In this document: in pieces, positions 1 through 64,000 of the stretch
How positions within the stretch are numbered: position 1 is the first letter of the stretch
How the letters are laid out: each line of letters starts with the position of its first letter
Made by a program: the position numbers and the translations under genes
Notes under the pieces: model-generated
The model's database searches: none
The model's input: only the letters and a program-made list of their open reading frames with translations
What the model was told of the DNA's origin: nothing
Assembly: GCF_054482525.1 (NCBI RefSeq)
Contig: NZ_CM137006.1
Length of the DNA stretch: 64,000 nucleotides
Reading direction: 5' to 3' (one strand)

Positions 1-603
1 GTTAATCGCCGCAATGCCATCTGCGCCGCCGCGCTTCGCCGCCAGCGCCACTTCGCACATATCACCGATATTCGGCGTCATCTTCGCCAGCATCGGCAGC
101 GTGGAACCCCGTTTCACTGCCCGACAATATTTTTCTACCAGCTCCGGGCTTTGCCCGACATCGCTACCCATCGCATGAGAAGTCATTTGCGGACAGGAGA
201 AGTTACACTCGATCATATCCGCGCCAGCTTCTTGCACCAGGCGCGCCAGCTCTTCCCACTGCTGCTCATTTTCCCCCATGATTGAAGCTATCAATACTTT
301 GTCCGGGTAATCTTCCTTCAGCCGACGCAGGGCGGCCAGATTCTCTTCCAACGGATGTTCAGCAATCTGCTCCATATTTTTGAAGCCGATAAAACCGGTA
401 TCTTCTTTCACCAGATGATCAAAACGCGGCGAGACTTCGTTGGCGATAAAAAAACCGATCGTTTTAAACACCACGCCACCCCAGCCTGTGTCGTAGGCTT
501 TGGCACACATCTCATAGCAGTTGCCTACCGGCGAAGAAGAGAGGCAGAACGGGTTGGGAAACTTCACGCCGCAAAAAGTAATCGAAAGATCTTTCGTTAA
601 CAT
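1..603 (-). CDS. preA: NAD-dependent dihydropyrimidine dehydrogenase subunit PreA, N-terminal part (gene runs off window start)
   Basis: Minus-strand translation from CAT at 601-603 reads MLTKDLSI..., matching the recalled PreA N-terminus; start overlaps the preT stop (597-599) by 7 nt; not in ORF track because truncated by the window edge. Confidence 0.85.
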
Positions 604-1835
604 GAGCAAGCTCCCTCTAAATAGTGATGAATCGCCTCGGCGGCTTCTTTCCCGGTTTTCACTGCATAGACCACGGTTTTGTCCCCCTCAACAATATCGC
701 CAGCAGCAAAGACTTGCGGGTCGCGGGTCTGGTAATTTTGTGTTTTGATGGTGTTACGCTGCGGCTCTAACTCCGCAAAGGCATCCAGTCTGGCATGCTG
801 ACCGACGGCGAGAATAATTTTATCTGCCGCCATCGTCAGTTCGCCCGGTAACCGTACATGCTTAAACGTGACTTTATTGCCTTCCACGGCTACTGGCGTG
901 AATCCATCGATGATCGAAACGCCCAGCTCCCGGGCGCTGGCAAACTCTTTTTCGCTTGCCGGAAACTCATCTAACTCTTCACGCGCTACGCAAGTTACTG
1001 CCTGACAGCCGAGAACTTTCAGCGTGCTGGCTACGTCCATCGCGACATCACCGCCGCCGATAATTAATGCGCTTTGTGGAATGCTGATATCGCCTTGCGC
1101 CTGTCGTGCACGATGCAAGAAGTCGACGGCAATCTCAATGTCGCTATGCTCAAACAGTGGTAGCCCCGAACCGCTTGATAACCCCACGGTGACCAGTACC
1201 GCGCGGTTTTCCGCTTTCAGTTGCTCCAGGGTGAGTGTTTTACCGATTTCGTTATTGCACTTAATGGTCACGCCCATTTTTTCAATACGGGCGATTTCTG
1301 CATCCAGTACTGATTGCGGTAACCGGAATTGCGGAATGCCGTTACGCAACCAGCCACCGGCTTGTGCTTCTTTCTCATAGATCGTGACGTCATAACCCTG
1401 GTTTGTCAGTGTCACACTGGCCTGCAATCCGGCAGGACCCGCGCCAATAATGGCGACTTTGCCGAGCGTTTTAGTACCGGGTTGATAAATTTCCATCCCA
1501 GTTTGTTGTTCAAAATCAGTAACAAAACGCTGTAAGCGACCGATATCAATGGGAGTATCAACACCGGCACGGGTACAACCGCTTTGGCATAATTTCTCCG
1601 TCGGGCACACTCTGGCACAAACGGCACCGAGGGCATTATTTTCGCGAATTGTCTCGGCAGCGCCTTTAAAATTACGAAAGTAGATTGAGCGAATAAATTT
1701 CCCCGGATCGGTCTGTGCCGGGCAAGCCTGACTACAGGGAGCGTCGTGACATAATAAGCAGCGAGAGGCTTCTTTAATCGCCAGTAACGGTGTAAAAGCC
1801 GGAGTGAGTTCATCCAGATAATTTTGTTGCGGCAT
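597..1835 (-). CDS. preT: NAD-dependent dihydropyrimidine dehydrogenase subunit PreT (FAD/NAD-binding, Fe-S cysteine clusters)
   Basis: 412-aa ORF; Cys-rich motifs ([16 protein letters not shown]) and GAGPAG dinucleotide-binding motif; recalled identity to E. coli PreT/YeiT. Confidence 0.93.
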
Positions 1836-1927
1836 GTGATCTTCCTTAATGCTATGAGTAATTAAGGCGAACGCTAAATAAATATTGCGTGCTGATATTA
1901 AGGCTATGCGCGTGGGGAAATTTAAAC

Positions 1928-1943
1928 TGTGAAAGGATTCACA
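1928..1943. promoter_or_regulatory. CRP-like site TGTGA-N6-TCACA upstream of preT
   Basis: tgtgaaaggattcaca, a perfect match to both CRP half-sites, about 90 bp upstream of the preT start. Confidence 0.45.
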
Positions 1944-2028
1944 AATAGCTGCGGTTCAGAATGTTATATCCGCAGCTTATTGAGTGAAGTAATAATTATT
2001 CTCAATAATTAACAGAAAAGAGAAAATA

Positions 2029-4024
<1,996 letters not shown>

Positions 4025-4083
4025 GGCGTTGCCTCATAATCATGTAATGGGATAACAGTTTACGAACCCGTTATGGCTTTATA

Positions 4084-4149
4084 TGTGATCTGAATCTCAT
4101 TAATTATGCAACGCGTGAAACTTACATCAAAAATGCGCGACGCATCGCA
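4084..4149 (-). promoter_or_regulatory. cdd promoter with tandem CRP sites (CytR/CRP-regulated)
   Basis: CRP-like sites tgtgatctgaatctca (4084-4099) and tgcgcgacgcatcgca (4134-4149) about 50 bp apart upstream of cdd; matches the known cdd promoter architecture. Confidence 0.6.
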
Positions 4150-4153
4150 AATT

Positions 4154-5280
<1,127 letters not shown>

Positions 5281-5482
5281 TTAATTCGTAAAACGTGCTA
5301 CCGATCACATTAAGAAATCAGCGCTTATTTTTTCGCTCCCGGGCATTACGCAATGAGCAGCGAACTCAGGCATACATCAAGAATAGAGAGGGATTGCAGT
5401 TTGCAGCAATCCCTCTTTGCAGACCTTTAATCCGTTGACTATAGGCGCTAACATAGCGCCTCATTTTTTTGCGGGTGATGAT

Positions 5483-6430
5483 ATGCGTGTGTTACTGGCA
5501 CCGATGGAGGGTGTACTCGACTCTCTGGTGCGTGAATTGCTGACCGAAGTTAACGACTACGATCTGTGCATCACCGAGTTTGTCCGCGTGGTGGATCAAC
5601 TGCTGCCGGTAAAAGTCTTTCATCGCATTTGCCCTGAGCTACAAAATGCCAGCCGGACACCTTCCGGTACGCTGGTGCGCGTGCAGTTGTTAGGTCAGTT
5701 CCCACAATGGCTGGCAGAGAACGCCGCCCGTGCGGTGGAGTTAGGTTCCTGGGGCGTGGATCTCAATTGCGGCTGCCCGTCGAAAACGGTTAACGGTAGC
5801 GGCGGTGGGGCGACGTTACTCAAAGAGCCTGAACTCATCTATCAGGGTGCAAAAGCGATGCGTGAAGCTGTACCGGCGCATTTGCCCGTCAGCGTGAAAG
5901 TGCGTCTGGGCTGGGACAGCGGTGAGAAGAAATTTGAAATCGCCGATGCGGTTCAACAGGCTGGTGCTACAGAGCTGGTGGTGCATGGGCGGACGAAAGA
6001 GCAGGGTTACCGCGCGGAGCATATTGACTGGCAGGCGATTGGCGAGATTCGCCAGCGGCTGAATATTCCGGTGATTGCCAACGGTGAAATCTGGGACTGG
6101 CAGAGCGCGCAACAATGCATGGCGATCAGCGGATGCGACGCAGTGATGATTGGTCGCGGGGCGCTCAATATTCCCAACCTGAGCCGGGTGGTAAAATATA
6201 ACGAACCGCGAATGCCGTGGCCGGAGGTGGTTGCTTTGCTGCAAAAATATACTCGTCTGGAAAAGCAGGGCGATACCGGGTTATATCACGTTGCGCGGAT
6301 TAAACAGTGGTTGAGTTATTTGCGTAAAGAATACGATGAAGCAACGGAATTATTTCAGCATGTTCGGGTGTTGAATAATTCCCCTGATATTGCAAGGGCT
6401 ATTCAGGCAATGGATATCGAGAAACTCTAA
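5483..6430 (+). CDS. dusC: tRNA-dihydrouridine(16) synthase DusC
   Basis: Start placed at ATG 5483 ([11 protein letters not shown]...) giving 315 aa; recalled identity to DusC. Confidence 0.93.
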
Positions 6431-6444
6431 AAAACCATAGTGAT

Positions 6445-6760
6445 GTTTTTTGACAATGTGTTAGCTCTTTATCAATAGGCCGCACGGTTGTTTGGTGGCG
6501 TCAAAATCGCCGAGGCGTTCCCCGAAGGCCGGGGCAGCCCACATGGATGTGGGCTGAGGGCGCGTTTTACAGGGATGTTACCTCGCGCCCGACCCGGTAG
6601 CCGTAAGGGATAAGCCGAGGGCACCGCGCAGCGGCGATTTTGTTCGCCAGAGCCCGGGGGTGCAGGGGGCGGCGGCGATTGGTCGCCCCCTGCGCGCTCC
6701 TTGCGCCAGTGATTATATGAAGCAATGCACATGACAGGAGCGCAACAGGATGAGAGACTG
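6445..6760. repeat. GC-rich, palindrome-dense intergenic element of unknown class (not canonical REP)
   Basis: About 300 bp of high-GC sequence with several short hairpins (gcccacatggatgtgggc, ggcgattttgttcgcc, ggcgattggtcgcc) between dusC and yohP; the only ORF in it is Pro/Gly/Arg-rich and looks spurious. Confidence 0.4.
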
Positions 6761-6802
6761 AAATATTCTCGTTATTTTCGGATCTGATGACATTAATTAA
6801 TT

Positions 6803-6886
6803 TTAAAATATCATCTTAAATACGCCAGTCACCACCAGTAGCCCAATCAGGAAAATAATCAATACAGCCCAGAGTATAATTTTCAT
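6803..6886 (-). CDS. yohP: small membrane protein YohP (27 aa)
   Basis: Minus-strand translation MKIILWAVLIIFLIGLLVVTGVFKMIF; below the ORF-track length cut-off; recalled match to YohP. Confidence 0.8.
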   Translation of the reverse strand: MKIILWAVLIIFLIGLLVVTGVFKMIF

Positions 6887-7109
6887 TGGCGTTCCTTTAT
6901 TTGTGAGTGCTGAATAAGTATAGGAAAAAACGAAGCCCTTTGCCGTTATCCATAAACGATTAAGATAAATCGGAAGATATCATTCACTTAGTGTATATTT
7001 TTCTGGATATGTCGTTTTATTGCTACTGATGTATTGCCACGCGAAACTAAAAAATATATCGCAACACACGGTAATCTCCGCGCACCTTTTCTTACCTGAT
7101 TATTCCCCC

Positions 7110-8546
7110 ATGAATCGTGATTCTTTTTATCCAGCCATCGCCTGTTTTCCGCTGTTACTGATGCTGGCCGGGTGTGCGCCTATGCATGAAACCCGCCAGG
7201 CGTTAAGCCAGCAAACGCCCGCTTCACAAGTTGACACCGCATTACCCACGGCGCTGAAAAATGGTTGGCCAGACAGCCAATGGTGGCTGGAGTATCACGA
7301 TAATCAACTCACTTCCTTAATTAATAACGCACTACAGAACGCACCGGATATGCAGGTGGCTGAACAGCGCATTCAACTGGCTGAAGCACAGGCGAAGGCA
7401 GTTGCCACTCAGGATGGTCCGCAGATCGACTTTTCTGCGGATATGGAGCGGCAAAAAATGTCTGCAGAAGGGTTAATGGGGCCGTTTGCTCTGAACGATC
7501 CTGCCGCAGGTACGACCGGTCCGTGGTACACCAACGGTACTTTTGGCTTAACGGCGGGCTGGCATCTCGATATCTGGGGAAAGAATCGGGCGGAGGTAAC
7601 TGCTCGCCTGGGTACGGTTAAAGCACGGGCGGCGGAACGCGAGCAAACCCGCCAATTGCTGGCTGGCAGTGTAGCCCGCCTGTACTGGGAGTGGCAAACC
7701 CAGGCGGCGTTAAACACTGTCTTACAGCAAATCGAAAAAGAGCAGAACACCATTATCGCCACCGATCGCCAGCTATATCAGAACGGGATTACTTCTTCAG
7801 TTGAAGGTGTGGAAACCGATATTAATGCCAGCAAAACCCGGCAGCAGCTCGACGATGTCGCGGGGAAAATGAAAATTATTGAGGCACGGTTAAGCGCACT
7901 TACAAATCACCAGACAAAGGCATTGAAGCTTAATCCGGTCGCGTTGCCGAAAGTGGCAAGCCAGCTTCCTGATGAACTGGGGTACTCCTTACTGGCGCGG
8001 CGGGCAGATTTGCAGGCGGCGCACTGGTACGTTGAGTCATCGTTAAGCACTATTGATGCGGCAAAAGCGGCATTTTATCCTGACATCAACCTGATGGCCT
8101 TCCTGCAACAGGATGCGTTGCACTTAAGCGATCTGTTCCGTCATTCCGCGCAGCAAATGGGCGTTACGGCAGGCCTGACGCTACCCATTTTCGATAGTGG
8201 TCGTCTTAACGCCAACCTCGATATCGCAAAAGCCGAAAGCAACTTGTCTATCGCCAGCTACAACAAAGCGGTGGTTGAAGCGGTGAATGACGTGGCGCAG
8301 GCAGCCAGTCAGGTTCAGACACTGGCGGAGAAAAACCAGCATCAGGCGCAAATTGAGCGCGATGCCTTGCGTGTAGTAGGTCTTGCGCAGGCGCGCTTTA
8401 ACGCGGGCATCATTGCGGGTTCCCGCGTCAGCGAAGCCAGAATCCCCGCGCTGCGTGAGCGGGCCAATGGCCTGTTATTGCAAGGGCAGTGGCTGGATGC
8501 CTCCATTCAACTCACTGGTGCGTTGGGCGGGGGTTACAAACGTTGA
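7110..8546 (+). CDS. mdtQ: outer-membrane efflux lipoprotein (TolC/NodT family) MdtQ, intact
   Basis: Start placed at ATG 7110 (MNRDSFYPAIACFPLLLMLAGC, lipoprotein signal with lipobox Cys); uninterrupted frame, whereas K-12 carries a pseudogene. Confidence 0.85.
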   Translation: MNRDSFYPAIACFPLLLMLAGCAPMHETRQALSQQTPASQVDTALPTALKNGWPDSQWWLEYHDNQLTSLINNALQNAPDMQVAEQRIQLAEAQAKAVATQDGPQIDFSADMERQKMSAEGLMGPFALNDPAAGTTGPWYTNGTFGLTAGWHLDIWGKNRAEVTARLGTVKARAAEREQTRQLLAGSVARLYWEWQTQAALNTVLQQIEKEQNTIIATDRQLYQNGITSSVEGVETDINASKTRQQLDDVAGKMKIIEARLSALTNHQTKALKLNPVALPKVASQLPDELGYSLLARRADLQAAHWYVESSLSTIDAAKAAFYPDINLMAFLQQDALHLSDLFRHSAQQMGVTAGLTLPIFDSGRLNANLDIAKAESNLSIASYNKAVVEAVNDVAQAASQVQTLAEKNQHQAQIERDALRVVGLAQARFNAGIIAGSRVSEARIPALRERANGLLLQGQWLDASIQLTGALGGGYKR

Positions 8547-8598
8547 TGATATGCGCCTTCTATACTTAACGTTTATTCAGCGTTAAGTGGAGAACTCG

Positions 8599-9360
8599 AT
8601 GGCACAGGTCGCGATTATTACCGCCTCCGATTCGGGGATCGGCAAAGAGTGCGCGTTATTACTGGCGCAGCAGGGGTTTGATATTGGTATTACCTGGCAC
8701 TCTGATGAAGAAGGGGCAAAAGATACCGCGCGTGAGGTGGTTAGCCACGGCGTACGTGCGGAGATCGTGCAGCTGGATCTCGGCAATCTACCAGAAGGGG
8801 CACTGGCGCTGGAGAAACTCATTCAACGACTGGGGCGCATCGATGTGCTGGTGAATAATGCGGGTGCAATGACCAAAGCGCCGTTTCTTGATATGGCTTT
8901 CGATGAGTGGCGCAAGATTTTTACCGTTGATGTCGATGGTGCATTTTTATGCTCGCAAATTGCTGCCCGCCAGATGGTGAAGCAAGGGCAGGGCGGTCGC
9001 ATCATCAACATTACATCGGTACATGAACATACGCCGTTGCCGGATGCCAGCGCCTACACAGCCGCTAAACATGCGCTCGGTGGGTTAACCAAAACGATGG
9101 CGCTGGAGCTGGTCAGGCATAAGATTTTGGTGAACGCAGTTGCACCTGGGGCGATCGCCACGCCAATGAATGGCATGGATGACGGGGACGTGAAGCCCGA
9201 CGCGGAGCCTTCGATTCCCTTGCGGCGTTTTGGCGCAACGCATGAGATTGCCAGCCTGGTGGTGTGGCTTTGTTCGGAGGGCGCAAATTACACCACTGGG
9301 CAGTCGTTGATAGTGGATGGCGGCTTTATGCTGGCGAATCCGCAGTTCAACCCAGAATAG
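8599..9360 (+). CDS. yohF: SDR-family oxidoreductase YohF
   Basis: Start placed at MAQVAIITASDSGIGK (Rossmann TGxxxGIG motif); 253 aa. Confidence 0.9.
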   Translation: MAQVAIITASDSGIGKECALLLAQQGFDIGITWHSDEEGAKDTAREVVSHGVRAEIVQLDLGNLPEGALALEKLIQRLGRIDVLVNNAGAMTKAPFLDMAFDEWRKIFTVDVDGAFLCSQIAARQMVKQGQGGRIINITSVHEHTPLPDASAYTAAKHALGGLTKTMALELVRHKILVNAVAPGAIATPMNGMDDGDVKPDAEPSIPLRRFGATHEIASLVVWLCSEGANYTTGQSLIVDGGFMLANPQFNPE

Positions 9361-9389
9361 CGCAGTGAGGTGCGTGGTTATTTCATTGG

Positions 9390-9470
9390 GTTAGGCCAGA
9401 TAAGACACGCCAGCGTCGCATCAGGCATGGTGCACCGGATGTCGGATGCGGCGCGAACACCTTATCCAGG
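9390..9470. repeat. pair of inverted REP elements (BIME-like)
   Basis: aggccagataagacacgccagcgtcgcatcaggcat and caccggatgtcggatgcggcgcgaacaccttatcc between the convergent yohF and yohD. Confidence 0.6.
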
Positions 9471-9479
9471 GCAATGGTT

Positions 9480-10058
9480 TTACGCCTGATGATCCGGCTT
9501 TTTCTTCCCGCGCCGTTTCAGCCACCAGCGCACGCCTACCACCAGAACCACGACCAGAATCAACCAGACCCAGTGCTTCAAATGCTGGTCGAGATTGTGC
9601 AACCACGGTGCAATCACCTGACCACCAGCGTAACCGATAGCGGTAAAAATCAACGCCCAGGCAAATGCGCCGAGAATGTTCAGCGGCAGAAAGATTTTCG
9701 GCGGCAGCTGGCTGGCACCAATCAGCGTCGGGCCAATGACCCGAAAGCCATACATAAAACGCGTACCAATGACAAACAGATACGGATGGCGTTGGATAAG
9801 TTTCTGCGCCCGCTCAATTTTATCCTGATGCTTAGAGAAACGGCGTAATAGCTTGCCGCCAAACCGCCGCCCGCACAGATAAAGCACCTGGTCGCCAATC
9901 ATGCCGCCAAGCGCCACAGAAAGTACCACCAGCGGGAACTTTAATAGCCCCTGATGCGCCGCAACGCCTCCCAGCAAAGTCACGGTTTCACCTTCCGCCA
10001 GGCTACCGATCACCAGCGCGGCATAACCATATTGTGAGATGAGTGTATTGAGATCCAT
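9480..10058 (-). CDS. yohD: DedA-family inner-membrane protein YohD
   Basis: Start placed at MDLNTLISQYGYAAL (192 aa); the ORF-track start at 10145 is an upstream extension. Confidence 0.85.
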   Translation of the reverse strand: MDLNTLISQYGYAALVIGSLAEGETVTLLGGVAAHQGLLKFPLVVLSVALGGMIGDQVLYLCGRRFGGKLLRRFSKHQDKIERAQKLIQRHPYLFVIGTRFMYGFRVIGPTLIGASQLPPKIFLPLNILGAFAWALIFTAIGYAGGQVIAPWLHNLDQHLKHWVWLILVVVLVVGVRWWLKRRGKKKPDHQA

Positions 10059-10227
10059 AGGCCAGTCTGTCTCCCTTTGCTTGCCTGTAAGCATACACCC
10101 TGTGAATAGTTCACGCTGAAAAAGGACGTACATCAGACGGTGCAAATTACATGAGCGAACAAAAAATAATCACAAGCTGACTTATACTTGAACTGTCAGG
10201 TTCATGAACTCACAACAAGGGGGCGGT

Positions 10228-10815
10228 ATGAGCCATGTCTGGGGACTGTTTTCCCATCCCGATCGTGAAATGCAGGTGATTAATCGTGAAAACGAAACGA
10301 TTTCTCATCACTACACCCACCACGTTTTGCTGATGGCGGCGATTCCGGTGATTTGCGCCTTCATTGGCACTACACAGATTGGCTGGAATTTTGGCGATGG
10401 CACTATCCTGAAGTTATCCTGGTTTACCGGACTGGCGCTGGCTGTCTTGTTTTATGGCGTTATGCTGGCTGGGGTCGCGGTGATGGGGCGGGTCATCTGG
10501 TGGATGGCGCGCAATTATCCGCAGCGTCCGTCACTTGCGCACTGCATGGTCTTTGCGGGCTACGTTGCAACTCCGCTGTTTTTAAGCGGTCTGGTGGCGC
10601 TTTATCCGCTGGTCTGGTTGTGTGCGCTGGTCGGCACGGTGGCGCTGTTTTACACCGGCTACCTGCTTTATCTCGGTATTCCGAGCTTCCTGAATATCAA
10701 CAAAGAGGAAGGCCTTAGCTTCTCCAGTTCGACGCTGGCGATTGGCGTGCTGGTACTGGAAGTGCTGCTCGCCCTAACCGTTATACTATGGGGCTACGGT
10801 TATCGTTTGTTCTAG
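10228..10815 (+). CDS. yohC: Yip1-family inner-membrane protein YohC
   Basis: Start placed at MSHVWGLFSHPDRE; multi-pass membrane ORF. Confidence 0.85.
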   Translation: MSHVWGLFSHPDREMQVINRENETISHHYTHHVLLMAAIPVICAFIGTTQIGWNFGDGTILKLSWFTGLALAVLFYGVMLAGVAVMGRVIWWMARNYPQRPSLAHCMVFAGYVATPLFLSGLVALYPLVWLCALVGTVALFYTGYLLYLGIPSFLNINKEEGLSFSSSTLAIGVLVLEVLLALTVILWGYGYRLF

Positions 10816-10988
10816 AAAGTTCTTTTGTGTTGCATTGCTGGCGTAAATGTCAGCAATGCAGCATTTCCTCACGATTCTCCTTTGACGATCGCACTTTTTG
10901 CTCGTTATGATGGCGTCGCTAGCCTCAGTAAATCCTTACTCCGGCGGTGCGCAACCCGTGCGCGTGAACCACTATCTGAATGCTCATC

Positions 10989-11921
10989 ATGCCGAAATTT
11001 CGAGTTTCTTTATTTAGCCTGGCCCTGATGCTGGCTGTGCCTTTTGCACCGCAGGCCGTTGCGAAAACGGCAGCCGCTACCACCGCTTCACAGCCGGAAA
11101 TTGCCTCCGGTAGCGCGATGATTGTTGATCTGAATACCAACAAAGTGATCTATTCGAACCACCCGGATCTGGTGCGTCCGATTGCGTCTATCAGCAAATT
11201 AATGACCGCGATGGTCGTGCTGGATGCGCGACTGCCGCTGGATGAAAAACTAAAAGTGGATATCAGCCAGACGCCGGAGATGAAAGGGGTCTATTCGCGC
11301 GTACGACTGAACAGCGAAATCAGCCGTAAAGATATGCTGTTGCTGGCGCTGATGTCTTCAGAAAACCGCGCGGCGGCAAGCCTTGCGCACCATTATCCCG
11401 GTGGTTACAAAGCCTTTATTAAGGCGATGAATGCGAAAGCGAAATCGCTCGGAATGAACAACACGCGCTTTGTTGAACCGACCGGACTATCGGTGCATAA
11501 CGTTTCAACCGCCCGTGACTTAACCAAACTGCTCATTGCCAGCAAACAATATCCGTTGATCGGGCAGTTAAGTACCACCCGGGAAGATATGGCAACCTTC
11601 TCTAACCCGACGTATACGCTGCCGTTCCGCAATACTAACCATCTGGTGTATCGCGATAACTGGAATATTCAGTTAACCAAAACCGGCTTTACCAATGCGG
11701 CGGGCCATTGTCTGGTGATGCGTACGGTTATCAATAATAAACCGGTGGCGCTGGTAGTGATGGACGCGTTTGGCAAATATACCCATTTTGCCGATGCCAG
11801 CCGCCTGCGTACCTGGATTGAAACCGGTAAAGTGATGCCTGTTCCGGCAGCAGCGTTGAGCTATAAAAAACAAAAAGCCGCCCAAATGGCGGCGGCGGGG
11901 CAGACGGCACAGAACGATTAA
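10989..11921 (+). CDS. pbpG: D-alanyl-D-alanine endopeptidase PBP7
   Basis: Start placed at [25 protein letters not shown] (signal peptide); SxxK active-site motif SISK; recalled identity to PbpG. Confidence 0.9.
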
Positions 11922-11924
11922 ATG

Positions 11925-11960
11925 AATTACGGATGGCGATACTCTGCCATCCGTAATTAT
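11925..11960. terminator. bidirectional rho-independent terminator between convergent pbpG and dld
   Basis: Hairpin aattacggatggc...gccatccgtaatt flanked by A/T runs. Confidence 0.6.
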
Positions 11961-13675
11961 TACTCCACTTCCTGCCAGTTTTTCCGCTTACTGGTTTTAC
12001 CGATCCCCGGATTCATACTGTTGGTCGGATCGTTCTCGCGATAAAACTTCTGCAACGTCTCCGGTGCTTTATACAAATGACCGACGTTATGTTCGGCAGG
12101 GTATTGCGCGCCGCGCTGCTGTAGCAGCTCCAGCATCTGTTCTTTCAACGCATGCACATCCACGCCTTTTTTAACGATGTAATCCTGATGGAAGACATAG
12201 CACATAAAATGGCCGTAATAGAGCTTGTGCACCAGCTGGCTGTCGATCTCCGGCGGTAAATGCTCATACCACTCGGTGTCGTTACGCCGCAGAGCGATAT
12301 CCAGCGCCAGAATGTCTTCGACTTCATCGGAATGCACCGCCTGATAACGAATTGCTGCGCCCGCAGCGGCGAAACGGTGTAAAAACGCTTTGCTACCTTC
12401 CTCCGGCGTACAGACAAAGAAATCGCCTTCGGCCTGTTTGAAATAATCCACCAGCCACGATTTGGCTTCACCGACGCCATCGCCCGCCATTTTTAACAGC
12501 AGATGATGTTCATATTTATCGCGCCAGTTTTTCATGCGCGGCGGTAAATGGCTGGGGAACAGGTGACCGAATTTTTGCATCGCACGGTCGGTAAAATGCG
12601 GACGGAAGAATTTCACTTTCTCCAGCATCGCATCGGTGCGCCCCTTGAGATTAAAGAAGAACGGCATCTTGTCGGTGCCTAACTTATCAATCATCAGGAA
12701 GGTGTCTTTGCCGTATTTTTCCGCAATATCGTAGATATCCCGGTGCATATATTCCCCGGCAACCGGTAGATTTTCGAAATTAGCCAGAATATGACGGCGG
12801 ATTTCGGTCAGTACTTCCGGCTGGTTGGTGCCGATATAAAACACCTGCTGATTTTTTTCCGCTTCGAAGGTATCAAGACGTACCGCAAAGACGGCCAGCT
12901 TCCCGGCGCAACCAGAAGATTCAAATAACCGATCCGGATCGGCGTTATAACGTGCGGGCGTGTCGGCTTCAATATCACGAACGCGGTGGACATAGTCATA
13001 ATCGTGGGCGTGACGACCATCGTGGCGCACATCGTCATCTTTGATGCGATCGTCATCCAGCTTGCTAAGGATCTGCTCCGGCGTTTCGCCCAGATCAATC
13101 CCCAGATGGTTCACCAGCGTCAGTTTGCCGTCTTCATTTATACGCGCAAATAACGACATTTCGGTATACGCCGGGCCACGTTGCACCAGCGAGCCGCCGG
13201 AGTTGTTACAAATACCGCCGATGACCGATGCGCCTATACACGATGATCCAATCACCGAGTGCGGTTCGCGTCCCAGCGGTTTGAGGGCTTTTTCCAGCGA
13301 ATAAAGCGTGGTGCCCGGATAGGCCAGCACTTGTTCGCCCTTGCCGAGAACGTGCAACTTATCGAGACGCTGGGTGCTGATGATCACGATATCGCGATCA
13401 TAGTCGTTACCGTTTGGCGTCGAGCCTTCGGTCAGACCTGTATTGGCAGCCTGCATCAGAATAATTTTGTCAGCGGTGACGCAGGCTTTCAGCACCCGCC
13501 ACAATTCCAGTAGTGAGCCAGGGAAAACGACAGCCAGCGCGTCGCCCTGACCAGAACGGAAGCCCTTGCGATAGCGGGCCGTTTTTGCGGGATCGGTGAG
13601 CAGGTGTGAATGACCGACCAGACGGGCAAGTTCATTCAAAAAGGCTTTATTATCAGTTGTTGTCATGGAAGACAT
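11960..13675 (-). CDS. dld: FAD-dependent D-lactate dehydrogenase
   Basis: Start placed at MSSMTTTDNK (571 aa); recalled identity to E. coli Dld. Confidence 0.93.
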   Translation of the reverse strand: MSSMTTTDNKAFLNELARLVGHSHLLTDPAKTARYRKGFRSGQGDALAVVFPGSLLELWRVLKACVTADKIILMQAANTGLTEGSTPNGNDYDRDIVIISTQRLDKLHVLGKGEQVLAYPGTTLYSLEKALKPLGREPHSVIGSSCIGASVIGGICNNSGGSLVQRGPAYTEMSLFARINEDGKLTLVNHLGIDLGETPEQILSKLDDDRIKDDDVRHDGRHAHDYDYVHRVRDIEADTPARYNADPDRLFESSGCAGKLAVFAVRLDTFEAEKNQQVFYIGTNQPEVLTEIRRHILANFENLPVAGEYMHRDIYDIAEKYGKDTFLMIDKLGTDKMPFFFNLKGRTDAMLEKVKFFRPHFTDRAMQKFGHLFPSHLPPRMKNWRDKYEHHLLLKMAGDGVGEAKSWLVDYFKQAEGDFFVCTPEEGSKAFLHRFAAAGAAIRYQAVHSDEVEDILALDIALRRNDTEWYEHLPPEIDSQLVHKLYYGHFMCYVFHQDYIVKKGVDVHALKEQMLELLQQRGAQYPAEHNVGHLYKAPETLQKFYRENDPTNSMNPGIGKTSKRKNWQEVE

Positions 13676-13870
13676 TTTCCACTCCTTGTGGTGGCGAAAA
13701 AATATCACAAACTAGAATAGCGCCTTGTATGACAATTCAGCGAGTGAATATTTTGAAAATTCAGACAATAAACTGAGCATTCTTTTTCTCTCTCCACCAT
13801 GCTTATGGCAAACTACGGTTTTTGCACCATTTTCGCTGCCACGTCGGGCAACAAAGGAAGAAAAATCCAT

Positions 13871-16168
13871 ATGAAATGGCTATGTTCAGTAGGAATCGCG
13901 GTGAGTCTGGCCCTGCAGCCAGCACTGGCGGATGATTTATTCGGTAACCATCCCTTAACGCCTGAAGCGCGGGATGCGTTCGTCACCGAACTGCTTAAGA
14001 AAATGACGGTTGATGAGAAAATTGGTCAGCTGCGCTTAATCAGCGTCGGCCCGGATAACCCGAAAGAGGCGATCCGCGAGATGATCAAAGACGGGCAGGT
14101 TGGGGCGATTTTCAACACCGTAACCCGTCAGGATATCCGCGCCATGCAGGATCAGGTGATGGAATTAAGCCGCCTGAAAATTCCTCTTTTCTTTGCTTAC
14201 GACGTGCTGCACGGTCAGCGCACGGTGTTCCCGATTAGCCTCGGTCTGGCCTCGTCTTTTAACCTCGATGCGGTGAAAACGGTCGGACGTGTCTCTGCTT
14301 ATGAAGCAGCAGATGATGGCCTGAATATGACCTGGGCACCAATGGTCGATGTTTCGCGCGATCCGCGCTGGGGACGTGCTTCCGAAGGTTTTGGCGAAGA
14401 TACGTATCTCACCTCAATAATGGGTAAAACCATGGTGGAAGCGATGCAGGGTAAAAGCCCGGCAGATCGCTACTCAGTGATGACCAGCGTCAAACACTTT
14501 GCCGCTTACGGCGCGGTAGAAGGCGGTAAAGAGTACAACACCGTCGATATGAGTCCGCAGCGCCTGTTTAATGATTATATGCCGCCGTACAAAGCGGGGC
14601 TGGACGCAGGCAGCGGCGCGGTGATGGTGGCGCTGAACTCGCTGAACGGTACGCCAGCCACCTCCGACTCCTGGCTGCTGAAAGATGTTCTGCGCGACCA
14701 GTGGGGCTTTAAAGGCATCACCGTTTCCGATCACGGCGCAATCAAAGAGCTGATTAAACATGGCACGGCGGCAGACCCGGAAGATGCGGTGCGCGTGGCG
14801 CTGAAATCCGGCATCAACATGAGTATGAGCGACGAGTATTACTCGAAGTATCTGCCTGGGTTGATCAAATCCGGCAAAGTGACCATGGAAGAGCTGGACG
14901 ATGCAGCCCGCCACGTACTGAACGTTAAATATGATATGGGGTTGTTTAACGACCCATACAGCCATTTGGGGCCGAAAGAGTCTGACCCGGTTGACACCAA
15001 TGCCGAAAGCCGCTTGCACCGCAAAGAAGCGCGTGAAGTGGCGCGCGAAAGCCTGGTGTTGCTGAAAAACCGTCTCGAAACGTTACCGCTGAAAAAATCC
15101 GCAACCATTGCGGTGGTTGGCCCGCTGGCAGACAGCAAGCGTGACGTGATGGGCAGCTGGTCGGCGGCAGGGGTTGCCGATCAATCCGTGACCGTGCTGA
15201 CCGGGATTAAAAATGCCGTCGGTGAAAACGGTAAAGTGCTGTATGCCAAAGGGGCGAACGTTACCAGTGACAAAGGCATTATCGACTTCCTGAATCAGTA
15301 TGAAGAAGCGGTAAAAGTCGATCCGCGCTCGCCGCAAGAGATGATTGATGAAGCGGTGCAAACCGCGAAACAATCTGATGTGGTGGTGGCTGTGGTCGGT
15401 GAAGCTCAGGGGATGGCGCACGAGGCTTCCAGCCGTACCGATATTACTATTCCGCAAAGCCAACGTGACTTGATTGCGGCGTTGAAAGCCACTGGTAAAC
15501 CGCTGGTTCTGGTGCTGATGAACGGGCGTCCGCTGGCGATGGTGAAAGAAGATCAGCAGGCTGATGCGATTCTGGAAACCTGGTTTGCGGGTACGGAAGG
15601 GGGGAATGCAATTGCCGATGTATTGTTTGGCGATTACAACCCGTCCGGCAAGCTGCCGATGTCCTTCCCGCGTTCTGTCGGGCAGATCCCGGTGTACTAC
15701 AGCCATCTGAACACCGGGCGTCCGTATAACGCCGATAAGCCGAACAAATACACGTCGCGTTATTTTGATGAAGCTAACGGGGCGCTTTATCCGTTCGGCT
15801 ATGGTCTGAGCTACACCACTTTCACCGTCTCTGATGTGAAACTTTCCGCGCCGACCATGAAGCGTGACGGCAAAGTGACCGCCAGTGTGCAGGTGACGAA
15901 CACCGGTAAGCGCGAAGGGGCGACGGTAGTCCAGATGTACCTGCAGGATGTGACGGCTTCTATGAGTCGCCCGGTGAAACAACTGAAAGGTTTTGAGAAA
16001 ATCACCCTGAAACCGGGCGAAACTCAGACCGTCAGCTTCCCGATTGATATCGAGGCGCTGAAGTTCTGGAATCAACAGATGAAATATGACGCCGAGCCTG
16101 GCAAGTTCAATGTCTTTATCGGCACTGATTCCGCACGCGTTAAGAAAGGCGAGTTTGAGTTGCTGTAA
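13871..16168 (+). CDS. bglX: periplasmic beta-glucosidase (GH3)
   Basis: Start placed at MKWLCSVGIAVSLALQPALA (signal peptide); 765 aa. Confidence 0.93.
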   Translation: MKWLCSVGIAVSLALQPALADDLFGNHPLTPEARDAFVTELLKKMTVDEKIGQLRLISVGPDNPKEAIREMIKDGQVGAIFNTVTRQDIRAMQDQVMELSRLKIPLFFAYDVLHGQRTVFPISLGLASSFNLDAVKTVGRVSAYEAADDGLNMTWAPMVDVSRDPRWGRASEGFGEDTYLTSIMGKTMVEAMQGKSPADRYSVMTSVKHFAAYGAVEGGKEYNTVDMSPQRLFNDYMPPYKAGLDAGSGAVMVALNSLNGTPATSDSWLLKDVLRDQWGFKGITVSDHGAIKELIKHGTAADPEDAVRVALKSGINMSMSDEYYSKYLPGLIKSGKVTMEELDDAARHVLNVKYDMGLFNDPYSHLGPKESDPVDTNAESRLHRKEAREVARESLVLLKNRLETLPLKKSATIAVVGPLADSKRDVMGSWSAAGVADQSVTVLTGIKNAVGENGKVLYAKGANVTSDKGIIDFLNQYEEAVKVDPRSPQEMIDEAVQTAKQSDVVVAVVGEAQGMAHEASSRTDITIPQSQRDLIAALKATGKPLVLVLMNGRPLAMVKEDQQADAILETWFAGTEGGNAIADVLFGDYNPSGKLPMSFPRSVGQIPVYYSHLNTGRPYNADKPNKYTSRYFDEANGALYPFGYGLSYTTFTVSDVKLSAPTMKRDGKVTASVQVTNTGKREGATVVQMYLQDVTASMSRPVKQLKGFEKITLKPGETQTVSFPIDIEALKFWNQQMKYDAEPGKFNVFIGTDSARVKKGEFELL

Positions 16169-16316
16169 TGCTTTAGTAAGGGCGCGACGTCTGCGCCATT
16201 TAAGTATTTATCTGATTCTGCAACTGAATCCGCCCAGACAGGCTAACCCTGTCATTATCAACTATGCTTTTCTCTTAATTCGCTGAAAACAACAGTAAAA
16301 GAATGAGGAAAGCATC

Positions 16317-17234
16317 ATGCCACTCTCAAAGCTCTGGGCAGGTTCACTGGTTATGTTGGCAGCCGTGAGCCTGCCGCTACAGGCGGCTTCCCCCGTTAAG
16401 GTCGGTTCAAAAATCGATACCGAAGGCGCGCTGCTCGGCAATATCATTTTGCAGGTGCTGGAAAGCCACGGCGTTCCTACGGTAAATAAAGTGCAATTGG
16501 GAACGACTCCTGTGGTGCGCGGGGCGATTACTTCCGGTGAACTGGATATCTATCCGGAATATACCGGCAATGGCGCGTTTTTCTTTAAAGATGAAAACGA
16601 TGCGGCGTGGAAAAATGCCGGGCAGGGCTACGAGAAAGTCAAAAAGCTCGATGCAGAGCAAAACAAGTTAATCTGGCTGACGCCCGCACCTGCGAATAAC
16701 ACTTGGACCATCGCCGTGCGTCAGGATGTGGCAGAGAAAAACAAACTCACTTCGCTTGCTGACCTGAGTCGTTATCTGAAAGACGGTGGCACCTTCAAAC
16801 TGGCTGCCTCAGCAGAATTTATTGAACGCGCCGATGCGTTACCCGCGTTTGAAAAAGCCTATGGCTTTAAGCTCGGTCAGGATCAGTTGCTGTCACTGGC
16901 GGGCGGCGATACGGCAGTGACGATCAAAGCCGCTGCTCAGCAAACCTCTGGCGTTAATGCCGCAATGGCTTACGGTACCGACGGTCCGGTCGCGGCGCTG
17001 GGGCTGCAAACCTTAAGCGATCCGCAAGGCGTGCAACCTATCTACGCGCCTGCACCAGTGGTGCGTGAGTCGGTGTTGAAAGAGTATCCGCAAATGGCAC
17101 AGTGGTTACAGCCAGTCTTCGCCAGCCTCGATGAAAAAACATTGCAGCAACTGAATGCCAGCATTGCTGTGGAAGGACTGGATGCCAAAAAAGTGGCTGC
17201 CGACTACCTGAAACAAAAAGGGTGGACGAAGTAA
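16317..17234 (+). CDS. osmF: glycine betaine/osmoprotectant ABC transporter periplasmic binding protein
   Basis: 305-aa ORF with signal peptide; first gene of the osmF-yehYXW arrangement. Confidence 0.88.
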   Translation: MPLSKLWAGSLVMLAAVSLPLQAASPVKVGSKIDTEGALLGNIILQVLESHGVPTVNKVQLGTTPVVRGAITSGELDIYPEYTGNGAFFFKDENDAAWKNAGQGYEKVKKLDAEQNKLIWLTPAPANNTWTIAVRQDVAEKNKLTSLADLSRYLKDGGTFKLAASAEFIERADALPAFEKAYGFKLGQDQLLSLAGGDTAVTIKAAAQQTSGVNAAMAYGTDGPVAALGLQTLSDPQGVQPIYAPAPVVRESVLKEYPQMAQWLQPVFASLDEKTLQQLNASIAVEGLDAKKVAADYLKQKGWTK

Positions 17235-17240
17235 TTTCCC

Positions 17241-18398
17241 GTGACTTATTTCCGTATTAATCCTGTTCTGGCGCTGCTGCTGTTGCTGACGGCAATCGCA
17301 GCGGCGCTGCCGTTTATCAGTTACGCGCCTAATCGTTTAGTTTCGGGTGAGGGGCGTCATCTCTGGCAGCTGTGGCCGCAAACGATCTGGATGCTGGTGG
17401 GCGTTGGTTGCGCCTGGATGACAGCCTGTTTTATTCCCGCTAAAAAAGGCAGCATTTTTGCACTCATTCTGGCGCAATTCGTCTTCGTATTGCTGGTGTG
17501 GGGAGCAGGAAAGGCGGCGACACAACTGGCACAAAATGGCAGTGCGCTGGCGCGTACCAGCCTCGGCAGTGGTTTCTGGCTGGCTGCGGCGCTGGCATTG
17601 CTGGCCTGTAGCGATGCCATCCGCCGAATATCCACGCATCCGCTGTGGCGCTGGTTGTTGCATATGCAGATTGCCATTATTCCGCTGTGGTTGCTGTACG
17701 CCGGCACGCTTAACGATCTCTCGCTAATGAAAGAATACGCCAACCGTCAGGATGTGTTTGACGACGCGCTGGCACAACATCTGACGTTGCTGTTTGGTGC
17801 GGTGCTGCCTGCGTTAGTGATTGGTGTGCCGTTGGGCATCTGGTGCTACTTTTCCACTGCGCGGCAGGGGGCGATTTTTTCGCTACTCAATGTCATTCAG
17901 ACCGTGCCTTCGGTAGCGCTCTTTGGCCTGTTGATTGCGCCGCTTGCCGCGCTGGTTACGGCCTTTCCGTGGCTGGGTAAGCTCGGCATAGCAGGAACAG
18001 GCATGACACCCGCACTGATTGCGCTGGTGCTCTATGCCTTGCTGCCGCTGGTGCGCGGCGTTGTAGTCGGCTTGAACCAGATCCCGCGCGATGTGCTGGA
18101 GAGCGCCAGAGCGATGGGCATGAGCGGGGCGCAGCGATTCCTGCATGTTCAGTTACCGCTGGCGTTACCGGTATTTCTGCGTAGCCTGCGGGTGGTGATG
18201 GTGCAAACCGTCGGCATGGCGGTGATTGCGGCGTTAATCGGCGCAGGCGGTTTTGGTGCGCTGGTTTTCCAGGGGCTGCTAAGCAGTGCCATTGATTTAG
18301 TGTTGCTGGGGGTGATCCCGGTAATTGTTCTGGCGGTGCTGATCGATGCGCTGTTCGATTTGCTTATCGCACTGCTGAAGGTGAAACGTAATGATTGA
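17241..18398 (+). CDS. yehY: osmoprotectant ABC transporter permease YehY
   Basis: 385-aa polytopic ORF with GTG start at 17241; recalled match to YehY. Confidence 0.88.
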
Positions 18399-19317
18399 AT
18401 TTAGCCATGTCAGCAAACTGTTCGGCGCACAAAAAGCCGTTAACGATCTCAATCTCAATTTTCAGGAGGGGAGTTTTTCGGTGCTGATTGGTACATCAGG
18501 CTCCGGTAAATCCACCACTCTGAAAATGATTAACCGCCTGGTGGAGCATGACAGTGGCGTGATCCGCTTTGCCGGAGAAGAAATTCGCTCGCTGCCAGTG
18601 CTGGAGTTGCGCCGCCGGATGGGCTATGCCATTCAATCTATTGGCCTGTTTCCCCACTGGAGCGTGGCGCAAAACATCGCTACCGTGCCGCAATTACAAA
18701 AATGGTCACGGGCGCGGATCGACGATCGTATCGACGAATTAATGGCGCTACTGGGGCTGGAGCCAAATTTGCGTGAGCGTTATCCGCATCAGCTTTCTGG
18801 CGGTCAGCAGCAACGTGTGGGAGTGGCGCGCGCACTGGCTGCCGATCCGCAAGTCTTACTGATGGATGAACCTTTTGGCGCACTGGACCCGGTAACGCGC
18901 GGCGCGTTGCAACAAGAGATGACGCGCATTCACCGTTTGCTGGGGCGCACTATTGTGCTGGTCACTCATGATATTGATGAGGCGCTACGGCTGGCAGAAC
19001 ATCTGGTATTGATGGATCACGGTGAAGTGGTGCAGCAGGGCAATCCGCTGACGATGCTGACTCGTCCGGCGAATGATTTTGTCCGCCAGTTTTTTGGGCA
19101 TAGTGAACTGGGTGTCCGCCTGCTTTCGTTACGTAGTGTGGCGGATTACGTGCGTCGCGAAGAACGGGCAGAAGGTGAGGCACTGGCAGAAGAGATGACG
19201 CTACGCGATGCGCTCTCCCTGTTTGTCGCGCGGGGATGCGAGGTGCTGCCGGTGGTGAACACGCAGGGCCAGCCTTGCGGCACGCTGCATTTTCAGGATC
19301 TGCTGGTGGAGGCGTAA
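18391..19317 (+). CDS. yehX: osmoprotectant ABC transporter ATP-binding protein YehX
   Basis: Walker [10 protein letters not shown] and ABC signature LSGGQQQR; start overlaps yehY end. Confidence 0.9.
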
Positions 19318-19321
19318 GCGT

Positions 19322-20053
19322 ATGAAGATGTTGCGCGATCCGCTGTTCTGGCTCATTGCTTTGTTTGTGGCACTGCTTTTCTGGCTGCCTTACAGCCAGC
19401 CGCTGTTTGCTGCCTTGTTCCCACAACTGCCACGACCCGTTTATCAGCAGGAAAGCTTTGCAGCTCTGGCACTGGCTCATTTCTGGCTGGTGGGAATTTC
19501 GAGTTTGTTTGCGGTGATCATTGGTACTGGTGCCGGAATTATTGTTACTCGCCCGTGGGGCGCGGAATTTCGCCCACTGGTGGAAACTATTGCCGCCGTT
19601 GGGCAGACTTTTCCGCCCGTTGCGGTGCTGGCGATTGCCGTTCCGGTGATCGGCTTTGGTCTGCAACCCGCGATTATCGCCTTGATCCTTTACGGCGTGC
19701 TGCCCGTCCTGCAGGCGACACTTGCCGGGCTGGGAGCGATTGATGTCAGCGTGACAGAAGTTGCGAAAGGTATGGGAATGAGCCGTGGTCAGCGACTGCG
19801 TAAGGTCGAGCTACCGCTGGCGGCTCCGGTGATTCTGGCGGGCGTGCGAACTTCGGTGATTATCAACATTGGTACGGCGACGATCGCCTCAACGGTAGGG
19901 GCCAGCACGCTGGGTACGCCCATCATCATCGGGCTTAGCGGATTTAATACCGCGTATGTGATCCAGGGGGCGTTACTGGTGGCACTGGCGGCGATCATTG
20001 CAGACCGCCTGTTTGAAAGGCTGGTGCAGGCGCTTAGCCAGCACGCAAAATAA
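19322..20053 (+). CDS. yehW: osmoprotectant ABC transporter permease YehW
   Basis: 243-aa polytopic membrane ORF. Confidence 0.88.
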
Positions 20054-20141
20054 AGGTATAACCTGCGAGCATGACGCCACCAATTCCGCCTAACGCCATA
20101 AACAGGAACAGGGCGATGACCCCAATTTTAGCTATGCGCAT
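20034..20141 (-). CDS. yohO: small membrane protein YohO (35 aa)
   Basis: Minus-strand translation [35 protein letters not shown]; 3' end overlaps the yehW 3' end convergently. Confidence 0.7.
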
Positions 20142-20200
20142 AATGCACTCCTTATGTTAACGAAAGGATTGTACAGTAAAGCGCATTTGTTAACGAATGA

Positions 20201-20932
20201 TTAAATGCCGAGTGGGAAAATATCATGGCCTTGTTCCTGCCAACTGGTAAGTTGCTGCTGTTGGGCAGAGGTTCGATTTTCACCGCACCACACCAGCAAT
20301 GTACGGCCTTCGAACAGTTCAGGGCGTAGTTGATTGAGCGAGTGGGCGAGGACATCAATGCGCCATCCTTGTTGACTGGCAATCCAGCCCTCCAGCCACA
20401 GACGGGTGGTATCGTGAATATTCCAGCCAACCACCAGCGCATCTTTACCCTGTTTTTTACGTGCCGAAGCCAGACAAATGGCGATGTAGTTGATCAGTAC
20501 GCCGTCGAGGATCGCCAGCAGCGCCTGGAGAGTCGGTTGTTGGCACTGAAGTCGTCGGCGCAGAGGAATAAACAGATGCGTGGTGAGTGTCTGGGCGGGG
20601 TAATCCTGACCGCGCTCTTTGATCCACGTTCGCAGGCTATGCAGATTGCCGCTTTGCAGGTAAGTCAGTAATGTTTCTTGCTGATCGCGCCAGCCGTTCT
20701 GCACATCAACATTTTCATTACTGAGCAGCATTTTAACTTTGCTGACCTGCACGCCGTTGTCGATCCAGCGTTTGATCTCGCGGATCCGGTCAATATCGGC
20801 ATCGTTGAACAGCCGATGGCCGCCGTCTGTTCGTTGCGGTTTCAGCAATCCGTAACGCCTCTGCCACGCGCGTAACGTGACAGGGTTAATATCACAAAGC
20901 AACGCCACTTCACCAATTGTGTAAAGCGCCAT
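20201..20932 (-). CDS. mlrA: MerR-family transcriptional regulator MlrA (csgD activator)
   Basis: 243-aa ORF with N-terminal MerR-type HTH (MALYTIGEVALLCDINPVTLRAWQRRYGLL). Confidence 0.9.
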   Translation of the reverse strand: MALYTIGEVALLCDINPVTLRAWQRRYGLLKPQRTDGGHRLFNDADIDRIREIKRWIDNGVQVSKVKMLLSNENVDVQNGWRDQQETLLTYLQSGNLHSLRTWIKERGQDYPAQTLTTHLFIPLRRRLQCQQPTLQALLAILDGVLINYIAICLASARKKQGKDALVVGWNIHDTTRLWLEGWIASQQGWRIDVLAHSLNQLRPELFEGRTLLVWCGENRTSAQQQQLTSWQEQGHDIFPLGI

Positions 20933-21153
20933 CGTCTCACCCTTGCTCGCGAGGTCCCGGTTTAACTTTAGACGCAGTTTTGCGAACCAGGTAGTTTTGC
21001 CCGTTTTTTGTGCATCTATAGGGTGATTTTATTTTTGCCAGGCGATTTTGAGTGATCGTACTCACGAATTCTCATTTTTCTGCAAGAGTTCAAAGAAAGT
21101 TAAACGCAGGCAATGTATGTTACGCGTTTTAAAGGGAAGTGTGGTTTGCGGGT

Positions 21154-22839
21154 ATGTACGATTTTAATCTGGTGTTGCTGCTGCTTCAGCAGATGTGCGT
21201 TTTTTTAGTCATTGCGTGGTTAATGAGTAAAACGCCATTATTCATACCGTTAATGCAGGTCACGGTTCGTCTGCCGCATAAATTTCTCTGCTACATCGTC
21301 TTTTCCATCTTCTGCATCATGGGCACCTGGTTTGGGTTGCACATTGACGATTCTATTGCCAATACCCGTGCGATAGGCGCGGTAATGGGCGGCTTGCTCG
21401 GCGGTCCGGTCGTCGGTGGGCTGGTTGGTCTGACCGGCGGGTTACATCGATATTCGATGGGGGGCATGACCGCGCTAAGTTGCATGATCTCGACCATCGT
21501 TGAAGGATTGCTCGGCGGCCTGGTACACAGCATCCTGATCCGTCGCGGGCGCACTGATAAAGTCTTTAACCCCATTACCGCCGGTGCCGTCACGTTCGTC
21601 GCTGAAATGGTGCAAATGTTGATCATCCTGGCGATCGCCCGACCTTATGAAGATGCGGTGCGTCTGGTGAGTAATATTGCTGCGCCAATGATGGTTACCA
21701 ATACCGTCGGCGCGGCGCTGTTTATGCGTATATTGCTCGATAAACGCGCGATGTTTGAAAAATACACTTCGGCTTTTTCTGCCACTGCGCTAAAAGTGGC
21801 TGCCTCGACGGAAGGCATTTTGCGCCAGGGGTTTAACGAAGTTAACAGCATGAAAGTGGCACAGGTGCTGTATCAGGAGCTGGATATTGGTGCAGTCGCG
21901 ATTACCGATCGAGAGAAATTGCTGGCCTTTACCGGAATTGGTGACGATCACCATTTACCCGGCAAACCGATTTCTTCGACTTACACCTTAAAAGCGATTG
22001 AAACCGGTGAAGTGGTCTACGCTGATGGCAACGAAGTACCTTATCGTTGCTCTTTGCATCCGCAATGCAAACTGGGGTCGACGCTGGTAATTCCGTTGCG
22101 TGGTGAAAATCAGCGGGTGATGGGCACCATCAAATTGTATGAAGCCAAAAACCGTTTATTCAGTTCAATCAACCGCACGCTGGGCGAGGGGATTGCGCAA
22201 CTGCTTTCGGCGCAGATCCTCGCCGGGCAATATGAGCGGCAAAAAGCGATGCTCACCCAGTCAGAGATCAAACTGCTTCACGCCCAGGTGAACCCCCATT
22301 TTTTGTTTAATGCGCTTAACACCATTAAAGCGGTGATCCGCCGCGACAGCGAACAGGCCAGCCAGCTGGTCCAGTATCTTTCCACTTTTTTCCGCAAAAA
22401 CTTAAAGCGGCCTTCGGAGTTTGTTACTCTCGCAGACGAAATTGAACATGTGAACGCTTATCTGCAAATTGAAAAGGCGCGCTTCCAGTCGCGGTTGCAG
22501 GTCAACATTGCTATTCCGCAAGAATTATCCCAGCAGCAATTGCCCGCGTTTACCCTGCAACCGATAGTGGAAAACGCCATTAAACATGGGACATCACAAC
22601 TGCTCGATACAGGGCGAGTGGCAATCAGCGCCCGACGTGAGGGGCAACATTTGATGCTGGAGATCGAAGACAATGCCGGTTTGTATCAACCGGTAACCAA
22701 TGCCAGTGGGCTGGGGATGAATCTGGTGGATAAGCGTTTACGTGAACGGTTTGGCGATGACTATGGGATAAGCGTCGCCTGTGAGCCTGATAGTTACACC
22801 CGAATAACGTTACGACTACCATGGAGGGACGAGGCATGA
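21154..22839 (+). CDS. btsS: LytS-type sensor histidine kinase BtsS (YehU)
   Basis: Start placed at [13 protein letters not shown]; N-terminal membrane domain, GAF-like region and His-kinase block ([14 protein letters not shown]). Confidence 0.9.
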
Positions 22840-23555
22840 TTAAAGTCTTAATTGTCGATGATGAACCGTTAGCACGGGAGAACCTGCGCGTATTTTTGCA
22901 GGAGCAGAGCGATATTGAAATTGTTGGAGAGTGTTCAAACGCCGTGGAAGGGATCGGCGCGGTGCATAAACTGCGCCCGGATGTGCTGTTTCTCGATATC
23001 CAGATGCCGCGCATCAGTGGTCTGGAAATGGTGGGGATGCTCGACCCGGAACATCGTCCGTATATTGTTTTTCTCACCGCGTTTGACGAATACGCTATTA
23101 AAGCCTTTGAAGAACATGCCTTTGATTATCTGCTGAAGCCAATTGATGAAGCGCGACTGGAGAAAACGCTGGCGCGATTGCGTCAGGAGCGCAGCAAGCA
23201 GGATGTTTCGCTGTTACCGGAAAATCAACAGGCGCTGAAATTTATCCCTTGTACGGGGCATAGTCGGATTTATTTGCTGCAAATGAAAGATGTGGCATTT
23301 GTCAGCAGTCGGATGAGCGGTGTCTACGTTACGAGTCACGAAGGGAAAGAGGGCTTTACCGAACTGACATTACGTACCCTGGAGAGTCGTACACCACTAC
23401 TACGCTGCCATCGTCAGTATCTGGTTAACCTCGCGCATTTACAGGAGATTCGTCTGGAAGATAACGGCCAGGCCGAGTTGATTTTGCGTAATGGCTTAAC
23501 CGTGCCGGTCAGCCGTCGTTATCTGAAAAGCTTAAAAGAGGCGATTGGCCTGTAA
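22836..23555 (+). CDS. btsR: LytTR-family response regulator BtsR (YehT)
   Basis: Start placed at [15 protein letters not shown]; receiver domain plus C-terminal LytTR domain; 4-nt overlap with btsS. Confidence 0.9.
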
Positions 23556-23601
23556 AAGACTGCTAAAATGGCTTTTTGCCTCATCAACACCTGAAGGCCT
23601 C

Positions 23602-24072
23602 ATGCTAAGTAACGATATTCTGCGCAGCGTGCGCTACATTTTGAAAGCCAATAATAATGACCTGGTGCGTATTCTGGCGCTGGGTAATGTCGAAGCCACC
23701 GCGGAACAGATCGCCGTCTGGCTACGTAAAGAAGACGAAGAGGGTTTTCAGCGTTGTCCGGACATTGTTTTGTCTTCCTTCCTCAATGGCCTGATTTATG
23801 AAAAACGCGGCAAGGATGAGTCTGCTCCGGCACTGGAGCCGGAACGTCGCATTAATAACAACATCGTGCTGAAAAAATTACGCATCGCGTTTTCGCTGAA
23901 AACCGATGACATTCTGGCGATCCTCACCGAACAGCAGTTCCGCGTTTCGATGCCGGAAATTACGGCGATGATGCGTGCACCGGATCATAAAAACTTCCGC
24001 GAATGCGGCGATCAATTTTTACGTTATTTTCTGCGTGGACTGGCAGCGCGCCAGCATGTGAAGAAAAGCTAA
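23602..24072 (+). CDS. yehS: DUF1456 protein YehS
   Basis: Start placed at MLSNDILRSVRYILK; recalled match to YehS. Confidence 0.8.
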   Translation: MLSNDILRSVRYILKANNNDLVRILALGNVEATAEQIAVWLRKEDEEGFQRCPDIVLSSFLNGLIYEKRGKDESAPALEPERRINNNIVLKKLRIAFSLKTDDILAILTEQQFRVSMPEITAMMRAPDHKNFRECGDQFLRYFLRGLAARQHVKKS

Positions 24073-24112
24073 GACGGGTATGGCGGCCATGCGAAACATG
24101 GCCGCCGACAGA

Positions 24113-24574
24113 TTATTTCACTTCTTTAAAACCAGCGGCTTTCATCACCAGTTCCATTTGCGCCATAGTGATACCTTTTTTGGCATCTTCAGCAGAAACG
24201 TTGATTCCTGAAATACCCTGCAGGGCTTTAAAATCCACTTTTTCCATATCGATAGTCACGTTTTCCTGCGCGTAGGTATCGGTATAGGTTAATTTTTCTT
24301 CAACACCCGCGATATTTTTGTATTTGGCGCTTAACGGCTCAAGTGTCTTGGCAGCGTCTTCTTTGGTGGTTGCACCAATGGAGGCAAATTGAATTTTGGT
24401 TTCAGAAGATTGCTTAAGCACCTTGTCACCTTTGTAGACATAGGTAATGGCAATTTCAGTACCGTTCAGATTGGCGCTGAATTTTTTCGATTCTTCTTTG
24501 TCACCGCAGCCAGCAAGAGAGAAAACCAGAACAGATGCAACAACGAGGGAAAACAGCTTATTGAAAGCCTTCAT
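24113..24574 (-). CDS. yehR: lipoprotein YehR (DUF1307)
   Basis: Start placed at MKAFNKLFSLVVASVLVFSLAGC (lipobox). Confidence 0.85.
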   Translation of the reverse strand: MKAFNKLFSLVVASVLVFSLAGCGDKEESKKFSANLNGTEIAITYVYKGDKVLKQSSETKIQFASIGATTKEDAAKTLEPLSAKYKNIAGVEEKLTYTDTYAQENVTIDMEKVDFKALQGISGINVSAEDAKKGITMAQMELVMKAAGFKEVK

Positions 24575-24698
24575 GTAAAACTCCATTTTATTTAATCAAG
24601 AAACTGGTGACTCTCACCAGGGGCTATATAGGATATGCCTAATACCGTGGCGTGAGCAGTCCGGAACTGGAGTAGAACTCTTAGTAAAAAGCACTATT

Positions 24699-26699
24699 TC
24701 ATCCTTGTTGCTGAAGCATGTGGAATAATTGTTCGCAAAGCAAAACACCGTTATTCATTGCTTCTACCCGTGCCTCGCTTTCTGTATTACAAAATTGTGC
24801 CAACACATGTGCCAGCCGATAAAAACCGACCGCGGTGAGGTCATTCGCCAGCAACTCTGCCTGACCAATAGCACTCTGTTCCTGATAGCGCCAGCCGTTA
24901 TGGAGCAGTTGAATAAGTAACGCCTGGCAGCGCATCAGCAACTGATGAGCGGTAGACGGCACAGGCAGAACGCTGGCAGAAGGTAGCGGTGCCACAGGCG
25001 CAGTTTCTGCGTCCAGCGCCCAGGCGCGGGTTTTGGTCATCATTACCCGTGGTTCCAGTGTCAATTGCCCCTCAACAAAACTGACAAAGCCAGAAACCAG
25101 ACTCACGGGGTCGTCTGTGTGTTGCAAAAGTGCCGCCATGCGTTCAACGGCAAAAGGCGCGCTGGCTGAGGCTGGCAGTGATAAAGTCAGCAGATTATCT
25201 TCACCTTCGCCGCTGATTACCTGCGCATCCAGCGTCTGGCGGCTGCTATCCCAACCGAGTGAAATACACTCAGCGACTGGCAGAATAAATAAGTTATCCA
25301 CCTGATTAAGAGGCCGTATGCAGGCGGGGGGACGCTGGCGTAAATATTCCCGCAAAGCCACAATGCCCGACTGGCGCAATGGCGCGCTCAACATTTGCCA
25401 GGCGTCTGGCGACAGCGGCACAACGCTGCTTAAGCGGTTGCGGGTAGCTAACAACAGCTCGCCATCGGCACTGCGTTTTGCTGCTTGTGAAACAATTTGC
25501 CCACCTGCCAGTGCGCCAGCCAGAAAACTAAACAGCCGACGCGTCGCTGCCGGTGAGTTTTCCTGTTCGCTTCTCGGCCAACTACGCGAAAGATGCAAAA
25601 TACTGCCAGTGTCGGGATCGGTAAACCAGATGCGTAAACCATAATGCTCAATATCCTGCCAGCAACGCATACCTAAAGACACCAGCCGCAGATGATCAAG
25701 CTTTGCTTCTCCGGCAATGCCAGAGCCAACGACCGTGCGCCACGGCACAGGAGGAACTTCACCAACACTGTCGCGCCGGGCCATCTCTTGTGCGCAATTT
25801 AATCGACTGTTTAATGCCGCAAGCTGACGTAAGCATTCTCCGACATGATAGTGGCTGGCGCGGGCGTGGAAGGCATCAACGCTGGCGCGCAGTTGCCGTA
25901 GCGATTCACTCACCCAGCGCCAGTTGCAGCGTTCCGCCGCTTGCTGCGCGCGGCTGAAAGCAGCCTTGTAATGAATAAGCGGCTGGCTGATGCCGCCAAG
26001 CCATAACGCCTGGCTTAATTGCTGAACATATTGACGACACGCGTCGCCCTCATCGTTGGCAAACGGATCGTCAGATGATGTGACGTGTTCGCTGCGCATC
26101 TGCCAGATTAAATGAGTAAATTCCGCTTGCTGCGCTTTGGCCTGGACAAAGGCCTGTACTGCCAGTACGACATGTTCGCAAAGTGTGCCGTCAATACAAT
26201 CACAGCGTGCGAAACGAATGCTGCTGCGGGAATAAAAACGTACATCGCTCATCGGTAAGCGGGCAGAGGGAATTTCGCCCGGCGTACAGAACAACTCAAT
26301 GGTGATGCCTTTAGCGACCAGTGTCTGTGCGCGTTTGCGGGTGGCATCGGGCAGGGTAGCCAGTTCTTCCAGCCAGATTGCCGGATCCCACTCTTCTTCT
26401 TTTTCCGTAGGCTGGGTGGTGGCGCAAAGTCGCTGATAACTTAAAACCAGCATCACGCGATGGCGGCACATGCCGCTGGCCCCGCAGCTGCATTGAGCCT
26501 CTTTCAGTGCCTGACCGTTCGCCAGCTGGGTGCGGACACCGTCACTGAAGGTGGCGATTAAAGCGCCGTTCTCATGGCTGATTTCCGGGACGTTGCCATT
26601 TTCCAGTTCTTTAAGGCTGCGCTTAACAAAACCGGCATTGCTTAACGCCGTCAAAGCTTGTGGTGTCAGTTCTAATAATTCCGGCCGTAGTGAATTCAT
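24699..26699 (-). CDS. yehQ: SWIM zinc-finger protein YehQ
   Basis: 666-aa ORF with two CxC-x(n)-CxH motifs (CSCGASGMCRH and CDCIDGTLCEH); start overlaps yehP stop by 4 nt; the true start may be internal. Confidence 0.8.
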   Translation of the reverse strand: MNSLRPELLELTPQALTALSNAGFVKRSLKELENGNVPEISHENGALIATFSDGVRTQLANGQALKEAQCSCGASGMCRHRVMLVLSYQRLCATTQPTEKEEEWDPAIWLEELATLPDATRKRAQTLVAKGITIELFCTPGEIPSARLPMSDVRFYSRSSIRFARCDCIDGTLCEHVVLAVQAFVQAKAQQAEFTHLIWQMRSEHVTSSDDPFANDEGDACRQYVQQLSQALWLGGISQPLIHYKAAFSRAQQAAERCNWRWVSESLRQLRASVDAFHARASHYHVGECLRQLAALNSRLNCAQEMARRDSVGEVPPVPWRTVVGSGIAGEAKLDHLRLVSLGMRCWQDIEHYGLRIWFTDPDTGSILHLSRSWPRSEQENSPAATRRLFSFLAGALAGGQIVSQAAKRSADGELLLATRNRLSSVVPLSPDAWQMLSAPLRQSGIVALREYLRQRPPACIRPLNQVDNLFILPVAECISLGWDSSRQTLDAQVISGEGEDNLLTLSLPASASAPFAVERMAALLQHTDDPVSLVSGFVSFVEGQLTLEPRVMMTKTRAWALDAETAPVAPLPSASVLPVPSTAHQLLMRCQALLIQLLHNGWRYQEQSAIGQAELLANDLTAVGFYRLAHVLAQFCNTESEARVEAMNNGVLLCEQLFHMLQQQG

Positions 26700-27832
26700 G
26701 ACTGAAGATTCTCCGCAAGCCAGGTCGCCAGTTCGCCCGGCGTCATGGCGGCTATTTGTGCGCCGACATTAACCAGCGCCTGGGCCGTATCGTGGTCATA
26801 GCAAGGTGTTGCGGTGCTATCGAGCGCCGCCAGTCCCAGTACTTTGATGCCGCTCTGGACACACTTTTTCACCTGATGCGTCAGTAATGATGATGAACCC
26901 CCTTCGTAAAAATCGCTCACGAGGATAATGACGCTTTTCGCTGGTTGTTCAATAAGTTGCCGACCATATTCCATGGCACTGGCGATATTGGTTCCGCCGC
27001 CTAATTGCACTTTCATTAATAACTCTACCGGATCGGCAACGTCTGCCGTGAGATCAACCACGCTGGTGTCAAACGCCACCAGATGGGTACGAATACCGGG
27101 TAACTGCCATAAACAGGTCGCCATCACCGCTGAGTGGATCACCGAGTCCACCATTGATCCGCTTTGATCAACCAGTAAGACCAGTTGCCATTGTTCACTG
27201 TGGCGCTTAATGCGGCTGTTAAAGCGGGGGGATTCGATATACAACTTGCCGTGTTGCGGATGCCAGTGTTGCAGGTTGGCGCGCAGCGTACTTTTGAAAT
27301 CAAAGTTTCGCGCCAGTGGAATAAATGAGCGGCGACGGCGATCGCGGACACCAGAAAAAGCCTGACGAACTTCCTTTGCCAGTCGCGCCATAATCTCTTC
27401 AACAACCTGGTGCACTATCCGGCGGGCGGCAGCCAGCACTTCGGGATTCATCAGATGTTTAGTGTGCAAAACGGCGCGTAGCAGGCTTTCAGAAGGCTGC
27501 ATACGTTCCAGCACGTCGAGATTCGTCACCACATCTTCAATGCCGTAGCGCAGTACGGCATCGCTTTCCAGCCGCTCGATCACCTGTTGCGGAAACAGCG
27601 TGTGAATACTGTTGATCCACTTAGGGGTGGTGAGATTTGAGTCACCTAATCCACCGGAGCGTTCACCACGCTGGAGCCGTTCAGGATCGCGCCCATACAG
27701 CCACTCCAGCGCGTGGTCTATCTGCCGGGCATTGTCATCCAGCCCACAAAGGGTCGTTTCTGCCGCTTCGCCAAGAATTAATCGCCAGCGATGTAGCTCA
27801 CGGGTGGTCAGAAGATCGTTCAGTTCAGACAT
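26696..27832 (-). CDS. yehP: von Willebrand factor A (vWA) domain protein YehP
   Basis: Start placed at MSELNDLLTTRELHRW (378 aa); MIDAS-like motif VDQSGSM. Confidence 0.85.
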   Translation of the reverse strand: MSELNDLLTTRELHRWRLILGEAAETTLCGLDDNARQIDHALEWLYGRDPERLQRGERSGGLGDSNLTTPKWINSIHTLFPQQVIERLESDAVLRYGIEDVVTNLDVLERMQPSESLLRAVLHTKHLMNPEVLAAARRIVHQVVEEIMARLAKEVRQAFSGVRDRRRRSFIPLARNFDFKSTLRANLQHWHPQHGKLYIESPRFNSRIKRHSEQWQLVLLVDQSGSMVDSVIHSAVMATCLWQLPGIRTHLVAFDTSVVDLTADVADPVELLMKVQLGGGTNIASAMEYGRQLIEQPAKSVIILVSDFYEGGSSSLLTHQVKKCVQSGIKVLGLAALDSTATPCYDHDTAQALVNVGAQIAAMTPGELATWLAENLQS

Positions 27833-30104
27833 GGAAAACTCCCCAGTGTTGCAGCGATGCCAGTGCCTGCTGTTCGAGTTGTTGATGATGTGCAATGGCT
27901 TGCGGTGGACAATGCAACGGCATTTGCAGCGCTGAAACGGGAAGCTGTGCGAGCTGGTAATGCTCAAGCACCTGATGCGCCAGCGTCCCGCGTTCTCGTG
28001 GTGGTAGCCAGGCCATCGCCGCACGCAAATCGGGCAGGGCGTTAATAAAATCGTCGTCACTCAGTTGATTTAAATGACTACTGAAACCGGCGATAAATGC
28101 CGGCTGACAGGCCAGTTGATGGCGGGCCAGCGCCAGCAAACCGTGCAGTGCCTCGCCGGATTGTGCCGGGGATAATTGCGCCAGCATCGTCAGCGCCGCT
28201 TCGGCACTGGCGTTGGGATGTTCCAGACGCATCAGTGCGCCAAGAGCCGCGCCGCGATCCAGCGCCGAGGCATGAATCGCCTGACTGCGGCGCTCAAGTA
28301 AGGCTACCGCCGCAGAAAGCGAAACGCCGGGTAAATTAACGCCGCTATGTAGATCGCGCAGGATATGGCAAAGCGCCTGCCAGCTATGCAGGTGAGCGTG
28401 AAACTCCTTTTCCTCCGGTCTGCCGTTGGATTCACACAGCCAGAGTGTGCGATCGATAGCCGCGCATAACGTCGTCTGTAATATCTGCGCGCCTTGCATA
28501 CCGCTAATTTCATCCAGCCGCCATAAGGCGTATAGCACTTCCAGCGCCTGGCCCATTTCGGCAAACTGATTTTCCTGGGCGATTAATAATGTAAGTTGCT
28601 CCAGTAATTGTTGACTGAAGGACGCCAGACCCGCTAACGCCGCCTGGCTAAGACATGTGGTGATACTGCCGATTCCACCCGCGTCCAGCATATCGGCTTC
28701 TAATTTATTGCGTGCGGCTTCCTGGAGTGTGGCACCAAAGCAGGCGGCCTCAATTAATGCCGCATGTTGGCTAAGCGGGCGGGTTAATTTCCAGCGTTCT
28801 TCACCGTTGCCTGCAAGTGTCAGTGTACTTCCCTGCTGGCGCACAACCCCTGGGATCTCCAGTATTGCCAGCCGATGTAACACCTGACTTTGCGCTAGTC
28901 CATTGGGGTTAAAGCGATTTAAGGTAAGCTCCGCCGGAAGAGAGATTGCGGTACGTTCCAGTTCGCAGGTGACATCTTTTGGCAGAGGCGGTTGTGGCGT
29001 AGAAGGGGCAAGTTTACCGAATCCGTCACCCGCTAATGTGTCTATCAACGTTAGCAGAATCGGATCGGTATCGGGATGAATAACGCCGCGATAGCTCCAC
29101 GGCAACGGCGCATTCAGGGCTTCTTTAATCAGCGAGCCTGCTATGGCATCCAGCCAGTCAGTGCGTAACGGTAGTGTATGACCGCGCAACTGTGCCAGTG
29201 CCATCGCATGCAGATGAGCGGCAGCCATATCCGCTGTTGAAGCAGGCAAGTGGTGCTGGCGCAAACGGGTAAGAACCGTTTTCAGCAGTTGTTCACCTGC
29301 CTGCTGCAAGCCCCACCGCCAGCACCAGTTTTGCCAGACCGGGGCAGGCATACCGGAAAGGTATCCTGCCAGCACATCAAGGCGCTTTTCACTGTAGGGT
29401 GTGAGATAACAACCTGTAACGGCATCATCCAGTAAGAGCAATTCTGGCGTGTTAATTACCTGCGGACATTCGCGCCACATTTTTGCCAGTGCCGGAGCGT
29501 GCCAGCCACCGCAGACAACTAACACGTCGCCATTATTTTGCTGCATCGCCCATCCAATCCAGCGGGCCATAAAGGCTTCGCGCTGACGATTGAGAGCATC
29601 TCCGGGGGAGTCGCCCCGCAGTTGGGCAAAATAGTGCGCAAGTGCAGAGGGTAATGCAGTTTGCTGCCTTTCATCTTCGAACAAGTGATCCCACAGGGTG
29701 TCGCTGTTATCCATGCGGGTGGCACGCAGCAGCAAGGTCTGGCTTTCCTCTTGCGTATCAGGCGAATCGTCCTCTTCTTCACTCTGCGCCCAGCAAGGCA
29801 AATCGATGAAGTAAGTTTGTGCCTGAATACGACGAGCGGCTTGTAGCGCCTGCCACTCCGGCGAAAATTCAGCAAATGGCGTCCAGGCACCACGCCCGGG
29901 GGCCGCACCGTCCTGATACTGGCAATAACTGTAAATAGCTACCGGAAGCTGGTGGGCTAACAACAGTTCGTCTACCCGGTCATTAAAATCAGCCGGGCCT
30001 TCAATCAACACATATCGTGGCCGCTGGCTTTCGATTAACGATTTCACCAGCCGGGCGCAGGCCGGACTATGATGCCGGATGCCGACAATTAACGGCTCGC
30101 TCAT
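27825..30104 (-). CDS. yehM: large uncharacterised protein YehM
   Basis: Start placed at MSEPLIVGIRHHSP (759 aa); overlaps yehP start by 8 nt. Confidence 0.85.
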   Translation of the reverse strand: MSEPLIVGIRHHSPACARLVKSLIESQRPRYVLIEGPADFNDRVDELLLAHQLPVAIYSYCQYQDGAAPGRGAWTPFAEFSPEWQALQAARRIQAQTYFIDLPCWAQSEEEDDSPDTQEESQTLLLRATRMDNSDTLWDHLFEDERQQTALPSALAHYFAQLRGDSPGDALNRQREAFMARWIGWAMQQNNGDVLVVCGGWHAPALAKMWRECPQVINTPELLLLDDAVTGCYLTPYSEKRLDVLAGYLSGMPAPVWQNWCWRWGLQQAGEQLLKTVLTRLRQHHLPASTADMAAAHLHAMALAQLRGHTLPLRTDWLDAIAGSLIKEALNAPLPWSYRGVIHPDTDPILLTLIDTLAGDGFGKLAPSTPQPPLPKDVTCELERTAISLPAELTLNRFNPNGLAQSQVLHRLAILEIPGVVRQQGSTLTLAGNGEERWKLTRPLSQHAALIEAACFGATLQEAARNKLEADMLDAGGIGSITTCLSQAALAGLASFSQQLLEQLTLLIAQENQFAEMGQALEVLYALWRLDEISGMQGAQILQTTLCAAIDRTLWLCESNGRPEEKEFHAHLHSWQALCHILRDLHSGVNLPGVSLSAAVALLERRSQAIHASALDRGAALGALMRLEHPNASAEAALTMLAQLSPAQSGEALHGLLALARHQLACQPAFIAGFSSHLNQLSDDDFINALPDLRAAMAWLPPRERGTLAHQVLEHYQLAQLPVSALQMPLHCPPQAIAHHQQLEQQALASLQHWGVFHV

Positions 30105-30114
30105 GCATCTTTCC

Positions 30115-31203
30115 TCACGGCAGGCGGTGGCGAGCTTGATAATAAGCCTGCCAGTGAGCTTCTTTATGTGTGGCGACGCGCTGTTCGAAGTAACGGCGCA
30201 GACGCGCGCGATCTTCTTCGTTATCTTTGACGATGGTTCCGGCAATACAGTCCACCAGGTCGGCAGGCTCCCCCGCGCGATTCGCTAAAAACCAGGCGCG
30301 GACACCCACAGCATGGGCCACGTTAACGGCTTCAGCGGTGGACATAATCGCTGTCAGTGTATCCATTGACGTTTTCTTTTCGCCGTTGGCACGCAGATCG
30401 CGGAACGTGCGCACCAGTAATTCCAGTACCGTGTCAGGCACTTTATGCGGAATACCGCTATGGGCCAGCAAACGCGCCGAAGCACTGGCGACCAGTTCCA
30501 GCTCCTGGGCGAAATCCATAATCGGAAAGACAGTTTCAAAATCGAAGCGACGCTTTAGCGCAGCACTCATTTCATTGACGCCGCGATCGCGGGTATTGGC
30601 AGTGGCAATAATATTAAAGCCTTCTCGCGCATAGAGCTGACTGGCTTCACCAGTGAGTTCCGGCACCGTCATTACCCTGTCAGAAAGCATACCTAACAGA
30701 CAGTCTTGTACTTCCAGCGGTGTACGCGTTATCTCTTCAAAACGGACAATTTTGCCGTCGCGCATTCCCTGGTAAAGCGGGGCTGGGACCAGCGCTTCCG
30801 TTGACGGACCATGGTTGATAAGCAGGGCGTAGTTCCAGCCGTACTTGATTTGATCTTCAGTGGTAGATGCGCCGCCCTGGATGGTTAACCCGGCATCGCC
30901 GCTAATAGCGGTTGCCAGTAATTCAGACAGGAGAGATTTTGCGGTGCCAGGTTCCCCCACCAACATCAAACCGCGCCCGGTTGCGAGAGTGACTAACATG
31001 CGTTCGACAGCGGAGGGGCTAATCACGACTTTACGGCTAATATTTTGTGCTTCGTCGCCAAGGATAAAAGCGCGGGCCGCAGGCAAACTTAACTGCCAAC
31101 CTGGCGGGCAAGGTGCGTTATCATTTTGTTTTAATTTTGCCAGTTCATCGGCGTATAACACAGCGGCAGGCGGACGCTGCAGATGATTATTCTGCGGTGA
31201 CAT
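30115..31203 (-). CDS. yehL: MoxR-like AAA+ ATPase YehL
   Basis: Start placed at MSPQNNHLQRPPAAVLYADE (362 aa); Walker A-like GEPGTAKS. Confidence 0.85.
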   Translation of the reverse strand: MSPQNNHLQRPPAAVLYADELAKLKQNDNAPCPPGWQLSLPAARAFILGDEAQNISRKVVISPSAVERMLVTLATGRGLMLVGEPGTAKSLLSELLATAISGDAGLTIQGGASTTEDQIKYGWNYALLINHGPSTEALVPAPLYQGMRDGKIVRFEEITRTPLEVQDCLLGMLSDRVMTVPELTGEASQLYAREGFNIIATANTRDRGVNEMSAALKRRFDFETVFPIMDFAQELELVASASARLLAHSGIPHKVPDTVLELLVRTFRDLRANGEKKTSMDTLTAIMSTAEAVNVAHAVGVRAWFLANRAGEPADLVDCIAGTIVKDNEEDRARLRRYFEQRVATHKEAHWQAYYQARHRLP

Positions 31204-31312
31204 ATATTCATCCCTGAAATGTATTAATGAAATAAACGATATTTTACGCGCAATAAATGTTTGGCGCATTAGTTGTTTGAGCGAAAAATATCTGGAAAGC
31301 AGATCACAGTAA

Positions 31313-31397
31313 ATAAAAAAACCTGCTGGTGAGGCAGGTTCTTTGATTTACTACTTTCAGGCCTAACACCACGGCCTGTGCAACATCGTGTTCCAAC
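31313..31397 (-). ncRNA. orzO: putative OrzO-1 antitoxin sRNA (boundaries inferred)
   Basis: Minus-strand promoter (-35 TTGCAA, 17-bp spacer, -10 TATAAT as revcomp of 31404-31409) and minus-strand terminator hairpin acctgc...gcaggt plus T-run (31313-31340); contains the complement of a 19-nt stretch that recurs in the zorO-1 5' UTR (31543-31561). Confidence 0.45.
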
Positions 31398-31426
31398 GAA
31401 CGAATTATAACCATCGGTGGACCCCG

Positions 31427-31454
31427 TTGCAATTAAGATAATGAGATTTATAAT
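31427..31454 (+). promoter_or_regulatory. putative sigma70 promoter of zorO-1 (TTGCAA-16 bp-TATAAT); palindromic -35 shared with the divergent orzO promoter
   Basis: -35 ttgcaa 31427-31432, -10 tataat 31449-31454; predicts a 5' UTR of about 174 nt. Confidence 0.5.
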
Positions 31455-31635
31455 CCTGACTGTTGGGACGTTGCGCCGGATCGAACCCATTTCAAGTCCT
31501 GGCTACCGGACGGGTGGTGCCGCAGGTAGTGCCCTGATCCGGAGTGCAACATCGTGGTCCAACATACGTAAACCAGTATCGACAGGCAGTGTAAGGGTAA
31601 GGTGCTGGTGTTGCGCTCCTTAATAAGGAGAGCGA

Positions 31636-31725
31636 ATGGACACGCTGACACAAAAGTTAACCGTGCTCATTGCTGTACTGGAGCTATTAGTGGCTCTGTT
31701 ACGGTTGATTGATTTGTTGAAGTAA
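31636..31725 (+). CDS. zorO: type I toxin ZorO-like small hydrophobic peptide (29 aa), copy 1
   Basis: ATG preceded by SD aaggag; translation MDTLTQKLTVLIAVLELLVALLRLIDLLK; assignment to ZorO of E. coli O157 is from memory; below the ORF-track cut-off. Confidence 0.65.
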   Translation: MDTLTQKLTVLIAVLELLVALLRLIDLLK

Positions 31726-31746
31726 TGGGCAAATTGAAACGCAACT

Positions 31747-31774
31747 AAGGGGGAAAACCGCTTCCCCCTTTAAT
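31747..31774 (+). terminator. rho-independent terminator downstream of zorO-1
   Basis: aagggggaaaaccgcttccccctttaat: GC stem followed by T-run. Confidence 0.7.
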
Positions 31775-31921
31775 AAAATGATTACATCTTCCATTAATTC
31801 ACCCGATAACTTTTTTCATATTTATAAATTCATCGATTTTATAATCAACGTACTATTTGGCCGGGATGTGAATAATCATGGTGGGCTATTGGCGAAAAAT
31901 ATCTGGAAAGTAGATCGTAGA

Positions 31922-32006
31922 AAATAAAAGAACCTGCTGGTGAGGCAGGTTCTTTTATTTACTACTTTGATGTTAAGTTACTGATAGTGCAACATGGCAT
32001 CTCAAC
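31922..32006 (-). ncRNA. orzO: putative OrzO-2 antitoxin sRNA (boundaries inferred)
   Basis: Same promoter/terminator architecture as copy 1; pairing segment differs from copy 1 and matches its own UTR target (32156-32174). Confidence 0.45.
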
Positions 32007-32244
32007 GAACGAATTATAACCACCGCTGGACCGTGTTGCAATTAAGATAATGAGATTTATAATCCTGACTGTTGGGAAGTTGCGCCGGATCGAACCCATT
32101 TCAAGTCCTGGCTACCGGACGGGTGGTGCCGCAGGTAGTGCTCTGATCCGGAGTGCAACATGGCGACTCAACATACGTAAACCAGTATCGACAGGCAGTG
32201 TAAGGGTAAGGTGCTGGTGTTGCGCTCCTTAATAAGGAGAGCGG

Positions 32245-32334
32245 ATGGACACGCTGACACAAAAGTTAACCGTGCTCATTGCCGTACTGGAGCTATTAGT
32301 GGCTCTGTTACGGTTGATTGATTTGTTGAAGTAA
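32245..32334 (+). CDS. zorO: type I toxin ZorO-like small hydrophobic peptide (29 aa), copy 2
   Basis: Identical 29-aa translation to copy 1; SD aaggag upstream. Confidence 0.65.
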   Translation: MDTLTQKLTVLIAVLELLVALLRLIDLLK

Positions 32335-32355
32335 TGGGCAAATTGAAACGCAACT

Positions 32356-32383
32356 AAGGGGGAAAACCGCTTCCCCCTTTAAT
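32356..32383 (+). terminator. rho-independent terminator downstream of zorO-2
   Basis: aagggggaaaaccgcttccccctttaat. Confidence 0.7.
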
Positions 32384-32455
32384 AAAGTAATATTCTATTA
32401 GTTGGTTGAATATATTCTGTAGTTTACGATTAAAAATTGCTATTACAGTTTCAGG

Positions 32456-32707
32456 TTATTCACCTCGTAATTTCCGCTCATCAATACACTCATCTCTTAT
32501 ATAAATCAACGCATCATTTATTAGCGGGTCAACATCCTCTCGATCACGTTGATGAAATGTTGGACGTAGCCGGAACCGTTCCAGTCGGTAAACGGAACCT
32601 GTAAATAATTCAGAGCATTTATGGATCTCAAGTCTGAAGGAAAACGGATCTTCAGGTACAGGGACCTCATAATTGTAAATAGCGACCAGCTCTTTTTGCA
32701 CGCTCAT
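32456..32707 (-). CDS. small hypothetical protein, possibly YehK-like
   Basis: 83-aa ORF directly downstream of yehI on the same strand; identity not confidently recalled. Confidence 0.45.
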   Translation of the reverse strand: MSVQKELVAIYNYEVPVPEDPFSFRLEIHKCSELFTGSVYRLERFRLRPTFHQRDREDVDPLINDALIYIRDECIDERKLRGE

Positions 32708-32767
32708 CGCTTTTCCCGATGGTAAGTCGTGTTGATAACGGGCAGTCGCATCACTGCCCGTTGTGTT

Positions 32768-35700
32768 TTAATGGAAAATGACGTCGGGTGCGCTTAACGC
32801 CTCACTCAAATCAAACACATCAAGTTCGGCAAAAGTGACAGATTTATTGTCACGGTATACATGAAGAGAACGGAAGCTCATTAGCGCTTTGCTATCAACA
32901 TTGTAGTGGTTAAAACCGGATGAAAACTTAAGGACCAGCCGGTACTCGCCCAGGTCATAGACAAATGCGTTCTCATAGCCTGACTCCCAGCCTTTGTATC
33001 GCATTCCCATAAGTTGCCCAACGGTAGCAGATTTACCTTCCCAGCGATTCAAACTATTACTGGCTGACTCGTCAGGCGTGAGCAGTACTGTGCGCCGTGC
33101 CAATTGGCGAAAAGGCGGCATAATTTCGTAATCGGCAAAAAGCTGTGCAAACTCACTGCGCATTTCTGCTGCCATTTCTAACGGGTGGGCAATGCCAATC
33201 AGAGCATCGGCAGGCAGGTCAATTGGCTCATCTTGCTCATTGCAGAACTCCCCCTCAGCGGCCACACGAAAGGCGTTGAGTAAACGACGCGGTTCATTTG
33301 CCGGATAAACACCCCATATTAATCGCTGAGTAACCAGACGGGTAAAGGGATGATTAACAAACAGAGAATGAAAATCTGCCAGCGACCAGCGTCGGGTGGT
33401 GCGCAGGGCAGTTTCAAGACGCGGGAGCAGGTTTTTGCTCACCTGAGTGGCATCTTTTTTTAGCCCTTTTAGTCGGGCCAGTGCCTCGGGTGCTTTCAGT
33501 TGATCGTCATCGGCGCGCAACCGGGGAACGCTTTTCTGGCGAACGTTTTGCTGATCAAAGATAACCGGGTTAAGGTTTTCATCGAAGCGAACGGTAAATT
33601 GCCGTGGACCAAAATCAAAAATCAACGCCTGCGGATCATCAAGACCCAGTGTTGGGACTAATCTGTCCGCTAACTGTTCCTGGCTTAGCCCTCGATTTTC
33701 TGCGACCACCTGAAGAAATTCCGCCGCGTTATCACGTAAGGGGCGGGATTTCGCCCGTTGCGATATATGATGCAGCTGTATCAGTGCCATATCATTATTC
33801 ATCTGAGTAAGGATGTTCAGGCCGCTGACGGCACGGGCAGATTTGCCTTCCTGTGGCCAGGCAAGGATCTGTGTTGTTAGATCCCGTGCCGTGCTTTCGT
33901 CGCCAAAGAGACTTAACGCCAGAAATGCCCAGTTGTCTTTTGCGGGAGCACCAGCTTGTTGCCACGCGGTGAAAAGATCCCAGGCAAAGGCTGCCAGCGT
34001 TTGCGGCTGGCAAAACGTTTTCAGCTGTTCCAGTCCGCTATAAAAACGTCCGCCCTGGGTAAAGCGCAGCATTTCGCCGATAATTTCCAGAGCGTCATCA
34101 GTAACAGGTTGATTATTCGTGATAAGGCGCGGCCTGGACCACATTGCCGGCTGCCAGAAATCAGGGGCTTTTGGAATGCGTGTCGGGTAAATCTCTATTG
34201 GACTCTGTTTAAGTAATTGCTCCAGGGCAGGCCATACATCTTTACGCTGCCAGCGGTTTGCCACGGTTTGCAGTAACTCGCCATGTCCCTGTTCGTAAAG
34301 TAAACGCAGGGCAAGTAATGCAGCTTCGCTATTATCGCTGGATTTGGTGAAGACAAGAGGGATAAGTGCAGTAGCTGTATGTTCCGGCCATTGTAAAATC
34401 CACTGGCGGGCCAGATCTCGCTGCGCCGCGAAACGTCGCCAGACGCGGGCAACGGGCAGGGCCAGTTCGGTTGCGCCGAAATTTAAAATTAACGGAAATG
34501 TTTCTTTTGGACGATGTGAAAAAGCCAACAGCAGACCTGGTAGAGCATCCAATCCGAAGATACTGAGAAAATAGTCCTCACCCGCAGACAGATGCTTTTT
34601 CTCATTGATACGTAGCCAGAAAGTCAAAGCCATCTCACGCGGCAACTGCGCCAATAAATACAGGTTCCAGATACTCTTTTCCCGACGATAGCGTGAGTAG
34701 CTGTCATTTTCCCATATGTTAATTAACACTTCTACGTGACCGCTGTGAAGCGCCTGTTCTGCTAATTGAGCTTCCGGGGAGCTCCAGCCATTCATGATCT
34801 CTTCAACCCGCCCTGGGTAGTAATGCCACTGAACAATGAGTGAATTGCGTGCAGCATCCAGTTTTCCGGGGAGTATATAATTCAAAAACAGCCATACATC
34901 ATCTCCAAAACCCAGCTCCTGTAGTACAACTCGTCCACTTTTTTGTTCCATGCGTTCCGCAAGAGATTCCGTGCTGAAATAACGGGCAGACGCAGTGGCG
35001 GCAAGCCTCTCTCGTTCGCCTGGTTGCCAGTAAACTTGCGGCGTTAATTCGAACGGTGCCAAATCAAGACGTGGAACTGTCATTTTTTTCTTACTACGCC
35101 ACGGTGGTGAAACGAGGATTTCAGGCATTTGGCTGTTATCGGTGCTATCAATAACCGTTTTGGACGGTGCCGATAAATAACTATTCAGCATTGCCCGGGC
35201 TTGAGTACTTAACCACGGCATCACCTCTTCTGCCAGTTGTGGCTGCGATGCCATCAGCGTTTGTAACAGCGTACGCCAGTATTCATCGCGTGCTTTTTGC
35301 TGTGCAGGCAGCTTTTTGTCTTCAATGATTGGATAACCAGGGCGCGCAGGTGGTTCTTTTAACGCCAGCAGTTCTGCTAATGCGGCGAGCGTCGCATGGG
35401 GGAAGTTTTTACTGTATTTAGCCACACGTTGCAGGCTGGGTTTGTTTTTATCAGCAACTAACAGCAAGGTGCGGATGACTTGCGGATGGTTAATTTGTAC
35501 CAGCAGACTGCCGCAATCTTCTTTATGGGCATACATCGCGAGGCGCGGAACGGCTGCCAGTCCTTGTTCGCGCAAAAGGGCGGCGCAGGCCGCGTAGCCG
35601 AAGCGGTTTTCTTGTGACATGTAGCTGGCTTCGCGATCGCTAAATACGTCCAGGCCCCAGTATCGTTCGAGTTTTTTTACCGCCGTATTATCAGTAGCAA

Positions 35701-36400
35701 CGACCTTTAACCACTCCTTTGAATGGAGACTTGACCGGGAGCTTTCAAAACTGGCGAGTTCATTGGCTATTTCAGGTTTTTCCGGGAGGATCAGCGCAAT
35801 AAAAGGACGGCGAATTTTGGGTATTCCTGGCAGTGCGGCAATGAGTTTATCGGCACAACGCTGCCAGCAACTTTCCTCTGCCAGCGACAGATGCTTACGC
35901 AAACGGAGATCGAAATCGTTATAGGTCGCGGAGCCATAACCGTAGCTATAGTCCTCGTCCTGATACTGCAAAGTGACGACCAGTGAGTCACTCTCATAAC
36001 GCCGCGCAATGCACTGACGCGATATCACTACATCCGTCGCATATTCCAGCCCCTCTTGTTGCACGATTTCATCAAGTAACTGCTGGCTGTCATTTTGCGC
36101 GATACAGATCAGAGCCGCCATGGTAAGGGCTGGGATTGACGGTTTATGCTCGCCAGTCAAATTGATTGCCTGCTGGATGGCGGACTGCCACTCCAGTGAG
36201 CATTTATCATAATTCCAGGTGATATTTTCCTTCTGGCCTGCTTGTTGTAGTAATTCATCTCCCAATGTCTGGATGAGACTTCCAGTGATAACGGACACTG
36301 GTTCGCCCGGCCAGCGACGATGACTGAGCGGCGTTTTGCCTTTTTTATATTTCAGTTCCAGTTGGGCGTTATCCGCCAGCCACGGTAATTCCTTGTCCAT
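32768..36400 (-). CDS. yehI: large DUF4132-family protein YehI
   Basis: 1210-aa ORF; shares long blocks with the adjacent MolR-like ORF (FAWDLFTAWQ.AGAP, LDFGPRQFTV.FDE, RLIWGVY). Confidence 0.85.
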   Translation of the reverse strand: MDKELPWLADNAQLELKYKKGKTPLSHRRWPGEPVSVITGSLIQTLGDELLQQAGQKENITWNYDKCSLEWQSAIQQAINLTGEHKPSIPALTMAALICIAQNDSQQLLDEIVQQEGLEYATDVVISRQCIARRYESDSLVVTLQYQDEDYSYGYGSATYNDFDLRLRKHLSLAEESCWQRCADKLIAALPGIPKIRRPFIALILPEKPEIANELASFESSRSSLHSKEWLKVVATDNTAVKKLERYWGLDVFSDREASYMSQENRFGYAACAALLREQGLAAVPRLAMYAHKEDCGSLLVQINHPQVIRTLLLVADKNKPSLQRVAKYSKNFPHATLAALAELLALKEPPARPGYPIIEDKKLPAQQKARDEYWRTLLQTLMASQPQLAEEVMPWLSTQARAMLNSYLSAPSKTVIDSTDNSQMPEILVSPPWRSKKKMTVPRLDLAPFELTPQVYWQPGERERLAATASARYFSTESLAERMEQKSGRVVLQELGFGDDVWLFLNYILPGKLDAARNSLIVQWHYYPGRVEEIMNGWSSPEAQLAEQALHSGHVEVLINIWENDSYSRYRREKSIWNLYLLAQLPREMALTFWLRINEKKHLSAGEDYFLSIFGLDALPGLLLAFSHRPKETFPLILNFGATELALPVARVWRRFAAQRDLARQWILQWPEHTATALIPLVFTKSSDNSEAALLALRLLYEQGHGELLQTVANRWQRKDVWPALEQLLKQSPIEIYPTRIPKAPDFWQPAMWSRPRLITNNQPVTDDALEIIGEMLRFTQGGRFYSGLEQLKTFCQPQTLAAFAWDLFTAWQQAGAPAKDNWAFLALSLFGDESTARDLTTQILAWPQEGKSARAVSGLNILTQMNNDMALIQLHHISQRAKSRPLRDNAAEFLQVVAENRGLSQEQLADRLVPTLGLDDPQALIFDFGPRQFTVRFDENLNPVIFDQQNVRQKSVPRLRADDDQLKAPEALARLKGLKKDATQVSKNLLPRLETALRTTRRWSLADFHSLFVNHPFTRLVTQRLIWGVYPANEPRRLLNAFRVAAEGEFCNEQDEPIDLPADALIGIAHPLEMAAEMRSEFAQLFADYEIMPPFRQLARRTVLLTPDESASNSLNRWEGKSATVGQLMGMRYKGWESGYENAFVYDLGEYRLVLKFSSGFNHYNVDSKALMSFRSLHVYRDNKSVTFAELDVFDLSEALSAPDVIFH

Positions 36401-36409
36401 GCTCTTTCC

Positions 36410-39400
36410 TTATTCAAACAGGGCTTCAATATCGTTAATTAGCTCGCTGGCGGTGATGGCATCGAGTACGGAGAGCTGCGCTTCCTGTGTTGAATTACTC
36501 CTCCAGCCATAGCTTTCTGCTTTGCCTTCCCATAGCCACAGCTTGCTTAAGATTTGCTCGGCACTCAGTTCGGCTGGTGACATACCCACCGCAAAACCTT
36601 CATCGATTTCCATGATTAACGACCAGCGGCCCAGAGGTTTGATCATCCAGCCGATCCAGCCTGCATCCAGCGGGGTGCCCTTTATCCAACCTTTATTCGC
36701 CAGTCCCATGACCCGACCGCTCGGGCATTTTCTGCCTGCCCAGCGGATCAATTCGCTGGCATTGCGCTCGGTTTCTGTCAGGGCGTAACTGTTACGGTCG
36801 AGCTGGCGAAACGGCGGTAGCAGTTCGTAGTCGGCAAAAAGCTGACCAAAGGCGGCAGCATCCGTGGGTGATATTTCCAGAACGTGAGGAATACCAACAG
36901 AGATATCGCCTTCCGGCGGGGTGAAAAGATCATCGTCAGCGGTGCTGTAGCTGTTATCTTCCGCCACGCGAAAGCAAGCCAGTAGCTCGTTTTCGGCGCT
37001 ATAAACGCCCCAAATCAGACGGCGGGTTAAGTGACGAACCAGCGGATGCTCAACCAGGAAGAGCTGAAAGTTTTCCGGCGACCAGCGGCGGCGCAGGCAC
37101 ATGGCGGATTCCAGCCTTGCTACCTGCTGGGCGGCGACGGTACGCGCATCTTTTTTCAGCAATTTGTAGCGGTTAACAGCATCGTTCGCCTGTGATTCAT
37201 CATCGCTTTTATTGGGTTTAGGTAAGTCTTTCAGGCGGCTGCCGGAAACATCGCGCACAAACGGTTTTAAGGTTTCATCAAAGCTGACGGTGAACTGCCG
37301 TGGGCCAAAATCCAGCAGCAGCGAACCGTTATCATCCAGACCGAGATCCGGTGCTAACCGGTCTTCAAGTTCCGCCACCGTGAGTTCGCGGCTCTCGGCA
37401 ATGTCGGCAATTTTTTCTTTCGCCCGCTCCTGTAAGGCTTTGAATTTCAGTTTCTGGGCGATGCCGTTAAGCTGCATCAGGGCGATATCGCTGCCGATAG
37501 CAGCGAGAATATCCAACCCAACGGTGGCACGTTTATGCTGAGATTCGCCAGGCCAGGCGCGGATTAATGGCGTCAGTTTGCGGGCGGCGTCATCGTTACC
37601 GAGAACGCCTAACGCAGTGAACGCCCAACTCTCTTTCGACGGCGCGCCAGCGGTCTGCCAGGCGGTAAACAGATCCCAGGCAAATTCAGCCAGTGAGTCG
37701 GCGGTACAGGCATCTTTCACCTGCAATAATCCCGGATACAGCGCCTCCTCCTGATGGAAGCGGAGCATTTCACCGAGGTGCTGGAGTGCGCTATCGGGCA
37801 GTGATTGGGCGCTTGCTTTTAATACCGGGCGGTTCCAGAGCGATGGCTGATAAAAGGCCGGAAGAGTGGGGATTTTTGTCGGGTGATTATCTAAGGGATC
37901 GAGCGCAAGCAGAGCGTTCACCGCGTCTGTTACTTCCGGCTGGTTATAACGCCGGGCGATTTCTTGCAGTAATGGCTGATGACCGTTTTCGGTAAGCATA
38001 CGCAAGGCAGCGCGGGCGTTATCCTGTGCTTCACCGGATTTGCCGAGCGCCGAAGGTAGCAGGCCGGTAATGGCGTGTTCCGGGTATTTCAGCAGCCAGG
38101 TGCGGGCGTCTTGTCGTAGGGTTTTGAGTTTGTTGAAGGCGCGGGCGATCAGTGGCGCTAATTCGATAGCCGCAAAATATTGTGCTACAGGCAGAGCTTC
38201 TTGTGGATAGCGTGAAAAGGAGTGAATAAAACCCTGTAACCCAGTGAGTTGCAGGTGCGTCATGACAAACTCGACACCGACGTGTGGCTCTTTACTGAGG
38301 ACATTCCACGCCTGCGCTGTCTTTTCGATAGGCAGGGTGGCTAACATGTAAAGCTGCCATTCCCGTTGATAGGAGTGCCAGAAGGTTTTAAATTCGCTGA
38401 TCAGCGCGGAATAATGTCCCCTTTGCCAGAGATCTATAGCAGCATCAGGCGCTTTCATATACTGGCCATTATTCCAGCGATTGAAACCCAGACGTGCCAG
38501 GTAGTTCTGAATATCCTCTTTTTGGCCGATGTCTATTTGATGTGCGTGCCAGCGATGCCTTGCATGAATCTCTTTTTCTGCCGTCTCGGTCAATGTGCAG
38601 CATGACTCCAACGATAATGGCGTTAAATCCAATACCGGTATAACAGATTTTTTCTTTTTCGAAAGCCAGGGCGGTGAGACTAATACGGCAGGCAGTAGAT
38701 CGGCGCAGGCATGGTTTGAGGGCTGTGTCAGTTGTTGCAGGCATGCTTTCAGCACTGCAACTGCGGGTGTTGAGAGCCAGGGAGTGACCTGTTCTGCTAG
38801 TGCCGGTTGCGAGATAAGCATCGTCATTAGCATAATGCGCCAACTATTCTCTTCTTTTTGCGCAAGAAGTTCCGCCAGTGCCGCCAGTGCCGTGTGTGGG
38901 AACGCAGCGCAAGCCTTAGTCATTCGTTCATGGCAGCGTTTAGTTTTGCCAGACACACGTATAAGTAGCATTAATGCTTGTGGGTGATTGATCTCTGCGA
39001 GAATACTTCCGCAAAGATCAGCATAAGCATAGGGGGCGAAGCGAGCGATTCCGGCAATCCCTTGCTCCTGCAAAACGGTGACATTCCAGATGCAACCATG
39101 GTAATAGTCATTAAAAAGGTCGTACGCGCAATAAGATTCCAGTGCTTTGAGCAAGGAAGATTCTTGTACAACAAGTTTCAGCCATTCAACAGTTTGGATA
39201 TTTTTCTGCTCCAGTAACCGTCGTGCGATTTCTTCTGCAATCTCCGGGCGTTCCGGTAGCATTAGCGCTACCATCGGTTGTTGAACGGGAGGAATATCAG
39301 GCAAAGCTGTAATGAATTTATCTACACAGCGTTGCCACAAAGTTTCTTCTGCTAGAGCCAAATGTTTACGCAGTCGAACGTCAAAGGGGGTAACACAATG

Positions 39401-40159
39401 TGCATGGTTTAATAATGGCTGAAAAGTAATGTGTATGCTTATTCTGTGATAAGTGCAATCGAACGAGATATATTGCATGGCAATAAACATATCCACGGCA
39501 AATTCTAGTCCGTAGACATAGACAATTTCATCCATGAGTTCAGGGCATTCGTCCCAGAATTTACGTGAAACCAGAACAACCTGTACAGCCAACGCAGCAG
39601 GAGAAAGTGGACCATTAGCGAGAGCTTCATTGATATTCTGCTGCCAGTTAGCAGAACATGCACTGAAATCGTATGTTGTTATTTTTCCTGATAGATTATG
39701 AATATCCTGACCTAAATTCATAAGGAGGCTGTCTTGTGGTTCGCTTACAGCATCCCCAGGAAAACGTCGGGAAGGTAAGGCCTCCTGAGACTTTTTCTCC
39801 GATAGATGGATAGTGGAATCATCTGTCAGCCACGGGCATGGTGTCTCAGCAGGTTCAGCAACCATACTTTGGTCAAATACGACTGTGGTTTCTGCCACGC
39901 CAGTTGTATCTACTTCGATCGTTTCTATTTTGATTGCGGGTTGGGATGGCGAAGATAATTCTTCCACATACCCCTTCTTCACCTTCTCCGCAATCAGCTT
40001 CAGTCCCGCTTTTTCCGCCGCTGCTGCATCCGCAAAGCTTTTTACCTGGTTTTGCCCTTTGGTGCCAACTTTTCCCCAACAGATATGCAACTCGTTTCCC
40101 TGTTGCTCCACCGCCCAGAATTTATGTGATTTTTCGTCCTGAAAGATAAAGTGCCTCAT
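36410..40159 (-). CDS. molR: WGR-domain / DUF4132 protein MolR (YehH), intact
   Basis: 1249-aa uninterrupted ORF; N-terminus MRHFIFQDEKSHKFWAVEQQGNELHICWGKVGTKG resembles a WGR domain; K-12 carries a split pseudogene. Confidence 0.8.
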   Translation of the reverse strand: MRHFIFQDEKSHKFWAVEQQGNELHICWGKVGTKGQNQVKSFADAAAAEKAGLKLIAEKVKKGYVEELSSPSQPAIKIETIEVDTTGVAETTVVFDQSMVAEPAETPCPWLTDDSTIHLSEKKSQEALPSRRFPGDAVSEPQDSLLMNLGQDIHNLSGKITTYDFSACSANWQQNINEALANGPLSPAALAVQVVLVSRKFWDECPELMDEIVYVYGLEFAVDMFIAMQYISFDCTYHRISIHITFQPLLNHAHCVTPFDVRLRKHLALAEETLWQRCVDKFITALPDIPPVQQPMVALMLPERPEIAEEIARRLLEQKNIQTVEWLKLVVQESSLLKALESYCAYDLFNDYYHGCIWNVTVLQEQGIAGIARFAPYAYADLCGSILAEINHPQALMLLIRVSGKTKRCHERMTKACAAFPHTALAALAELLAQKEENSWRIMLMTMLISQPALAEQVTPWLSTPAVAVLKACLQQLTQPSNHACADLLPAVLVSPPWLSKKKKSVIPVLDLTPLSLESCCTLTETAEKEIHARHRWHAHQIDIGQKEDIQNYLARLGFNRWNNGQYMKAPDAAIDLWQRGHYSALISEFKTFWHSYQREWQLYMLATLPIEKTAQAWNVLSKEPHVGVEFVMTHLQLTGLQGFIHSFSRYPQEALPVAQYFAAIELAPLIARAFNKLKTLRQDARTWLLKYPEHAITGLLPSALGKSGEAQDNARAALRMLTENGHQPLLQEIARRYNQPEVTDAVNALLALDPLDNHPTKIPTLPAFYQPSLWNRPVLKASAQSLPDSALQHLGEMLRFHQEEALYPGLLQVKDACTADSLAEFAWDLFTAWQTAGAPSKESWAFTALGVLGNDDAARKLTPLIRAWPGESQHKRATVGLDILAAIGSDIALMQLNGIAQKLKFKALQERAKEKIADIAESRELTVAELEDRLAPDLGLDDNGSLLLDFGPRQFTVSFDETLKPFVRDVSGSRLKDLPKPNKSDDESQANDAVNRYKLLKKDARTVAAQQVARLESAMCLRRRWSPENFQLFLVEHPLVRHLTRRLIWGVYSAENELLACFRVAEDNSYSTADDDLFTPPEGDISVGIPHVLEISPTDAAAFGQLFADYELLPPFRQLDRNSYALTETERNASELIRWAGRKCPSGRVMGLANKGWIKGTPLDAGWIGWMIKPLGRWSLIMEIDEGFAVGMSPAELSAEQILSKLWLWEGKAESYGWRSNSTQEAQLSVLDAITASELINDIEALFE

Positions 40160-40257
40160 TCTGCATCCCTGTAATTTTATCCAGTTGAATGCTGATGCTA
40201 CCAGTATTTATGCGGGTTAGAGAGAGACAAAATCGCAAGAAAACAACTTTAGGAATT

Positions 40258-40290
40258 TATAAAGAAAAGGCGCTGTCGATACAGCGCCTT
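40258..40290 (-). terminator. rho-independent terminator downstream of metG
   Basis: Minus-strand hairpin aaggcgctgtcgatacagcgcctt followed by a U-run. Confidence 0.7.
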
Positions 40291-40299
40291 GAAAGGAGA

Positions 40300-42333
40300 T
40301 TATTTCACCTGATGACCCGGTTTAGCACCGGCATCCGGGCTTAGCAGGAAAATATCTTTCCCGCCAGGACCGGCAGCCATCACCATGCCTTCGGAGATAC
40401 CGAAGCGCATTTTACGTGGTGCCAGGTTAGCCACCATAATGGTGTGACGACCAATCAGTGCCTGCGGATCCGGGTAAGCAGAACGAATGCCGGAGAAGAC
40501 ATTGCGTTTTTCACCGCCGAGATCCAGCGTCAGGCGCAGCAGTTTGTCAGAACCTTCAACAAACTCTGCGTTTTCAATCAGTGCCACGCGCAGGTCAACT
40601 TTGGCGAAGTCATCAAAGGTGATAGTTTCCTGGATTGGATCGTCAGCCAGCGGGCCAGTTACCGGCGCGGCAGCGGCTTTTACTTCTTCTTTAGATGCTT
40701 CCACCAGTGCTTCAACCTGCTTCATATCGATGCGGTTATACAGCGCCTTGAACGGATTCACTTTATGGCCCAACAGCGGTTGCTGGATACCATGCCAGGT
40801 CAGTTCTGTATTGAGGAATGCTTCTGCACGCTCGGTCAGTTTCGGCAGTACCGGCTTCAGGTAAGTCATCAGCACGCGGAACAGGTTGATGCCCATCGAG
40901 CAAATTGCCTGCAGGTCGGCATCGCGGTCTTCCTGTTTCGCCACCACCCACGGAGCCTGTTCATCGACATAGCGGTTAGCCAGATCAGCCAGCGCCATAA
41001 TTTCGCGTACTGCTTTACCAAATTCGCGGCTTTCCCACGCTTCACCAATCACTTCAGCGGCATCAGTGAAGGTTTTGTACAGTTGCGGGTCAGCCAGTTC
41101 GCTTGCCAGCACACCGTCAAAACGCTTGTTGATAAAGCCAGCGTTACGGGAGGCCAGGTTAACCACTTTATTCACGATATCGGCATTCACGCGCTGAACG
41201 AAATCTTCCAGGTTGAGATCGATATCATCAATGCGCGAAGAGAGTTTCGCAGTGTAGTAGTAACGCAGGCTGTCAGCGTCAAAATGATTCAGCCAGGTGC
41301 TGGCTTTAATAAAGGTGCCGCGAGACTTGGACATCTTCGCGCCGTTCACCGTCACATAGCCATGAACAAACAGGTTAGTCGGCTTGCGGAAGTTGCTGCC
41401 TTCCAGCATGGCAGGCCAGAACAGGCTGTGGAAGTAAACGATATCTTTACCGATGAAGTGGTACAGCTCGGCGGTGGAATCTTTCTTCCAGTATTCATCG
41501 AAGCTGGTGGTGTCGCCGCGTTTGTCGCACAGATTCTTGAAGGAACCCATGTAGCCAATCGGCGCGTCCAGCCAGACGTAGAAATATTTGCCCGGTGCGT
41601 TCGGAATTTCAAAACCGAAGTACGGCGCATCGCGGGAGATATCCCACTGTTGCAGGCCAGATTCAAACCACTCCTGCATTTTGTTTGCCACCTGCTCCTG
41701 CAACGCACCGCTGCGGGTCCATGCCTGCAACATTTCGCTGAAAGAGGGCAGATCAAAGAAGAAGTGTTCAGAATCACGCATTACCGGCGTAGCACCAGAA
41801 ACCACCGATTTCGGCTCGATCAATTCAGTCGGGCTGTAGGTCGCGCCGCAGACTTCGCAGTTATCGCCGTATTGATCCGGGGATTTACATTTCGGGCAGG
41901 TGCCTTTCACAAAACGGTCCGGTAGGAACATGCCTTTTTCCGGATCGTACAGCTGAGAAATAGTGCGGTTTTTAATAAAACCGTTTTCTTTCAGGCGAGA
42001 GTAGATAAGTTCTGACAACTGGCGGTTCTCTTCGCTGTGCGTCGAGTGATAGTTGTCATAGCTGATGTTAAAGCCTGCGAAATCAGTCTGATGCTCCTGA
42101 CTCATTTCGCCAATCATCTGCTCCGGGGTGATACCGAGCTGCTGAGCTTTCAGCATGATCGGTGTACCGTGGGCATCGTCGGCGCAGATGAAGTTGACCT
42201 CGTGGCCGCGCATTCGCTGGTAACGGACCCAGACATCAGCCTGGATGTGCTCCAGCATATGGCCGAGGTGGATTGAGCCGTTAGCGTACGGCAGTGCGCA
42301 CGTCACCAGAATTTTCTTCGCGACTTGAGTCAT
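40300..42333 (-). CDS. metG: methionine--tRNA ligase
   Basis: Start placed at [25 protein letters not shown] (HIGH motif); KMSKS present; 677 aa. Confidence 0.96.
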
Positions 42334-42464
42334 AGTAGGCATTACTTCTTAATAGTGAAAAGGGGTTAGATAGTACCAAATGGGAAAATGTTAAGTAAGT
42401 ACTTCTCTATATTCTTCAGGTAAACTATCAGCTGATGGTTTATCTATACAAAAAAGGAGTCGGG

Positions 42465-43574
42465 ATGAACGAACAATCCCAGGCCAAATCACCAGAAGCC
42501 TTGCGCGCAATGGTCGCCGGGACACTGGCCAATTTTCAGCACCCAACCCTGAAGCATAACCTCACCACGCTGAAAGCGTTGCACCATGTCGCCTGGATGG
42601 ACGACACGTTGCATGTGGAACTGGTTATGCCATTCGTCTGGCATAGCGCGTTCGAAGAGTTAAAAGAGCAATGTAGCGCCGAACTGCTGCGCATCACCGG
42701 GGCGAAAGCTATCGACTGGAAACTGTCGCACAATATCGCCACCTTAAAACGCGTGAAGAATCAGCCGGGAATTAACGGCGTGAAGAACATCATTGCGGTC
42801 AGCTCCGGTAAAGGCGGCGTGGGTAAATCCTCCACGGCGGTAAACCTGGCGCTGGCACTGGCGGCGGAAGGGGCGAAAGTCGGCATTCTGGACGCCGATA
42901 TCTACGGCCCATCAATCCCCACCATGCTGGGCGCAGAAAATCAGCGTCCAACTTCGCCGGACGGTACCCATATGGCACCGATTATGTCTCATGGACTGGC
43001 AACCAATTCAATTGGTTATCTGGTCACTGACGACAATGCGATGGTGTGGCGTGGTCCGATGGCGAGCAAGGCGTTAATGCAGATGTTGCAGGAAACCTTG
43101 TGGCCGGATCTCGACTATCTGGTGCTTGATATGCCGCCAGGCACCGGTGACATTCAATTGACACTGGCACAAAACATTCCAGTAACTGGCGCGGTAGTGG
43201 TCACCACCCCGCAGGACATTGCGTTGATCGATGCGAAAAAAGGCATTGTGATGTTCGAGAAAGTCGAGGTTCCGGTGCTCGGTATTGTCGAGAACATGAG
43301 TGTGCATATTTGCAGTAACTGTGGTCACCATGAACCGATTTTCGGTACCGGTGGTGCAGAGAAACTGGCCGAGAAATACCACACGCAGTTGCTGGGGCAG
43401 ATGCCGTTACACATCTCCTTACGTGAAGATCTCGATAAAGGCACGCCAACGGTTATCAGCCGTCCGGAGAGCGAATTTACCGCTATCTACCGCCAGCTGG
43501 CTGACCGCGTTGCAGCCCAGCTTTATTGGCAGGGAGAAGTCATTCCTGGCGAGATTTCCTTCCGCGCGGTCTGA
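42465..43574 (+). CDS. apbC: Fe-S cluster carrier ATPase ApbC (Mrp)
   Basis: Start placed at MNEQSQAKSPEAL; Walker A SGKGGVGKSS; CxxC motif CSNCGH. Confidence 0.95.
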   Translation: MNEQSQAKSPEALRAMVAGTLANFQHPTLKHNLTTLKALHHVAWMDDTLHVELVMPFVWHSAFEELKEQCSAELLRITGAKAIDWKLSHNIATLKRVKNQPGINGVKNIIAVSSGKGGVGKSSTAVNLALALAAEGAKVGILDADIYGPSIPTMLGAENQRPTSPDGTHMAPIMSHGLATNSIGYLVTDDNAMVWRGPMASKALMQMLQETLWPDLDYLVLDMPPGTGDIQLTLAQNIPVTGAVVVTTPQDIALIDAKKGIVMFEKVEVPVLGIVENMSVHICSNCGHHEPIFGTGGAEKLAEKYHTQLLGQMPLHISLREDLDKGTPTVISRPESEFTAIYRQLADRVAAQLYWQGEVIPGEISFRAV

Positions 43575-43604
43575 CGCGCATTAACCTTTTTGGTTGTTTT
43601 TCAT

Positions 43605-43645
43605 ACACCGCAGAGATGTTACATTGATGCGGTGTATTTGTTTTT
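43605..43645 (+). terminator. rho-independent terminator downstream of apbC
   Basis: Hairpin acaccgcagagatgttacattgatgcggtgt followed by a T-run. Confidence 0.6.
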
Positions 43646-43836
43646 GCCGCATTAATGAACACTTATTTAATGCTGTGAATATTCTGCGGACCTTCGTCCG
43701 AAACTCTATAAAGTCGATTGATCGTACAGGCAATGCTTCATTATCATCCTTCGTGGCTGTGTAGTGGATGTACAGCTATAGTTTGTTATGCACTCATTCT
43801 ATCCAGGCATAACCTTTACTACAGGGATAACGTTCA

Positions 43837-44118
43837 ATGAATAAGTACTGGCTGTCAGGAATTATTTTTCTTGCCTATGGAATGGCTTCTCCCGCGTTCT
43901 CTTCACAGACTGCCACATTAACGATTAATGGCAGGATCAGTCCCCCAACATGCAGTATGGTTATGGTTAATGGTCAACCTCAACAGCATTGTGGTCAGTT
44001 AACGTATGATGTTGATACCCGTCATCAGGTTTCTTCGCCAGTCAAAGGTGTAACGACAGAAGTGGTTGTTGCAGGTAGCGATAGCAAACGTCGAATCGTG
44101 TTAAATCGCTACGATTAA
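43837..44118 (+). CDS. yehE: secreted small protein YehE
   Basis: 93-aa ORF with signal peptide; recalled match to YehE. Confidence 0.8.
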   Translation: MNKYWLSGIIFLAYGMASPAFSSQTATLTINGRISPPTCSMVMVNGQPQQHCGQLTYDVDTRHQVSSPVKGVTTEVVVAGSDSKRRIVLNRYD

Positions 44119-44150
44119 TTTGCCACCCTGGTTTTTTAATCGGATTTAGA

Positions 44151-44190
44151 AAGCTGAAATCATTCGTGTGAATGATTTCAGCTTTTTTAT
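44151..44190 (+). terminator. rho-independent terminator downstream of yehE
   Basis: Hairpin aagctgaaatcatt...aatgatttcagctt followed by ttttttatt. Confidence 0.75.
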
Positions 44191-44413
44191 TGATATCAAT
44201 AATACCATTTACAAAAATCTGCATTAATTAATAGATGTGATAAATATTTAATATGCTTAAGTATTTGTTGTATTTATATTGCAATAGTTAATTTGTTTTA
44301 AATCAATAAAACAATATGTTTACATTGCGGCAACTTTTTTGATGTGAGAAATTTGTTTCCAAGAGATACAGACTCTTAACAACCAAAAAATAAATTTTAT
44401 TAAGGAACATATT

Positions 44414-44956
44414 ATGAAACGTTCAATTATTGCTGCCGCTGTCTTTTCTTCTTTTTTTATGAGCGCTGGGGTATTTGCCGCAGACGTTGATACCGGAACA
44501 TTAACCATTAAAGGGAATATTGCAGAATCTCCGTGTAAATTCGAAGCGGGTGGCGACTCAGTAAGTATTAATATGCCAACTGTACCAACCACTGTCTTTG
44601 AAGGTAAAGCTAAATACTCGACCTATGATGATGCAGTCGGTGTAACCAGCAGCATGTTAAAAATTAGCTGTCCGAAAGAAGTTGCTGGTGTAAAACTCTC
44701 GTTGATTACCAACGATAAAATAACCGGAAACGATAAGGCGATAGCCAGTAGCAACGATACCGTGGGGTACTATCTCTATTTAGGTGATAACAGCGATGTC
44801 CTGGATGTTTCTGCACCTTTTAACATTGAGAGTTATAAAACAGCGGAAGGTCAATATGCTATTCCGTTTAAAGCAAAATACCTGAAGCTGACAGATAATT
44901 CAGTGCAATCAGGTGATGTGTTATCTTCTCTGGTTATGCGTGTGGCGCAGGATTAA
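44414..44956 (+). CDS. yehD: chaperone-usher fimbrial major subunit YehD
   Basis: 180-aa ORF with signal peptide and fimbrial-subunit Cys pair. Confidence 0.85.
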   Translation: MKRSIIAAAVFSSFFMSAGVFAADVDTGTLTIKGNIAESPCKFEAGGDSVSINMPTVPTTVFEGKAKYSTYDDAVGVTSSMLKISCPKEVAGVKLSLITNDKITGNDKAIASSNDTVGYYLYLGDNSDVLDVSAPFNIESYKTAEGQYAIPFKAKYLKLTDNSVQSGDVLSSLVMRVAQD

Positions 44957-44993
44957 TAAATAAAATTTCAAGTTTCTCCAGGTAATAAACATG

Positions 44994-45023
44994 GCCGCTA
45001 TCCCCATGGCGGCCTTTTAATTT
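44994..45023 (+). terminator. intra-operon hairpin (possible attenuator) between yehD and yehC
   Basis: ggccgc...gcggcc stem followed by ttttaattt, in the position typical of fimbrial-operon attenuators. Confidence 0.4.
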
Positions 45024-45036
45024 AAGAGGCATTAAG

Positions 45037-45711
45037 ATGAAAGGATTATTAGCTTTACTCATTTCTTCTATGGTCCTTCCTGCACATGCCGGTATTGTTA
45101 TCTACGGGACGCGTATTATTTACCCGGCAGAAAATAAAGAAGTGATGGTGCAGTTGATGAATCAGGGAAACCGTTCTTCGCTGCTGCAGGCGTGGATTGA
45201 TGATGGTGATACGTCGTTACCACCAGAAAAAATTCAGGTTCCTTTCATGTTAACGCCACCAGTGGCAAAAATAGGGGCAAATTCCGGGCAGCAAGTAAAA
45301 ATCAAAATTATGCCGAATAAACTGCCCACTAATAAAGAGAGCATTTTTTATCTGAATGTTCTGGATATTCCACCAAATAGTCCAGAGCAAGAGGGCAAGA
45401 ATGCACTGAAATTTGCAATGCAAAACAGAATAAAATTGTTTTACCGGCCTGCGGGTATTGCACCGGTAAATAAAGCGACATTTAAAAAGTTACTGGTAAA
45501 TCGCAGTGGCAATGGATTGGTGATAAAAAATGACGCAGCAAATTGGGTGACGATTTCGGATGTCAAAGCTAATAATGTCAAAGTCAATTATGAAACTATT
45601 ATGATTGCCCCCTTAGAAAGTCAGAGTATTAATGTCAAAAGTAATAATGCGAATAACTGGTATCTGACCATTATCGATGACCATGGCAACTATATTAGTG
45701 ACAAAATTTAA
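45037..45711 (+). CDS. yehC: periplasmic fimbrial chaperone (PapD-like) YehC
   Basis: 224-aa ORF with signal peptide MKGLLALLISSMVLPAHA. Confidence 0.85.
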   Translation: MKGLLALLISSMVLPAHAGIVIYGTRIIYPAENKEVMVQLMNQGNRSSLLQAWIDDGDTSLPPEKIQVPFMLTPPVAKIGANSGQQVKIKIMPNKLPTNKESIFYLNVLDIPPNSPEQEGKNALKFAMQNRIKLFYRPAGIAPVNKATFKKLLVNRSGNGLVIKNDAANWVTISDVKANNVKVNYETIMIAPLESQSINVKSNNANNWYLTIIDDHGNYISDKI

Positions 45712-45726
45712 TTGCAGGAGCTGCCT

Positions 45727-48207
45727 ATGTTGAGAATGACCCCACTTGCATCAGCAATCGTAGCGTTATTGCTCGGCATTGAAGCTTATGCAGCTGAAGA
45801 AACCTTTGATACCCATTTTATGATAGGTGCAGTGAAAGATCAGCAGGTTGCAAATATTCGTCTTGATGATAATCAACCCTTGCCGGGGCAGTATGACATC
45901 GATATTTATGTCAATAAGCAATGGCGCGGGAAATATGAGATTATTGTTAAAGACAACCCGCAAGAAACATGTTTATCAAGGGAAATTATCAAGCGGTTAG
46001 GCATTAATACCGATAACTTTGCCAGCGGTAAGCAATGTTTAACATTTGAGCAACTTGTTCAGGGTGGGAGCTATACCTGGGATATCGGAGTTTTTCGTCT
46101 CGATTTCAGTGTCCCGCAGGCGTGGGTGGAAGAACTGGAAAGTGGCTATGTTCCACCGGAAAACTGGGAGCGGGGTATTAATGCGTTTTATACCTCTTAT
46201 TATGTGAGTCAGTATTACAGCGACTATAAAGCGTCGGGTAATAGTAAGAGTACATATGTACGTTTTAACAGCGGGTTAAACTTACTGGGGTGGCAACTGC
46301 ATTCTGATGCCAGTTTCAGTAAAACAAATAGCAATCCAGGGGTGTGGAAAAGCAATACCCTGTATCTGGAACGTGGATTTGCCCAACTTCTCGGCACGCT
46401 TCGCGTGGGTGATATGTACACATCAAGCGATATTTTTGATTCTGTTCGCTTCAGCGGTGTGCGGTTGTTTCGTGATATGCAGATGTTGCCTAACTCGAAA
46501 CAAAATTTTACTCCACGGGTGCAGGGGATTGCTCAGAGTAACGCGCTGGTAACTATTGAACAGAATGGTTTTGTGGTTTATCAGAAAGAGGTTCCTCCTG
46601 GCCCGTTTGCGATTACAGATTTGCAGTTGGCCGGGGGTGGAGCGGATCTTGATGTCAGCGTGAAAGAGGCGGACGGTTCGGTAACCACCTATCTGGTGCC
46701 TTATGCAGCGGTGCCGAATATGCTGCAACCTGGCGTGTCGAAATATGATTTTGCGGCGGGTCGTAGCCATATTGAAGGGGCGAGCAAACAAAGTGATTTT
46801 GTCCAGGCGGGTTATCAGTATGGTTTTAATAACTTATTGACGCTGTATGGTGGATCGATGGTCGCGAATAATTATTACGCGTTCACTTTGGGGACTGGCT
46901 GGAATACACGCATTGGTGCCATTTCCGTCGATGCCACGAAGTCGCATAGTAAACAAGACAACGGCGATGTGTTTGACGGGCAAAGTTATCAAATTGCCTA
47001 CAACAAATTTGTGAGCCAAACGTCGACGCGTTTTGGTCTGGCGGCCTGGCGTTATTCGTCGCGTGATTACCGGACATTTAACGATCACGTTTGGGCAAAC
47101 AATAAAGATAATTATCGCCGTGATGAAAACGATATCTATGACATTGCCGATTATTACCAGAACGATTTTGGCCGTAAAAATAGCTTTTCTGCCAATATGA
47201 GCCAGTCATTGCCAGAAGGCTGGGGTTCTGTGTCCTTAAGTACGTTATGGCGAGATTACTGGGGGCGTAGCGGCAGCAGTAAGGATTATCAGTTGAGTTA
47301 TTCCTACAACCTGCGACAGATAAGCTATACCCTCGCGGCAAGCCAGGCTTATGACGAGAATCATCATGAAGAGAAACGTTTTAATATTTTTATATCGATT
47401 CCCTTTGATTGGGGTGATGACGTTACGACGCCTCGTCGGCAAATATATATGTCTAACTCAACGACGTTTGATGATCAGGGTTTTGCCTCAAATAATACGG
47501 GATTATCAGGAACCGTTGGAAGCCGGTATCAATTTAACTATGGGGTCAACCTGAGTCATCAGCATCAGGGAAATGAAACGACAGCTGGAGCGAATTTAAC
47601 CTGGAACGCGCCGGTGGCAACGGTGAATGGCAGTTATAGTCAGTCGAGTACTTATCGACAGGCTGGAGCCAGTGTTTCAGGGGGCATTGTCGCCTGGTCG
47701 GGTGGCGTTAATCTGGCGAACCGTCTTTCCGAAACGTTTGCTGTGATGAATGCGCCAGGAATTAAAGATGCTTATGTCAATGGGCAAAAATATCGCACAA
47801 CAAACCGTAATGGAGTGGTGGTATACGACGGAATGACACCTTATCGGGAAAATCACCTGATGCTGGATGTGTCGCAAAGCGATAGCGAAGCAGAATTACG
47901 TGGCAACCGGAAAATTGCCGCCCCTTTTCGCGGCGCGGTTGTACTGGTTAATTTTGATACCGATCAGCGCAAGCCCTGGTTTATAAAAGCGTTAAGAACG
48001 GATGGGCAACCATTAACGTTTGGTTATGAAGTCAATGATATCCATGGTCATAATATTGGCGTTGTCGGCCAGGGAAGCCAGTTATTTATTCGCACCAATG
48101 AAGTACCGCCATCGGTTAATGTAGCAATTGATAAGCAACAAGGACTTTCATGCACAATCACCTTCGGTAAAGAGATTGATGAAAGTAGAAATTATATTTG
48201 CCAGTAA
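45727..48207 (+). CDS. yehB: outer-membrane fimbrial usher YehB
   Basis: ATG at 45727 preceded by SD gcaggag (the ORF-track start at 45712 is TTG); 826 aa with signal peptide. Confidence 0.9.
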   Translation: MLRMTPLASAIVALLLGIEAYAAEETFDTHFMIGAVKDQQVANIRLDDNQPLPGQYDIDIYVNKQWRGKYEIIVKDNPQETCLSREIIKRLGINTDNFASGKQCLTFEQLVQGGSYTWDIGVFRLDFSVPQAWVEELESGYVPPENWERGINAFYTSYYVSQYYSDYKASGNSKSTYVRFNSGLNLLGWQLHSDASFSKTNSNPGVWKSNTLYLERGFAQLLGTLRVGDMYTSSDIFDSVRFSGVRLFRDMQMLPNSKQNFTPRVQGIAQSNALVTIEQNGFVVYQKEVPPGPFAITDLQLAGGGADLDVSVKEADGSVTTYLVPYAAVPNMLQPGVSKYDFAAGRSHIEGASKQSDFVQAGYQYGFNNLLTLYGGSMVANNYYAFTLGTGWNTRIGAISVDATKSHSKQDNGDVFDGQSYQIAYNKFVSQTSTRFGLAAWRYSSRDYRTFNDHVWANNKDNYRRDENDIYDIADYYQNDFGRKNSFSANMSQSLPEGWGSVSLSTLWRDYWGRSGSSKDYQLSYSYNLRQISYTLAASQAYDENHHEEKRFNIFISIPFDWGDDVTTPRRQIYMSNSTTFDDQGFASNNTGLSGTVGSRYQFNYGVNLSHQHQGNETTAGANLTWNAPVATVNGSYSQSSTYRQAGASVSGGIVAWSGGVNLANRLSETFAVMNAPGIKDAYVNGQKYRTTNRNGVVVYDGMTPYRENHLMLDVSQSDSEAELRGNRKIAAPFRGAVVLVNFDTDQRKPWFIKALRTDGQPLTFGYEVNDIHGHNIGVVGQGSQLFIRTNEVPPSVNVAIDKQQGLSCTITFGKEIDESRNYICQ

Positions 48208-48222
48208 TAGTCAGGTGGTTCT

Positions 48223-49257
48223 ATGAAAATTCGCATAATGCTATTTATATTAATGATGATAGTTATGCCTGTGAGCTATGCGGCATGTTATAGTGAGTTA
48301 TCTGTTCAGCACAATTTGGTTGTTCAGGGGGATTTTGCACTTAGTCAAACACAAATAGCGACATATGAGCATAATTTTAATGATTCGTCATGCGTGAGTA
48401 CAAATACTATCACCCCTATGAGCCCATCGGATATTATTGTTGGACTTTATAACGATACCATTAAATTAAATTTACATTTTGAATGGACCAATAAAAACAA
48501 CATCACGTTGTCAAATAATCAGACCAGTTTCACCAGTGGTTATTCGGTAACGGTGACACCTGCGGCCAGTAATGCAAAAGTGAATGTTTCTGCGGGGGGC
48601 GGCGGTTCAGTGATGATTAATGGTGTTGCGACATTATCCAGTGCTTCATCATCGACACGCGGGAGTGCTGCAGTACAATTTTTACTGTGTTTATTAGGTG
48701 GCAAGTCATGGGATGCATGTGTAAATAGCTACAGAAATGCATTGGCACAAAATGCAGGTGTCTATTCCTTTAATCTGGCATTGTCATATAACCCGATAAC
48801 CACAACCTGCAAACCGGACGATTTATTAATTACTTTAGAGAGTATTCCCGTTTCACAATTACCAGTCACAGGTAACAAAGCAACAATAAATAGTAACAAA
48901 GGGGATATTGTTCTGCGTTGTAAAAACTTATTAGGTCAACAAAATCAAACATCACGGAAAATGCAGGTGTATTTATCAAGTTCTGACTTGTTAAACAACA
49001 GCAACACGATACTTAAAGGTGCAAAAGATAATGGCGTAGAATTTGTTCTTGAAAGTAATGGTTCGCCAGTCACACTTTTAAATATCACTGACAGCAGTAA
49101 AGGATACACAAATTTAAAAGAAATTGCGGCGAAGTCAAAACTTACAGATACAACGGTTTCAATTCCGATAACAGCCAGTTACTACGTCTACGATACAAAC
49201 AAAGTTAAATCCGGCGCACTGGAGACAACCGCATTAATCAACGTGAAATACGACTAA
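48223..49257 (+). CDS. yehA: fimbrial adhesin-like / minor subunit YehA
   Basis: 344-aa ORF with signal peptide; last gene of yehDCBA. Confidence 0.8.
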   Translation: MKIRIMLFILMMIVMPVSYAACYSELSVQHNLVVQGDFALSQTQIATYEHNFNDSSCVSTNTITPMSPSDIIVGLYNDTIKLNLHFEWTNKNNITLSNNQTSFTSGYSVTVTPAASNAKVNVSAGGGGSVMINGVATLSSASSSTRGSAAVQFLLCLLGGKSWDACVNSYRNALAQNAGVYSFNLALSYNPITTTCKPDDLLITLESIPVSQLPVTGNKATINSNKGDIVLRCKNLLGQQNQTSRKMQVYLSSSDLLNNSNTILKGAKDNGVEFVLESNGSPVTLLNITDSSKGYTNLKEIAAKSKLTDTTVSIPITASYYVYDTNKVKSGALETTALINVKYD

Positions 49258-49312
49258 TAACAAGCAAGACGAGCAAGTGGTTAATAATAAAAAATAATAA
49301 GGTGTCTGCATT

Positions 49313-49340
49313 TCCCCCTCATGATGAGGGGGCTTTTTTT
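49313..49340. terminator. bidirectional terminator between yehA and rcnB
   Basis: ccccctcatgatgaggggg followed by ctttttttag. Confidence 0.7.
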
Positions 49341-49677
49341 AGCGATGATAAAAAATCTCACCGTCGTAGGCTTTAACGATTTTACCGTCGGTGTCGCTGA
49401 TCAACACATATGCGCCACCCATATAGGTCCAGTGCGTCCCGGCATCAGGCGCGGGCAGGTTACGTAACTGCCACTGCTTAATGTTGTACTCATCGGTGCG
49501 GTACATCTCTGGGACGGTATCGCCTGGTTTGAAATGCTTAAAGTCAGCAATGAAACTACTTAACTCATACTTAGAAATTCCCGAGGTATTGGTCGAACCC
49601 GCGGTGGCTGGTGCGGCCCAGGCGGCACTGGTAACCAGCAAAAGCGCACCCAGCAACATCTTATTTTTAATGGTCAT
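49339..49677 (-). CDS. rcnB: periplasmic nickel/cobalt homeostasis protein RcnB
   Basis: Start placed at MTIKNKMLLGALLLVTSAAWA (signal peptide); 112 aa. Confidence 0.88.
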   Translation of the reverse strand: MTIKNKMLLGALLLVTSAAWAAPATAGSTNTSGISKYELSSFIADFKHFKPGDTVPEMYRTDEYNIKQWQLRNLPAPDAGTHWTYMGGAYVLISDTDGKIVKAYDGEIFYHR

Positions 49678-49895
49678 AAACTCTCCACTTTGGGGATCTG
49701 TAATATCAGTCGCATATCTTTCCTGCCATACAATATAACTGACAAGCGATATTTTGTTAGTGATCCCATGATTTCGTAAAAAGTGTAAATGAAAGGATGC
49801 CCTAAAAGCATCCTTAGCGAGCAGAGAGTCAGCGGAAATAGCTGATTTAAGAATCATCCTGGGCTGAAGATAACATGCAAGCCTAAAGGATAGAG

Positions 49896-50729
49896 TTATC
49901 GCATTATGCCCATAAAGCCATGCACACCCATATACACACCAACTAAGCCAATCAACAGACTGGAAAAATAGGGGGCGCGTTTAGCGAGAGTGTTAAATCC
50001 GCTCCAGCGTTTTGCGACCTGCTGAACGCTGATTGCTGCGCCAACGCCTACGGTGACCAGCGTTAACGCCAGGCCGATGCTGAAACTGACGACCAGTGTT
50101 GCGCCCAGTGTCAGGGCTTTCAACTGAATGCAAATCAACAGCACGGTAATTGCTGCCGGGCAGGGGATAAGGCCACCGGTTAAGCCAAATAACAAAATTT
50201 GCCAGTTGGTGACCTCTCTACCATCAAAGCGTCGTTTAATGTCATTGGCATGGGCTCGTGCATGAGCATCCTGATACTCCCCATGTTCGTGATGGTGATG
50301 ATGTCCATGGTCGTGGTGATCTTCGTGATCGTGATGATGATGGTGATGATGCTCATGATCATGCCCGTGCATATTCTCCAGCCAGTTGCGTTCGCCGCGC
50401 CAGGTACGCCAGAACATCCAGAACGCGGTGCCAATAATGATCACCGCGGAAATCAACTGGAGCCACGGTTCTGCTGATTGAGCAGTAAAGCGCTTACTGA
50501 TCACCATCCCGCCAAAGGCAATCAACCAGACCACCGCGGTATGCGAAATGGTTGCTGCCAGTCCGAGCATCACCGCCTGTTTAATGGTGCCTTTGATGGC
50601 GATGATAAACGCCGCCATCATCGTTTTTGAGTGCCCTGGTTCCAGGCCATGAAGCGCACCAAGTAAGATGGCGCTGGGGATGAAGAACCAGGCGTTTCCT
50701 TGCTGAAGAAGAGTGGTAAATTCGGTCAT
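49896..50729 (-). CDS. rcnA: nickel/cobalt efflux pump RcnA
   Basis: 277-aa membrane ORF with a histidine-rich loop (HGHDHEHHHHHHHDHEDHHDHGHHHHHEHG). Confidence 0.92.
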   Translation of the reverse strand: MTEFTTLLQQGNAWFFIPSAILLGALHGLEPGHSKTMMAAFIIAIKGTIKQAVMLGLAATISHTAVVWLIAFGGMVISKRFTAQSAEPWLQLISAVIIIGTAFWMFWRTWRGERNWLENMHGHDHEHHHHHHHDHEDHHDHGHHHHHEHGEYQDAHARAHANDIKRRFDGREVTNWQILLFGLTGGLIPCPAAITVLLICIQLKALTLGATLVVSFSIGLALTLVTVGVGAAISVQQVAKRWSGFNTLAKRAPYFSSLLIGLVGVYMGVHGFMGIMR

Positions 50730-50766
50730 GATAATAATTCTTAGTATTAATTCGGCAATCCGATTC

Positions 50767-50801
50767 TACTCCCCCCCAGTACCTGATACTACCCCCCAGT
50801 A
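50767..50801. promoter_or_regulatory. tandem RcnR operator sites (TACT-G6-N-AGTA type) in the rcnA-rcnR intergenic region
   Basis: tactcccccccagta (50767-50781) and tactaccccccagta (50787-50801) between the divergent rcnA and rcnR. Confidence 0.7.
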
Positions 50802-50849
50802 GATTAATAGTGCTATGATTTTTCATGTTCTTGTTAACCAGGTGTTGCC

Positions 50850-51122
50850 ATGTCTCATACCATCCGTGATAAACAGAAACTGAAAGCGCGTGCCAGTAAG
50901 ATTCAGGGCCAGGTCGTGGCGCTCAAGAAAATGCTCGACGAGCCGCACGAATGCGCTGCAGTTTTACAACAGATTGCTGCTATCCGTGGCGCGGTAAACG
51001 GTCTGATGCGGGAAGTGATTAAAGGTCATCTGACGGAACACATCGTTCACCAGGGGGATGAGCTAAAACGTGAAGAAGATCTGGATGTCGTTCTGAAGGT
51101 GCTGGATTCTTATATCAAATAA
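50850..51122 (+). CDS. rcnR: Ni/Co-responsive repressor RcnR (CsoR/RcnR family)
   Basis: 90-aa [24 protein letters not shown]...; recalled identity to RcnR. Confidence 0.9.
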
Positions 51123-51210
51123 TTTATTAACGCTATTGTAAAACTGCCGTTTTTCCTCGTTTACAACGGGTGCGCTGGACATTACCATCCTCCTCTGCGA
51201 TTTATCATCG

Positions 51211-51292
51211 CAACCAAACGACTCGGGGTGCCCTTCTGCGTGAAGGCTGAGAAATACCCGTATCACCTGATCTGGATAATGCCAGCGTAGGG
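51211..51292 (+). repeat. attL: left copy of the 82-bp direct repeat (thiM riboswitch aptamer segment)
   Basis: Identical to 59101-59182. Confidence 0.8.
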
Positions 51293-51375
51293 GGCCAAAA
51301 TAGTCTTGAAAATTATGTGGTTGTATCTCTTTTTGACCATAAATCATGCTGTTAAGGTACAAAAAGGGGTCGTTT

Positions 51376-52683
51376 ATGAGGTCAAGAACTCTCCCATACA
51401 CATTTCAGCGAAACGGTAATTACTATCTACAAATCCGGCTTTCGGATGGTCGGATATACAAAAAATCACTTTTTACTGACAGTTATCGCGAAGCATCGGC
51501 GTTGATGATTGGCCTTACTCCGCACATTCCTTTCGTTAAATCACTCGCTACTCCGTTGCCGCAATTTAATAAGTTTGTTTCAAACTTGATCGCTTCGTCA
51601 CGTAACGTAATGATTCCGTTGCCACTCCCTCAGCAATTGAACAATATTTCTAAAGAAGTTTTGCAGCTTCAACCACCAGCCAAACCGGAAAAGGTACTAA
51701 CACTTGCTGATGCGTGGGCTATGTACAAGGAGGAAAGAGGTCGAAATTGGACAAAATCGATCTCAATAGCAAATGAGCGTTATATGGAGGTATTGCTTGT
51801 TGTCTTGGGAAAAGAAACAGACGTAACGGCAATCACCAAACAAGATATTAAGCGAGTAATGGAAACTGTCGAAAACTTACCAAAGCGTGTAGTGCAACCG
51901 TATAGGTCAATGACTATTCAGCAACTAATCGAATGTGATGATGTGCTGCCAGAGGATTTAGTTGGTGCTGAGGCTGTACATAAGCACCTTAAAATCTACA
52001 AATCGTTATTCAAAACATTTCTGACTGAAAACAAAGATATTCTATCTAAGTCTCCGACTGATGGAATAGTAGCGGCACCATCCAAAGCTAGGTTTGGTGC
52101 ATACAGTGCAGCAGAAATGAAAAAATTTGTAGGATGGGCACTAAAGCAGCCTGATGGATGGCAGAAGTGGATCACTTTGTTGTTGGCGTACACAGGAGCC
52201 AGAAGAGGTGAGATTGCTAAACTGGAGAAGTCGCAGATCAAATTTGATGAAGATAGCCAGCGGCACTATCTTCTGATCGCGGAAAGAAGGCTGGGTAAAA
52301 CTGAGAATGCTACAAGACAGGTAGTGATTCATCCCAAACTGATTGAGTGGGGGTTTCTGGATTTTGTTAACCGCCAATGGAAAGAGAAAATCTTTTCGGA
52401 AGTCTCAGGTCGAAATATGTCAAAGATAGGTAAAGTTCTTTCAGATGTTCGTGATCAGCTTGATATTCCTTATCTTGATGATTATGGGCAGCGGCGCTTG
52501 GTGCATAGTTTCCGGCATACTATGATTTCTACTTGTTTAGCTGGTTGGGTGAGTAATTTGGCGCATCTGCAACAGGTGGTAGGTCATGAAAAGAGTGGAG
52601 TAGGGATTACCCAGCGTTATCTGCACACATTCCCACTTTCCACCGTTTGTTATGTGATCGATGGTCTTTGTTGGGAGACTTAG
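51376..52683 (+). CDS. int: tyrosine site-specific integrase
   Basis: ATG at 51376 preceded by SD aaaagggg; C-terminal catalytic block HSFRHTMISTCLAGW...GHEKSGVGITQRYLH (R, H-x-x-R, Y). Confidence 0.85.
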   Translation: MRSRTLPYTFQRNGNYYLQIRLSDGRIYKKSLFTDSYREASALMIGLTPHIPFVKSLATPLPQFNKFVSNLIASSRNVMIPLPLPQQLNNISKEVLQLQPPAKPEKVLTLADAWAMYKEERGRNWTKSISIANERYMEVLLVVLGKETDVTAITKQDIKRVMETVENLPKRVVQPYRSMTIQQLIECDDVLPEDLVGAEAVHKHLKIYKSLFKTFLTENKDILSKSPTDGIVAAPSKARFGAYSAAEMKKFVGWALKQPDGWQKWITLLLAYTGARRGEIAKLEKSQIKFDEDSQRHYLLIAERRLGKTENATRQVVIHPKLIEWGFLDFVNRQWKEKIFSEVSGRNMSKIGKVLSDVRDQLDIPYLDDYGQRRLVHSFRHTMISTCLAGWVSNLAHLQQVVGHEKSGVGITQRYLHTFPLSTVCYVIDGLCWET

Positions 52684-52811
52684 TTATTCGTGTATCCTTC
52701 TTAGTGTATAACCAGCTAATAATTTGTAGATTTTTATTGTCTGAGATCAAAAATTTTCACAACTAATTTACAATAATAACTTAAGATGAATTTAGGCTTA
52801 GTGAGTCTTCT

Positions 52812-53537
52812 ATGGTTAAAAATTTAGGCAAAAAATACAAGTATGGCGATCAACCGATAAGAGCTATTACCATACAGATAATTGCTAATCAGTTTGGTGG
52901 GGCTGCAACGGCTAAGCAGGTAGATGATTATCTTAGAAAGCTATTTCCATCTTATAAAGATAATACTTGGCTCAATTTAATTGCTAATACAGTTAATTGT
53001 AAGCGGAGCTACTGGAGTTTCAACAAAACTGCCCGACGAACTGATGATGTAACTCATCGGCATCATAAGTATGACCGATTGTTCAAGCGTGGAAATATTT
53101 TTGAAATCTATCAACCATCTGTGCACGGTATTTGGGAATTATACCAGGATTTAGAAGGGATGTGGCGTTATCGTCAAGTAAAATCGGTTTTCGAAGAAGC
53201 TGTTGAGACGGCTGCAAAATTATCTTCAGTGGAACGAAAGCAAATTTTAGCGACAGAAAGTAAAATCCCGGAACTAATCGAAGTAACAACACGAGTTTAT
53301 AAACGAAGCCCATATGTAGTTGCTGAAGTTCTTTTGAGAGCAAATGGAAAATGTCAATATTGTAAGCGAGATGCTCCTTTTCTAAAGGAAGATGGTACTC
53401 CATTTCTAGAAGTTCATCATATTGAGTGGCTTTCAAAGGGGGGGGAGGACTCTGTGGAAAATGCTATTGCATTATGTCCTAATTGCCATAGACAAGCCCA
53501 TTATGGCGATCTGACATTACTACCTGTTAATAAATAG
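52812..53537 (+). CDS. McrA-like HNH endonuclease (candidate type IV / modification-dependent restriction or defense nuclease)
   Basis: C-terminal CQYCKRDAPF...LEVHHIEWLSKGGEDSVENAIALCPNCHRQAHY closely resembles the recalled McrA HNH region; N-terminal about 190 aa unrecognised. Confidence 0.65.
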   Translation: MVKNLGKKYKYGDQPIRAITIQIIANQFGGAATAKQVDDYLRKLFPSYKDNTWLNLIANTVNCKRSYWSFNKTARRTDDVTHRHHKYDRLFKRGNIFEIYQPSVHGIWELYQDLEGMWRYRQVKSVFEEAVETAAKLSSVERKQILATESKIPELIEVTTRVYKRSPYVVAEVLLRANGKCQYCKRDAPFLKEDGTPFLEVHHIEWLSKGGEDSVENAIALCPNCHRQAHYGDLTLLPVNK

Positions 53538-53614
53538 GCTTGATGAAAGTTCTATTTCTATATTTTTCAATATACAAATTTCCCCAAAAACGGCGTGAAT
53601 ATCACGCCGATCAA

Positions 53615-53962
53615 TCATACTTCAGAACACATACTCAATGTGTAAACAGCCATCTCCCCATCGGGATTAGAAGGGCGTAATACAAATATCGGTATACTGC
53701 CATTGTCAATGTATGTGGCTGCAACCCCTCCGTCAGGTGTAGCATACATCTTTGCGATGCTTTTTTGACCTACAAAATCAAGTCTCCAAGTTTTACCGCC
53801 AAGATTTATGGTCATTTTTTTATCTTGTATATCAAAAGTTGAATCTACAGAAACTTTCTGACTTCCCGAGTCAATATGACCTTCCTGTATTGCTTTACAG
53901 GAAAAGGTTGTGGCGTGGCCCATCACTGGAATTAACAAAGCGGCAAATACTAGTTTTTTCAT
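53615..53962 (-). CDS. hypothetical secreted protein
   Basis: Start placed at MKKLVFAALLIPVMGHA (signal peptide); divergent from the XRE-family gene. Confidence 0.45.
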   Translation of the reverse strand: MKKLVFAALLIPVMGHATTFSCKAIQEGHIDSGSQKVSVDSTFDIQDKKMTINLGGKTWRLDFVGQKSIAKMYATPDGGVAATYIDNGSIPIFVLRPSNPDGEMAVYTLSMCSEV

Positions 53963-54072
53963 TTGTCTCCCTTGGTGTGTCAAATGGATGGTGATGCTAA
54001 TAATACATGATTGATTCAAAATGTCACGATTAGTGCGTGGTTAATTGGTGCGTCAAATTGCATCTTTGTGCC

Positions 54073-54537
54073 ATGCGAAAGAATCTGAGATACCTTTTTG
54101 GACAACGAGTAAAAGAGTTCCGTATAGCTATTGGCTTAAGCCAAGAGGCCTTTGCAGATCGGTGTGGTTTTGCACGTAGTTATATGAGTCGAATTGAGCG
54201 TGGTTGCTCTAATGCATCTCTTGATGCAATTGAGGTTCTGGCTGACGCTTTGCGTATTGAGCCTTGGCAGTTACTGGCTTCTGATTCAAGGAAACCTGAT
54301 GATCAGGAGGTACTTGTTCCTTATGCTGCAGATGGGTCGTGTTTTCATCCAGGATTGGCAAGTACTCGCGATGGTTCGTTTAGAGTAGGGGAAAAATCAG
54401 CCCAGAAACGTTTCAGTTCGTTCAATGAAGCTCTCGAATACCTTCGTGGAATGGAAACCGCGAAGTGGCGTAGGCCTAATGCTAGTGGTAATTGGGGAAT
54501 TGTATCTGCGGTTAAATGGGATCGACTGAATCAATAA
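54073..54537 (+). CDS. XRE-family helix-turn-helix transcriptional regulator with C-terminal extension
   Basis: N-terminal HTH (LRYLFGQRVKEFRIAIGLSQEAFADRCGFARSYMSRIERG); start could also be 54037. Confidence 0.6.
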   Translation: MRKNLRYLFGQRVKEFRIAIGLSQEAFADRCGFARSYMSRIERGCSNASLDAIEVLADALRIEPWQLLASDSRKPDDQEVLVPYAADGSCFHPGLASTRDGSFRVGEKSAQKRFSSFNEALEYLRGMETAKWRRPNASGNWGIVSAVKWDRLNQ

Positions 54538-54703
54538 GATATCAGTAATTTTCGGGCCACTCCACAAGGCAATAAGTGGCTTAGTGGTGATTATCGAAGG
54601 GGAATACAAGCGAGCACCTAGGCACCATTGCAAGAACCGCTCAACGCTGAGATCAGCAAGCCCCGATTTTTGCCGACCGTCCCTGTCAAATATCAAGGAG
54701 GCA

Positions 54704-55255
54704 TTACGCCACCTGCTCTTTCTTGATACGTTGCACCGTCTGCGTGCTGACACTGAAATCTTTTGCTACGCTCCGAATTGAGCCACCATTCGCGAGAGCG
54801 GCAGCAATTCCCGCTCGATCAATTGCTTTTCCATTACCACGTTTTGCTATACGTCCAGCGGCCTTGGCTGCGGCGATCCCTTCACGTTGACGCTCAAGCA
54901 TCATTTCACGTTCCATTTGTGCCACTGCTGCAAGAACTGTGAGCATCATATTCCCTGCGGGAGAGTTCTTTCCTGTCTTAAAGTCTTCTTTATGGAAATG
55001 CACAGACACGCCGCGCTTTGTTAATTGCTCTACAGTTGCCAGAAGGTCGGCTGTATTACGACAAAGGCGATCAATACTATGGACGTGTAACACGTCACCC
55101 TCCCGCACATAGTTCATCATTGCCTCAAACTGTGGGCGCTGAGTGTTCTTGCCTGACGCTTTATCTTCAAAGACTTTATCAAGAGTTACTCCTGCTAATT
55201 GACGGTCTGTGTTTTGTTGCACAGTCGATACCCTAATGTATCCAATATTAGCCAT
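54704..55255 (-). CDS. small serine recombinase (resolvase/invertase family)
   Basis: N-terminal catalytic motif GYIRVSTVQQ (Ser nucleophile) and C-terminal HTH; 183 aa. Confidence 0.8.
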   Translation of the reverse strand: MANIGYIRVSTVQQNTDRQLAGVTLDKVFEDKASGKNTQRPQFEAMMNYVREGDVLHVHSIDRLCRNTADLLATVEQLTKRGVSVHFHKEDFKTGKNSPAGNMMLTVLAAVAQMEREMMLERQREGIAAAKAAGRIAKRGNGKAIDRAGIAAALANGGSIRSVAKDFSVSTQTVQRIKKEQVA

Positions 55256-55741
55256 CTTCTTTTTTCTTCTGTATTGATTTGTGTGTAGTGATTATTGAAC
55301 GTGTTGATTAGGTGTGTAAAGTACTTTTTTCACTACGAAATTCGAAGTTTTTTAGTGTGGTGATTTAGCCTGCCTTATCACTACACTTCTTGCATGAGAA
55401 TCATGTAGTTACATTTTGGTAAAATTAGCAAGCTATTAAATTGTGTGTTTATTTTGAAAAAATAATTTTTGTTGCATTAAAGAAAACTTGTTCGACAAAT
55501 AATAGGTTGATTTTTGATCAATAATTTCTGATAGTGCTCTGTAAGCCGCATTACACAAGGCGCAGCGAAAGTGATGTAAAAGTGAAGAAAGCTAACATTG
55601 CACTTTTAAACTACTTTTCATTGAATTTTTTAGTATGGAATTACACAGGAATAAGTTAGGGATATTCTATGATTTACACAGGGAATATAGGGGGATTATG
55701 GTATTACACAGAGTGAGTGCTATGTGATGATTGGTAGTAAC

Positions 55742-55850
55742 GGTAGGTCACTGTGAACTAGGGGGGTAGGTCACTGTGAACTAGGGGGGTAGGTCACTGT
55801 GAGCTAGGGGGTAGGTCACTGTGAACTAGGGGGTAGGTCACTGTGAACTA
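55742..55850 (+). repeat. iteron array (5 direct repeats of about 22-24 bp), candidate replication origin
   Basis: ggtaggtcactgtgaactaggggg repeated five times head-to-tail, flanked by AT-rich DNA and further ttacacag / gtgtaatt motifs. Confidence 0.7.
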
Positions 55851-57106
55851 CAATAAGACTATAATAAGACTATTAATAAAACTATATTAGATTATTAATT
55901 AGATCATAATAATAATATTCTTTATATCTATATATATATGATCTTTTGCCTTCCGGCGTTAGCTTCACTCTCTGGCAAGCAGCCTTACTCCGCTACCTTT
56001 CGGGCTACGTTGGCTGGCCCGTTCCGCTCACACCGAAAGCAAAGCGTTACTTTCTTCGTGTAACTTCGTTGGCGGTAACGCCCACGAAGGAATACTATTG
56101 CGCTGTGCGCAGTAAGAGTAATCACCTAACCAATCATCTGATTGCTTACGTGTTAACTCTCTCTAACTCTTAATTACCCTCCTACATTTAATAACTCTCG
56201 TTATTCTCTGTAGTTGTGTAATTACTCGAAGAGAGAGCGGCTAAAGCTCAATTACACTCTGCTTTCCTCGTGTAATTTCACTAAGCCTCAATACAATTTC
56301 ACTTCCTACATTCTGTAGTCGTGTAATTGTTTTCGGTGGAAAAGCCAGAGGCGACACCGAAAGAGAATTCTGATCTTATTAATCTTATCTATCTTAGTTA
56401 TCTTACTTACTTTATCTACTTTATTATTAATAATAGCTTTATAAGCTCTCTGTGTAGCTCTCTGACGCAAGAAACAGAGTTCAGGAAGGGAATCACCTTA
56501 GAAAAGTGTTCTTTGCGTCATAATGTGTTTTATGAAGGATTCAGAGGTGTTTCATAACAGAGATGTATAGAGGATACTTTAGGTAATTAAAAATAAGGGG
56601 TCTAAATGCTTCTCTAACAGCATTAAGCAGGGTAGAGAATGGAAACCGCTTTGCCTACATATATAAACTCACTACAGGGCTTTACAGAGCGTTTTATAAA
56701 GTGACTCTCTGTTTTATATCTACCATCACCTTTTCATATACCTAACAAATACAAAATAAGCCCCTTAAATAAGCCTCTGGCGAGCTAAACAGCCATTACA
56801 TAAGAGAATGTATTGCTTTTATCAAAACCTCGTTAGAACGCGTTTTAGAGCGTTTTAGCGGATAATGAAGAATAGCACTACACAGGAGAGCACGAATTGC
56901 TAAGAAAAAATGTAACTACATGAAAAAGATCAGATTTTTTGTGAAAAGGTATTGACAAACGTCTCTTTCTGTGCAATAATAGGTATTAGAGGGACAGGAA
57001 TAGATTCTTATCCTCTAAATAATTAAACCAATGCACCGCACTTTGAAGCCCAAGGCTTGTAAGGTGTGTTTTTTCTTTTAACCAAATAGAATAAGGAGGC
57101 TAATTA

Positions 57107-57295
57107 ATGAAATATTTTACTCCACAGGATGTAGTAGAAGCCTGGAAACGTGGTGAGATCAACCGCTTTAAAGTAAGGATGTATAGAAACACCGCTCGCC
57201 GTTGTGGTTATCCAGAGCGTGAAAAATGTTTTGACGATGCACTAAAAATTATTGATGAACTGCGTAAAGCTGAGAAAGAAGCAGAGAAAAAATAA
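57107..57295 (+). CDS. hypothetical small protein (62 aa)
   Basis: ATG preceded by strong SD aaggagg; first of four co-directional genes each with a strong SD. Confidence 0.45.
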   Translation: MKYFTPQDVVEAWKRGEINRFKVRMYRNTARRCGYPEREKCFDDALKIIDELRKAEKEAEKK

Positions 57296-57317
57296 TAGAC
57301 AAGAGAAGGAGAAAACT

Positions 57318-57485
57318 ATGAGCGAAACTAAGAAACCAATTCCGCGCACTTACCTACACGTTGACCCTGAAATCTTCAAGGTTTTATTTGCTGAAGCCAA
57401 GAAAAGGCAAATTATGGTCAGTGATTTGATGTTAGAAATCATTACTGAAGCAGCAGAGAACATCAAACAAAAAAAGGGTAAGTGA
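57318..57485 (+). CDS. hypothetical small protein, possibly ribbon-helix-helix DNA-binding (56 aa)
   Basis: ATG preceded by SD aaggag; below the ORF-track cut-off from this start; RHH call is weak pattern-based inference. Confidence 0.4.
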   Translation: MSETKKPIPRTYLHVDPEIFKVLFAEAKKRQIMVSDLMLEIITEAAENIKQKKGK

Positions 57486-57536
57486 TCCTCATTCACTTTA
57501 GTAGCGCATTAAGCGTGATTTATAAGGAGATTTTTA

Positions 57537-58226
57537 ATGATTAATCAACTAACTTTTACAAAACACTATGACACGTTTGATAATGTATCAAAGATTTATT
57601 CTGATAAATTCCCTCAAGGAAAAGATTTAGATCTATTACATATTGTGCTTTATTTTCGATTCCTTAGTTATCAGGAAAACAACCTTAATTGTTATGAAAG
57701 TCACGAAACATTAGCTAAGATTTTTAAGTCTTCAGCGTCAACAATTAAACGTAAGATAAACGATCTTAAAGAGATGGGATTATTAGAAACATCCCCACAT
57801 CCTGATCCGTATATTTCATCTTTGATTTACAATGCTCTCCCTCTCACAGATGCACATATTACTCCCCCAGGAGAATCATCACTCTCTGATCTTTCTGAGG
57901 CAGAAGAAGCACAGGAACAACCTAAAGGCCATAAACAGCCTTCTTTTGATGTTCTTGATGATTGGGATACGCCTTTACCCTGGGAGACGGAAGAAACACC
58001 TGTTTCATCAAGTGAAAAAGTAGCTAATGATAATGAGGAGGATGTGTTAGAGAATTTTGCCTCTCTTATCATCCAGGAGAAACACACAAGAACAGGAGGA
58101 GCATCATTTATTGAGTTTGCAAATTCACTAGCTTGTAGATACGGGCTAAAACGACCAAATGGTATTGAGGCATATTTTTCTAAGAATTACCCAAATATAT
58201 ACGATGACTTTGATATTCCATTTTAA
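57537..58226 (+). CDS. putative winged-helix DNA-binding / replication-initiator-like protein
   Basis: 229-aa ORF with SD aaggag; N-terminal HTH-like segment and acidic C-terminus; lies downstream of the iteron array. Confidence 0.4.
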   Translation: MINQLTFTKHYDTFDNVSKIYSDKFPQGKDLDLLHIVLYFRFLSYQENNLNCYESHETLAKIFKSSASTIKRKINDLKEMGLLETSPHPDPYISSLIYNALPLTDAHITPPGESSLSDLSEAEEAQEQPKGHKQPSFDVLDDWDTPLPWETEETPVSSSEKVANDNEEDVLENFASLIIQEKHTRTGGASFIEFANSLACRYGLKRPNGIEAYFSKNYPNIYDDFDIPF

Positions 58227-58237
58227 TAAGGAGGGTT

Positions 58238-58483
58238 ATGATTCAATATTTAGTAAAAAATCAAGTAGACAGAATTCAGTGTAATGACACAGGAAAACGC
58301 ATCTACGAGACACTTGTTTACCTCTATAAAGGAAAGCCAACACCGCTAAAATATAGCGATGTGTTACATCGAGCAGGTTGCTCTGAGTCAGGTTTAAAAT
58401 TCTGGCTGAAACAGCTATCAAATTTCGGTGTTATTGAAATGAAAGAGCTGTCTTTTTCTACATTCAACCTCAAGAAGTTATAG
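58238..58483 (+). CDS. hypothetical small DNA-binding-like protein (81 aa)
   Basis: ATG preceded by SD aaggagg. Confidence 0.4.
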   Translation: MIQYLVKNQVDRIQCNDTGKRIYETLVYLYKGKPTPLKYSDVLHRAGCSESGLKFWLKQLSNFGVIEMKELSFSTFNLKKL

Positions 58484-58648
58484 AAAATAGAATTCATCTA
58501 TTCCACGCTCTAATTCTATTTCTCTGTTTAATATAAAAGGAAAACATTATTATGGTAATAGCTATGTGGTGGTTGTTGTTTTTTATGCTCGTAGAAACAT
58601 ATGCAAGTAAGTCTGGAAAACAAAAATAATATATTGATGATTTGTTTT

Positions 58649-58888
58649 TTATAACTTCGTGGTGTCAAGTCCAGCAGCTTTGAGTCGCTCGGTAAGATTT
58701 CTCATTTTGCTGAACTCTGTACCAAAGCTGGCTTTAAGTCCTACACCTTCACAAAACTCTTTTGCCGTAACCTTTTTCAGATGGTCAGCATATTTGATCA
58801 TCTGGAGGTGCATTTCCATCGTTTGGCTATTTCGTGGTGCGCTGCTAATGGCTTGCTTAATGTTCTCGTAGATCTGGGTTTCTGTCAT
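58649..58888 (-). CDS. hypothetical small HTH-like protein (79 aa)
   Basis: 79-aa ORF convergent with the four-gene module; possible HTH (VTAKEFCEGVGLKASFGTEFSKM). Confidence 0.35.
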   Translation of the reverse strand: MTETQIYENIKQAISSAPRNSQTMEMHLQMIKYADHLKKVTAKEFCEGVGLKASFGTEFSKMRNLTERLKAAGLDTTKL

Positions 58889-59100
58889 TTTTTATCTCAC
58901 CTATCAAATTTAGATAAATAATATAAATTAGCAAATTAAGATAATCAATAGTTTTTATCATCTGAATGATAGATGTTAAATGTTTCTTTTTCATTTCTGA
59001 TATGGGGTACAAAATGGGGTACACAGAGAAGAAGCAATTAATGGAGGCGAGCTTGCATCTGCAAGCCACTTCCCCTAAGCTGGCACAAAATATAGAGATT

Positions 59101-59234
59101 CAACCAAACGACTCGGGGTGCCCTTCTGCGTGAAGGCTGAGAAATACCCGTATCACCTGATCTGGATAATGCCAGCGTAGGGAAGTCACGGACCACCAGG
59201 TCATTGCTTCTTCACGTTATGGCAGGAGCAAACT
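59101..59234 (+). promoter_or_regulatory. thiM TPP riboswitch (thi-box aptamer plus expression platform)
   Basis: Sequence cgactcggggtgcccttctgcgtgaaggctgagaaatacccgtatcacctgatctggataatgccagcgtagggaagtc... matches the E. coli thiM riboswitch from memory; ends at the thiM start codon; the first 82 nt double as attR. Confidence 0.85.
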
Positions 59235-60023
59235 ATGCAAGTCGACCTGCTGAGTTCCGCGCAATCTGCGCACGCGTTACACCTTTTTCACCAACATTCC
59301 CCTCTTGTGCACTGCATGACCAACGATGTGGTGCAAACCTTTACTGCCAATACCTTGCTGGCGCTCGGTGCATCGCCAGCGATGGTTATCGAAACCGAAG
59401 AGGCCAGTCAGTTTGCGGCTATCGCCAGTGCGTTGCTGATTAACGTTGGCACGCTGACGCAGCCACGCGCACAGGCGATGCGTGCCGCCGTTGAACAGGC
59501 AAAACGCTCTCAAACACCCTGGATGCTTGATCCAGTAGCGGTGGGTGCACTCGATTATCGCCGCCGTTTTTGTCTGGAACTTCTGTCTCATAAGCCAACC
59601 GCCATACGTGGTAATGCTTCGGAAATCATGGCATTAGCTGGCGTTGCTAATGGTGGACGGGGAGTGGATACCACTGACGCCGCAGCTAACGCGATACCCG
59701 CTGCACAAACACTGGCACGGGAAACTGGCGCAATCGTCGTGGTCACTGGCGAGATGGATTATGTTACCGATGGACATCGTATCATTGGTATTCACGGTGG
59801 CGATCCGTTAATGACCAAAGTGGTAGGAACTGGCTGTGCATTATCGGCGGTTGTCGCTGCCTGTTGTGCGTTACCAGGCGATATGCTGGAAAATGTCGCA
59901 TCTGCCTGTCACTGGATGAAACAAGCCGGAGAACGCGCAGTCGCCAGAAGCGAGGGGCCAGGCAGTTTTGTTCCACATTTCCTTGATGCGCTCTGGCAAT
60001 TGACGCAGGAGGTGCAGGCATGA
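59235..60023 (+). CDS. thiM: hydroxyethylthiazole kinase
   Basis: 262-aa [23 protein letters not shown]...; recalled identity to ThiM. Confidence 0.95.
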
Positions 60024-60820
60024 AACGAATTAACGCTCTGACGATTGCCGGTACTGATCCGAGTGGTGGTGCGGGGATTCAGGCCGATCTTAAAACCTTC
60101 TCGGCACTTGGCGCTTATGGTTGCTCAGTGATTACTGCACTGGTGGCGCAAAATACCCGTGGCGTACAGTCGGTGTATCGCATTGAGCCTGATTTTGTCG
60201 CCGCCCAGCTCGATTCGGTGTTCAGCGATGTGCGAATCGACACCACTAAAATCGGTATGTTGGCGGAAACCGATATTGTTGAAGCGGTGGCAGAACGGTT
60301 GCAACGTTATCAGATCCAAAACGTGGTACTCGACACCGTTATGCTGGCAAAAAGCGGCGACCCGCTGCTTTCACCTTCGGCGGTTGCTACGCTGCGCAGT
60401 CGATTATTGCCACAGGTTTCATTAATAACGCCAAACTTGCCCGAAGCTGCTGCCTTGCTCGACGCGCCACACGCGCGCACCGAACAGGAAATGCTGGAAC
60501 AAGGGCGATCGCTGTTGGCGATGGGCTGTGGCGCAGTGCTAATGAAAGGTGGTCATCTGGATGATGAACAAAGCCCGGACTGGCTGTTTACCCGCGAGGG
60601 TGAACAACGGTTTACGGCACCGCGCATTATGACCAAAAACACCCACGGCACTGGTTGTACACTCTCTGCGGCGTTGGCTGCACTACGCCCGCGCCATACA
60701 AACTGGGCAGACACCGTCCAGGAGGCAAAAAGCTGGCTTTCATCGGCGTTAGCCCAGGCCGACACGCTGGAAGTTGGTCACGGTATTGGTCCGGTTCACC
60801 ACTTCCACGCCTGGTGGTGA
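60020..60820 (+). CDS. thiD: hydroxymethylpyrimidine / phosphomethylpyrimidine kinase
   Basis: 266-aa ORF; 4-nt overlap with thiM. Confidence 0.95.
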
Positions 60821-60875
60821 GCACCTTACTATAGCTGCTTTGGTTATTGTCAGCCTTTGGCGCTGACATTCAGGG

Positions 60876-61703
60876 ATGAAACCAATGCAGCTGAAAATCA
60901 CCAGTCGAAAAAAATTCACCGCTTTATTATGCTCTCTTGGGCTAATTTCCATCGTTGCAATTTATCCGCGTCAGACGGTGAATTTTTTCTATTCGACAGC
61001 AGTTCAGATTAAAGACTACATCCACTTCTACGGTTATCGCCCGGTTAAATCTTTCGCTATTCGCATTCCTGCCAGTTACACCATTCATGGTATTGATGTT
61101 TCACGCTGGCAGGAGCGAATCGACTGGCAGCGGGTGGCAAAAATGCGCGATAACGGTATTCGCTTGCAGTTTGCCTTTATCAAGGCGACGGAAGGCGAAA
61201 AGCTGGTGGACCCCTATTTTTCGCGTAACTGGCAACTAAGCCGCGAAAATGGCCTGCTGCGCGGGGCGTATCATTATTTTTCCCCGTCGGTATCCGCTTC
61301 AGTTCAGGCGAGATTATTTCTGCAAACGGTGGATTTCTCACAAGGCGATTTCCCTGCCGTGCTGGACGTAGAAGAACGGGGAAAATTATCGGCAAAAGAA
61401 TTACGCAAGCGGGTAAGTCAGTGGCTAAAAATGGTCGAAAAAAGTACGGGGAAAAAGCCGATTATTTACTCAGGAGCCGTTTTTTATCACACGAATCTGG
61501 CGGGCTATTTCAATGAATATCCGTGGTGGGTGGCTCACTACTATCAACGTCGTCCGGACAATGACGGAATGGCCTGGCGCTTCTGGCAGCATTCCGACCG
61601 TGGACAGGTAGATGGCATCAATGGTCCGGTGGATTTTAATGTATTTAATGGCACGGTGGAGGAGTTGCAGGCATTCGTTGATGGGATTAAAGAAACGCCT
61701 TAA
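60876..61703 (+). CDS. yegX: GH25-family muramidase-like protein YegX
   Basis: 275-aa ORF with N-terminal membrane anchor and GH25-like blocks (GIDVSRWQ, GAYHYF). Confidence 0.8.
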   Translation: MKPMQLKITSRKKFTALLCSLGLISIVAIYPRQTVNFFYSTAVQIKDYIHFYGYRPVKSFAIRIPASYTIHGIDVSRWQERIDWQRVAKMRDNGIRLQFAFIKATEGEKLVDPYFSRNWQLSRENGLLRGAYHYFSPSVSASVQARLFLQTVDFSQGDFPAVLDVEERGKLSAKELRKRVSQWLKMVEKSTGKKPIIYSGAVFYHTNLAGYFNEYPWWVAHYYQRRPDNDGMAWRFWQHSDRGQVDGINGPVDFNVFNGTVEELQAFVDGIKETP

Positions 61704-61754
61704 ATAAGAAGCAGTGATATACTCCCACCAGACTCCCTGGCAGGAAAAAGACAA

Positions 61755-62501
61755 ATGGAACAAGCGCATACCCAGCTGATTGCCCAACTGAACGAACGTA
61801 TTTTAGCGGCGGATAACACGCCGCTTTATATTAAGTTTGCCGAAACGGTAAAAAATGCCGTGCGCAGCGGGGTGCTGGAGCATGGCAATATTTTGCCCGG
61901 TGAGCGTGATTTAAGTCAGTTAACCGGCGTTTCGCGCATTACGGTGCGCAAGGCGATGCAGGCGCTGGAAGAAGAGGGCGTGGTGACGCGTTCGCGTGGT
62001 TACGGTACGCAGATCAACAACATCTTCGAATACTCGTTGAAAGAAGCGCGAGGTTTTTCTCAGCAGGTGGTATTGCGCGGGAAAAAGCCCGATACACTAT
62101 GGGTTAACAAGCGTGTCGTGAAATGTCCCGAAGAAGTCGCGCAGCAGCTAGCGGTCGAAGCAGGAAGTAATGTCTTTTTGCTTAAGCGTATTCGCTATGT
62201 CGATGAAGAAGCGGTATCAATTGAGGAATCGTGGGTTCCTGCGCATTTAATTCATGATGTTGATGCCATCGGAATTTCTCTTTATGACTACTTCCGCAGC
62301 CAGCACATTTACCCACAACGTACGCGTTCCCGCGTTAGCGCCCGGATGCCGGATGCCGAGTTTCAGTCACATATTCAGTTAGATAGCAAAATACCGGTGC
62401 TGGTGATCAAGCAAGTGGCGCTTGACCAACAGCAACGGCCTATTGAGTACAGCATCAGCCACTGTCGCAGCGATCTATACGTTTTTGTGTGCGAGGAGTA
62501 G
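61755..62501 (+). CDS. yegW: GntR/HutC-family transcriptional regulator YegW
   Basis: N-terminal GntR HTH (ERDLSQLTGVSRITVRKAMQALEEEGVV) plus UTRA-like C-terminus. Confidence 0.85.
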   Translation: MEQAHTQLIAQLNERILAADNTPLYIKFAETVKNAVRSGVLEHGNILPGERDLSQLTGVSRITVRKAMQALEEEGVVTRSRGYGTQINNIFEYSLKEARGFSQQVVLRGKKPDTLWVNKRVVKCPEEVAQQLAVEAGSNVFLLKRIRYVDEEAVSIEESWVPAHLIHDVDAIGISLYDYFRSQHIYPQRTRSRVSARMPDAEFQSHIQLDSKIPVLVIKQVALDQQQRPIEYSISHCRSDLYVFVCEE

Positions 62502-63440
62502 TTCCTCGCGCGTTGGCGCACAATCACCGCCCCGATGCCCGACAACCCACGACGCCACTGCATTGCCCAGTAATACGGCATCCGCCAGTGGCAGACCAGA
62601 GGCTAGCCCGGCAAGTACGCCACCTGCATGACTGTCGCCCGCCCCAATGGTGTCTACAACTTGCGTTGGAAATGCCGGAATGCAGCCAGAAGCGTCGTTG
62701 CTGAAATACCATGCGCCCTCTTTATCGAGACGAATGATCAACGGCGCGGCAAATTTCTCCTGCCATTGCTTGCCAAGTGTTGTTATCTCTGCGGATAAAG
62801 CAAAACGTTCGGCGGCAATCTCAGCCTCCTGACGATTGAGTGACACTAAAGGTCGACAGGTCATGATCCGCGCCAGCAATGCATCCGGGATATCGCCAAT
62901 ACGTGGGCCAAAATCGATAAACGGCGTCACGTCTTGCAGCTTTTCCAGCCATTCCACTAATAATTCGCCGCAGGGCGAGGCCAGTTGATAACCGGAAAAA
63001 TAGAGCAGGCTGCCAGGCGCAACGGTTAATCGCGCCAGCCACTGGCGATTCCACTGATTTTCCACACCGCTGAATGACATAAAAGTGCGTTCGCCATCCG
63101 GCTCAACCAGCGCCAGACACCAGCCGTTATCACCTTCGGCGTTATCGATCAGGCTGATTAAGTCCTCTTTTGCCATCCGGTTGCGAATAATCTCCGCCCA
63201 CACCCCCTGACCGAGCGGCAAGGCATTACCCGCTTCGATGCCGAGGCGCTTTAATGCCACGGCAATATTCAGTGCACAGCCGCCAACGTTAACGCTCTGC
63301 TGTTTCAGTTCGATATCGCACCCACGCCAGGGGAGGGCATAAGCGTCGGCGATCACATCAATGACCGCCGCGCCGACGACCATCACCGGCTGACGCGTGG
63401 CTAATTCAGGCAGCAGCGTGTGTAATCGAGCGCCGCTCAT
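62475..63440 (-). CDS. yegV: PfkB-family sugar/nucleoside kinase YegV
   Basis: 321-aa ORF with PfkB motif DTIGAGDSHAGG; start overlaps yegU stop by 4 nt. Confidence 0.85.
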   Translation of the reverse strand: MSGARLHTLLPELATRQPVMVVGAAVIDVIADAYALPWRGCDIELKQQSVNVGGCALNIAVALKRLGIEAGNALPLGQGVWAEIIRNRMAKEDLISLIDNAEGDNGWCLALVEPDGERTFMSFSGVENQWNRQWLARLTVAPGSLLYFSGYQLASPCGELLVEWLEKLQDVTPFIDFGPRIGDIPDALLARIMTCRPLVSLNRQEAEIAAERFALSAEITTLGKQWQEKFAAPLIIRLDKEGAWYFSNDASGCIPAFPTQVVDTIGAGDSHAGGVLAGLASGLPLADAVLLGNAVASWVVGHRGGDCAPTREELLLAHKNV

Positions 63441-64000
63441 ATCGCCTCCCGTTGTTGGCGATACTTCGCCAGCGCCGTGGCATAGCGGTTGAAATCAAGC
63501 TGATTTACTGCATCCAGTTCCGCCTTTAACGCAGGATCGATAGCGTTAACGCCATGCAACGCGCCACAAATTGCCGTCGCCATAGCACCGATGGTGTCTG
63601 TGTCGCCGCCAAGGTTAGCGCACAGGACGGCGCAACGGTTCGGGTCGGTTTGTGCCAGTTCAACCAGCGCAATGGCGCACGGAACGGACTCAATAGTGCT
63701 GGTACCTGCGCCAACGACCTGGTAAAGCTGTTCGCTGGCGGATTCGGTGCCGTCGGCATTGCGCACAATTTTCAGCGCAATCTCCAGACGTGCTGCCAGT
63801 GAGGCGCTGAAGGTAGTGATGCGTTTTTGTTGAGCATGTCGCGCAATTGAAGGCAGTGAATCAACAATTGCTGACCAGCTTTCTCCGTCAATGGCACGAG
63901 AAATCGCCCATGCGATGACTACCGCCCCCGCAACCGCCAGATCGGATTTATGTGTCGGGCTGGAGGCCAGCGCCACATCATCAATAAAGGAATCAACATC
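63437..64000 (-). CDS. yegU: ADP-ribosylglycohydrolase-family protein YegU, C-terminal part (gene extends beyond window end)
   Basis: The ORF track gives a 179-aa ORF (63437..63976) at the window edge; extension past the window is inferred from the recalled length of YegU (about 334 aa). Confidence 0.7.
   Translation of the reverse strand, partial: DVDSFIDDVALASSPTHKSDLAVAGAVVIAWAISRAIDGESWSAIVDSLPSIARHAQQKRITTFSASLAARLEIALKIVRNADGTESASEQLYQVVGAGTSTIESVPCAIALVELAQTDPNRCAVLCANLGGDTDTIGAMATAICGALHGVNAIDPALKAELDAVNQLDFNRYATALAKYRQQREAI

Follow-up and report, generated by a model that had tools for sequence, protein, structure and literature searches.

What lies between rcnR and thiM in the window (the whole 64,000-nucleotide stretch of DNA that was analysed), and how can thiM be expressed behind it? 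A repeat search of the 64-kb window revealed two direct-repeat copies of 82 nt with 100% identity (attL and attR, Table 1), enclosing approximately 7.8–7.9 kb of AT-rich DNA between the two genes, with a GC content of 0.31–0.46 compared with 0.50–0.55 in the host flanks. As chance recurrence of an exact 82-mer is impossible in 64 kb, the direct repeat is real, and the initial annotation of such a repeat bracketing AT-rich DNA was correct.

The repeat is the thiM riboswitch aptamer

The repeat had been taken for the thiM thi-box aptamer, and both copies indeed scored above the gathering score (54.3 bits) of the Rfam TPP model RF00059. The right aptamer (59104–59200) gave 71.2 bits with P1 closed by the native AAGUC, and the left aptamer (51214–51309) gave 61.3 bits with island DNA (GGCCAAAAUAGUC) in place of the P1 3′ strand. 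The leader downstream of the right aptamer was identical with that of K-12, and the native flanks were found as first described, the rcnR side before the left copy and the thiM side after the right copy. As part of the whole explanation developed here, it is very probable that the attachment site of the element is the DNA encoding the thiM TPP riboswitch aptamer.

Table 1 Features of the island and its flanks in the window
Feature	Position	Strand	Basis or remark
rcnR, left host flank	50850–51122	+	ORF; annotated rcnR in identical locus L001
Candidate native thiM promoter, TTTACA-17-TACCAT	51160–51188	+	Consensus scan
attL, 82-bp copy	51211–51292	+	TPP aptamer without P1 3′ strand
Inferred recombination core, P4/P5 hairpin DNA, CCTGATCTGG-ATAATG-CCAGCGTAGG(G)	51266–51292	+	attL/attR comparison
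Element left arm and int leader	51293–51375	+	Sequence, conservation in 30 relatives, pair counts, folds
Inverted-repeat arm TGGTTGTATCTCTTTTTG	51318–51335		In left arm
Anti-SD-like CTCTTTTTG	51327–51335		In left arm
GGTACA, arm-type candidate	51356–51361		In left arm
SD region of int, CAAAAAGGGG	51360–51369		In left arm
Tyrosine integrase (int), 435 aa	51376–52683	+	phrog_1 9e-27; Pfam PF00589; RefSeq annotation
HNH nuclease, type IV (modification-dependent) restriction candidate	52812–53537	+	PADLOC mREase_IV 1.3e-23; PHROG HNH families
Small protein, N-terminal signal-peptide-like segment	53615–53962	-	ORF; phrog_35183 (unknown function); annotated in L001
XRE-family HTH regulator	54073–54537	+	PADLOC Control_protein 5.7e-17; phrog_8
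Small serine recombinase, resolvase/invertase type	54704–55255	-	phrog_125 2e-61
Gene-free region (1.85 kb), many short repeats	55256–57106		ORF list, sequence
Five iterons of 22–23 bp (GGGGGTAGGTCACTGTGAACTAG)	55739–55855	+	Repeat search, family D1
Very AT-rich repeated stretch next to iterons	55856–55945		Candidate DNA-unwinding element of origin
Strong promoter-like site, TTGACA-17-AATAAT	56952–56980		Consensus scan; faces 57107–58483 operon
62-aa ORF	57107–57295	+	No family match; may be an excision or regulatory factor
55-aa ORF	57318–57485	+	DNA ~99% identical to gene of virulent phages inny and muut
229-aa winged-HTH protein, weakly Rep-like	57537–58226	+	phrog_270 'replication initiation protein' 1.9e-9; Pfam HTH_36 4.8e-5
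81-aa ORF	58238–58483	+	No family match
HTH_73 (HTH-like) protein	58649–58888	-	Pfam PF24718 1.1e-30; phrog_30666
Element right arm	58889–59100	+	Sequence
GGGGTACA, two copies	59004–59011, 59016–59023		In right arm
Palindrome CTTGCATCTGCAAG	59052–59065		In right arm
Promoter-like TTGCAT-17-TAAGCT	59053–59058, 59076–59081		In right arm
Inverted-repeat arm	~59087–59106		Overlaps first bases of attR
attR, 82-bp copy	59101–59182	+	5′ part of thiM riboswitch; element-borne up to crossover
Complete thiM TPP riboswitch	59104–59234	+	Aptamer to 59200, then native expression platform to thiM ATG
thiM–thiD operon, right host flank	59235–60820	+	ORFs and annotation in L001

Occupied and empty sites in E. 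coli and relatives in other genera

The island flanks were matched in 5424 of the 5426 complete E. coli genomes. In 64 complete genomes, 80% or more of the island was present, and the other flank matches sampled were joined over 288 bp, i.e. an empty site as in K-12, so both states of the site expected at the outset exist. The majority have an empty rcnR–riboswitch–thiM site with one riboswitch, thousands being contiguous with a single copy of the 82-bp segment. A related integrase (74–100% nucleotide identity) was found in 221 E. coli genomes, and all of the 226 E. coli integrase matches were chromosomal, with none on plasmids. The eight integrase loci examined all lay between two riboswitch annotations at rcnR/thiM, and the same island was present in differing flanking-allele backgrounds.

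Diverged relatives with different cargo occupy the same junction, both in E. coli and in other genera, and a comparison of cargo across strains, as the initial annotation had proposed, revealed other defence genes in these islands. The relatives span ten or more further enterobacterial genera: the integrase is encoded at 15 loci from 11 other named genera, ten of which are enterobacterial, and one of these contigs is labelled as a Flavobacterium MAG. A TPP match just upstream of int reached the Rfam threshold at ten of the 15 non-E. coli loci, and an aptamer copy was seen by eye at four further loci (L009, L020, L021 and L023). Among the non-E. coli loci inspected, none was seen upstream of int at L017, and L022 consists only of an internal integrase-gene fragment. 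In most non-E. coli relatives, approximately 68 nt separate the end of the aptamer copy from the integrase gene downstream, and 47 metagenome contigs had the same junction. We conclude with considerable confidence that the window's island belongs, in integrated form, to a family of small tyrosine-integrase elements of Enterobacterales (about 5–13 kb) that target thiM TPP aptamer DNA.

As the formation of the repeat by the integrase is deduced from comparison, the repeat could alternatively be a target or local segmental duplication flanking unrelated foreign DNA. This is hardly credible. Over 60 loci from many genera, differing in cargo, have the base-exact junction GCGTAGGG/GGCC... beside homologous integrases; attL and attR differ in the host-left/element-right manner of site-specific recombination; and transposase and transposon terminal structure are absent from the island. 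A duplication or transposase origin is effectively refuted by the comparative data, in which neither a transposase nor variable insertion sites were seen.

Probable position of the crossover

To locate strand exchange by the integrase, 20 attL/attR pairs were compared. Every difference fell within positions 1–55 and, in intact elements, none within positions 56–81. This pattern suggests that strands are exchanged within the final ~27 bp of the repeat, the P4/P5 hairpin DNA, which is an imperfect inverted repeat around ATAATG. The other ~55 bp would be the element's own version of the aptamer's 5′ two-thirds, restoring the gene. Thus the view of the whole 82-bp repeat as attachment site has to be narrowed: the last ~27 bp behave as a core, whereas the remaining part appears to be a gene-restoring copy. 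Integration would fuse the element's aptamer part to the host P1 3′ strand, the expression platform and thiMD, so that the operon would keep a complete riboswitch. The element-borne P3 variants are compensatory (CCCTTC..GAAGG compared with CCCCATC..GATGGG), indicating that the element's aptamer part stays foldable; L032 has a host-type P3 in both copies. Gene conversion between the copies could blur the polymorphism patterns behind the crossover position. The predicted attP junction of the excised circle reads ...TATAGAGATT + 82 bp + GGCCAAAATAGTC....

The element right end and thiM expression

The candidate native thiM promoter lies within the 88-bp spacer between rcnR and the aptamer, which is the sole upstream DNA at empty sites. 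In the window it is left on the attL side and is now directed into int. At the other end, the motif TTGnnn-17-TAAnCT had a fixed position across 24 distinct element right ends. It agrees with the consensus at approximately six of 12 positions and escaped a consensus promoter scan of the sequence, and it could be conserved because proteins bind there to the recombination arm, and not as a promoter. With the native promoter stranded at attL, thiMD would be transcribed from this motif.

The element right end was found in 550 genomes, compared with the 221 with int. In O157:H7 and E. coli B an integrase-less remnant is all that is left and the native upstream DNA is absent, suggesting that such remnants feed thiM in both. 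The E. coli B parent is prototrophic for B1, and a B1 requirement arose only after deletions reaching thiM (PMC5487053 supplement). The excess of remnants over intact elements, their fixation in O157:H7 and the E. coli B lineage, and the failure of contig searches, including IMG/VR, to find a circular form of the element would also fit an immobile copy, i.e. a fixed, domesticated defence island kept for thiMD expression from its right end, the intact-looking ends being merely young. There is some chance of this, but we regard it as doubtful, because the window's island has identical repeats, a full-length int and conserved motifs in both arms, and because copies of this island lie in differing chromosomal backgrounds, with closely related left arms in other hosts.

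The integrase and its leader

The gene directly adjoining the left aptamer copy had been called a tyrosine integrase, in agreement with its PHROG and Pfam matches, and the motifs ARRGE, HSFRHT, GHEKS and RYLH were unchanged in an alignment of five homologues. It would be transcribed through the left aptamer copy. Pair counts and folds revealed complementarity between the right-arm inverted-repeat arm and the left arm. It is conceivable that an RNA switch restricts int translation to the circular form, in which a helix between the two element ends would free the int ribosome-binding site. Expression control by circle junctions is known from IS junction promoters, Tn916 and Pcirc of ICEclc, where joining of the ends generates or links up a promoter. 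If the RNA-switch reading were true, int expression would likewise need joined element ends, with the difference that their proposed effect would be an RNA helix and not a promoter.

Cargo and backbone genes

All of the features listed initially (integrase, HNH nuclease, secreted protein, XRE regulator, serine recombinase, iterons and small ORFs) are present. The term 'McrA-like' for the nuclease holds for its C-terminal HNH domain but not for the remainder of the protein, as the PADLOC mREase_IV match covers residues 149–232 only. The position after int holds variable defence cargo, with other defence genes there in relatives; across the family, the cargo comprises HNH, GmrSD, SIR2, Hachiman-like HamA with a helicase, AAA ATPase and AIPR. 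The XRE regulator resembles, in sequence, a restriction-system control (C) protein.

The family backbone comprises the integrase, the serine recombinase, the iteron origin, the HTH (Rep-like) operon and the HTH_73 gene. Each of the five diverged islands examined had a 'recombinase family protein', and the HTH_73 gene, homologous to ECD_02033 of E. coli B, is the conserved right-end gene found in the 550 genomes. Gene-free gaps comparable with that of the window were found in the closest relative L008 (~2 kb) and in L005 (~1.3 kb). The iteron array was confirmed as five copies followed by the AT-rich stretch. The 'four small DNA-binding genes' correspond to four plus-strand ORFs (57107–58483), but HTH signatures were detectable in two only. 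The Rep assignment of the 229-aa protein is weak, and homologues in plasmids or phages reached no more than ~30–34% identity, over the N-terminus or half its length. Approximately 242 bp (57306–57547) are 99% identical with virulent phages inny and muut, and the adjoining phage gene is 34% identical with the N-terminus of the Rep-like protein, implying recent DNA exchange with phages. Profile searches identified no excisionase among the island genes. Serine recombinase, iterons with AT-rich stretch and HTH/Rep-like operon suggest that an excised circle may be able to replicate and resolve multimers.

Gene-family searches including PHROG found no virion, terminase, primase or relaxase genes in the island, in line with the lack of structural genes noted at first. 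The label 'mini-plasmid or satellite-like' stands as a description of gene content (iterons, AT-rich stretch and weakly Rep-like HTH protein) only. A phage satellite integrated in a riboswitch would be excised upon helper infection, replicate from the iterons and be packaged into helper capsids, its defence cargo blocking competing phages. P4-like satellites and PICIs, which reportedly have defence hotspots (Rousset et al. 2022, PMC9122126), are likewise small and integrase-bearing with interchangeable anti-phage systems at a fixed position, and the absence of conjugation genes in profile searches and the 242-bp phage match with its neighbouring gene are also in favour. We nevertheless consider a satellite unlikely. 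Searches of the island detected no AlpA, primase/helicase (P4 alpha, PICI pri-rep), terminase small subunit or other packaging genes, capsid-size functions (psu/sid/delta) or cos/pac features; the attL junction had no match in 2.9 million IMG/VR viral contigs, and phage collections matched short island fragments only. An integrated mini-plasmid or integrative mobilizable element, with iteron-plasmid replication, resolution by the serine recombinase and mobilization by conjugative plasmids via an unrecognized oriT, would account for the iterons with their AT-rich stretch, the weakly Rep-like protein, the resolvase-type recombinase kept in the backbone, and a 397-bp stretch beside the recombinase gene that matches a conjugative E. 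coli plasmid of 166 kb with 94% identity. This too is improbable, as no relaxase or mobilization gene was found in the island, plasmid homologues of the Rep-like protein are at most ~30% identical over half its length, and the E. coli integrase matches are exclusively chromosomal.

Comparison with known islands

In tRNA genes, stem-loop cores serve tyrosine-integrase islands. Like tRNA/tmRNA-gene islands with P4-type integrases, the thiM element has its integrase gene beside an att copy, a core within DNA for a conserved RNA stem-loop, and tandem arrays and decayed remnants at the same site; in both, the att identity is long because the element carries a replacement of the displaced target part. 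However, its target is a cis-regulatory mRNA leader rather than a stable RNA gene, it replaces not the 3′ end but the 5′ part (by inference with the promoter), and the aptamer copy beside int lacks the closing helix. Islands with dusA-specific integrases, said to have been described by Farrugia and colleagues in 2015, reportedly insert in the dusA 5′ end and supply a new one. Like the thiM element, they enter a transcription unit at its 5′ end and supply replacement 5′ sequence and upstream signals, but they target protein-coding sequence, and not a ligand-sensing RNA structure whose fold must persist.

The thiM-adjacent locus is already catalogued. Fomenkov et al. 2017 (PMC5487053) described in E. 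coli B a genomic island next to thiM carrying EcoBLMcrX, at the same locus and of the same family as the window's island. It shares with element L006 the right-half genes by the riboswitch (WP_001268667, WP_000700140, WP_000858919, DUF6998 and HTH-like), but is a left-truncated remnant behind IS1, without int or attL and with a different type IV enzyme as cargo. The supplement of Hochhauser et al. 2023 (PMC10121019) lists an unclassified 'rcnR-thiM' RM_type_IV island of 7,956 bp and eight genes, with MGE type 'None', which is the window's island. Neither paper speaks of att repeats at the locus, the word 'riboswitch' is absent from both, and 'integrase' is absent from the main text of Fomenkov et al. 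and, for the thiM locus, from its supplements. We found no description of a riboswitch as an attachment site in the literature.

Thus a 7.9-kb island with an anti-phage nuclease is inserted precisely in the vitamin-B1-sensing RNA switch before E. coli thiM. Judged from sequence, the gene after int would be a swappable anti-phage slot, filled here by an HNH type IV restriction candidate. As the island carries a copy of the riboswitch's front part with it, and probably a promoter, thiM next to it most likely still works.

The thiM riboswitch as an integration site

The two ends of the 7.9-kb island between rcnR and thiM are exact copies of one 82-bp sequence, found by a repeat search of the window; the left copy (attL) lies beside the tyrosine integrase gene, int, and the right copy (attR) before thiM. 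Both scored above the gathering score of the Rfam TPP family (RF00059; 54.3 bits, a curated threshold). The right copy has the P1–P5 architecture with P1 closed by AAGUC, and is followed by the native expression platform and thiM, so that it is a TPP riboswitch by covariance-model score, architecture and regulated gene. In the left copy only three of the five P1 pairs are formed, the P1 3′ strand being element DNA. An Rfam scan of 48–62 kb gave no RNA besides these two matches. GC content is 31–46% between the copies compared with 50–55% in the flanks, which are a K-12-type rcnR–thiM spacer to the left of attL and a K-12-type thiM leader to the right of attR. The exact repeat, the two TPP matches, the AT-rich DNA between them and the native flanks together show that the island at the thiM riboswitch is real, as the initial annotation had proposed. 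Further left, imperfect tandem repeats at 50290–50363 are the histidine-rich loop of rcnA (HDHEHHHHHHH...), an ordinary feature of that gene.

Site occupancy was analysed by megablast of positions 51123–59300 against 5,426 complete E. coli genomes, of which 5,424 gave matches. At least 80% of the island was present in 64 genomes, and SCU-102 was the only one with an identical island. The great majority of matched genomes gave a joined 288-bp match, i.e. an empty site, and K-12-type strains have rcnR, a single riboswitch and thiM. The single-copy rcnR–thiM junctions that the initial annotation had called for were thus found across E. coli. With att repeats, empty sites and occupied sites (the 64 genomes, and 221 with integrase relatives), the island has the site features of a tyrosine-recombinase element.

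Features of the island and its junctions (window positions)
Feature	Position	Evidence	Remark
Native promoter candidate	51160-51188	consensus scan	TTTACA-17-TACCAT
attL	51211-51292	repeat search	left 82-bp copy
Left TPP match	51214-51309	61.3 bits	
Putative exchange segment, attL	51266-51292	attL/attR comparison	repeat positions 56-82
Foreign DNA directly after left aptamer copy		GGCCAAAAUAGUC	left arm
Integrase	51376-52683	PF00589 over residues 260-418; phrog_1 9e-27	catalytic motifs conserved
HNH protein	52812-53537	PADLOC type IV restriction models	match confined to C-terminal domain
XRE protein	54073-54537		similar to control proteins of restriction systems
Serine recombinase	54704-55255		minus strand; small, of resolvase/invertase type
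Iterons	55739-55855		five units of 22-23 bp; very AT-rich repeated stretch after, to about 55945
Operon promoter-like site	56952-56980	strong consensus match	faces 57107-58483 operon
229-aa operon product	57537-58226	HTH_36 domain	phage replication initiators matched weakly
Right-end motif, TTGCAT	59053-59058	conserved position	
Right-end motif, TAAGCT	59076-59081	conserved position	
attR	59101-59182	repeat search	right 82-bp copy
Right TPP match	59104-59200	71.2 bits	
Putative exchange segment, attR	59156-59182	attL/attR comparison	repeat positions 56-82
attP junction expected in excised circle		deduced from element ends	TATAGAGATT + 82 bp + GGCCAAAATAGTC

Probable crossover and restoration of the riboswitch

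We compared attL with attR in 20 loci. All differences fell in repeat positions 1–55, comprising the 5′ leader, P3 and the junction to CCCG(C/T)TGA, and from CCTGA(T/A)CTGGATAATGCCAGCGTAGG onwards the two were the same in all intact elements. attL consists of host-left and element-right sequence, and attR of element-left and host-right sequence. This pattern suggests that strand exchange takes place within positions 56–82, which encode the P4/P5 hairpin and form an imperfect inverted repeat around ATAATG. Tyrosine-recombinase cores usually have such a layout, and the P4/P5 core parallels the stem-loop cores in tRNA genes.

Positions 1–55 would then be a copy, brought by the element, of the aptamer's 5′ two-thirds. 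Other elements have copies that differ from the host's at up to 14 positions; the changes in P3 are compensatory (CCCTTC...GAAGG compared with CCCCATC...GATGGG) and the P1 5′ strand GACTC is invariant, suggesting that the element rebuilds a foldable riboswitch before thiM. The repeat in the window is as long as 82 bp because the element copy there happens to equal the host copy.

Most relatives (e.g. the comparison locus L006, 13967–13981) have a perfect palindrome, GGCC(A/G)AAATT(T/C)GGCC, right after the aptamer copy, with a compensating change from A-T to G-C (13 compared with 10 sequences); the window element lacks it and has GGCCAAAATAGTCTT at this place (51293–51307). A terminal inverted repeat of ~17–20 bp was considered as a pair of core-type integrase sites and rejected, its arms being ~100 bp apart and outside the attB identity.

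Promoters and thiM supply

Since the riboswitch is in the thiM 5′ UTR, the native promoter should lie within the 88 bp between rcnR and the aptamer, where a candidate was listed by a consensus scan; no mapped thiM transcription start was found in the literature. With the island in place, this stretch is at attL and points into int. At the same distance 5′ of the aptamer, 24 distinct element right ends carry TTG(C/T)nn-17-TAA(G/T/C)CT, and we infer that this conserved motif supplies the thiMD promoter. The assignment is provisional, as the motif matches the consensus poorly and is not among the sites that the scan listed. Two other readings of the right end were rejected: a sigma-54 promoter at CTGGCA, which has no −12 element, and TATAGA (59091–59096) as the −10, which has a poor −35 partner and is part of an inverted repeat, whereas TTGCAT-17-TAAGCT is positionally conserved.

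Other genomes lend this promoter assignment indirect support. The right end of the element, i.e. the conserved HTH_73 gene and spacer, was present in 550 genomes compared with 221 for int. O157:H7 has only a right-end remnant and one riboswitch, and its match starts at query position 89, showing that the K-12-type spacer is absent. In the E. coli B lineage the remnant is truncated by IS1 and has the right-half genes of MRE162. According to the supplement of PMC5487053, a vitamin B1 requirement arose in E. coli B only with deletions reaching thiM, which indicates that thiMD functions with element-derived upstream DNA. Neither 'riboswitch' nor 'integrase' occurs in the text of that paper (Fomenkov et al.), and the mentions of 'integrase' in its supplement concern other loci.

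In T7 Express / E. coli B (L075, 857–9452), IS1 borders the left-truncated island, yehA-D and rcnRAB are missing, and the right half of the island joins the apbC side directly to the thiM riboswitch. EcoBLMcrX corresponds to the DUF6998 gene, which occupies a second cargo position close to the right end.

Island genes and non-coding parts

The integrase has the catalytic domain and the R..H-x-x-R..H/W..Y residues of a tyrosine recombinase, and the motifs ARRGE, HSFRHT, GHEKS and RYLH were invariant among five aligned integrases. The HNH protein is a candidate McrA-like type IV (modification-dependent) restriction enzyme: its PADLOC match (mREase_IV, 1.3e-23) covers only the HNH part, residues 149–232, the N-terminal 148 residues had no match in PHROG, NCBIfam or PADLOC, and the annotation of an identical locus has no methyltransferase gene within the island. 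The supplement of Hochhauser et al. 2023 (PMC10121019) contains an entry for an 'rcnR-thiM' island of 7,956 bp with 8 genes, typed as RM_type_IV and with MGE type 'None', which in that entry is placed outside the numbered hotspots.

The 229-aa winged-HTH product of the operon is the Rep candidate, 1.7 kb from the iterons, and had weak matches only (phrog_270, 1.9e-9; HTH_36, 4.8e-5). In plasmid and phage collections its homologues did not exceed ~30–34% identity over the N-terminus, and nucleotide and protein searches there with the replication module gave short fragments only. Searches of the island proteins against PHROG and NCBIfam, and of the small ORFs also against Pfam, detected no gene for a virion protein, terminase, primase, AlpA/Xis or relaxase, so that the gene content fits an integrated small replicon, as judged from these profile searches. 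The small ORFs belonged to no excisionase or AlpA family by Pfam, PHROG or NCBIfam. Among the ten proteins, none of the phage-satellite hallmarks (AlpA, primase/replicase, capsid-redirecting or packaging functions, cos/pac) had a PHROG or NCBIfam match, and by these hallmarks the island does not class as a satellite. The same searches matched no relaxase or coupling protein, and by this gene content it does not class as an IME or ICE, an oriT without relaxase not being recognizable by gene-family search.

Repeats of GGGGTACA/GGTACA are present on both arms as candidate arm-type sites. Both sides of the iterons in the 1.85-kb gene-free region have further short repeats: just upstream, TTACACAG(G/A) occurs three times at ~30-bp spacing (55641–55720), and downstream there are 4–5 copies of (C)GTGTAA(T/C)T (56060–56335). 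A 22-nt inverted repeat, 82% complementary (51334–51355 and 53793–53814), surrounds int, the HNH gene and part of the secreted-protein gene, and may be due to chance or may be a recombinase site.

A family with defence cargo

Homologues of int with 74–100% nucleotide identity were found in 221 complete E. coli genomes, all chromosomal, and each of the eight loci opened (TB06052, EC20-72C-1, MRE162, A37, 33-6, PCN033, 1517k and CE-O153H30) sits at rcnR|thiM between two annotated TPP riboswitches. Five diverged loci share the order int, variable block, small serine recombinase and a stretch in which few genes or none are annotated; most of them have a small-ORF/HTH operon and an HTH-like gene beside attR. 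The variable block holds the HNH gene in the window, HNH and AIPR in EC20-72C-1, GmrSD in 33-6, SIR2 with an ImmA/HigB set in MRE162, HamA and helicases in A37, and an AAA ATPase in TB06052. The same island (int 99.7–100%) occurs in strains with differing thiM, thiD, rcnA and yeh alleles, in one version with the HTH operon swapped, indicating both spread and module exchange.

A profile made from five integrases and searched against the GTDB species representatives gave 15 loci, in Lelliottia, Enterobacter, Erwinia, Citrobacter, Silvania, Atlantibacter, Pantoea, Franconibacter, Pseudenterobacter, Kosakonia and a MAG contig labelled Flavobacterium. A TPP match at the Rfam threshold lay just 5′ of the integrase match in ten of the 15, and an aptamer copy was seen on reading the sequence of four others (L009, L020, L021 and L023); L017 had no aptamer copy upstream of the integrase match and L022 has an internal gene fragment only. 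The distance from the aptamer end to the int start codon was ~68 nt in most of these loci. An exact search with the junction GGATAATGCCAGCGTAGGGGGCC found 47 metagenome contigs. Taken together, the family, the empty sites and the attL/attR pattern support the interpretation of an integrative island in the thiM riboswitch, and more precisely of a tyrosine-integrase element of the gene-restoring type that has a riboswitch aptamer as its target, restores the 5′ end and probably the promoter, and belongs to a widespread defence-cargo family.

Franconibacter and Pseudenterobacter (L020 and L021, about 9840–10000) have int relatives of 72–84% identity, also 3′ of an aptamer copy; riboswitch identity ends two bases earlier (GCGTAG|) and the int leader is unrelated to that of the main family. 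The two seem to form a sub-lineage of their own, in which the left arm is different. The right end of another element lies before many attL copies (L002, 12366–12902; L010, L011, L015, L046, L051 and L063), forming tandem arrays or stacks of remnants at the riboswitch. In TB06052 an O157-type remnant comes first and a complete second island after it.

Links to phages, plasmids and other islands

Over ~242 bp that span a 55-aa ORF (57306–57547), identity to the virulent phages inny and muut (Stephanstirmvirinae, ~147 kb) is 99%. In inny (L024) the region concerned is 120157–120781, and the gene that follows in the phage (367 aa) shares 34% identity with the Rep-like protein's N-terminus; together these points indicate recent DNA exchange between the island family and lytic phages. 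The stretch with the iterons, non-coding DNA and HTH operon (55510–58601) has matches of 86–94% identity elsewhere in the chromosome of other E. coli (database hits H2, APEC O1, 296915–300222; H3; H5), suggesting a replication-like module common to islands that use other sites. Beside the serine recombinase gene, a 397-bp non-coding stretch (55257–55653) shares 94% identity with a conjugative E. coli plasmid of 166 kb (H82, NZ_CP126938.1, 42779–43176) and may be a res-type or other cis site.

An exact search of the IMG/VR viral contigs with the attL junction gave no match, and a terminal-overlap test on the 47 metagenome contigs gave no convincing circular form. An internal repeat in L049 was rejected as evidence of a circle, as it looks like an assembly artefact.

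Complementarity of the element ends

The circular-form junction was reconstructed for 16 elements. The ~30 nt just 5′ of the aptamer (right end) were complementary to a stretch beginning ~21 nt 3′ of it (left end) and terminating in the invariant TCTTTTTG. Cognate ends gave −9.9 kcal/mol compared with −8.0±0.6 kcal/mol for permuted ends, with 9 of 20,000 permutations as low. In the resulting 23-pair helix 88.6% of cells were paired, compared with 43–53% when the partners were slid, and four pairs had changes on both sides. TCTTTTTG is also complementary to the int Shine–Dalgarno region CAAAAAGGG (92% paired across 30 left arms, mostly invariant). The predicted fold with the right-end leader has a long helix around the canonical aptamer fold and an open Shine–Dalgarno region; given the host leader of attL, or a short one, this region is predicted to be sequestered.

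Such complementarity could also come from inverted repeats in the DNA that bind Int, IHF or Xis. The element-end sequences are phylogenetically related, attP arms are expected to hold sites for these proteins in both orientations, there are three copies of CAAAAAG, and TATCATGAGATTG is similar to an IHF site. However, pair-breaking transitions on the int-sense strand gave G·U far more often than A·C (12 compared with 2 pair columns in the closing helix, 43 compared with 4 cells in the anti-Shine–Dalgarno helix and 20 compared with 1 in a small hairpin), an asymmetry that RNA would be expected to show but DNA inverted repeats would not.

We therefore raise the possibility, as a tentative one, that the two ends each encode one half of an RNA switch, which only excision to a circle would complete and which would enable translation of int there; the kinship of the sequences and the repeats expected of arm sites make us think it rather doubtful. 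In the circle, a transcript from the right-end promoter would start near CAAAAAG and cross the aptamer copy, and its leader (CAAAAAG..AGAGAUU..) would pair with the left-arm ..AAUCUCUUUUUG in a ~20-bp helix closing the aptamer. This helix would hold CUCUUUUUG off the int Shine–Dalgarno region, so that Int is made. After integration that leader would be thiM's, and int would be preceded by the host thiM promoter and by an aptamer that has no such leader; CUCUUUUUG would then pair with the Shine–Dalgarno region and turn Int synthesis off. The captured aptamer may also add a thiamine response to the switch.

Implications

Our literature search found no integrative element with a riboswitch as attB; its coverage was incomplete, so that the negative is no more than absence of evidence. 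Beside tRNA and tmRNA genes, riboswitch aptamers would be a new class of integration target, suited to it likewise by extreme conservation and built-in inverted symmetry. An element that enters here has to restore the fold that senses the ligand and to bring a promoter, and the compensatory P3 variants in the element-borne copies point to selection for the rebuilt fold. In about one-tenth of complete E. coli genomes, O157:H7 and BL21/B included, the DNA directly 5′ of the thiM riboswitch is element-derived rather than ancestral, which matters to those who use or model thiMD regulation. The ~27-bp attB, present in nearly every E. coli, could serve as an integration tool. The family itself is a compact shuttle of anti-phage systems across enterobacterial genera and, if real, the RNA switch would give a mobile element a new means of telling the integrated state from the free one.

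What the first reader, a model, noticed from the sequence alone, without database searches (positions are those of the whole stretch)
53615..54537. Divergent secreted-protein / XRE-regulator pair of unknown function within the island
A 115-aa signal-peptide protein and a 150-166-aa XRE-HTH protein with an extra C-terminal domain are divergently arranged with a short shared control region (53963-54072). Together with the upstream HNH gene they form the accessory cargo block of the island; the pair could be an immunity/regulatory or surface-exclusion module.
Basis: inference. Interest (0 to 1): 0.4.

Follow-up and report, generated by a model that had tools for sequence, protein, structure and literature searches.

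The report
Regulator paired with swappable exported-protein gene
A small mobile two-gene unit in an E. coli genomic island pairs a conserved DNA-binding regulator, which carries an undescribed extra domain, with a back-to-back gene for a protein exported to the cell envelope; in related bacteria that exported partner is replaced by unrelated exported proteins, which marks it as a variable, probably protective, payload.

Summary
Gene 53615-53962 (-) encodes a 115-aa Sec-exported protein. Gene 54073-54537 (+) encodes a 154-aa XRE protein. They are divergent across 110 bp, inside a 7,890-bp island inserted in the thiM TPP riboswitch.

Full-length XRE relatives occur across gamma- and beta-proteobacteria, mostly in integrase/resolvase islands where flanks are readable. 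In 27 of 29 loci the divergent upstream gene encodes a signal-peptide, lipoprotein or membrane protein, from about ten families without annotation. Tandem ATTnGTGCGTGG boxes precede every XRE gene. Here a third copy abuts the small gene's ribosome-binding site.

The small gene also persists without XRE, for example in 340 E. coli remnants.

Best reading: an autoregulating C-type regulator sets expression of a swappable envelope payload, probably for exclusion or immunity. That function is unproven. Rivals: island master repressor, abortive-infection pair, chance adjacency. Moderate interest; a new variant of a known kind.

The parts
53615..53962 (-). Gene for a 115-aa exported protein (about 98 aa when mature). 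All-beta by prediction, with two invariant Cys near the mature N- and C-termini.
   Evidence: ORF. Family of 27-52 clusters, named sources Enterobacteriaceae, 42-89% identical. Full-length match to phrog_35183, unknown function. No Pfam, NCBIfam or PADLOC family and no PDB sequence match. AF2 model unusable, pLDDT 46.
53912..53962 (-). Signal-peptide coding part (MKKLVFAALLIPVMGHA, predicted cleavage after GHA).
   Evidence: Read from the sequence. Flagged by the hydrophobicity heuristic. The cleavage site is inferred; no dedicated predictor was available.
53591..53609 (-). Intrinsic terminator of the small gene.
   Evidence: stem of 8 pairs (6 GC) followed by TTTTTGGGGA, starting 6 nt after the stop codon.
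53963..54072 (.). 110-bp divergent control region.
   Evidence: The whole region aligns with the 109-nt spacer of the L104 cassette.
53972..53985 (+). Distal box TTGGTGTGTCAAAT, directly upstream of the small gene's Shine-Dalgarno sequence.
   Evidence: 13/14 identical to the proximal box 73 nt away. These are the only two matches to TTGGTGYGTCAAAT, even allowing two mismatches, in 64 kb.
54029..54058 (+). Proximal tandem boxes ATTAGTGCGT and ATTGGTGCGT(CAAAT), 15 bp apart, 15-44 nt upstream of the XRE ATG.
   Evidence: D2. The consensus ATTnGTGCGTGG, in 2-3 tandem copies at 15-16 bp spacing, is conserved in 30 loci from gamma- and beta-proteobacteria.
54073..54537 (+). Gene for the 154-aa XRE regulator.
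54085..54273 (+). N-terminal five-helix HTH domain (residues ~5-67), R-M controller type.
54310..54525 (+). C-terminal domain of about 75 aa (strand; beta-hairpin; helix; three strands) with the motif WRRPNxxGNWG. Undescribed.
   Evidence: Block pLDDT 89-94. No Pfam hit. No PDB sequence-profile hit. Present in 461 clusters at 50% identity: 33 short proteins (<=120 aa), 111 at the C-terminus of longer proteins, including ASCH, RNase_T and unannotated 300-aa proteins.

Best explanation
The unit small(-) | 110 bp | XRE(+) is a horizontally mobile two-gene cassette.

XRE is a C-protein-type autoregulator. Its HTH domain binds tandem ATTnGTGCGTGG boxes that overlie its own promoter. It also binds a further copy next to the small gene's ribosome-binding site. 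In this way it sets expression of both its own gene and the divergent gene. Binding and regulation are inferred, not shown.

The divergent gene is the payload: a Sec-exported, probably disulfide-bonded, all-beta periplasmic protein. Export and the disulfide are inferred from the sequence.

Across the XRE family this payload position is a swappable slot that almost always holds an exported or membrane protein. These islands otherwise carry anti-phage cargo. The payload most likely protects at the envelope, through superinfection or entry exclusion, or through immunity to a periplasm-acting attack. This last step is inference only.

The conserved C-terminal domain of XRE is either an oligomerisation or second DNA-contact module, or a signal-sensing module. 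Which one is undetermined.
For: Regulator identity:
- HTH domain 48-52% identical to C.AhdI, with top structural hits to C-proteins and PADLOC Control_protein 6e-17.

Operator:
- 2-3 tandem boxes 15-16 bp apart, immediately upstream of the ATG, are conserved in 30 loci from E. coli to Pandoraea, Polynucleobacter and Gallionellaceae.
- The window has an extra 13/14 copy 73 bp away, abutting the small gene's Shine-Dalgarno sequence. No other matches occur in 64 kb.
- The 240-nt spacers of the 165-aa-partner class also hold extra box copies.

Coupling:
- The cassette is co-inherited, with the same spacer length, in a different island backbone (L104/L105).
- When the small gene lacks XRE, its upstream DNA is entirely different and GATC-rich. 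In the cassette, therefore, its promoter must lie inside the XRE-type spacer.

Slot:
- The divergent neighbour is a signal-peptide, lipoprotein or TM protein in 27 of 29 loci.
- These neighbours fall into about ten families. Only some share domains, and none has a Pfam or PADLOC family.
- The background rate of exported-like ORFs in the same loci is 16.6% by my strict heuristic.

Context:
- The islands carry Gabija-like, Kiwa, R-M, SIR2 and AIPR genes and a type IV HNH.
- They fit the 'integrase-only defence islands' of PMC10121019.
Against: - No function could be assigned to the small protein. It has no family match, no PDB match and an unusable model.
- The boxes are direct repeats. Classical C-boxes are inverted repeats.
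- The promoter-like hexamers found are no more frequent than in shuffled sequence, and the transcription starts are unknown.
- Signal-peptide calls rest on a home-made heuristic plus reading by eye. The strict heuristic alone flags only 8 of the partner families.
- The loci are not phylogenetically independent.
- The small gene works without XRE elsewhere, so the regulator is not needed for its function.
- The defence role is guilt by association only.
Confidence: 0.42

Rival explanations
1. XRE is the island's master repressor, in the manner of phage CI or SaPI Stl. The HTH domain holds the island silent, and the C-terminal domain senses a helper-phage or stress signal. The small secreted gene is an unrelated moron that happens to sit beside it.
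For: - The HTH-plus-extra-domain architecture fits.
- The gene lies between the integrase and the replication module, which has iterons at 55739-55855 and a Rep-like protein at 57537-58226.
- The island's res/ori/Rep half is shared with 12-kb elements that carry a capsid gene, which suggests satellite ancestry.
Against: - The exact boxes occur only in the pair's own spacer. None precedes the int, res or Rep genes.
- XRE is absent from sibling elements with the same res/ori/Rep module (L109-L111).
- It is absent from the Enterobacter island with a 79%-identical integrase at the same thiM site.
- It is absent from the Kiwa islands.
- It therefore looks dispensable for these backbones.
Confidence: 0.2
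2. The pair is a two-gene abortive-infection system. XRE keeps a harmful periplasmic effector off and releases it on infection, the way C-proteins time the expression of toxic restriction enzymes.
For: - The regulator is of the C-protein type.
- The partners are rapidly replaced envelope proteins.
- The neighbourhood is a defence island.
Against: - Intact homologues of the small gene persist without any XRE, in 340 E. coli remnants and in many islands. Unregulated expression is therefore evidently tolerated.
- No toxin-like domain was found.
Confidence: 0.1
3. There is no functional link. The divergent arrangement reflects recombination breakpoints in a cargo hotspot, and the two genes act independently.
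For: - The small gene sits next to the resolvase, not XRE, in most other islands.
- XRE has many other partners.
Against: - The cassette is co-inherited with its spacer length preserved across backbones.
- A box copy sits at the small gene's 5' end.
- The partner is exported in 27 of 29 loci, against a background of about 17%.
Confidence: 0.15
4. It is a secreted-signal/receptor pair, like arbitrium or RRNPP systems. The exported protein or a fragment of it would be sensed by the XRE C-terminal domain.
For: An XRE regulator adjacent to an exported product is the RRNPP layout (established knowledge).
Against: - There is no TPR domain.
- The partner is a folded protein of about 98 aa, not a pro-peptide.
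- The C-domain is nearly invariant while the partners are unrelated families. This is the opposite of receptor-ligand co-variation.
Confidence: 0.03

Closest known systems
Restriction-modification controller (C) proteins, e.g. C.AhdI, C.BclI, C.Esp1396I
   Same: The HTH domain has the same fold and 48-52% identity to C.AhdI. Repeated operator boxes lie directly upstream of its own start codon, and no clear Shine-Dalgarno sequence is present. This suggests autoregulation and perhaps a near-leaderless transcript, as known for C genes (established knowledge; not tested here).
   Different: It has an extra 75-aa C-terminal domain. It is not in an R-M operon. The boxes are direct rather than inverted repeats. 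The gene it faces encodes an exported protein, not a nuclease.
Repressor-adjacent exclusion morons of temperate phages (e.g. Ltp of TP-J34 and Sie2009 next to int and the repressor; Cor, Llp, SieA). From my own knowledge.
   Same: A small, fast-evolving exported or lipoprotein gene sits next to the regulator and integrase of an integrated element.
   Different: No phage genes are present. The partner is divergent from the regulator rather than co-transcribed with it. No homology to any known exclusion protein was found. No phenotype is known.
Cryptic-prophage repressor/divergent-gene pairs in E. coli (RacR-ydaS/T, DicA-dicB). From my own knowledge.
   Same: An XRE-type regulator is divergently transcribed from the gene it controls, inside a degraded mobile element.
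   Different: The targets of those pairs are cytoplasmic toxic or division-inhibiting genes. Here the target is exported, and it is tolerated without the regulator.
'Integrase-only' defence-carrying islands of E. coli (Hochhauser et al. 2023, PMC10121019)
   Same: Islands with integrase or recombinase genes and defence cargo but no recognisable transfer genes. The window island and its relatives fit that description.
   Different: That paper's main text mentions neither thiM, rcnR nor a riboswitch (0 occurrences each). I did not see this regulator/exported-protein cassette described in the passages I read.
Defence-island regulators BrxR and CapH
   Same: HTH regulators found beside many different defence systems. 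The XRE N-domain weakly matches PADLOC capH (4e-9).
   Different: There is no WYL domain and no CapP protease partner. XRE keeps a fixed position next to the exported-protein slot rather than heading the variable defence operons.

Membership tests
R-M controller (C) protein | Five-helix XRE-type HTH closely similar to solved C-proteins | tested here: met
R-M controller (C) protein | Small single-domain protein (about 70-100 aa) | tested here: not met
   154 aa, with a separate, confidently folded 75-aa C-terminal domain.
R-M controller (C) protein | Encoded in an R-M operon, upstream of or overlapping the endonuclease gene | tested here: not met
   The neighbours are an exported-protein gene and a convergent serine recombinase. 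The homologous loci examined show no R-M gene directly adjacent to or co-transcribed with XRE.
R-M controller (C) protein | Paired inverted-repeat C-boxes upstream of its own gene | tested here: inconclusive
   Conserved repeated boxes are present, but they are tandem direct repeats at 15-16 bp spacing. Binding was not tested.
Phage CI / satellite Stl-type master repressor | Divergent from the lytic, excision or replication operon, with operators at other element promoters | tested here: not met
   The divergent gene encodes an exported protein. No box copies occur elsewhere in the island. XRE is absent from sibling elements.
Type II toxin-antitoxin with XRE antitoxin (HigA/HipB-like) | Co-directional two-gene operon with a cytoplasmic toxin | tested here: not met
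   The genes are divergent and the partner has a signal peptide. Only weak N-domain hits to HipB and MqsA models, far below their cut-offs.
Superinfection / entry exclusion proteins | Small envelope-located protein encoded by a mobile element | tested here: met
   Signal peptide and invariant Cys pair. Location in an island.
Superinfection / entry exclusion proteins | Blocks phage DNA entry or conjugative entry | not testable with these tools
   Needs plaque, adsorption and DNA-entry assays, or mating assays.
RRNPP / arbitrium signalling | HTH fused to a TPR peptide-binding domain, plus a short secreted pro-peptide | tested here: not met
   The C-domain is a 75-aa beta-rich module. The partner is 115 aa with a conserved fold-length mature region.
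MliC/PliC-type periplasmic lysozyme inhibitors (a lead from memory: small beta protein with a terminal disulfide) | Match to the MliC family model (PF09864, accession recalled from memory) | tested here: not met
   The Pfam scan at E<=0.1 returns only a sub-threshold DUF6406 hit. The profile search against PDB finds no inhibitor.
PICI / capsid-forming PICI phage satellites (island level) | Integrase, replication module and phage-packaging or capsid genes | tested here: not met
   An integrase, iterons and a Rep-like gene are present. No packaging or capsid gene lies in the 7.9-kb island. Such genes occur only in sibling elements that share the replication module.

The most novel reading that the evidence does not exclude
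The XRE-plus-C-domain regulator and its operator mark a conserved 'expression socket', found in beta- and gamma-proteobacterial mobile islands and also on E. coli plasmids. Unrelated envelope proteins are plugged into it: about ten families so far, all unannotated. These would be a hidden reservoir of new superinfection-exclusion or interbacterial-immunity proteins. The undescribed C-terminal domain would tune their expression in response to an infection or stress signal.
Probability: 0.25. Interest if true: 0.7.

Novelty: new variant of a known kind. Interest (0 to 1): 0.45.

Why it matters
If the reading holds, a single conserved regulator gene could serve as a search handle for many unannotated envelope-acting protective proteins. 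Sequence-based defence finders detect such proteins poorly, because they are small, diverse and carry no known domains.

The work also defines an undescribed 75-aa domain. It occurs in 461 clusters at 50% identity, either in short proteins of 120 aa or less or fused to HTH, ASCH and RNase T domains.

It adds anatomy to the poorly understood 'integrase-only' defence islands of E. coli: a regulator cassette, an iteron origin with a Rep gene, a resolvase and a riboswitch attachment site. If the reading is wrong, the pair is simply two more hypothetical island genes.

Tried and rejected
- **Structure of the small protein.** The AF2 model from a 17-sequence alignment has pLDDT 46, so no fold search was attempted on it.
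- **Fold of the XRE C-domain.**
  - AFDB50 was unavailable.
  - A 29-sequence profile found nothing in PDB.
- **Family libraries.**
  - Pfam, NCBIfam, PADLOC and PHROGs give no function for the small protein.
  - Pfam and PADLOC give no credible family for nine other partner proteins or the 304-aa island protein. The only hits were two weak PADLOC matches (E 0.006 and 0.02) and sub-threshold Pfam hits on one protein.
- **Phage origin.** The small protein has no hit in 50,697 phage records. The C-domain has one hit, in an unannotated 9.7-kb metagenomic record.
- **Context of other C-domain proteins.** Two look-ups were uninformative.
- **Literature.** No paper mentions DUF6538 or the RefSeq accessions of the island proteins. 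Searches for thiM or riboswitch integration found nothing relevant.
- **Non-coding RNA.** Rfam at E<=0.1 finds nothing in 53500-57200.
- **Promoters.** The consensus scan gives two face-to-face candidates in the spacer, but no more than shuffled sequence gives. I do not rely on them.
- **Rejected ideas.**
  - TA module: wrong orientation, exported partner.
  - C-protein controlling the HNH gene: HNH and XRE are not linked elsewhere.
  - Secreted signal plus receptor: the C-domain is invariant while partners vary.
  - MliC-like inhibitor: no model match.

Full report
**1. Observation**

The window is E. coli chromosome. The 1,061 bases around the finding are 100% identical to strains PCN033, SCU-102 and others, and the pair occurs once per genome, on the chromosome, in 126 of 5,426 complete genomes.

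The small gene:
- ORF 53615-53962 (-) gives a 115-aa protein beginning MKKLVFAALLIPVMGHA|TT.
- It has a GGAG 6 nt before the ATG (read).
- An intrinsic terminator lies at 53609-53591.

The XRE gene:
- ORF 54073-54537 (+) gives a 154-aa XRE protein.
- All 25 aligned homologues start at this Met, and RefSeq agrees.
- The spacer is 110 bp.

**2. The island**

The pair lies in a 7,890-bp insertion between rcnR and thiM. The insertion is bounded by a perfect 82-bp direct repeat (51211-51292 and 59101-59182). That repeat is most of the TPP riboswitch aptamer.

Gene order:

| Feature | Coordinates | Strand | Evidence |
|---|---|---|---|
| Tyrosine integrase | 51346-52683 | + | |
| HNH nuclease of type IV restriction kind | 52812-53537 | + | PADLOC 1e-23, |
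| Small gene | 53615-53962 | - | |
| XRE gene | 54073-54537 | + | |
| Serine recombinase | 54704-55255 | - | PHROG DNA invertase 2e-61, |
| ORF-poor 1.85-kb stretch with five 22-23-bp iterons | 55256-57106 |. | |
| Small ORFs, including a Rep-like winged-helix protein at 57537-58226 | 57107-58483 | + | phrog_270, |
| 79-aa ORF, RefSeq 'HTH-like domain-containing protein' | 58649-58888 | - | |

**3. The regulator**

- *C-domain.* Residues ~80-154 form a strand, a beta-hairpin, a helix and three further strands. The nearly invariant motif is VPxAxDGSxFHPxL...FxxFxEALxYL...WRRPNxxGNWG. The domain has no Pfam hit and no PDB sequence-profile hit.
- *Spread of the C-domain.* It is nevertheless widespread. 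It occurs in 461 clusters at 50% identity. Of 153 domain hits among the 150 best-scoring proteins, 33 are in proteins of 120 aa or less and 111 are at the C-terminus of longer proteins. The longer proteins include ASCH-domain, RNase T-domain and unannotated ~300-aa proteins. Its function is unknown. I could not obtain a domain-only fold search.

**4. Where the regulator family lives**

Full-length relatives, 51-82% identical, occur in Enterobacterales, Yersinia, Pseudomonas and several beta-proteobacteria.

Where flanks are readable, most of these loci are islands. They have a tyrosine integrase (often DUF6538-type), a small serine recombinase and variable defence cargo. The cargo includes Gabija-like OLD+UvrD, type I R-M, AAA15/TOPRIM and AIPR. 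Related islands that carry the small-protein gene but not XRE hold Kiwa, Eco29kI R-M and SIR2.

This matches the 'integrase-only' defence islands with unknown mobilisation described for E. coli (PMC10121019).

A 79%-identical copy also sits on E. coli plasmids. In the one plasmid context examined, IS1 copies flank it and it has been split by IS1 from its usual 165-aa partner.

**5. The conserved architecture**

In 27 of 29 evaluable loci, the gene immediately upstream of XRE and divergent from it encodes a protein with an N-terminal signal peptide, lipobox or membrane segment (sequences).

The partners fall into about ten families:
- the 115-aa protein here;
- a 165-aa family common in Enterobacterales;
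- a 243-247-aa family, and a 211-214-aa Pseudomonas family that shares one domain with it;
- a 130-aa protein that shares a different domain;
- lipoproteins of 169 and 71 aa;
- others of 138, 118, 204 and 148 aa.

Most pairs show no BLAST similarity. None has a credible Pfam or PADLOC family.

The background is lower. By a strict home-made heuristic, 16.6% of 463 ORFs in the same loci look exported, and eight partner families pass it. The rest I called by eye, for example the 165-aa protein's ...RAISWGVLGTLSLVLGLSAFAAVSA|E. The two exceptions are a methyltransferase-like gene (L040) and a locus where the exported gene is second in line (L046).

Treated as roughly eleven independent families against a 30% background, nine or more exported partners has a binomial probability of about 6e-4. 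This is my own calculation. The family count and the background rate are approximations.

**6. Operator**

Aligning the 90 nt upstream of 30 XRE genes shows a conserved block. It contains two, and in three loci three, tandem boxes. The consensus is ATTnGTGCGTGG, the spacing is 15-16 bp, and the block ends about 20 nt before the ATG.

In the window:
- The proximal boxes are 54029-54038 and 54044-54053.
- A third copy, TTGGTGTGTCAAAT at 53972-53985, is 13/14 identical to 54045-54058. It lies directly upstream of the small gene's Shine-Dalgarno sequence.
- These are the only two matches to TTGGTGYGTCAAAT, even allowing two mismatches, in 64 kb.
- No box precedes the int, res or Rep genes.

The 240-nt spacers of the 165-aa-partner class also contain extra box-like copies.

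By analogy with C-proteins (established knowledge), I infer autoregulation plus control of the divergent promoter. Binding, promoter positions and the sign of regulation are not shown. The boxes are direct repeats, unlike classical C-boxes.

**7. Cassette behaviour**

In metagenomic loci L104 and L105, a 74%-identical small gene and a 67%-identical XRE gene are divergent across 109 nt. That spacer aligns along its whole length with the window's. The surrounding island is different: a 42%-identical integrase, a DUF5906 primase-like gene and AIPR. The pair therefore moves as a unit.

**8. Autonomy of the payload**

The small-protein family comprises 52 clusters. Every named source is Enterobacteriaceae. 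Both Cys are invariant down to 42% identity.

The family also occurs without XRE:
- next to the resolvase in E. coli Kiwa islands and in Buttiauxella;
- in Enterobacter kobei islands at the same thiM site, with a 79%-identical integrase;
- as a 43% paralogue in a 2.4-kb integrase-less remnant between thiM and rcnR in 340 of 5,426 E. coli genomes, beside another small signal-peptide protein.

In those XRE-less contexts its upstream DNA is unrelated and GATC-rich.

Three conclusions follow:
- The protein functions on its own.
- It is not toxic when XRE is absent.
- In the cassette its promoter must lie within the XRE-type spacer.

**9. Interpretation**

The best-supported model is a C-type autoregulator that drives or limits a swappable envelope payload (confidence 0.42). 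The protective role of the payload is guilt by association with defence cargo and with the rapid turnover typical of arms-race genes. It is the weakest step.

Rivals:
- Island master repressor (0.2). Weakened by the absence of operators elsewhere and by XRE-less sibling islands.
- Abortive-infection pair (0.1). Weakened by XRE-less survival of the payload.
- Chance adjacency (0.15). Weakened by cassette co-inheritance and the exported-partner rule.
- Signal/receptor pair (0.03). Contradicted by an invariant C-domain facing unrelated partners.

**10. Comparison and novelty**

The regulator works like a C-protein but fails membership on size, operon context and probably box symmetry. The layout resembles repressor-adjacent exclusion morons of temperate phages, and RacR/DicA-type pairs. 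It shares no homology with them, and here the partner is exported.

I rate it a new variant of a known kind, namely a regulator plus cargo gene on a mobile element. It carries an undescribed domain and a hitherto unnoticed partner rule. Interest is moderate (0.45): there is no phenotype, but a clear, testable pattern.

Noticed in passing
window 51211-51292 and 59101-59182 (Rfam TPP hits 51214-51309 and 59104-59200): The island is inserted in the thiM TPP riboswitch and is flanked by a perfect 82-bp direct repeat of the aptamer. The left copy keeps the native upstream DNA and now sits just upstream of the island integrase (ORF start 51346; RefSeq start ~51375). The right copy, with the native expression platform, precedes thiM. 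Enterobacter kobei islands with a 79%-identical integrase lie next to thiM too. Most E. coli genomes have an empty site.
   Followed up: partly
window 55739-55855; 57537-58226: Five tandem 22-23-bp iterons (GGGGGTAGGTCACTGTGAACTA) lie in an ORF-poor 1.85-kb stretch. A Rep-like winged-helix protein (phrog_270) is encoded downstream. Together they suggest an iteron-type origin, so the island probably replicates after excision. DNA matching part or most of 55100-57200 at mostly 80-95% identity occurs in 726 of 5,426 E. coli genomes (typically window ~55510-57088), far more than carry the XRE/small pair.
   Followed up: partly
window 55401-55417 and 56907-56923, next to the serine recombinase 54704-55255: A perfect 17-nt inverted repeat brackets 1,489 nt that include the iterons. 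Each arm is an ATGTA-GT-TACAT palindrome with an asymmetric 2-bp centre. This looks like crossover sites for the adjacent invertase-type recombinase, so the segment may be invertible. I saw no clearly flipped copies in the genome search, but did not examine it properly.
   Followed up: partly
window 53438-53445 (inside HNH gene 52812-53537): A G8 homopolymer lies in the HNH catalytic region. Strain PCN033 has G9 at the same place, which frameshifts the gene; RefSeq annotates it there as a truncated HNH gene plus a 27-aa ORF. This could be phase variation of a type IV restriction-like nuclease, or a homopolymer sequencing error.
   Followed up: partly
L103 (NZ_CP030767.1 2377599-2379967); same thiM-rcnR site as the window: 340 of 5,426 E. 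coli genomes carry a 2.4-kb remnant here without an integrase. It holds a 43% paralogue of the small secreted protein, a second 104-aa signal-peptide protein annotated 'outer membrane protein', a fragment of the 81-aa ORF, and the 79-aa ORF (RefSeq 'HTH-like'). Only one riboswitch copy remains.
   Followed up: yes
L109 (tRNA-Thr near proA) and L110/L111 (tRNA-Gly near actS) in other E. coli genomes: Parts of the window island's right-hand module recur at 95-98% protein identity in elements next to tRNA genes. L109 shares the recombinase and the 62-aa ORF. L110/L111 share the 62-aa ORF, the Rep-like gene and the 81-aa ORF. The ~12-kb tRNA-Gly element (L110/L111) also encodes a 'major capsid protein', a 609-aa protein, a 'baseplate protein' and its own tyrosine integrase. 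This suggests that the window island shares ancestry with a small satellite-like or mini-prophage family but lacks any structural genes.
   Followed up: partly
L002:7875-8000, L106:8875-9000, L007:7875-8000 (upstream of small-protein homologues that lack XRE): A conserved upstream region is rich in GATC-containing palindromes (TTGATCAATTTTATCGATCAAT...AAATTGATCGT). It could be a Dam-sensitive site or the operator of a different regulator. These loci also have further tiny signal-peptide ORFs (64-68 aa) divergent from the small gene.
   Followed up: no

Follow-up and report, generated by a model that had tools for sequence, protein, structure and literature searches.

A probable iteron-type replication module in a reduced, phage-satellite-like island of Escherichia coli

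Introduction

Does a 7.9-kb island in an Escherichia coli chromosome carry its own replication origin, together with a protein that starts replication there? The question is raised by positions 54,704 to 58,483 of a 64,000-nucleotide stretch of contig NZ_CM137006.1 (assembly GCF_054482525.1; hereafter "the window"), in which an earlier note had recognized a serine recombinase, a repeat array and a four-gene operon, and from which it had concluded that the island could exist as an autonomous replicon after excision. Our sequence comparisons indicate that the island very probably has such an origin and such an origin-binding starter protein, and that stable autonomy of the island is unlikely.

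Results

A mobile element with the appearance of a reduced phage satellite

The island is integrated at the thiM TPP riboswitch, is flanked by an 82-bp perfect direct repeat, and encodes an integrase (51346–52683; PHROG phrog_1, 7e-27); the perfect att repeats and the integrase identify it as a mobile element. Phage satellites, among them the P4-like, PICI, cfPICI and PLE families, combine an integrase, att repeats and a replication module with genes for hijacking helper virions and with helper-dependent transfer, and the island has an integrase, att repeats and an apparent replication module. In full-length relatives, sited at thrW and tRNA-Gly, there are genes for the major head, the tape measure and the tail; the window island has neither structural genes nor genes for hijacking helper virions, has kept the module nonetheless, and looks like a reduced satellite. 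Its cargo includes a type IV restriction-like HNH gene. The module is present in 1089 of 5426 complete E. coli genomes (~20%), and its family has so far been annotated only as 'hypothetical' or 'transcriptional regulator'.

The non-coding region has the layout of an iteron-type origin

55742–55850, plus strand: iteron array of type N1, five head-to-tail copies of GGTAGGTCACTGTGA(A/G)CTAGGGG
55851–55935, unstranded: AT-rich stretch, GC 0.16–0.21, with ~11-bp periodic ACTATAATAAG repeats
55940–56135, unstranded: GC-rich non-coding segment with hairpins, conserved in an alignment of 9 loci

The AT-rich non-coding stretch of about 1.8 kb that the earlier note had described is indeed present, extending for 1851 bp between the start of the recombinase gene (55255) and gene 1 (57107); its only ORFs are short, TTG- or GTG-started ones of at most 76 aa, the frames of which are broken by single-base indels among close relatives. 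The five head-to-tail repeats reported within it were recovered by Tandem Repeats Finder (4.8 copies at 96% matches, score 197; the period is 22, except in the first two units, where it is 23) and by a second repeat search, which placed five in-register copies at spacings of 23, 23, 22 and 22. Iteron-type origins have at least three tandem direct repeats of ~17–23 bp beside AT-rich DNA, and here GC is 0.16 at 55840–55919, directly after the repeats. An AT-rich stretch also follows the cognate array in three loci that were read directly (L004, L005 and L019). The stretch at 55851–55935 is the presumed DNA-unwinding element. The segment beyond it contains the hairpin sequence CTTCGTTGGCGGTAACGCCCACGAAG and the palindrome TGCGCTGTGCGCA, the latter found in the other lineage too; its DNA folding z-scores are −2.3 (plus strand) and −3.1 (minus strand), and close relatives differ in it by frame-breaking indels.

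Two features of the region count against an origin: the distance of 1.7 kb from the iterons to the putative initiator gene, and the absence from 55256–57106 of the DnaA box TTATCCACA at up to 1 mismatch. DnaA boxes are typical of many iteron plasmids but are not universal.

Gene 3 resembles replication initiators and ends in an SSB-like tip

57537–58226, plus strand: gene 3, 229 aa, putative initiator (PHROG, HTH_36, AlphaFold2 model, mosaic domains)

The gene 3 protein comprises a winged helix (residues ~20–110), a conserved ALPLTDAHITPP motif, a disordered acidic linker (115–164) and a helical C-domain (167–226), and terminates in an SSB-like ...YDDFDIPF. The winged-helix N-terminus predicted in the earlier note is borne out by Pfam (HTH_36, 4.8e-5) and by an AlphaFold2 model (pLDDT 75.6) with a single winged helix. 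A relation to Rep families is supported in part. PHROG returned replication-initiation families (phrog_270, 1.9e-9, residues 29–188; phrog_428, 3.4e-6; phrog_8102), as well as DnaD-like (186, 3.1e-5) and O-like (391/678) families, the matches other than the top one spanning 3e-6 to 3e-4. As a whole, the matches cover mainly the winged-helix part. Pfam Rep_3 (PF01051) and RepA_N (PF06970), however, gave no match. Structure searches with Foldseek gave weak matches to the RepA_N initiators 4pql, 5kbj and 4pt7 (109–113 columns, prob 0.99, TM ~0.5 by target, E 0.03–0.09) and to DnaD-N (2v79).

The C-terminal tip is a shared property of the family. All 17 locus versions read (16 loci and L019) end in an acidic [DS][IL]PF tip; many of the 39 cluster representatives that a search of 1.84 billion proteins brought up share it, and conservation of Phe229 across the family alignment is at least 90%. 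The C-terminal hexapeptide of SSB itself, DDDIPF, docks DnaG and other partners (PMC6163395). By its likeness to that hexapeptide, the gene 3 tip may recruit host replication proteins.

Repeat type covaries with the gene 3 DNA-binding domain

Across 16 related loci, the N-terminal winged-helix domain of gene 3 is exchangeable and falls into five types (N1–N5). These five domain clusters pair with five repeat families in 4/4 loci for N1, 5/5 for N2, 2/3 for N3, 2/2 for N4 and 2/2 for N5, the one exception, L004, having a decayed, degenerate array. Every locus with an N1-type gene 3 (L002, L003, L012 and L019) has an N1 array, of 3.8–5.8 copies. Repeat type follows the gene 3 N-domain rather than the C-domain or the flank lineage, and N3 is seen in both flank lineages (L004 vs. 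L007 and L014). Because the loci are related, the 16 are not independent observations; the comparison across them nevertheless points to gene 3 as the cognate initiator, encoded in cis, of the adjacent repeats. In strain CE0007a two N1-type copies coexist, so integrated copies show no incompatibility, which counts against an origin. Some elements also contain extra foreign iteron arrays.

Gene 3 could instead encode a transcriptional regulator or immunity repressor, with the repeats as its operator array, in which case the covariation would reflect immunity types and not replicon types. Phage immunity regions, too, have exchangeable repressor–operator pairs. The NCBI name of the protein is 'transcriptional regulator'; HTH_36, a generic family, is its only Pfam match; generic winged-helix folds rank alongside RepA_N in the structure search, all at E of at least 0.03, and MarR/PadR/ArsR-type repressors dominate that search. 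Each of these observations counts against an initiator. However, the repeats have no strong promoter beside them (the operon promoter is ~1.1 kb downstream, and the start of the recombinase ~490 bp away) and abut the 16%-GC stretch; the best profile matches of gene 3 are all replication initiators; and an SSB-like tip and an acidic linker are not repressor features. The parallel with phage chimeric nucleases, presented below, also concerns an origin. We regard the repressor explanation as distinctly unlikely, and a putative initiator acting at its own iterons as the better account of the covariation.

Lytic phages encode counterparts of the DNA-binding domains

The lytic Justusliebigvirus proteins inny_184 and muut_154 each contain two island-type DNA-binding domains, N4+N3 or N5+N3, at 82–88% identity, fused to a T5orf172/MUG113-like endonuclease domain (phrog_681, 4e-18; MUG113, 5.4e-4). 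The five iteron types themselves are absent from all 50,697 phage records. This pattern mirrors the way in which Odn of ICP1 cuts the iterons of the PLE origin (Barth et al., 2021, PMC8263062). It appears that related versions of the module are attacked by some lytic phages with a look-alike nuclease. The window's own N1 domain was found in no sequenced phage, which counts against an origin.

A phage nuclease directed at a pac site would cripple a satellite as well, and the repeats could be a packaging (pac/cos-type) site to which a small-terminase-like gene 3 protein directs island DNA for entry into helper-phage capsids. Small terminases often bind repeated sites through an N-terminal winged helix, and the full-length relatives have head and tail genes. 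Yet no terminase family is found among the PHROG or Pfam matches of gene 3, the window island keeps the module though it has no structural genes, and replication better fits the AT-rich stretch and the SSB-like tip. We consider packaging very unlikely, and replication the better explanation.

The putative initiator gene lies in an operon behind a conserved terminator

56952–56980, plus strand: operon promoter, TTGACA, 17 nt, TG-AATAAT, 11/12 matches
56986–57085, plus strand: operon leader upstream of the gene 1 Shine-Dalgarno sequence, with a 5' hairpin (56986–57018) and an intrinsic terminator (hairpin and U-run, 57037–57085)
57107–57295, plus strand: gene 1, 62 aa, conserved in all relatives
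57318–57485, plus strand: gene 2, 55 aa, 100% identical to muut_153 of the lytic phage muut

The four co-directional genes of the earlier note, each led by a Shine-Dalgarno sequence (AAGGAG(G), 5–9 nt upstream), are present with the stated sizes of 62, 229 and 81 aa, and only gene 2, given as 56 aa, is in fact 55 aa. The TTGACA of the promoter is invariant in 9 loci. The leader has an MFE of −26.3 kcal/mol (z −2.4); across the same 9 loci its terminator stem is kept in most, two loci having some broken or gapped cells, and its 5' hairpin is retained partly through changed sequences. The leader may act as an attenuator or, alternatively, yield a small RNA of ~95 nt. Profile searches found no family match for gene 1, and gene 2, possibly a ribbon-helix-helix protein by sequence pattern, has no Pfam or PHROG match.

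A ribbon-helix-helix gene 2 protein would resemble ParR/ParG, and the repeats could on that ground be a plasmid-type centromere, bound by an adaptor for partition. Partition centromeres likewise consist of short direct repeats in an array, to which small DNA-binding proteins attach. The island, however, encodes no ParA/ParM/TubZ-type NTPase, and the type of repeat goes with gene 3 and not with gene 2, making a centromere highly improbable and gene 3 the preferred partner of the repeats.

A second set of sites surrounds the origin core

55550–55709, minus strand: four GTGTAAT/GTGTAAA sites left of the iterons (55550, 55640, 55673, 55703)
56058–56327, plus strand overall: to the right of the origin core, five sites (GTGTAAT or GTGTAAC) at 56058+, 56216+, 56251−, 56270+ and 56321+
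58238–58483, plus strand: gene 4, 81 aa, predicted small winged-helix DNA-binding protein (AlphaFold2, Foldseek)

The earlier note had listed 'ttacacag' and 'gtgtaatt' as separate repeated motifs; the repeats are real, but both are the 7-mer GTGTAAT in opposite orientations. Of 10 exact GTGTAAT copies in the 64-kb window, 7 lie within 55550–56327, in minus orientation left of the iterons and mostly plus to the right. In a second lineage of relatives GTGCAAT replaces GTGTAAT on both sides. The flanking sites are probably bound by a second factor, for which the gene 4 protein is a candidate: its model (pLDDT 87.4, pTM 0.78) matches the winged-helix DNA-binding domains of CodY and HlyU/ArsR in Foldseek, and gene 4 type tracks GTGTAAT vs. 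GTGCAAT, as lineage does equally.

The adjoining serine recombinase has its own candidate sites

54704–55255, minus strand: small serine recombinase of resolvase/invertase type, 183 aa (ORF, PHROG and PDB sequence matches)
55283–55388, unstranded: candidate (res-like) recombinase binding-site cluster, GTGTRGTGATT half-sites at 55283(+), 55355(+) and 55376(−)
55401–55417, unstranded: perfect inverted repeat of 17 nt, left arm (TCATGTAGTTACATTTT), itself near-palindromic, ATGTA-GT-TACAT
56907–56923, unstranded: right arm of the same repeat, lying 29 nt ahead of the operon promoter's −35 hexamer

The resolvase/invertase-type recombinase noted left of the repeats is a 183-aa ORF with the catalytic YIRVSTVQQ (residues 6–14) and C-terminal HTH of small serine recombinases, enzymes that have their nucleophilic Ser near residue 10. 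It matches phrog_125 'DNA invertase' (2.2e-61) and, over nearly its full length, the PDB sequences of Tn3 resolvase (4.4e-27), gamma-delta resolvase (8.6e-27; residues 3–178) and Gin invertase (1.6e-24; residues 3–173), and it adjoins the non-coding region in 6/9 of the first related loci. Just upstream of the gene, half-sites 55355(+) and 55376(−) form a 34-bp palindromic site, AGTGTGGTGAT-N12-ATCACTACACT, with weaker half-site copies at ~55301(+) and ~55329(−); at 0–1 mismatch, GTGTRGTGATT occurs in the window only as the strong half-sites of this cluster. In L009 the recombinase allele is 62% identical, and ~215 bp (55256–55470), including the half-sites, are replaced along with the gene. 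We infer that the recombinase binds the cluster. The res site of resolvases has three dimer-binding subsites next to the gene; the three strong and two weak half-sites here are candidates for the res-like inverted repeats that the earlier note proposed to look for beside the recombinase.

The 17-nt arms are 100% complementary, lie 1489 nt apart, and bracket the origin (2 matches in the window vs. 0.14 expected). They raise the alternative of an invertible switch, in which the recombinase would act as a DNA invertase and flip the 1.5-kb segment between the arms, changing the orientation of the origin region with respect to both the operon promoter and the recombinase gene. Serine invertase crossover sites are near-palindromes with an asymmetric core, as both arms are (core GT); 'DNA invertase' is the top PHROG family of the recombinase, the cassette of which is always accompanied by the left arm. 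However, L002 and L003, which lack the recombinase, still have the right arm (2 mismatches), L005 and L007 have the recombinase but no right arm, and in L004 the two arms differ in their core dinucleotide. The inverted junction was seen in 0/685 complete E. coli genomes with a match, a test of low power because only three of them have two perfect arms. Equally, a palindrome-binding regulator might use the arms as operators. An invertase switch is unlikely; the most likely task of the recombinase is to resolve multimers formed by replication, or else to rearrange the excised circle in some other way, and this is the least supported step of the scheme below. The multimer-resolution role claimed earlier is no more than plausible: the enzyme type, the private upstream cassette and the candidate sites fit resolution and inversion alike.

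Discussion

The reading of the locus as an iteron-type origin with a Rep-like protein, first put forward in the earlier note, is well supported by comparative evidence: initiator profiles, repeat/domain covariation, the 16%-GC stretch and phage nucleases that copy the domains. We think it probable that 55500–58483 serves a small integrative element, phage-satellite-related and reduced, as its replication module, working as follows. The gene 3 initiator would bind the five 22-bp iterons and open the adjacent AT-rich stretch without DnaA, as proposed from the lack of a DnaA box. Its SSB-C-terminus-like tip, perhaps with the helical C-domain, would bring in SSB-docking proteins: PriA-type primosome components, DnaG, the clamp-loader chi subunit, or a helper-phage replisome. 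The operon, with its near-consensus promoter and conserved leader terminator, would probably be off in the integrated state and read through only on induction. A second factor, possibly the gene 4 protein, would bind the GTGTAAT sites around the core, and the recombinase, with its own site cluster, would resolve multimers or rearrange the excised circle.

The island encodes no helicase, primase, loader or partition gene, and no small natural plasmid with the module was found, both of which count against an origin; with no DnaA box, and with the operon behind a conserved terminator, the earlier claim of an 'autonomous replicon' was too strong. The relatives and the phage countermeasure point instead to a phage-satellite replicon with transient firing.

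Iteron origins on islands are already a known kind, and the module itself is uncharacterised. A close parallel is the RepA-ori system of PLE (PMC8263062): both have a non-coding iteron origin bound (here, by inference) by the N-terminal DNA-binding domain of the initiator, both are replicon modules exchanged between elements, and ICP1 Odn, like the Justusliebigvirus proteins, is a chimera of an initiator-like DNA-binding domain and a T5orf172/GIY-YIG-type nuclease. Here, however, host and phage are E. coli and Justusliebigvirus, the putative initiator combines a single winged helix with an SSB-like tip, and the window's N1 type has no phage counterpart; the phage proteins, known from their sequences, carry two tandem DNA-binding domains of different specificities, at 82–88% identity vs. 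42% for Odn.

SaPI/PICI elements are likewise integrase-bearing islands with an initiator–origin specificity pair that varies between islands. In SaPIs, Rep is itself a helicase that has a primase as partner, and the ori directly follows the rep gene; gene 3, in contrast, encodes a 229-aa protein without an NTPase domain, 1.7 kb downstream of its iterons. Lambda O at ori-lambda and DnaD-like organisers offer a further analogy, with an N-terminal winged helix that binds repeats beside an AT-rich region (here, putatively) and a C-terminal part that recruits the helicase-loading machinery, as the gene 3 C-terminus might; the O-like and DnaD-like PHROG matches and the DnaD-N fold match agree with it. 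Unlike the lambda system, the module has no P/DnaC-like partner gene and its repeats lie outside the initiator gene, and we know of no terminal SSB-like motif in lambda O. Rep_3-type iteron plasmids (pSC101 RepA, F RepE, R6K pi) share the ~22-bp direct repeats by an AT-rich stretch, the initiator gene in cis and an autoregulatory logic, but here there is no Rep_3 match, one winged helix rather than two, no DnaA box and no plasmid occurrence. The recombinase aligns end to end with both the Tn3/gamma-delta resolvase and Hin/Gin groups, and a candidate cluster of inverted half-sites is located just upstream of its gene; in contrast to those systems, no transposase and no inversion polymorphism were seen.

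A broader interpretation, which we offer tentatively and hold with less confidence than the replication module itself, is that the island represents an undescribed, very common family of E. coli satellites or satellite remnants, with a modular, SSB-tail-mimicking initiator that borrows the replisome of host or helper, a family which Justusliebigvirus counters with origin-directed chimeric nucleases, their two DNA-binding domains stolen from initiators. If the origin reading is right, the module would be a compact DnaA-independent replicon, the specificity of which could be reprogrammed by swapping domain and repeat set together, and a testable case of an initiator that recruits replication proteins through an SSB-tail mimic. 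It would provide an E. coli model of a satellite–phage arms race at origins, so far documented only for Vibrio PLE/ICP1. On the broader interpretation, this would be the first Odn-like counter-defence outside that pair, and the at least five initiator/iteron types and extra foreign arrays would be footprints of that race. The origin reading would further account for the way in which small islands with defence cargo, here an HNH gene, could amplify during infection.

Repeat type follows the type of the putative initiator in the proposed origin region

The putative origin and the operon downstream of it comprise the following features:

55401-55417 and 56907-56923, arms of a perfect 17-nt inverted repeat that brackets the origin
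55742-55850, five head-to-tail repeats (period 22-23, 96% matches)
56986-57085, operon leader
57107-58483, + strand, operon of genes 1, 2, 3 and 4 (62, 55, 229 and 81 aa)
57537-58226, + strand, gene 3, encoding the putative initiator

The array of five head-to-tail copies reported in the earlier note is borne out, and an 85-bp stretch in which GC falls to 0.16 lies directly after it. The non-coding character that the note had assigned to the stretch, which measures 1851 bp, likewise holds: no ORF exceeds 76 aa and single-base indels among close relatives disrupt their frames, and we therefore reject hidden genes. The two repeated motifs that had been described there, 'ttacacag' and 'gtgtaatt', are both present but are not separate motifs; they are one 7-mer, GTGTAAT, oppositely oriented on either side of the core, and a span of 780 bp contains 7 of the 10 copies that the 64-kb window has. 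No DnaA boxes were found in the region. An Rfam scan of 50500-59500 at E up to 1 found no known RNA family in the 1.85-kb stretch; its only matches were the TPP riboswitch, in two copies, and a tmRNA-like hit below threshold, and the latter (58891-59145; 15 bits vs. a gathering score of 47; E 0.0075) overlaps the island right end and a riboswitch and is probably a chance match.

Comparison of 16 loci shows that gene-3 proteins are mosaics, combining five types of N-terminal winged-helix domain (N1-N5; the window has N1) with three C-terminal types, and that five families, which track N-type, can be distinguished among the tandem repeats nearest the AT-rich stretch.

Table. Repeat unit, and loci with the cognate array, for each N-terminal domain type
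N1; TAGGTCACWGTGARCTAGGGGG; 4 of 4 loci
N2; CCCYAACAGAAWWHTGTTA; 5 of 5 loci
N3; ACCYAGGAAATGAGTTCCTACCT; 2 of 3 loci (degenerate copies only in the third, L004)
N4; GGTAGTAACGATAYNNNACATC; 2 of 2 loci
N5; TGATACCCCTATCAA; 2 of 2 loci

Repeat type goes with the N-domain, not with the C-domain or the flank lineage (both lineages include N3 loci, for example), and the cassette is replaced while the flanks around it stay conserved. Cassette exchange together with pairing of N-type and repeat is the signature to be expected from an origin and the determinant of its specificity, a sequence pattern that, the loci being related, is not a formal statistical proof. Four of the related loci also carry foreign repeats, short arrays or single copies of N2, N3, N4 or N5 types, upstream of the element's own cognate array (L002 12264-12404, L003 12292-12579, L014 2277-2291, L017 2254-2275); they may allow cross-activation, act as decoys for phage nucleases, or be scars left by recombination.

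The gene-3 protein resembles replication initiators and has an SSB-like tip

In a PHROG profile search the 229-aa protein matched several families annotated as replication initiation proteins, with phrog_270 at 1.9e-9 and further matches to phrog_428, phrog_8102, the lambda-O-like families 391 and 678, and the DnaD-like family 186, in agreement with its proposed Rep-like nature. HTH_36 was the sole Pfam match, and the PDB held no sequence match. In the AlphaFold2 model (mean pLDDT 75.6), a winged helix (residues about 20-110) is joined through a disordered acidic linker (115-164) to a C-domain of four helices. Foldseek matches to the model were weak (E at least 0.03), mixing MarR-type repressors with RepA_N initiators and DnaD-N; the longest alignments (109-113 columns, weak E) were to the staphylococcal-plasmid RepA_N initiators 4pql, 5kbj, and 4pt7. 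The family is small: a search of 1.84 billion proteins at E up to 1e-3 gave 39 cluster representatives. The winged helix is immediately followed, at residues 101-112 (57837-57872), by the motif ALP(L/I/F)TDAH(I/V)xPP, near-invariant across the five DNA-binding-domain types.

In all 16 loci the last residues of the gene-3 protein are IPF or LPF, preceded by acidic ones, whatever the C-domain type (...YDDFDIPF, ...EDDFDIPF, ...IYDSIPF; window tip at 58203-58226). Many distant family members end likewise (...DDFEIPF, ...FDPIPF, ...EEFELPF, ...FEDLPF), the terminal Phe is at least 90% conserved in the family, and the tip is preceded by any of three unrelated C-domains. A natural deletion variant of 186 aa in strain CE0007a (L019) has lost the helical C-domain and kept the tip. 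The SSB of E. coli has the C-terminus ...MDFDDDIPF. DnaG and other partners dock on the conserved last six residues of SSB, DDDIPF (PMC6163395). By its sequence, the gene-3 tip may recruit SSB-partner proteins to the opened origin, which would explain how the 229-aa protein could start replication although the region lacks a DnaA box and no gene for a helicase, primase, or loader is close by. We found no precedent for an initiator with an SSB-like tail in the searchable literature.

Lytic phages carry initiator-like domains fused to an endonuclease domain

The Justusliebigvirus phages muut and inny are lytic and have genomes of about 147 kb. Segments of both relate to window 57306-57547: the counterpart of island gene 2 is identical in muut (muut_153, 100% protein identity) and nearly identical in inny (inny_185), and the gene that follows encodes a chimeric protein (inny L010 3013-4336; muut L011 2513-3730). 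In inny_184, residues 1-140 are 87% identical to N4 and residues 160-264 are 82% identical to N3; in muut_154, residues 1-133 are 88% identical to N5 and residues 123-227 are 82% identical to N3. Each ends in a C-terminal endonuclease domain that matches phrog_681 'endonuclease' (2-4e-18), Pfam MUG113 (5.4e-4), and, weakly, T5orf172, and whose relatives are putative homing endonucleases of T5-like phages. Neither chimera has the SSB-like tip. The motif ALP(L/I/F)TDAH(I/V)xPP is also kept after the first domain of inny_184. A search of 50,697 phage records, muut and inny included, found no iteron of any of the five types, and so the binding targets of the chimeras lie in islands.

The chimeras closely parallel the ICP1 origin-directed nuclease Odn, in which an N-terminal domain 42% identical to the RepA_N of PLE, a Vibrio cholerae phage satellite, is joined to a T5orf172 nuclease that cuts the PLE origin at iterons (PMC8263062); in both cases an initiator-like DNA-binding domain is fused to a nuclease. 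By this analogy muut_154 and inny_184 look like an E. coli counterpart of Odn, with cleavage as the predicted activity. The resemblance speaks for the origin reading and also for a satellite-like lifestyle. The N1 domain of the window has no phage counterpart in the collection, a tblastn search of phages with gene 3 gave a distant match to inny_184 only, and a literature search on satellites of Stephanstirmvirinae phages found nothing relevant.

The serine recombinase and its candidate site

The serine recombinase is of the small type (183 aa), similar to Tn3/gamma-delta resolvases (~4e-27) and to Gin (1.6e-24), and 6 of the first 9 loci have it beside the non-coding stretch, divergently oriented in each. 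In L009, a related thiM island, a 62%-identical allele is accompanied by a different upstream sequence (~330 bp) replacing window 55256-55470; allele and upstream sequence having been swapped together, this segment of ~215 bp is the recombinase's private cis region. All near-exact GTGTRGTGATT matches of the 64-kb window fall within it and include a 34-bp palindromic site, making the cluster, by sequence, a plausible candidate res-like site. Of the res-like inverted repeats sought beside the recombinase, a half-site cluster with a palindromic site was found, for which a res-like role is plausible.

The 17-nt arms that bracket the putative origin may be invertase sites or operators. An invertible switch is not supported: when 5426 genomes were searched with a synthetic inverted junction, none spanned it (0 of 685 with a match, a test of low power), and the right arm inconsistently accompanies the recombinase. 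The most economical role for the recombinase is to resolve replicated multimers; the enzyme type and the candidate site are compatible with the multimer-resolution system of the earlier note, a role that is not established.

Operon control

The operon promoter matches consensus at 11 of 12 positions and has an extended -10 TG, and AAGGAG(G) precedes all four genes, in line with the near-consensus Shine-Dalgarno sequences of the earlier note. Between the promoter and the gene-1 Shine-Dalgarno, the leader (56986-57085) contains a 5' hairpin and then a hairpin of 12 predicted pairs with a U-run; the latter, an intrinsic terminator, is largely conserved in nine aligned loci whose 5' hairpin sequences differ. 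The leader is either an attenuator silencing the replication genes until induction or a small RNA of ~95 nt. Gene 4 encodes a small winged-helix protein predicted with confidence (pLDDT 87), and its type tracks the GTGTAAT vs. GTGCAAT variant of the flanking sites. Because lineage tracks the variant equally, assigning gene 4 to the GTGTAAT sites is a guess. Neither gene 1 nor gene 2 gave a family match; ribbon-helix-helix identity for gene 2 is without profile support, a guess from sequence pattern.

The module resides in islands and in elements with virion genes

The window belongs to an E. coli chromosome, and its segment 54600-58600 matches strains SCU-102 and CE0007a at 100% identity. The island measures 7,890 bp. 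At its borders stand the two copies of a perfect 82-bp direct repeat (51211-51292 and 59101-59182), each of which holds a full TPP riboswitch (51214-51309 and 59104-59200; Rfam 61 and 71 bits); the island thus sits in the thiM riboswitch and regenerates it. One riboswitch copy lies ahead of the island integrase and the other ahead of thiM, an unusual non-tRNA attachment site, and the integrase could come under thiamine control. The island gene order is:

left end, tyrosine integrase
52812-53537, HNH protein similar to methyl-directed (type IV) restriction enzymes (PADLOC 1.3e-23)
134-aa ORF and XRE-type HTH protein
serine recombinase, 1851-bp non-coding stretch, four-gene operon
right end, opposite strand, 79-aa HTH-like gene

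Cargo in the slot after the integrase varies among otherwise similar thiM islands: the HNH protein in the window, a GmrSD-domain enzyme in L009 (1067-2638), and an unknown 316-aa protein in L004 (8837-9787). The slot looks like a defence-gene hotspot.

Of 5426 complete E. coli genomes, 1089 have the module, which lies in thiM islands and in elements, estimated at 11-12 kb, at thrW and a tRNA-Gly gene. The latter elements (L002 15350-22345; L005 14885-22829; L007 8726-12338) have, besides a tyrosine integrase gene, genes for a major head protein (phrog_29), a tail/baseplate protein, and a protein of tape-measure type (phrog_16051, 2e-51); among the proteins scanned, a portal or terminase gene was neither annotated nor recognised. 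Such a set of genes is not an obvious fit for P4-like, PICI, cfPICI, or PLE satellites. Carriage by plasmids and phages was confined to three large plasmid records and partial phage matches, and an iteron search of viral contigs gave one match, a 51.7-kb IMG/VR contig (UViG), which has no bearing on packaging. CE0007a carries two coexisting N1-type copies, and incompatibility avoidance is therefore not supported.

Discussion

The core claim of the earlier note, an iteron origin with a cognate initiator, stands on strong indirect evidence: the pairing of N-type and repeat, the PHROG initiator matches, the adjacent AT-rich stretch, and the phage chimeras with their parallel in Odn. The further claim, that the excised island is an autonomous replicon, is not established; in our reading the module is the replicon of a reduced, satellite-like island, with replication probably transient and following induction. 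The family is uncharacterised, and its initiator architecture and the apparent phage countermeasure are the parts of interest.

Follow-up and report, generated by a model that had tools for sequence, protein, structure and literature searches.

What binds two copies of a short word that stand side by side just inside the right end of an island in the thiM leader, and what do they do there? The question comes from a sequence-only reading of the window (the whole stretch of DNA analysed here, 64 kb long), in which the copies were proposed to be arm-type sites of a lambda-type tyrosine integrase. Arm-type sites are textbook features, and here they mainly complete the annotation of attP, attL and attR in an unstudied island family that occurs in about 10% of E. 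coli genomes, the int-less remnants in O157:H7 and E. coli B included. The integration target is unusual, with a riboswitch aptamer that serves as attB and is rebuilt by the island.

The island and its attachment sites

The island measures 7.9 kb (51293-59100) and is flanked by a perfect 82-bp direct repeat, which corresponds to the 5' part of the thiM TPP riboswitch; both copies exceed the Rfam gathering threshold as TPP riboswitch aptamers (Table 1). When the island is taken out and its flanks are joined, the resulting empty site is found as one uninterrupted sequence in 4727 of 5426 complete E. coli genomes (87%), and the island ends are real attachment sites. The island brings the 5' 82 nt of the aptamer, so that an intact riboswitch-thiM unit is rebuilt at attR and a truncated aptamer remains at attL. 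A tRNA or tmRNA target was also considered and rejected, as no tRNA was found and the tmRNA match was noise, at 15 bits where the gathering score is 47. The whole island is present in 64 E. coli genomes and its right arm in 570, at 100%, 93%, 87% (the O157:H7 remnants) or 73% identity (E. coli B and others).

In several genomes the mismatches between attL and attR stop short of the right end of the repeat by about 25 bp and leave the block CCTGATCTGGATAATGCCAGCGTAG. The attL and attR copies of this block agree in nearly every island compared; only island L001, whose attL copy is decayed, departs from this. Judging from these mismatch positions, strand exchange likely occurs inside the CTGG-ATAATG-CCAG stem-loop of the aptamer. 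Integrases that target tRNA genes have their cores in the anticodon loop or the T-loop, and the placement in this stem-loop is analogous.

Table 1. Features of the island and its ends, with positions in the 64-kb window.
Feature	Position	Strand	Basis or remark
attL copy of the 82-bp repeat, aptamer without native P1 3' strand	51211..51292	+	RF00059, 61.3 bits
Candidate P'-arm unit 1, TGTTAAGGTACA (TGAGGTACA in relatives)	51350..51361	+	Motif comparison, shared-word test
Doubtful P'-arm unit 2, AAAAGGGGTCGT	51362..51373	+	Weak match; coincides with int Shine-Dalgarno
Candidate P'-arm unit 3, TTATGAGGTCAA (ATGGGGTACA in relatives)	51374..51385	+	Overlaps int start codon at 51376
Tyrosine integrase (Int), 435 aa	51376..52683	+	PF00589
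Candidate P-arm (right-end) arm-type repeat 1, 12-nt frame ATATGGGGTACA	59000..59011	+	Counterpart repeats kept in relatives
Candidate P-arm arm-type repeat 2, AAATGGGGTACA	59012..59023	+	TGGGGT.C invariant across 9 aligned right arms
Conserved P-arm spacer from repeats to riboswitch copy	59024..59100	+	Right-arm alignment
Inverted copy of core right half, CCCTAAGCTGGCA vs TGCCAGCGTAGGG	59073..59085	-	Compared with 59170-59182
attR copy of the 82-bp repeat, intact TPP aptamer continuing into thiM (ATG 59235)	59101..59182	+	RF00059, 71.2 bits
Predicted core, 25-bp block CCTGATCTGGATAATGCCAGCGTAG	59156..59180	+	From attL/attR mismatch positions

In the P arm of every subtype, 13-27 nt of the core region recur in inverted orientation 80-92 bp upstream of the true core. 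This inverted copy is longer, 27 nt, in other subtypes (L009, 13433-13459 versus 13540-13566; compare L020, 20207-20231 versus 20324-20345), and in the window it reaches the host-side GGGAAG bases when the adjacent bases are read (59068-59085). It might serve Int as an additional site of the core type or act as an antisense element at the RNA level. Furthermore, right-arm-type sequence lies directly left of attL in six related islands (L002, L003, L007, L020, L021, L032), which form tandem arrays of two islands, sometimes of differing motif types, at the same riboswitch site. Plasmid matches cover the HTH_73 promoter region only, an attP-type junction was found in no viral contig, and no IHF sites were identified.

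Repeats at the right end

The sequence of 59000-59026 reads atATGGGGTACAaaATGGGGTACAcag, and 59002-59023 within it is gatATGGGGTACAaaATGGGGTACAcag. Two direct copies had been read at this end, and they are indeed there as an exact 10-mer, ATGGGGTACA, in tandem at 59002-59011 and 59014-59023, about 80 bp inward of the island end; the spacing of about 10 bp that had been given for them does not hold, the copies being 12 bp apart from start to start with a gap of 2 bp. GGGGTACA occurs twice in the 64-kb window on both strands together, both times at the right end, against 0.91 copies expected in the whole window, and two copies at a distance of 12 bp are far beyond chance. The spacer that follows holds a GCTTGC-N4-GCAAGC palindrome, the inverted core-like copy and a conserved TATAGAGATT.

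An open reading frame of 55 codons (58966-59133, plus strand) runs through the repeats with the translation …MGYKMGYTEKK…; it is most likely spurious, and its MGYK repeats only mirror the int-start word ATGGGGTACAAA.

Units around the integrase start

The related motif that had been noticed at the left end, near 51355, can be confirmed, as GGTACAAAAAGGGGT (51357-51371) matches GGTACAAAATGGGGT of the right end (59006-59020) at 14 of 15 positions on the same strand. Judged within the window alone, this match has only modest significance: when one mismatch is allowed, TGRGGTACA has 16 sites in the 64-kb window, where 15.7 are expected, and the longest word common to the two arms of the window island (9 nt) was reached in 11 of 500 shuffles. 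The left end consists of three weaker units on the same strand and in a 12-bp phase, the last of which overlaps the start codon of the integrase gene. In the window island these units match at only 7-8 of 12 positions, and the words TAAGGTACA, AGGGGTCGT and ATGAGGTCA are weaker than those of the closest relatives (type A, see below), the window Int opening with MRSR. The middle unit is doubtful as an arm site; it appears to be mainly the int Shine-Dalgarno sequence and is not counted as a secure arm site.

Another explanation is that the right-end repeats are an operator or activator site for a leftward HTH_73 promoter, and that the left motif is simply the Shine-Dalgarno and start context of int together with the 3' half of a hairpin that sequesters the Shine-Dalgarno sequence. 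Promoter-like hexamers are indeed present on the minus strand just inside the repeats (58994-58966 and 58948-58920), AAAGGGG is the Shine-Dalgarno sequence of int, and CTCTTTTTG...CAAAAAGGG are able to pair in all type A left arms. However, the repeats remain where the HTH_73 gene is absent, and in four different motif types the two ends share one word. As for the hairpin, no covariation was found in it among the type A left arms, and the GGTACA cores of units 1 and 3 lie outside it. We regard this explanation as very unlikely for the repeats as a whole, although the Shine-Dalgarno and hairpin part of it probably applies to the middle left unit.

The conserved pairing could sequester the int Shine-Dalgarno sequence in a read-through RNA. 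The native thiM promoter (TTTACA-17-TACCAT, window 51160-51188) is now directed through the attL aptamer copy to int; no strong int promoter was detected (window 51211-51376).

Conservation in the related islands

Homologues of the integrase with 64-84% identity are found in at least ten other enterobacterial genera, in every case about 84 bp downstream of a TPP-riboswitch copy. A motif search at both ends of related islands had been suggested as a check on the arm-site proposal, and the outcome is favourable, in that the enterobacterial relatives, from more than ten genera, retain two to three phased repeats per arm. The subtype nearest to the window island, type A, includes islands in Lelliottia, Enterobacter, Citrobacter, Atlantibacter and other E. 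coli. Their right arm carries three direct repeats in a 12-bp phase, ATGGGGTACAaaCTGAGGTACAagNTGGGGTACA, about 95-130 bp before the riboswitch repeat, where the window island has two and the O157 remnant one. Their left arm, too, has its units all on one strand; TGAGGTACA comes first, a weak unit at the Shine-Dalgarno sequence stands in the middle, and ATGGGGTACA contains the int ATG. Their Int begins with MGYK. In two islands with different neighbouring genes (L019 and L001), the similarity to the right arm of the window starts exactly at the first repeat.

The variation in copy number, from one to three between islands, would also be seen if the repeats were a functionless chance duplication produced by replication slippage. 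Yet the repeats are kept across genera amid an upstream context that is otherwise unalignable, their phasing and strand are conserved, the opposite end of the island has matching copies, and a clade that targets rnpB shows the layout again. This possibility is strongly disfavoured and, in our view, extremely improbable.

Decay of the repeats in int-less remnants (one unit in O157; a substitution and an indel in L045) was suggestive, but this line of evidence was dropped because the decay does not exceed the background divergence of the arm of about 8%. Several related int genes are pseudogenes, cut at 54-370 codons (L001, L007, L008, L009, L021, L023), and many of the islands with int pseudogenes are probably immobile. 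Remnants without int are exemplified by O157 FORC_044 (L042, 13048-15213) and T7 Express (L043, 7797-15205). In the O157:H7 lineage and in E. coli B, the 5' part of the thiM riboswitch and the region upstream of it are island-derived. T7 Express furthermore has a tetR/tetA insertion and an ISVsa5 (IS4-family) element within the HTH_73 gene, an insertion that we take to be Tn10-derived.

The integrase and its N-terminal domain

The int gene is directed into the island, and its start lies 84 bp inward of the left repeat. The protein consists of an arm-binding-like N-terminal domain (residues 1-78), a disordered linker (77-104), a core-binding domain (about 110-220) and a catalytic domain (about 245-435). 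The catalytic residues R276/R277, K308, H377-x-x-R380, H404 and Y415, in the order R...K...HxxR...H...Y, are invariant in 22 homologues. An AlphaFold2 model of residues 1-82 (pLDDT 88) shows helices after a three-stranded antiparallel sheet (9-12, 15-21, 27-31), and in the model of the full-length protein the disordered linker connects this domain to the core-binding and catalytic domains. The models thus predict a separate N-terminal arm-binding domain of sheet and helix on a flexible linker.

The modelled fold of the N-terminal domain is closest to the arm-binding domains of the lambda and HPI integrases. In the model, the domain resembles the arm-binding families at the level of the fold only: the Int N-terminus matches none of the Pfam arm-binding families (Arm-DNA-bind_1-5, DUF4102 and others), PF00589 being the sole match at E<=0.01, and a search of the Int sequence against the PDB returned nothing useful. 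There is no detectable sequence similarity to the N-terminal domain of lambda Int, with about 20% identity over 49 aligned residues.

Motif types change with the N-terminal domain

The repeat words of the related islands fall into motif types, GGGGTACA, GGGNCACA and TGTCACACA, which change along with the N-terminal domain of the integrase. Islands whose Int begins with MGHK (type B) carry GGGNCACA repeats on both arms, the word at the ATG being ATGGGACACA or ATGGGCCACA and that at the opposite end GTGGGTCACAacGTGAGACACAaaCTGGGACACA. Those whose Int begins with MAHT carry TGTCAC(A/T)CA or GGCACACA; their left arm has TTGTCACTC...ATGGCACACA and their right arm CTGTCACTCAtcCTGTCACACA. Integrases of different subtypes share 69-74% identity overall, compared with 32-34% in the first 82 residues.

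The similarity of the two arms was measured by the longest word that they share. This test replaced a 22-nt ungapped-window similarity statistic, which was uninformative because the unit patterns differ between the arms. Left and right arms share same-strand words of 8-13 nt within type A, 9 nt within type B and 10 nt within the rnpB-targeting type, compared with 5-8 nt between these types and 5-7 nt in a reverse-strand control. The observed word length was reached in at most 11 of 500 shuffles for most islands. One island with an int pseudogene (L021) is an exception, with a B/C-type left end and a D-type right end, and appears to be chimeric.

Because the identity between subtypes is low only in the N-terminal domain, and the motif type differs with it, the N-terminal module and the repeat word appear to have been swapped as a pair, on a core-binding and catalytic body that hardly changed. 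This body would have stayed nearly constant because the core, the riboswitch, is the same in all subtypes. The joint change of sites and domain points to the N-terminal domain as the probable seat of arm-site specificity, with the major co-variation resting on a few independent switches, namely A versus B/C/D, plus the rnpB clade. The three or four motif types with swapped N-terminal domains and a near-identical catalytic body represent a natural experiment, which could serve studies of arm-site specificity or attempts to re-engineer it.

Xis-like proteins and other recombination directionality factors (RDFs) typically bind tandem direct repeats in an att arm. The right-end repeats look like such a target, and they might bind an RDF or another island-encoded regulator instead of Int; several small unassigned open reading frames (57107-57295, 57318-57485 and 58238-58483) and the HTH_73 gene adjoining the right end could provide candidates. 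However, the motif is present on both arms, unlike an RDF array, which would be expected on one arm only and together with a conserved small protein. Furthermore, no excisionase or RDF family was detected among the island proteins (Pfam, PHROGs, NCBIfam), and the only protein common to all the repeat-bearing islands is Int, the HTH_73 gene being absent from L019 and L001. The motif type, moreover, follows the N-terminal domain of Int. A regulator of this kind is therefore unlikely, and Int is the better candidate binder than an RDF or a transcription factor because the sites on both arms track its N-terminal domain.

We consider it likely that the tandem ATGGGGTACA copies are the P-arm arm-type sites, and the units at the int start the P'-arm sites, of the island's own heterobivalent tyrosine integrase. 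The arm-site proposal of the sequence-only reading is supported by the phased repeats on both arms, their conservation across genera, the co-variation with the N-terminal domain and its predicted fold, and the recurrence of the layout at rnpB. In attP, repeats that differ from the core sequence flank the core on both sides (59000-59023 and 51350-51385), and the relatives share this layout. Relative to the predicted crossover, the window sites lie at about -162 to -143 and +75 to +110. We counted the distance of the P-arm sites, about 145-165 bp, against the arm-site explanation; the distances between arm sites and crossover in lambda are of the same order as those predicted here.

Distant relatives at rnpB

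More distant relatives of the integrase, with about 30% identity, are encoded directly after the RNase P RNA gene (rnpB) in marine Gammaproteobacteria. Six of the islands (L024, L025, L026, L028, L030, L033; about 9540-9915 in most) have inserted at the 3' part of rnpB and show direct repeats of 117-175 bp. The int reading frames of this type open with ATGGTACAnnAACTGGTACA, which consists of two TGGTACA units in a 12-bp phase and encodes MVHKLVQ. A second TGGTACA pair is found on the same strand 28-85 bp before the right-hand partial rnpB repeat in L025, L028 and L030, for which both ends are available. The four-fold-degenerate GTA codons inside these units are fixed in eight of nine sequences, whereas later codons vary; this fixation indicates a constraint at the level of the DNA.

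The relatives at rnpB suggest an integrase clade that is specialised on structured RNA elements. One tentative hypothesis, which we hold to be possible rather than probable, is that these enzymes represent an undescribed clade for structured non-coding RNAs, with the TPP aptamer as target in the Enterobacterales and RNase P RNA in marine Gammaproteobacteria, and with the P' site fused to the int start codon. If so, the first codons of the integrase (MGYK, MVHKLVQ) would be dictated by the binding site and Int would directly gate its own synthesis. Integration also leaves int downstream of the thiM promoter of the host and of a copy of the TPP aptamer, and int expression could in this way be coupled to thiamine status. 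No description of riboswitch- or rnpB-targeting integrases was found in the literature searched, the coverage of which is incomplete.

A model for the attachment site and its relation to known systems

In the attP of the excised circle, as we propose it, two to three repeats would come first, then a conserved spacer of some 95 bp and the 82-bp copy of the aptamer with the core; after about 60 bp more, the repeats over the int ATG would follow. The N-terminal beta-sheet and helix domain of Int would bind the repeats, and its C-terminal domains would bind the core in the CTGG-ATAATG-CCAG stem-loop of the aptamer. By bridging arm and core in this manner, Int may assemble the intasome that inserts the island into the thiM leader or excises it. 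Because the P' site covers the int ribosome-binding site and ATG, Int bound there would probably repress int, as in the case of KplE1 IntS. With the arm site built into the int start codon, and retained in relatives whose protein identity is as low as 30%, a very direct loop of autoregulation is predicted.

The N-terminal domain of the Yersinia HPI integrase belongs to a DUF4102-type family. The window Int matches no DUF4102-type Pfam family, and the P4-like HPI integrase (arm-domain structure 3jtz) also differs in its target, the asn tRNA genes. Compared with the arm-type sites of phage lambda Int, to which its N-terminal domain binds (P1, P2 and P'1-P'3; PDB 1z1b, 2wcc), the island appears to have a functionally lambda-type heterobivalent layout. 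However, the motif GGGGTACA and its 12-bp phasing differ from those in lambda, the core is located in a riboswitch aptamer rather than in an intergenic attB, and no Xis was identified here.

In the IntS-TorI system of KplE1 (CPS-53) and HK620, attL overlaps the intS promoter, the arm sites lie over PintS, and autorepression by IntS has been demonstrated (PMC2951348). Likewise, int in the window adjoins attL and is transcribed away from it, and the putative P' sites lie over int expression signals; negative autoregulation would be an expected consequence here, as in that system (PMC2951348). The site in the window differs, however, in that it covers the start codon and ribosome-binding site, whereas theirs covers a mapped -10 box, and the target is a riboswitch rather than a tRNA gene; nor was a TorI-like RDF found in the window island. 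The dusA-specific integrases resemble the present one in that they insert in the 5' part of a host transcription unit and carry a replacement copy of the displaced 5' sequence (PMC4482086). Their target is a coding 5' end, in contrast to the non-coding riboswitch aptamer here, and the two clades are unrelated as far as tested.

Cargo and replication functions

The cargo next to int is variable and defence-like. The window island encodes an HNH endonuclease (52812-53537), strain H6 has GmrSD (L044, 10740-12311), and MRE162 has SIR2, ImmA/IrrE and HigB (L046, 5620-9831). Five iterons of 22-23 bp, GGGGGTAGGTCACTGTGAACTA, are found at 55739-55855 and are followed by an AT-rich stretch; kinship of these iterons with the end repeats was considered and rejected, since they have a different, unrelated motif. 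An HTH_36 protein (57537-58226) matches replication-initiator PHROGs of phages and plasmids, and the island probably replicates after excision.
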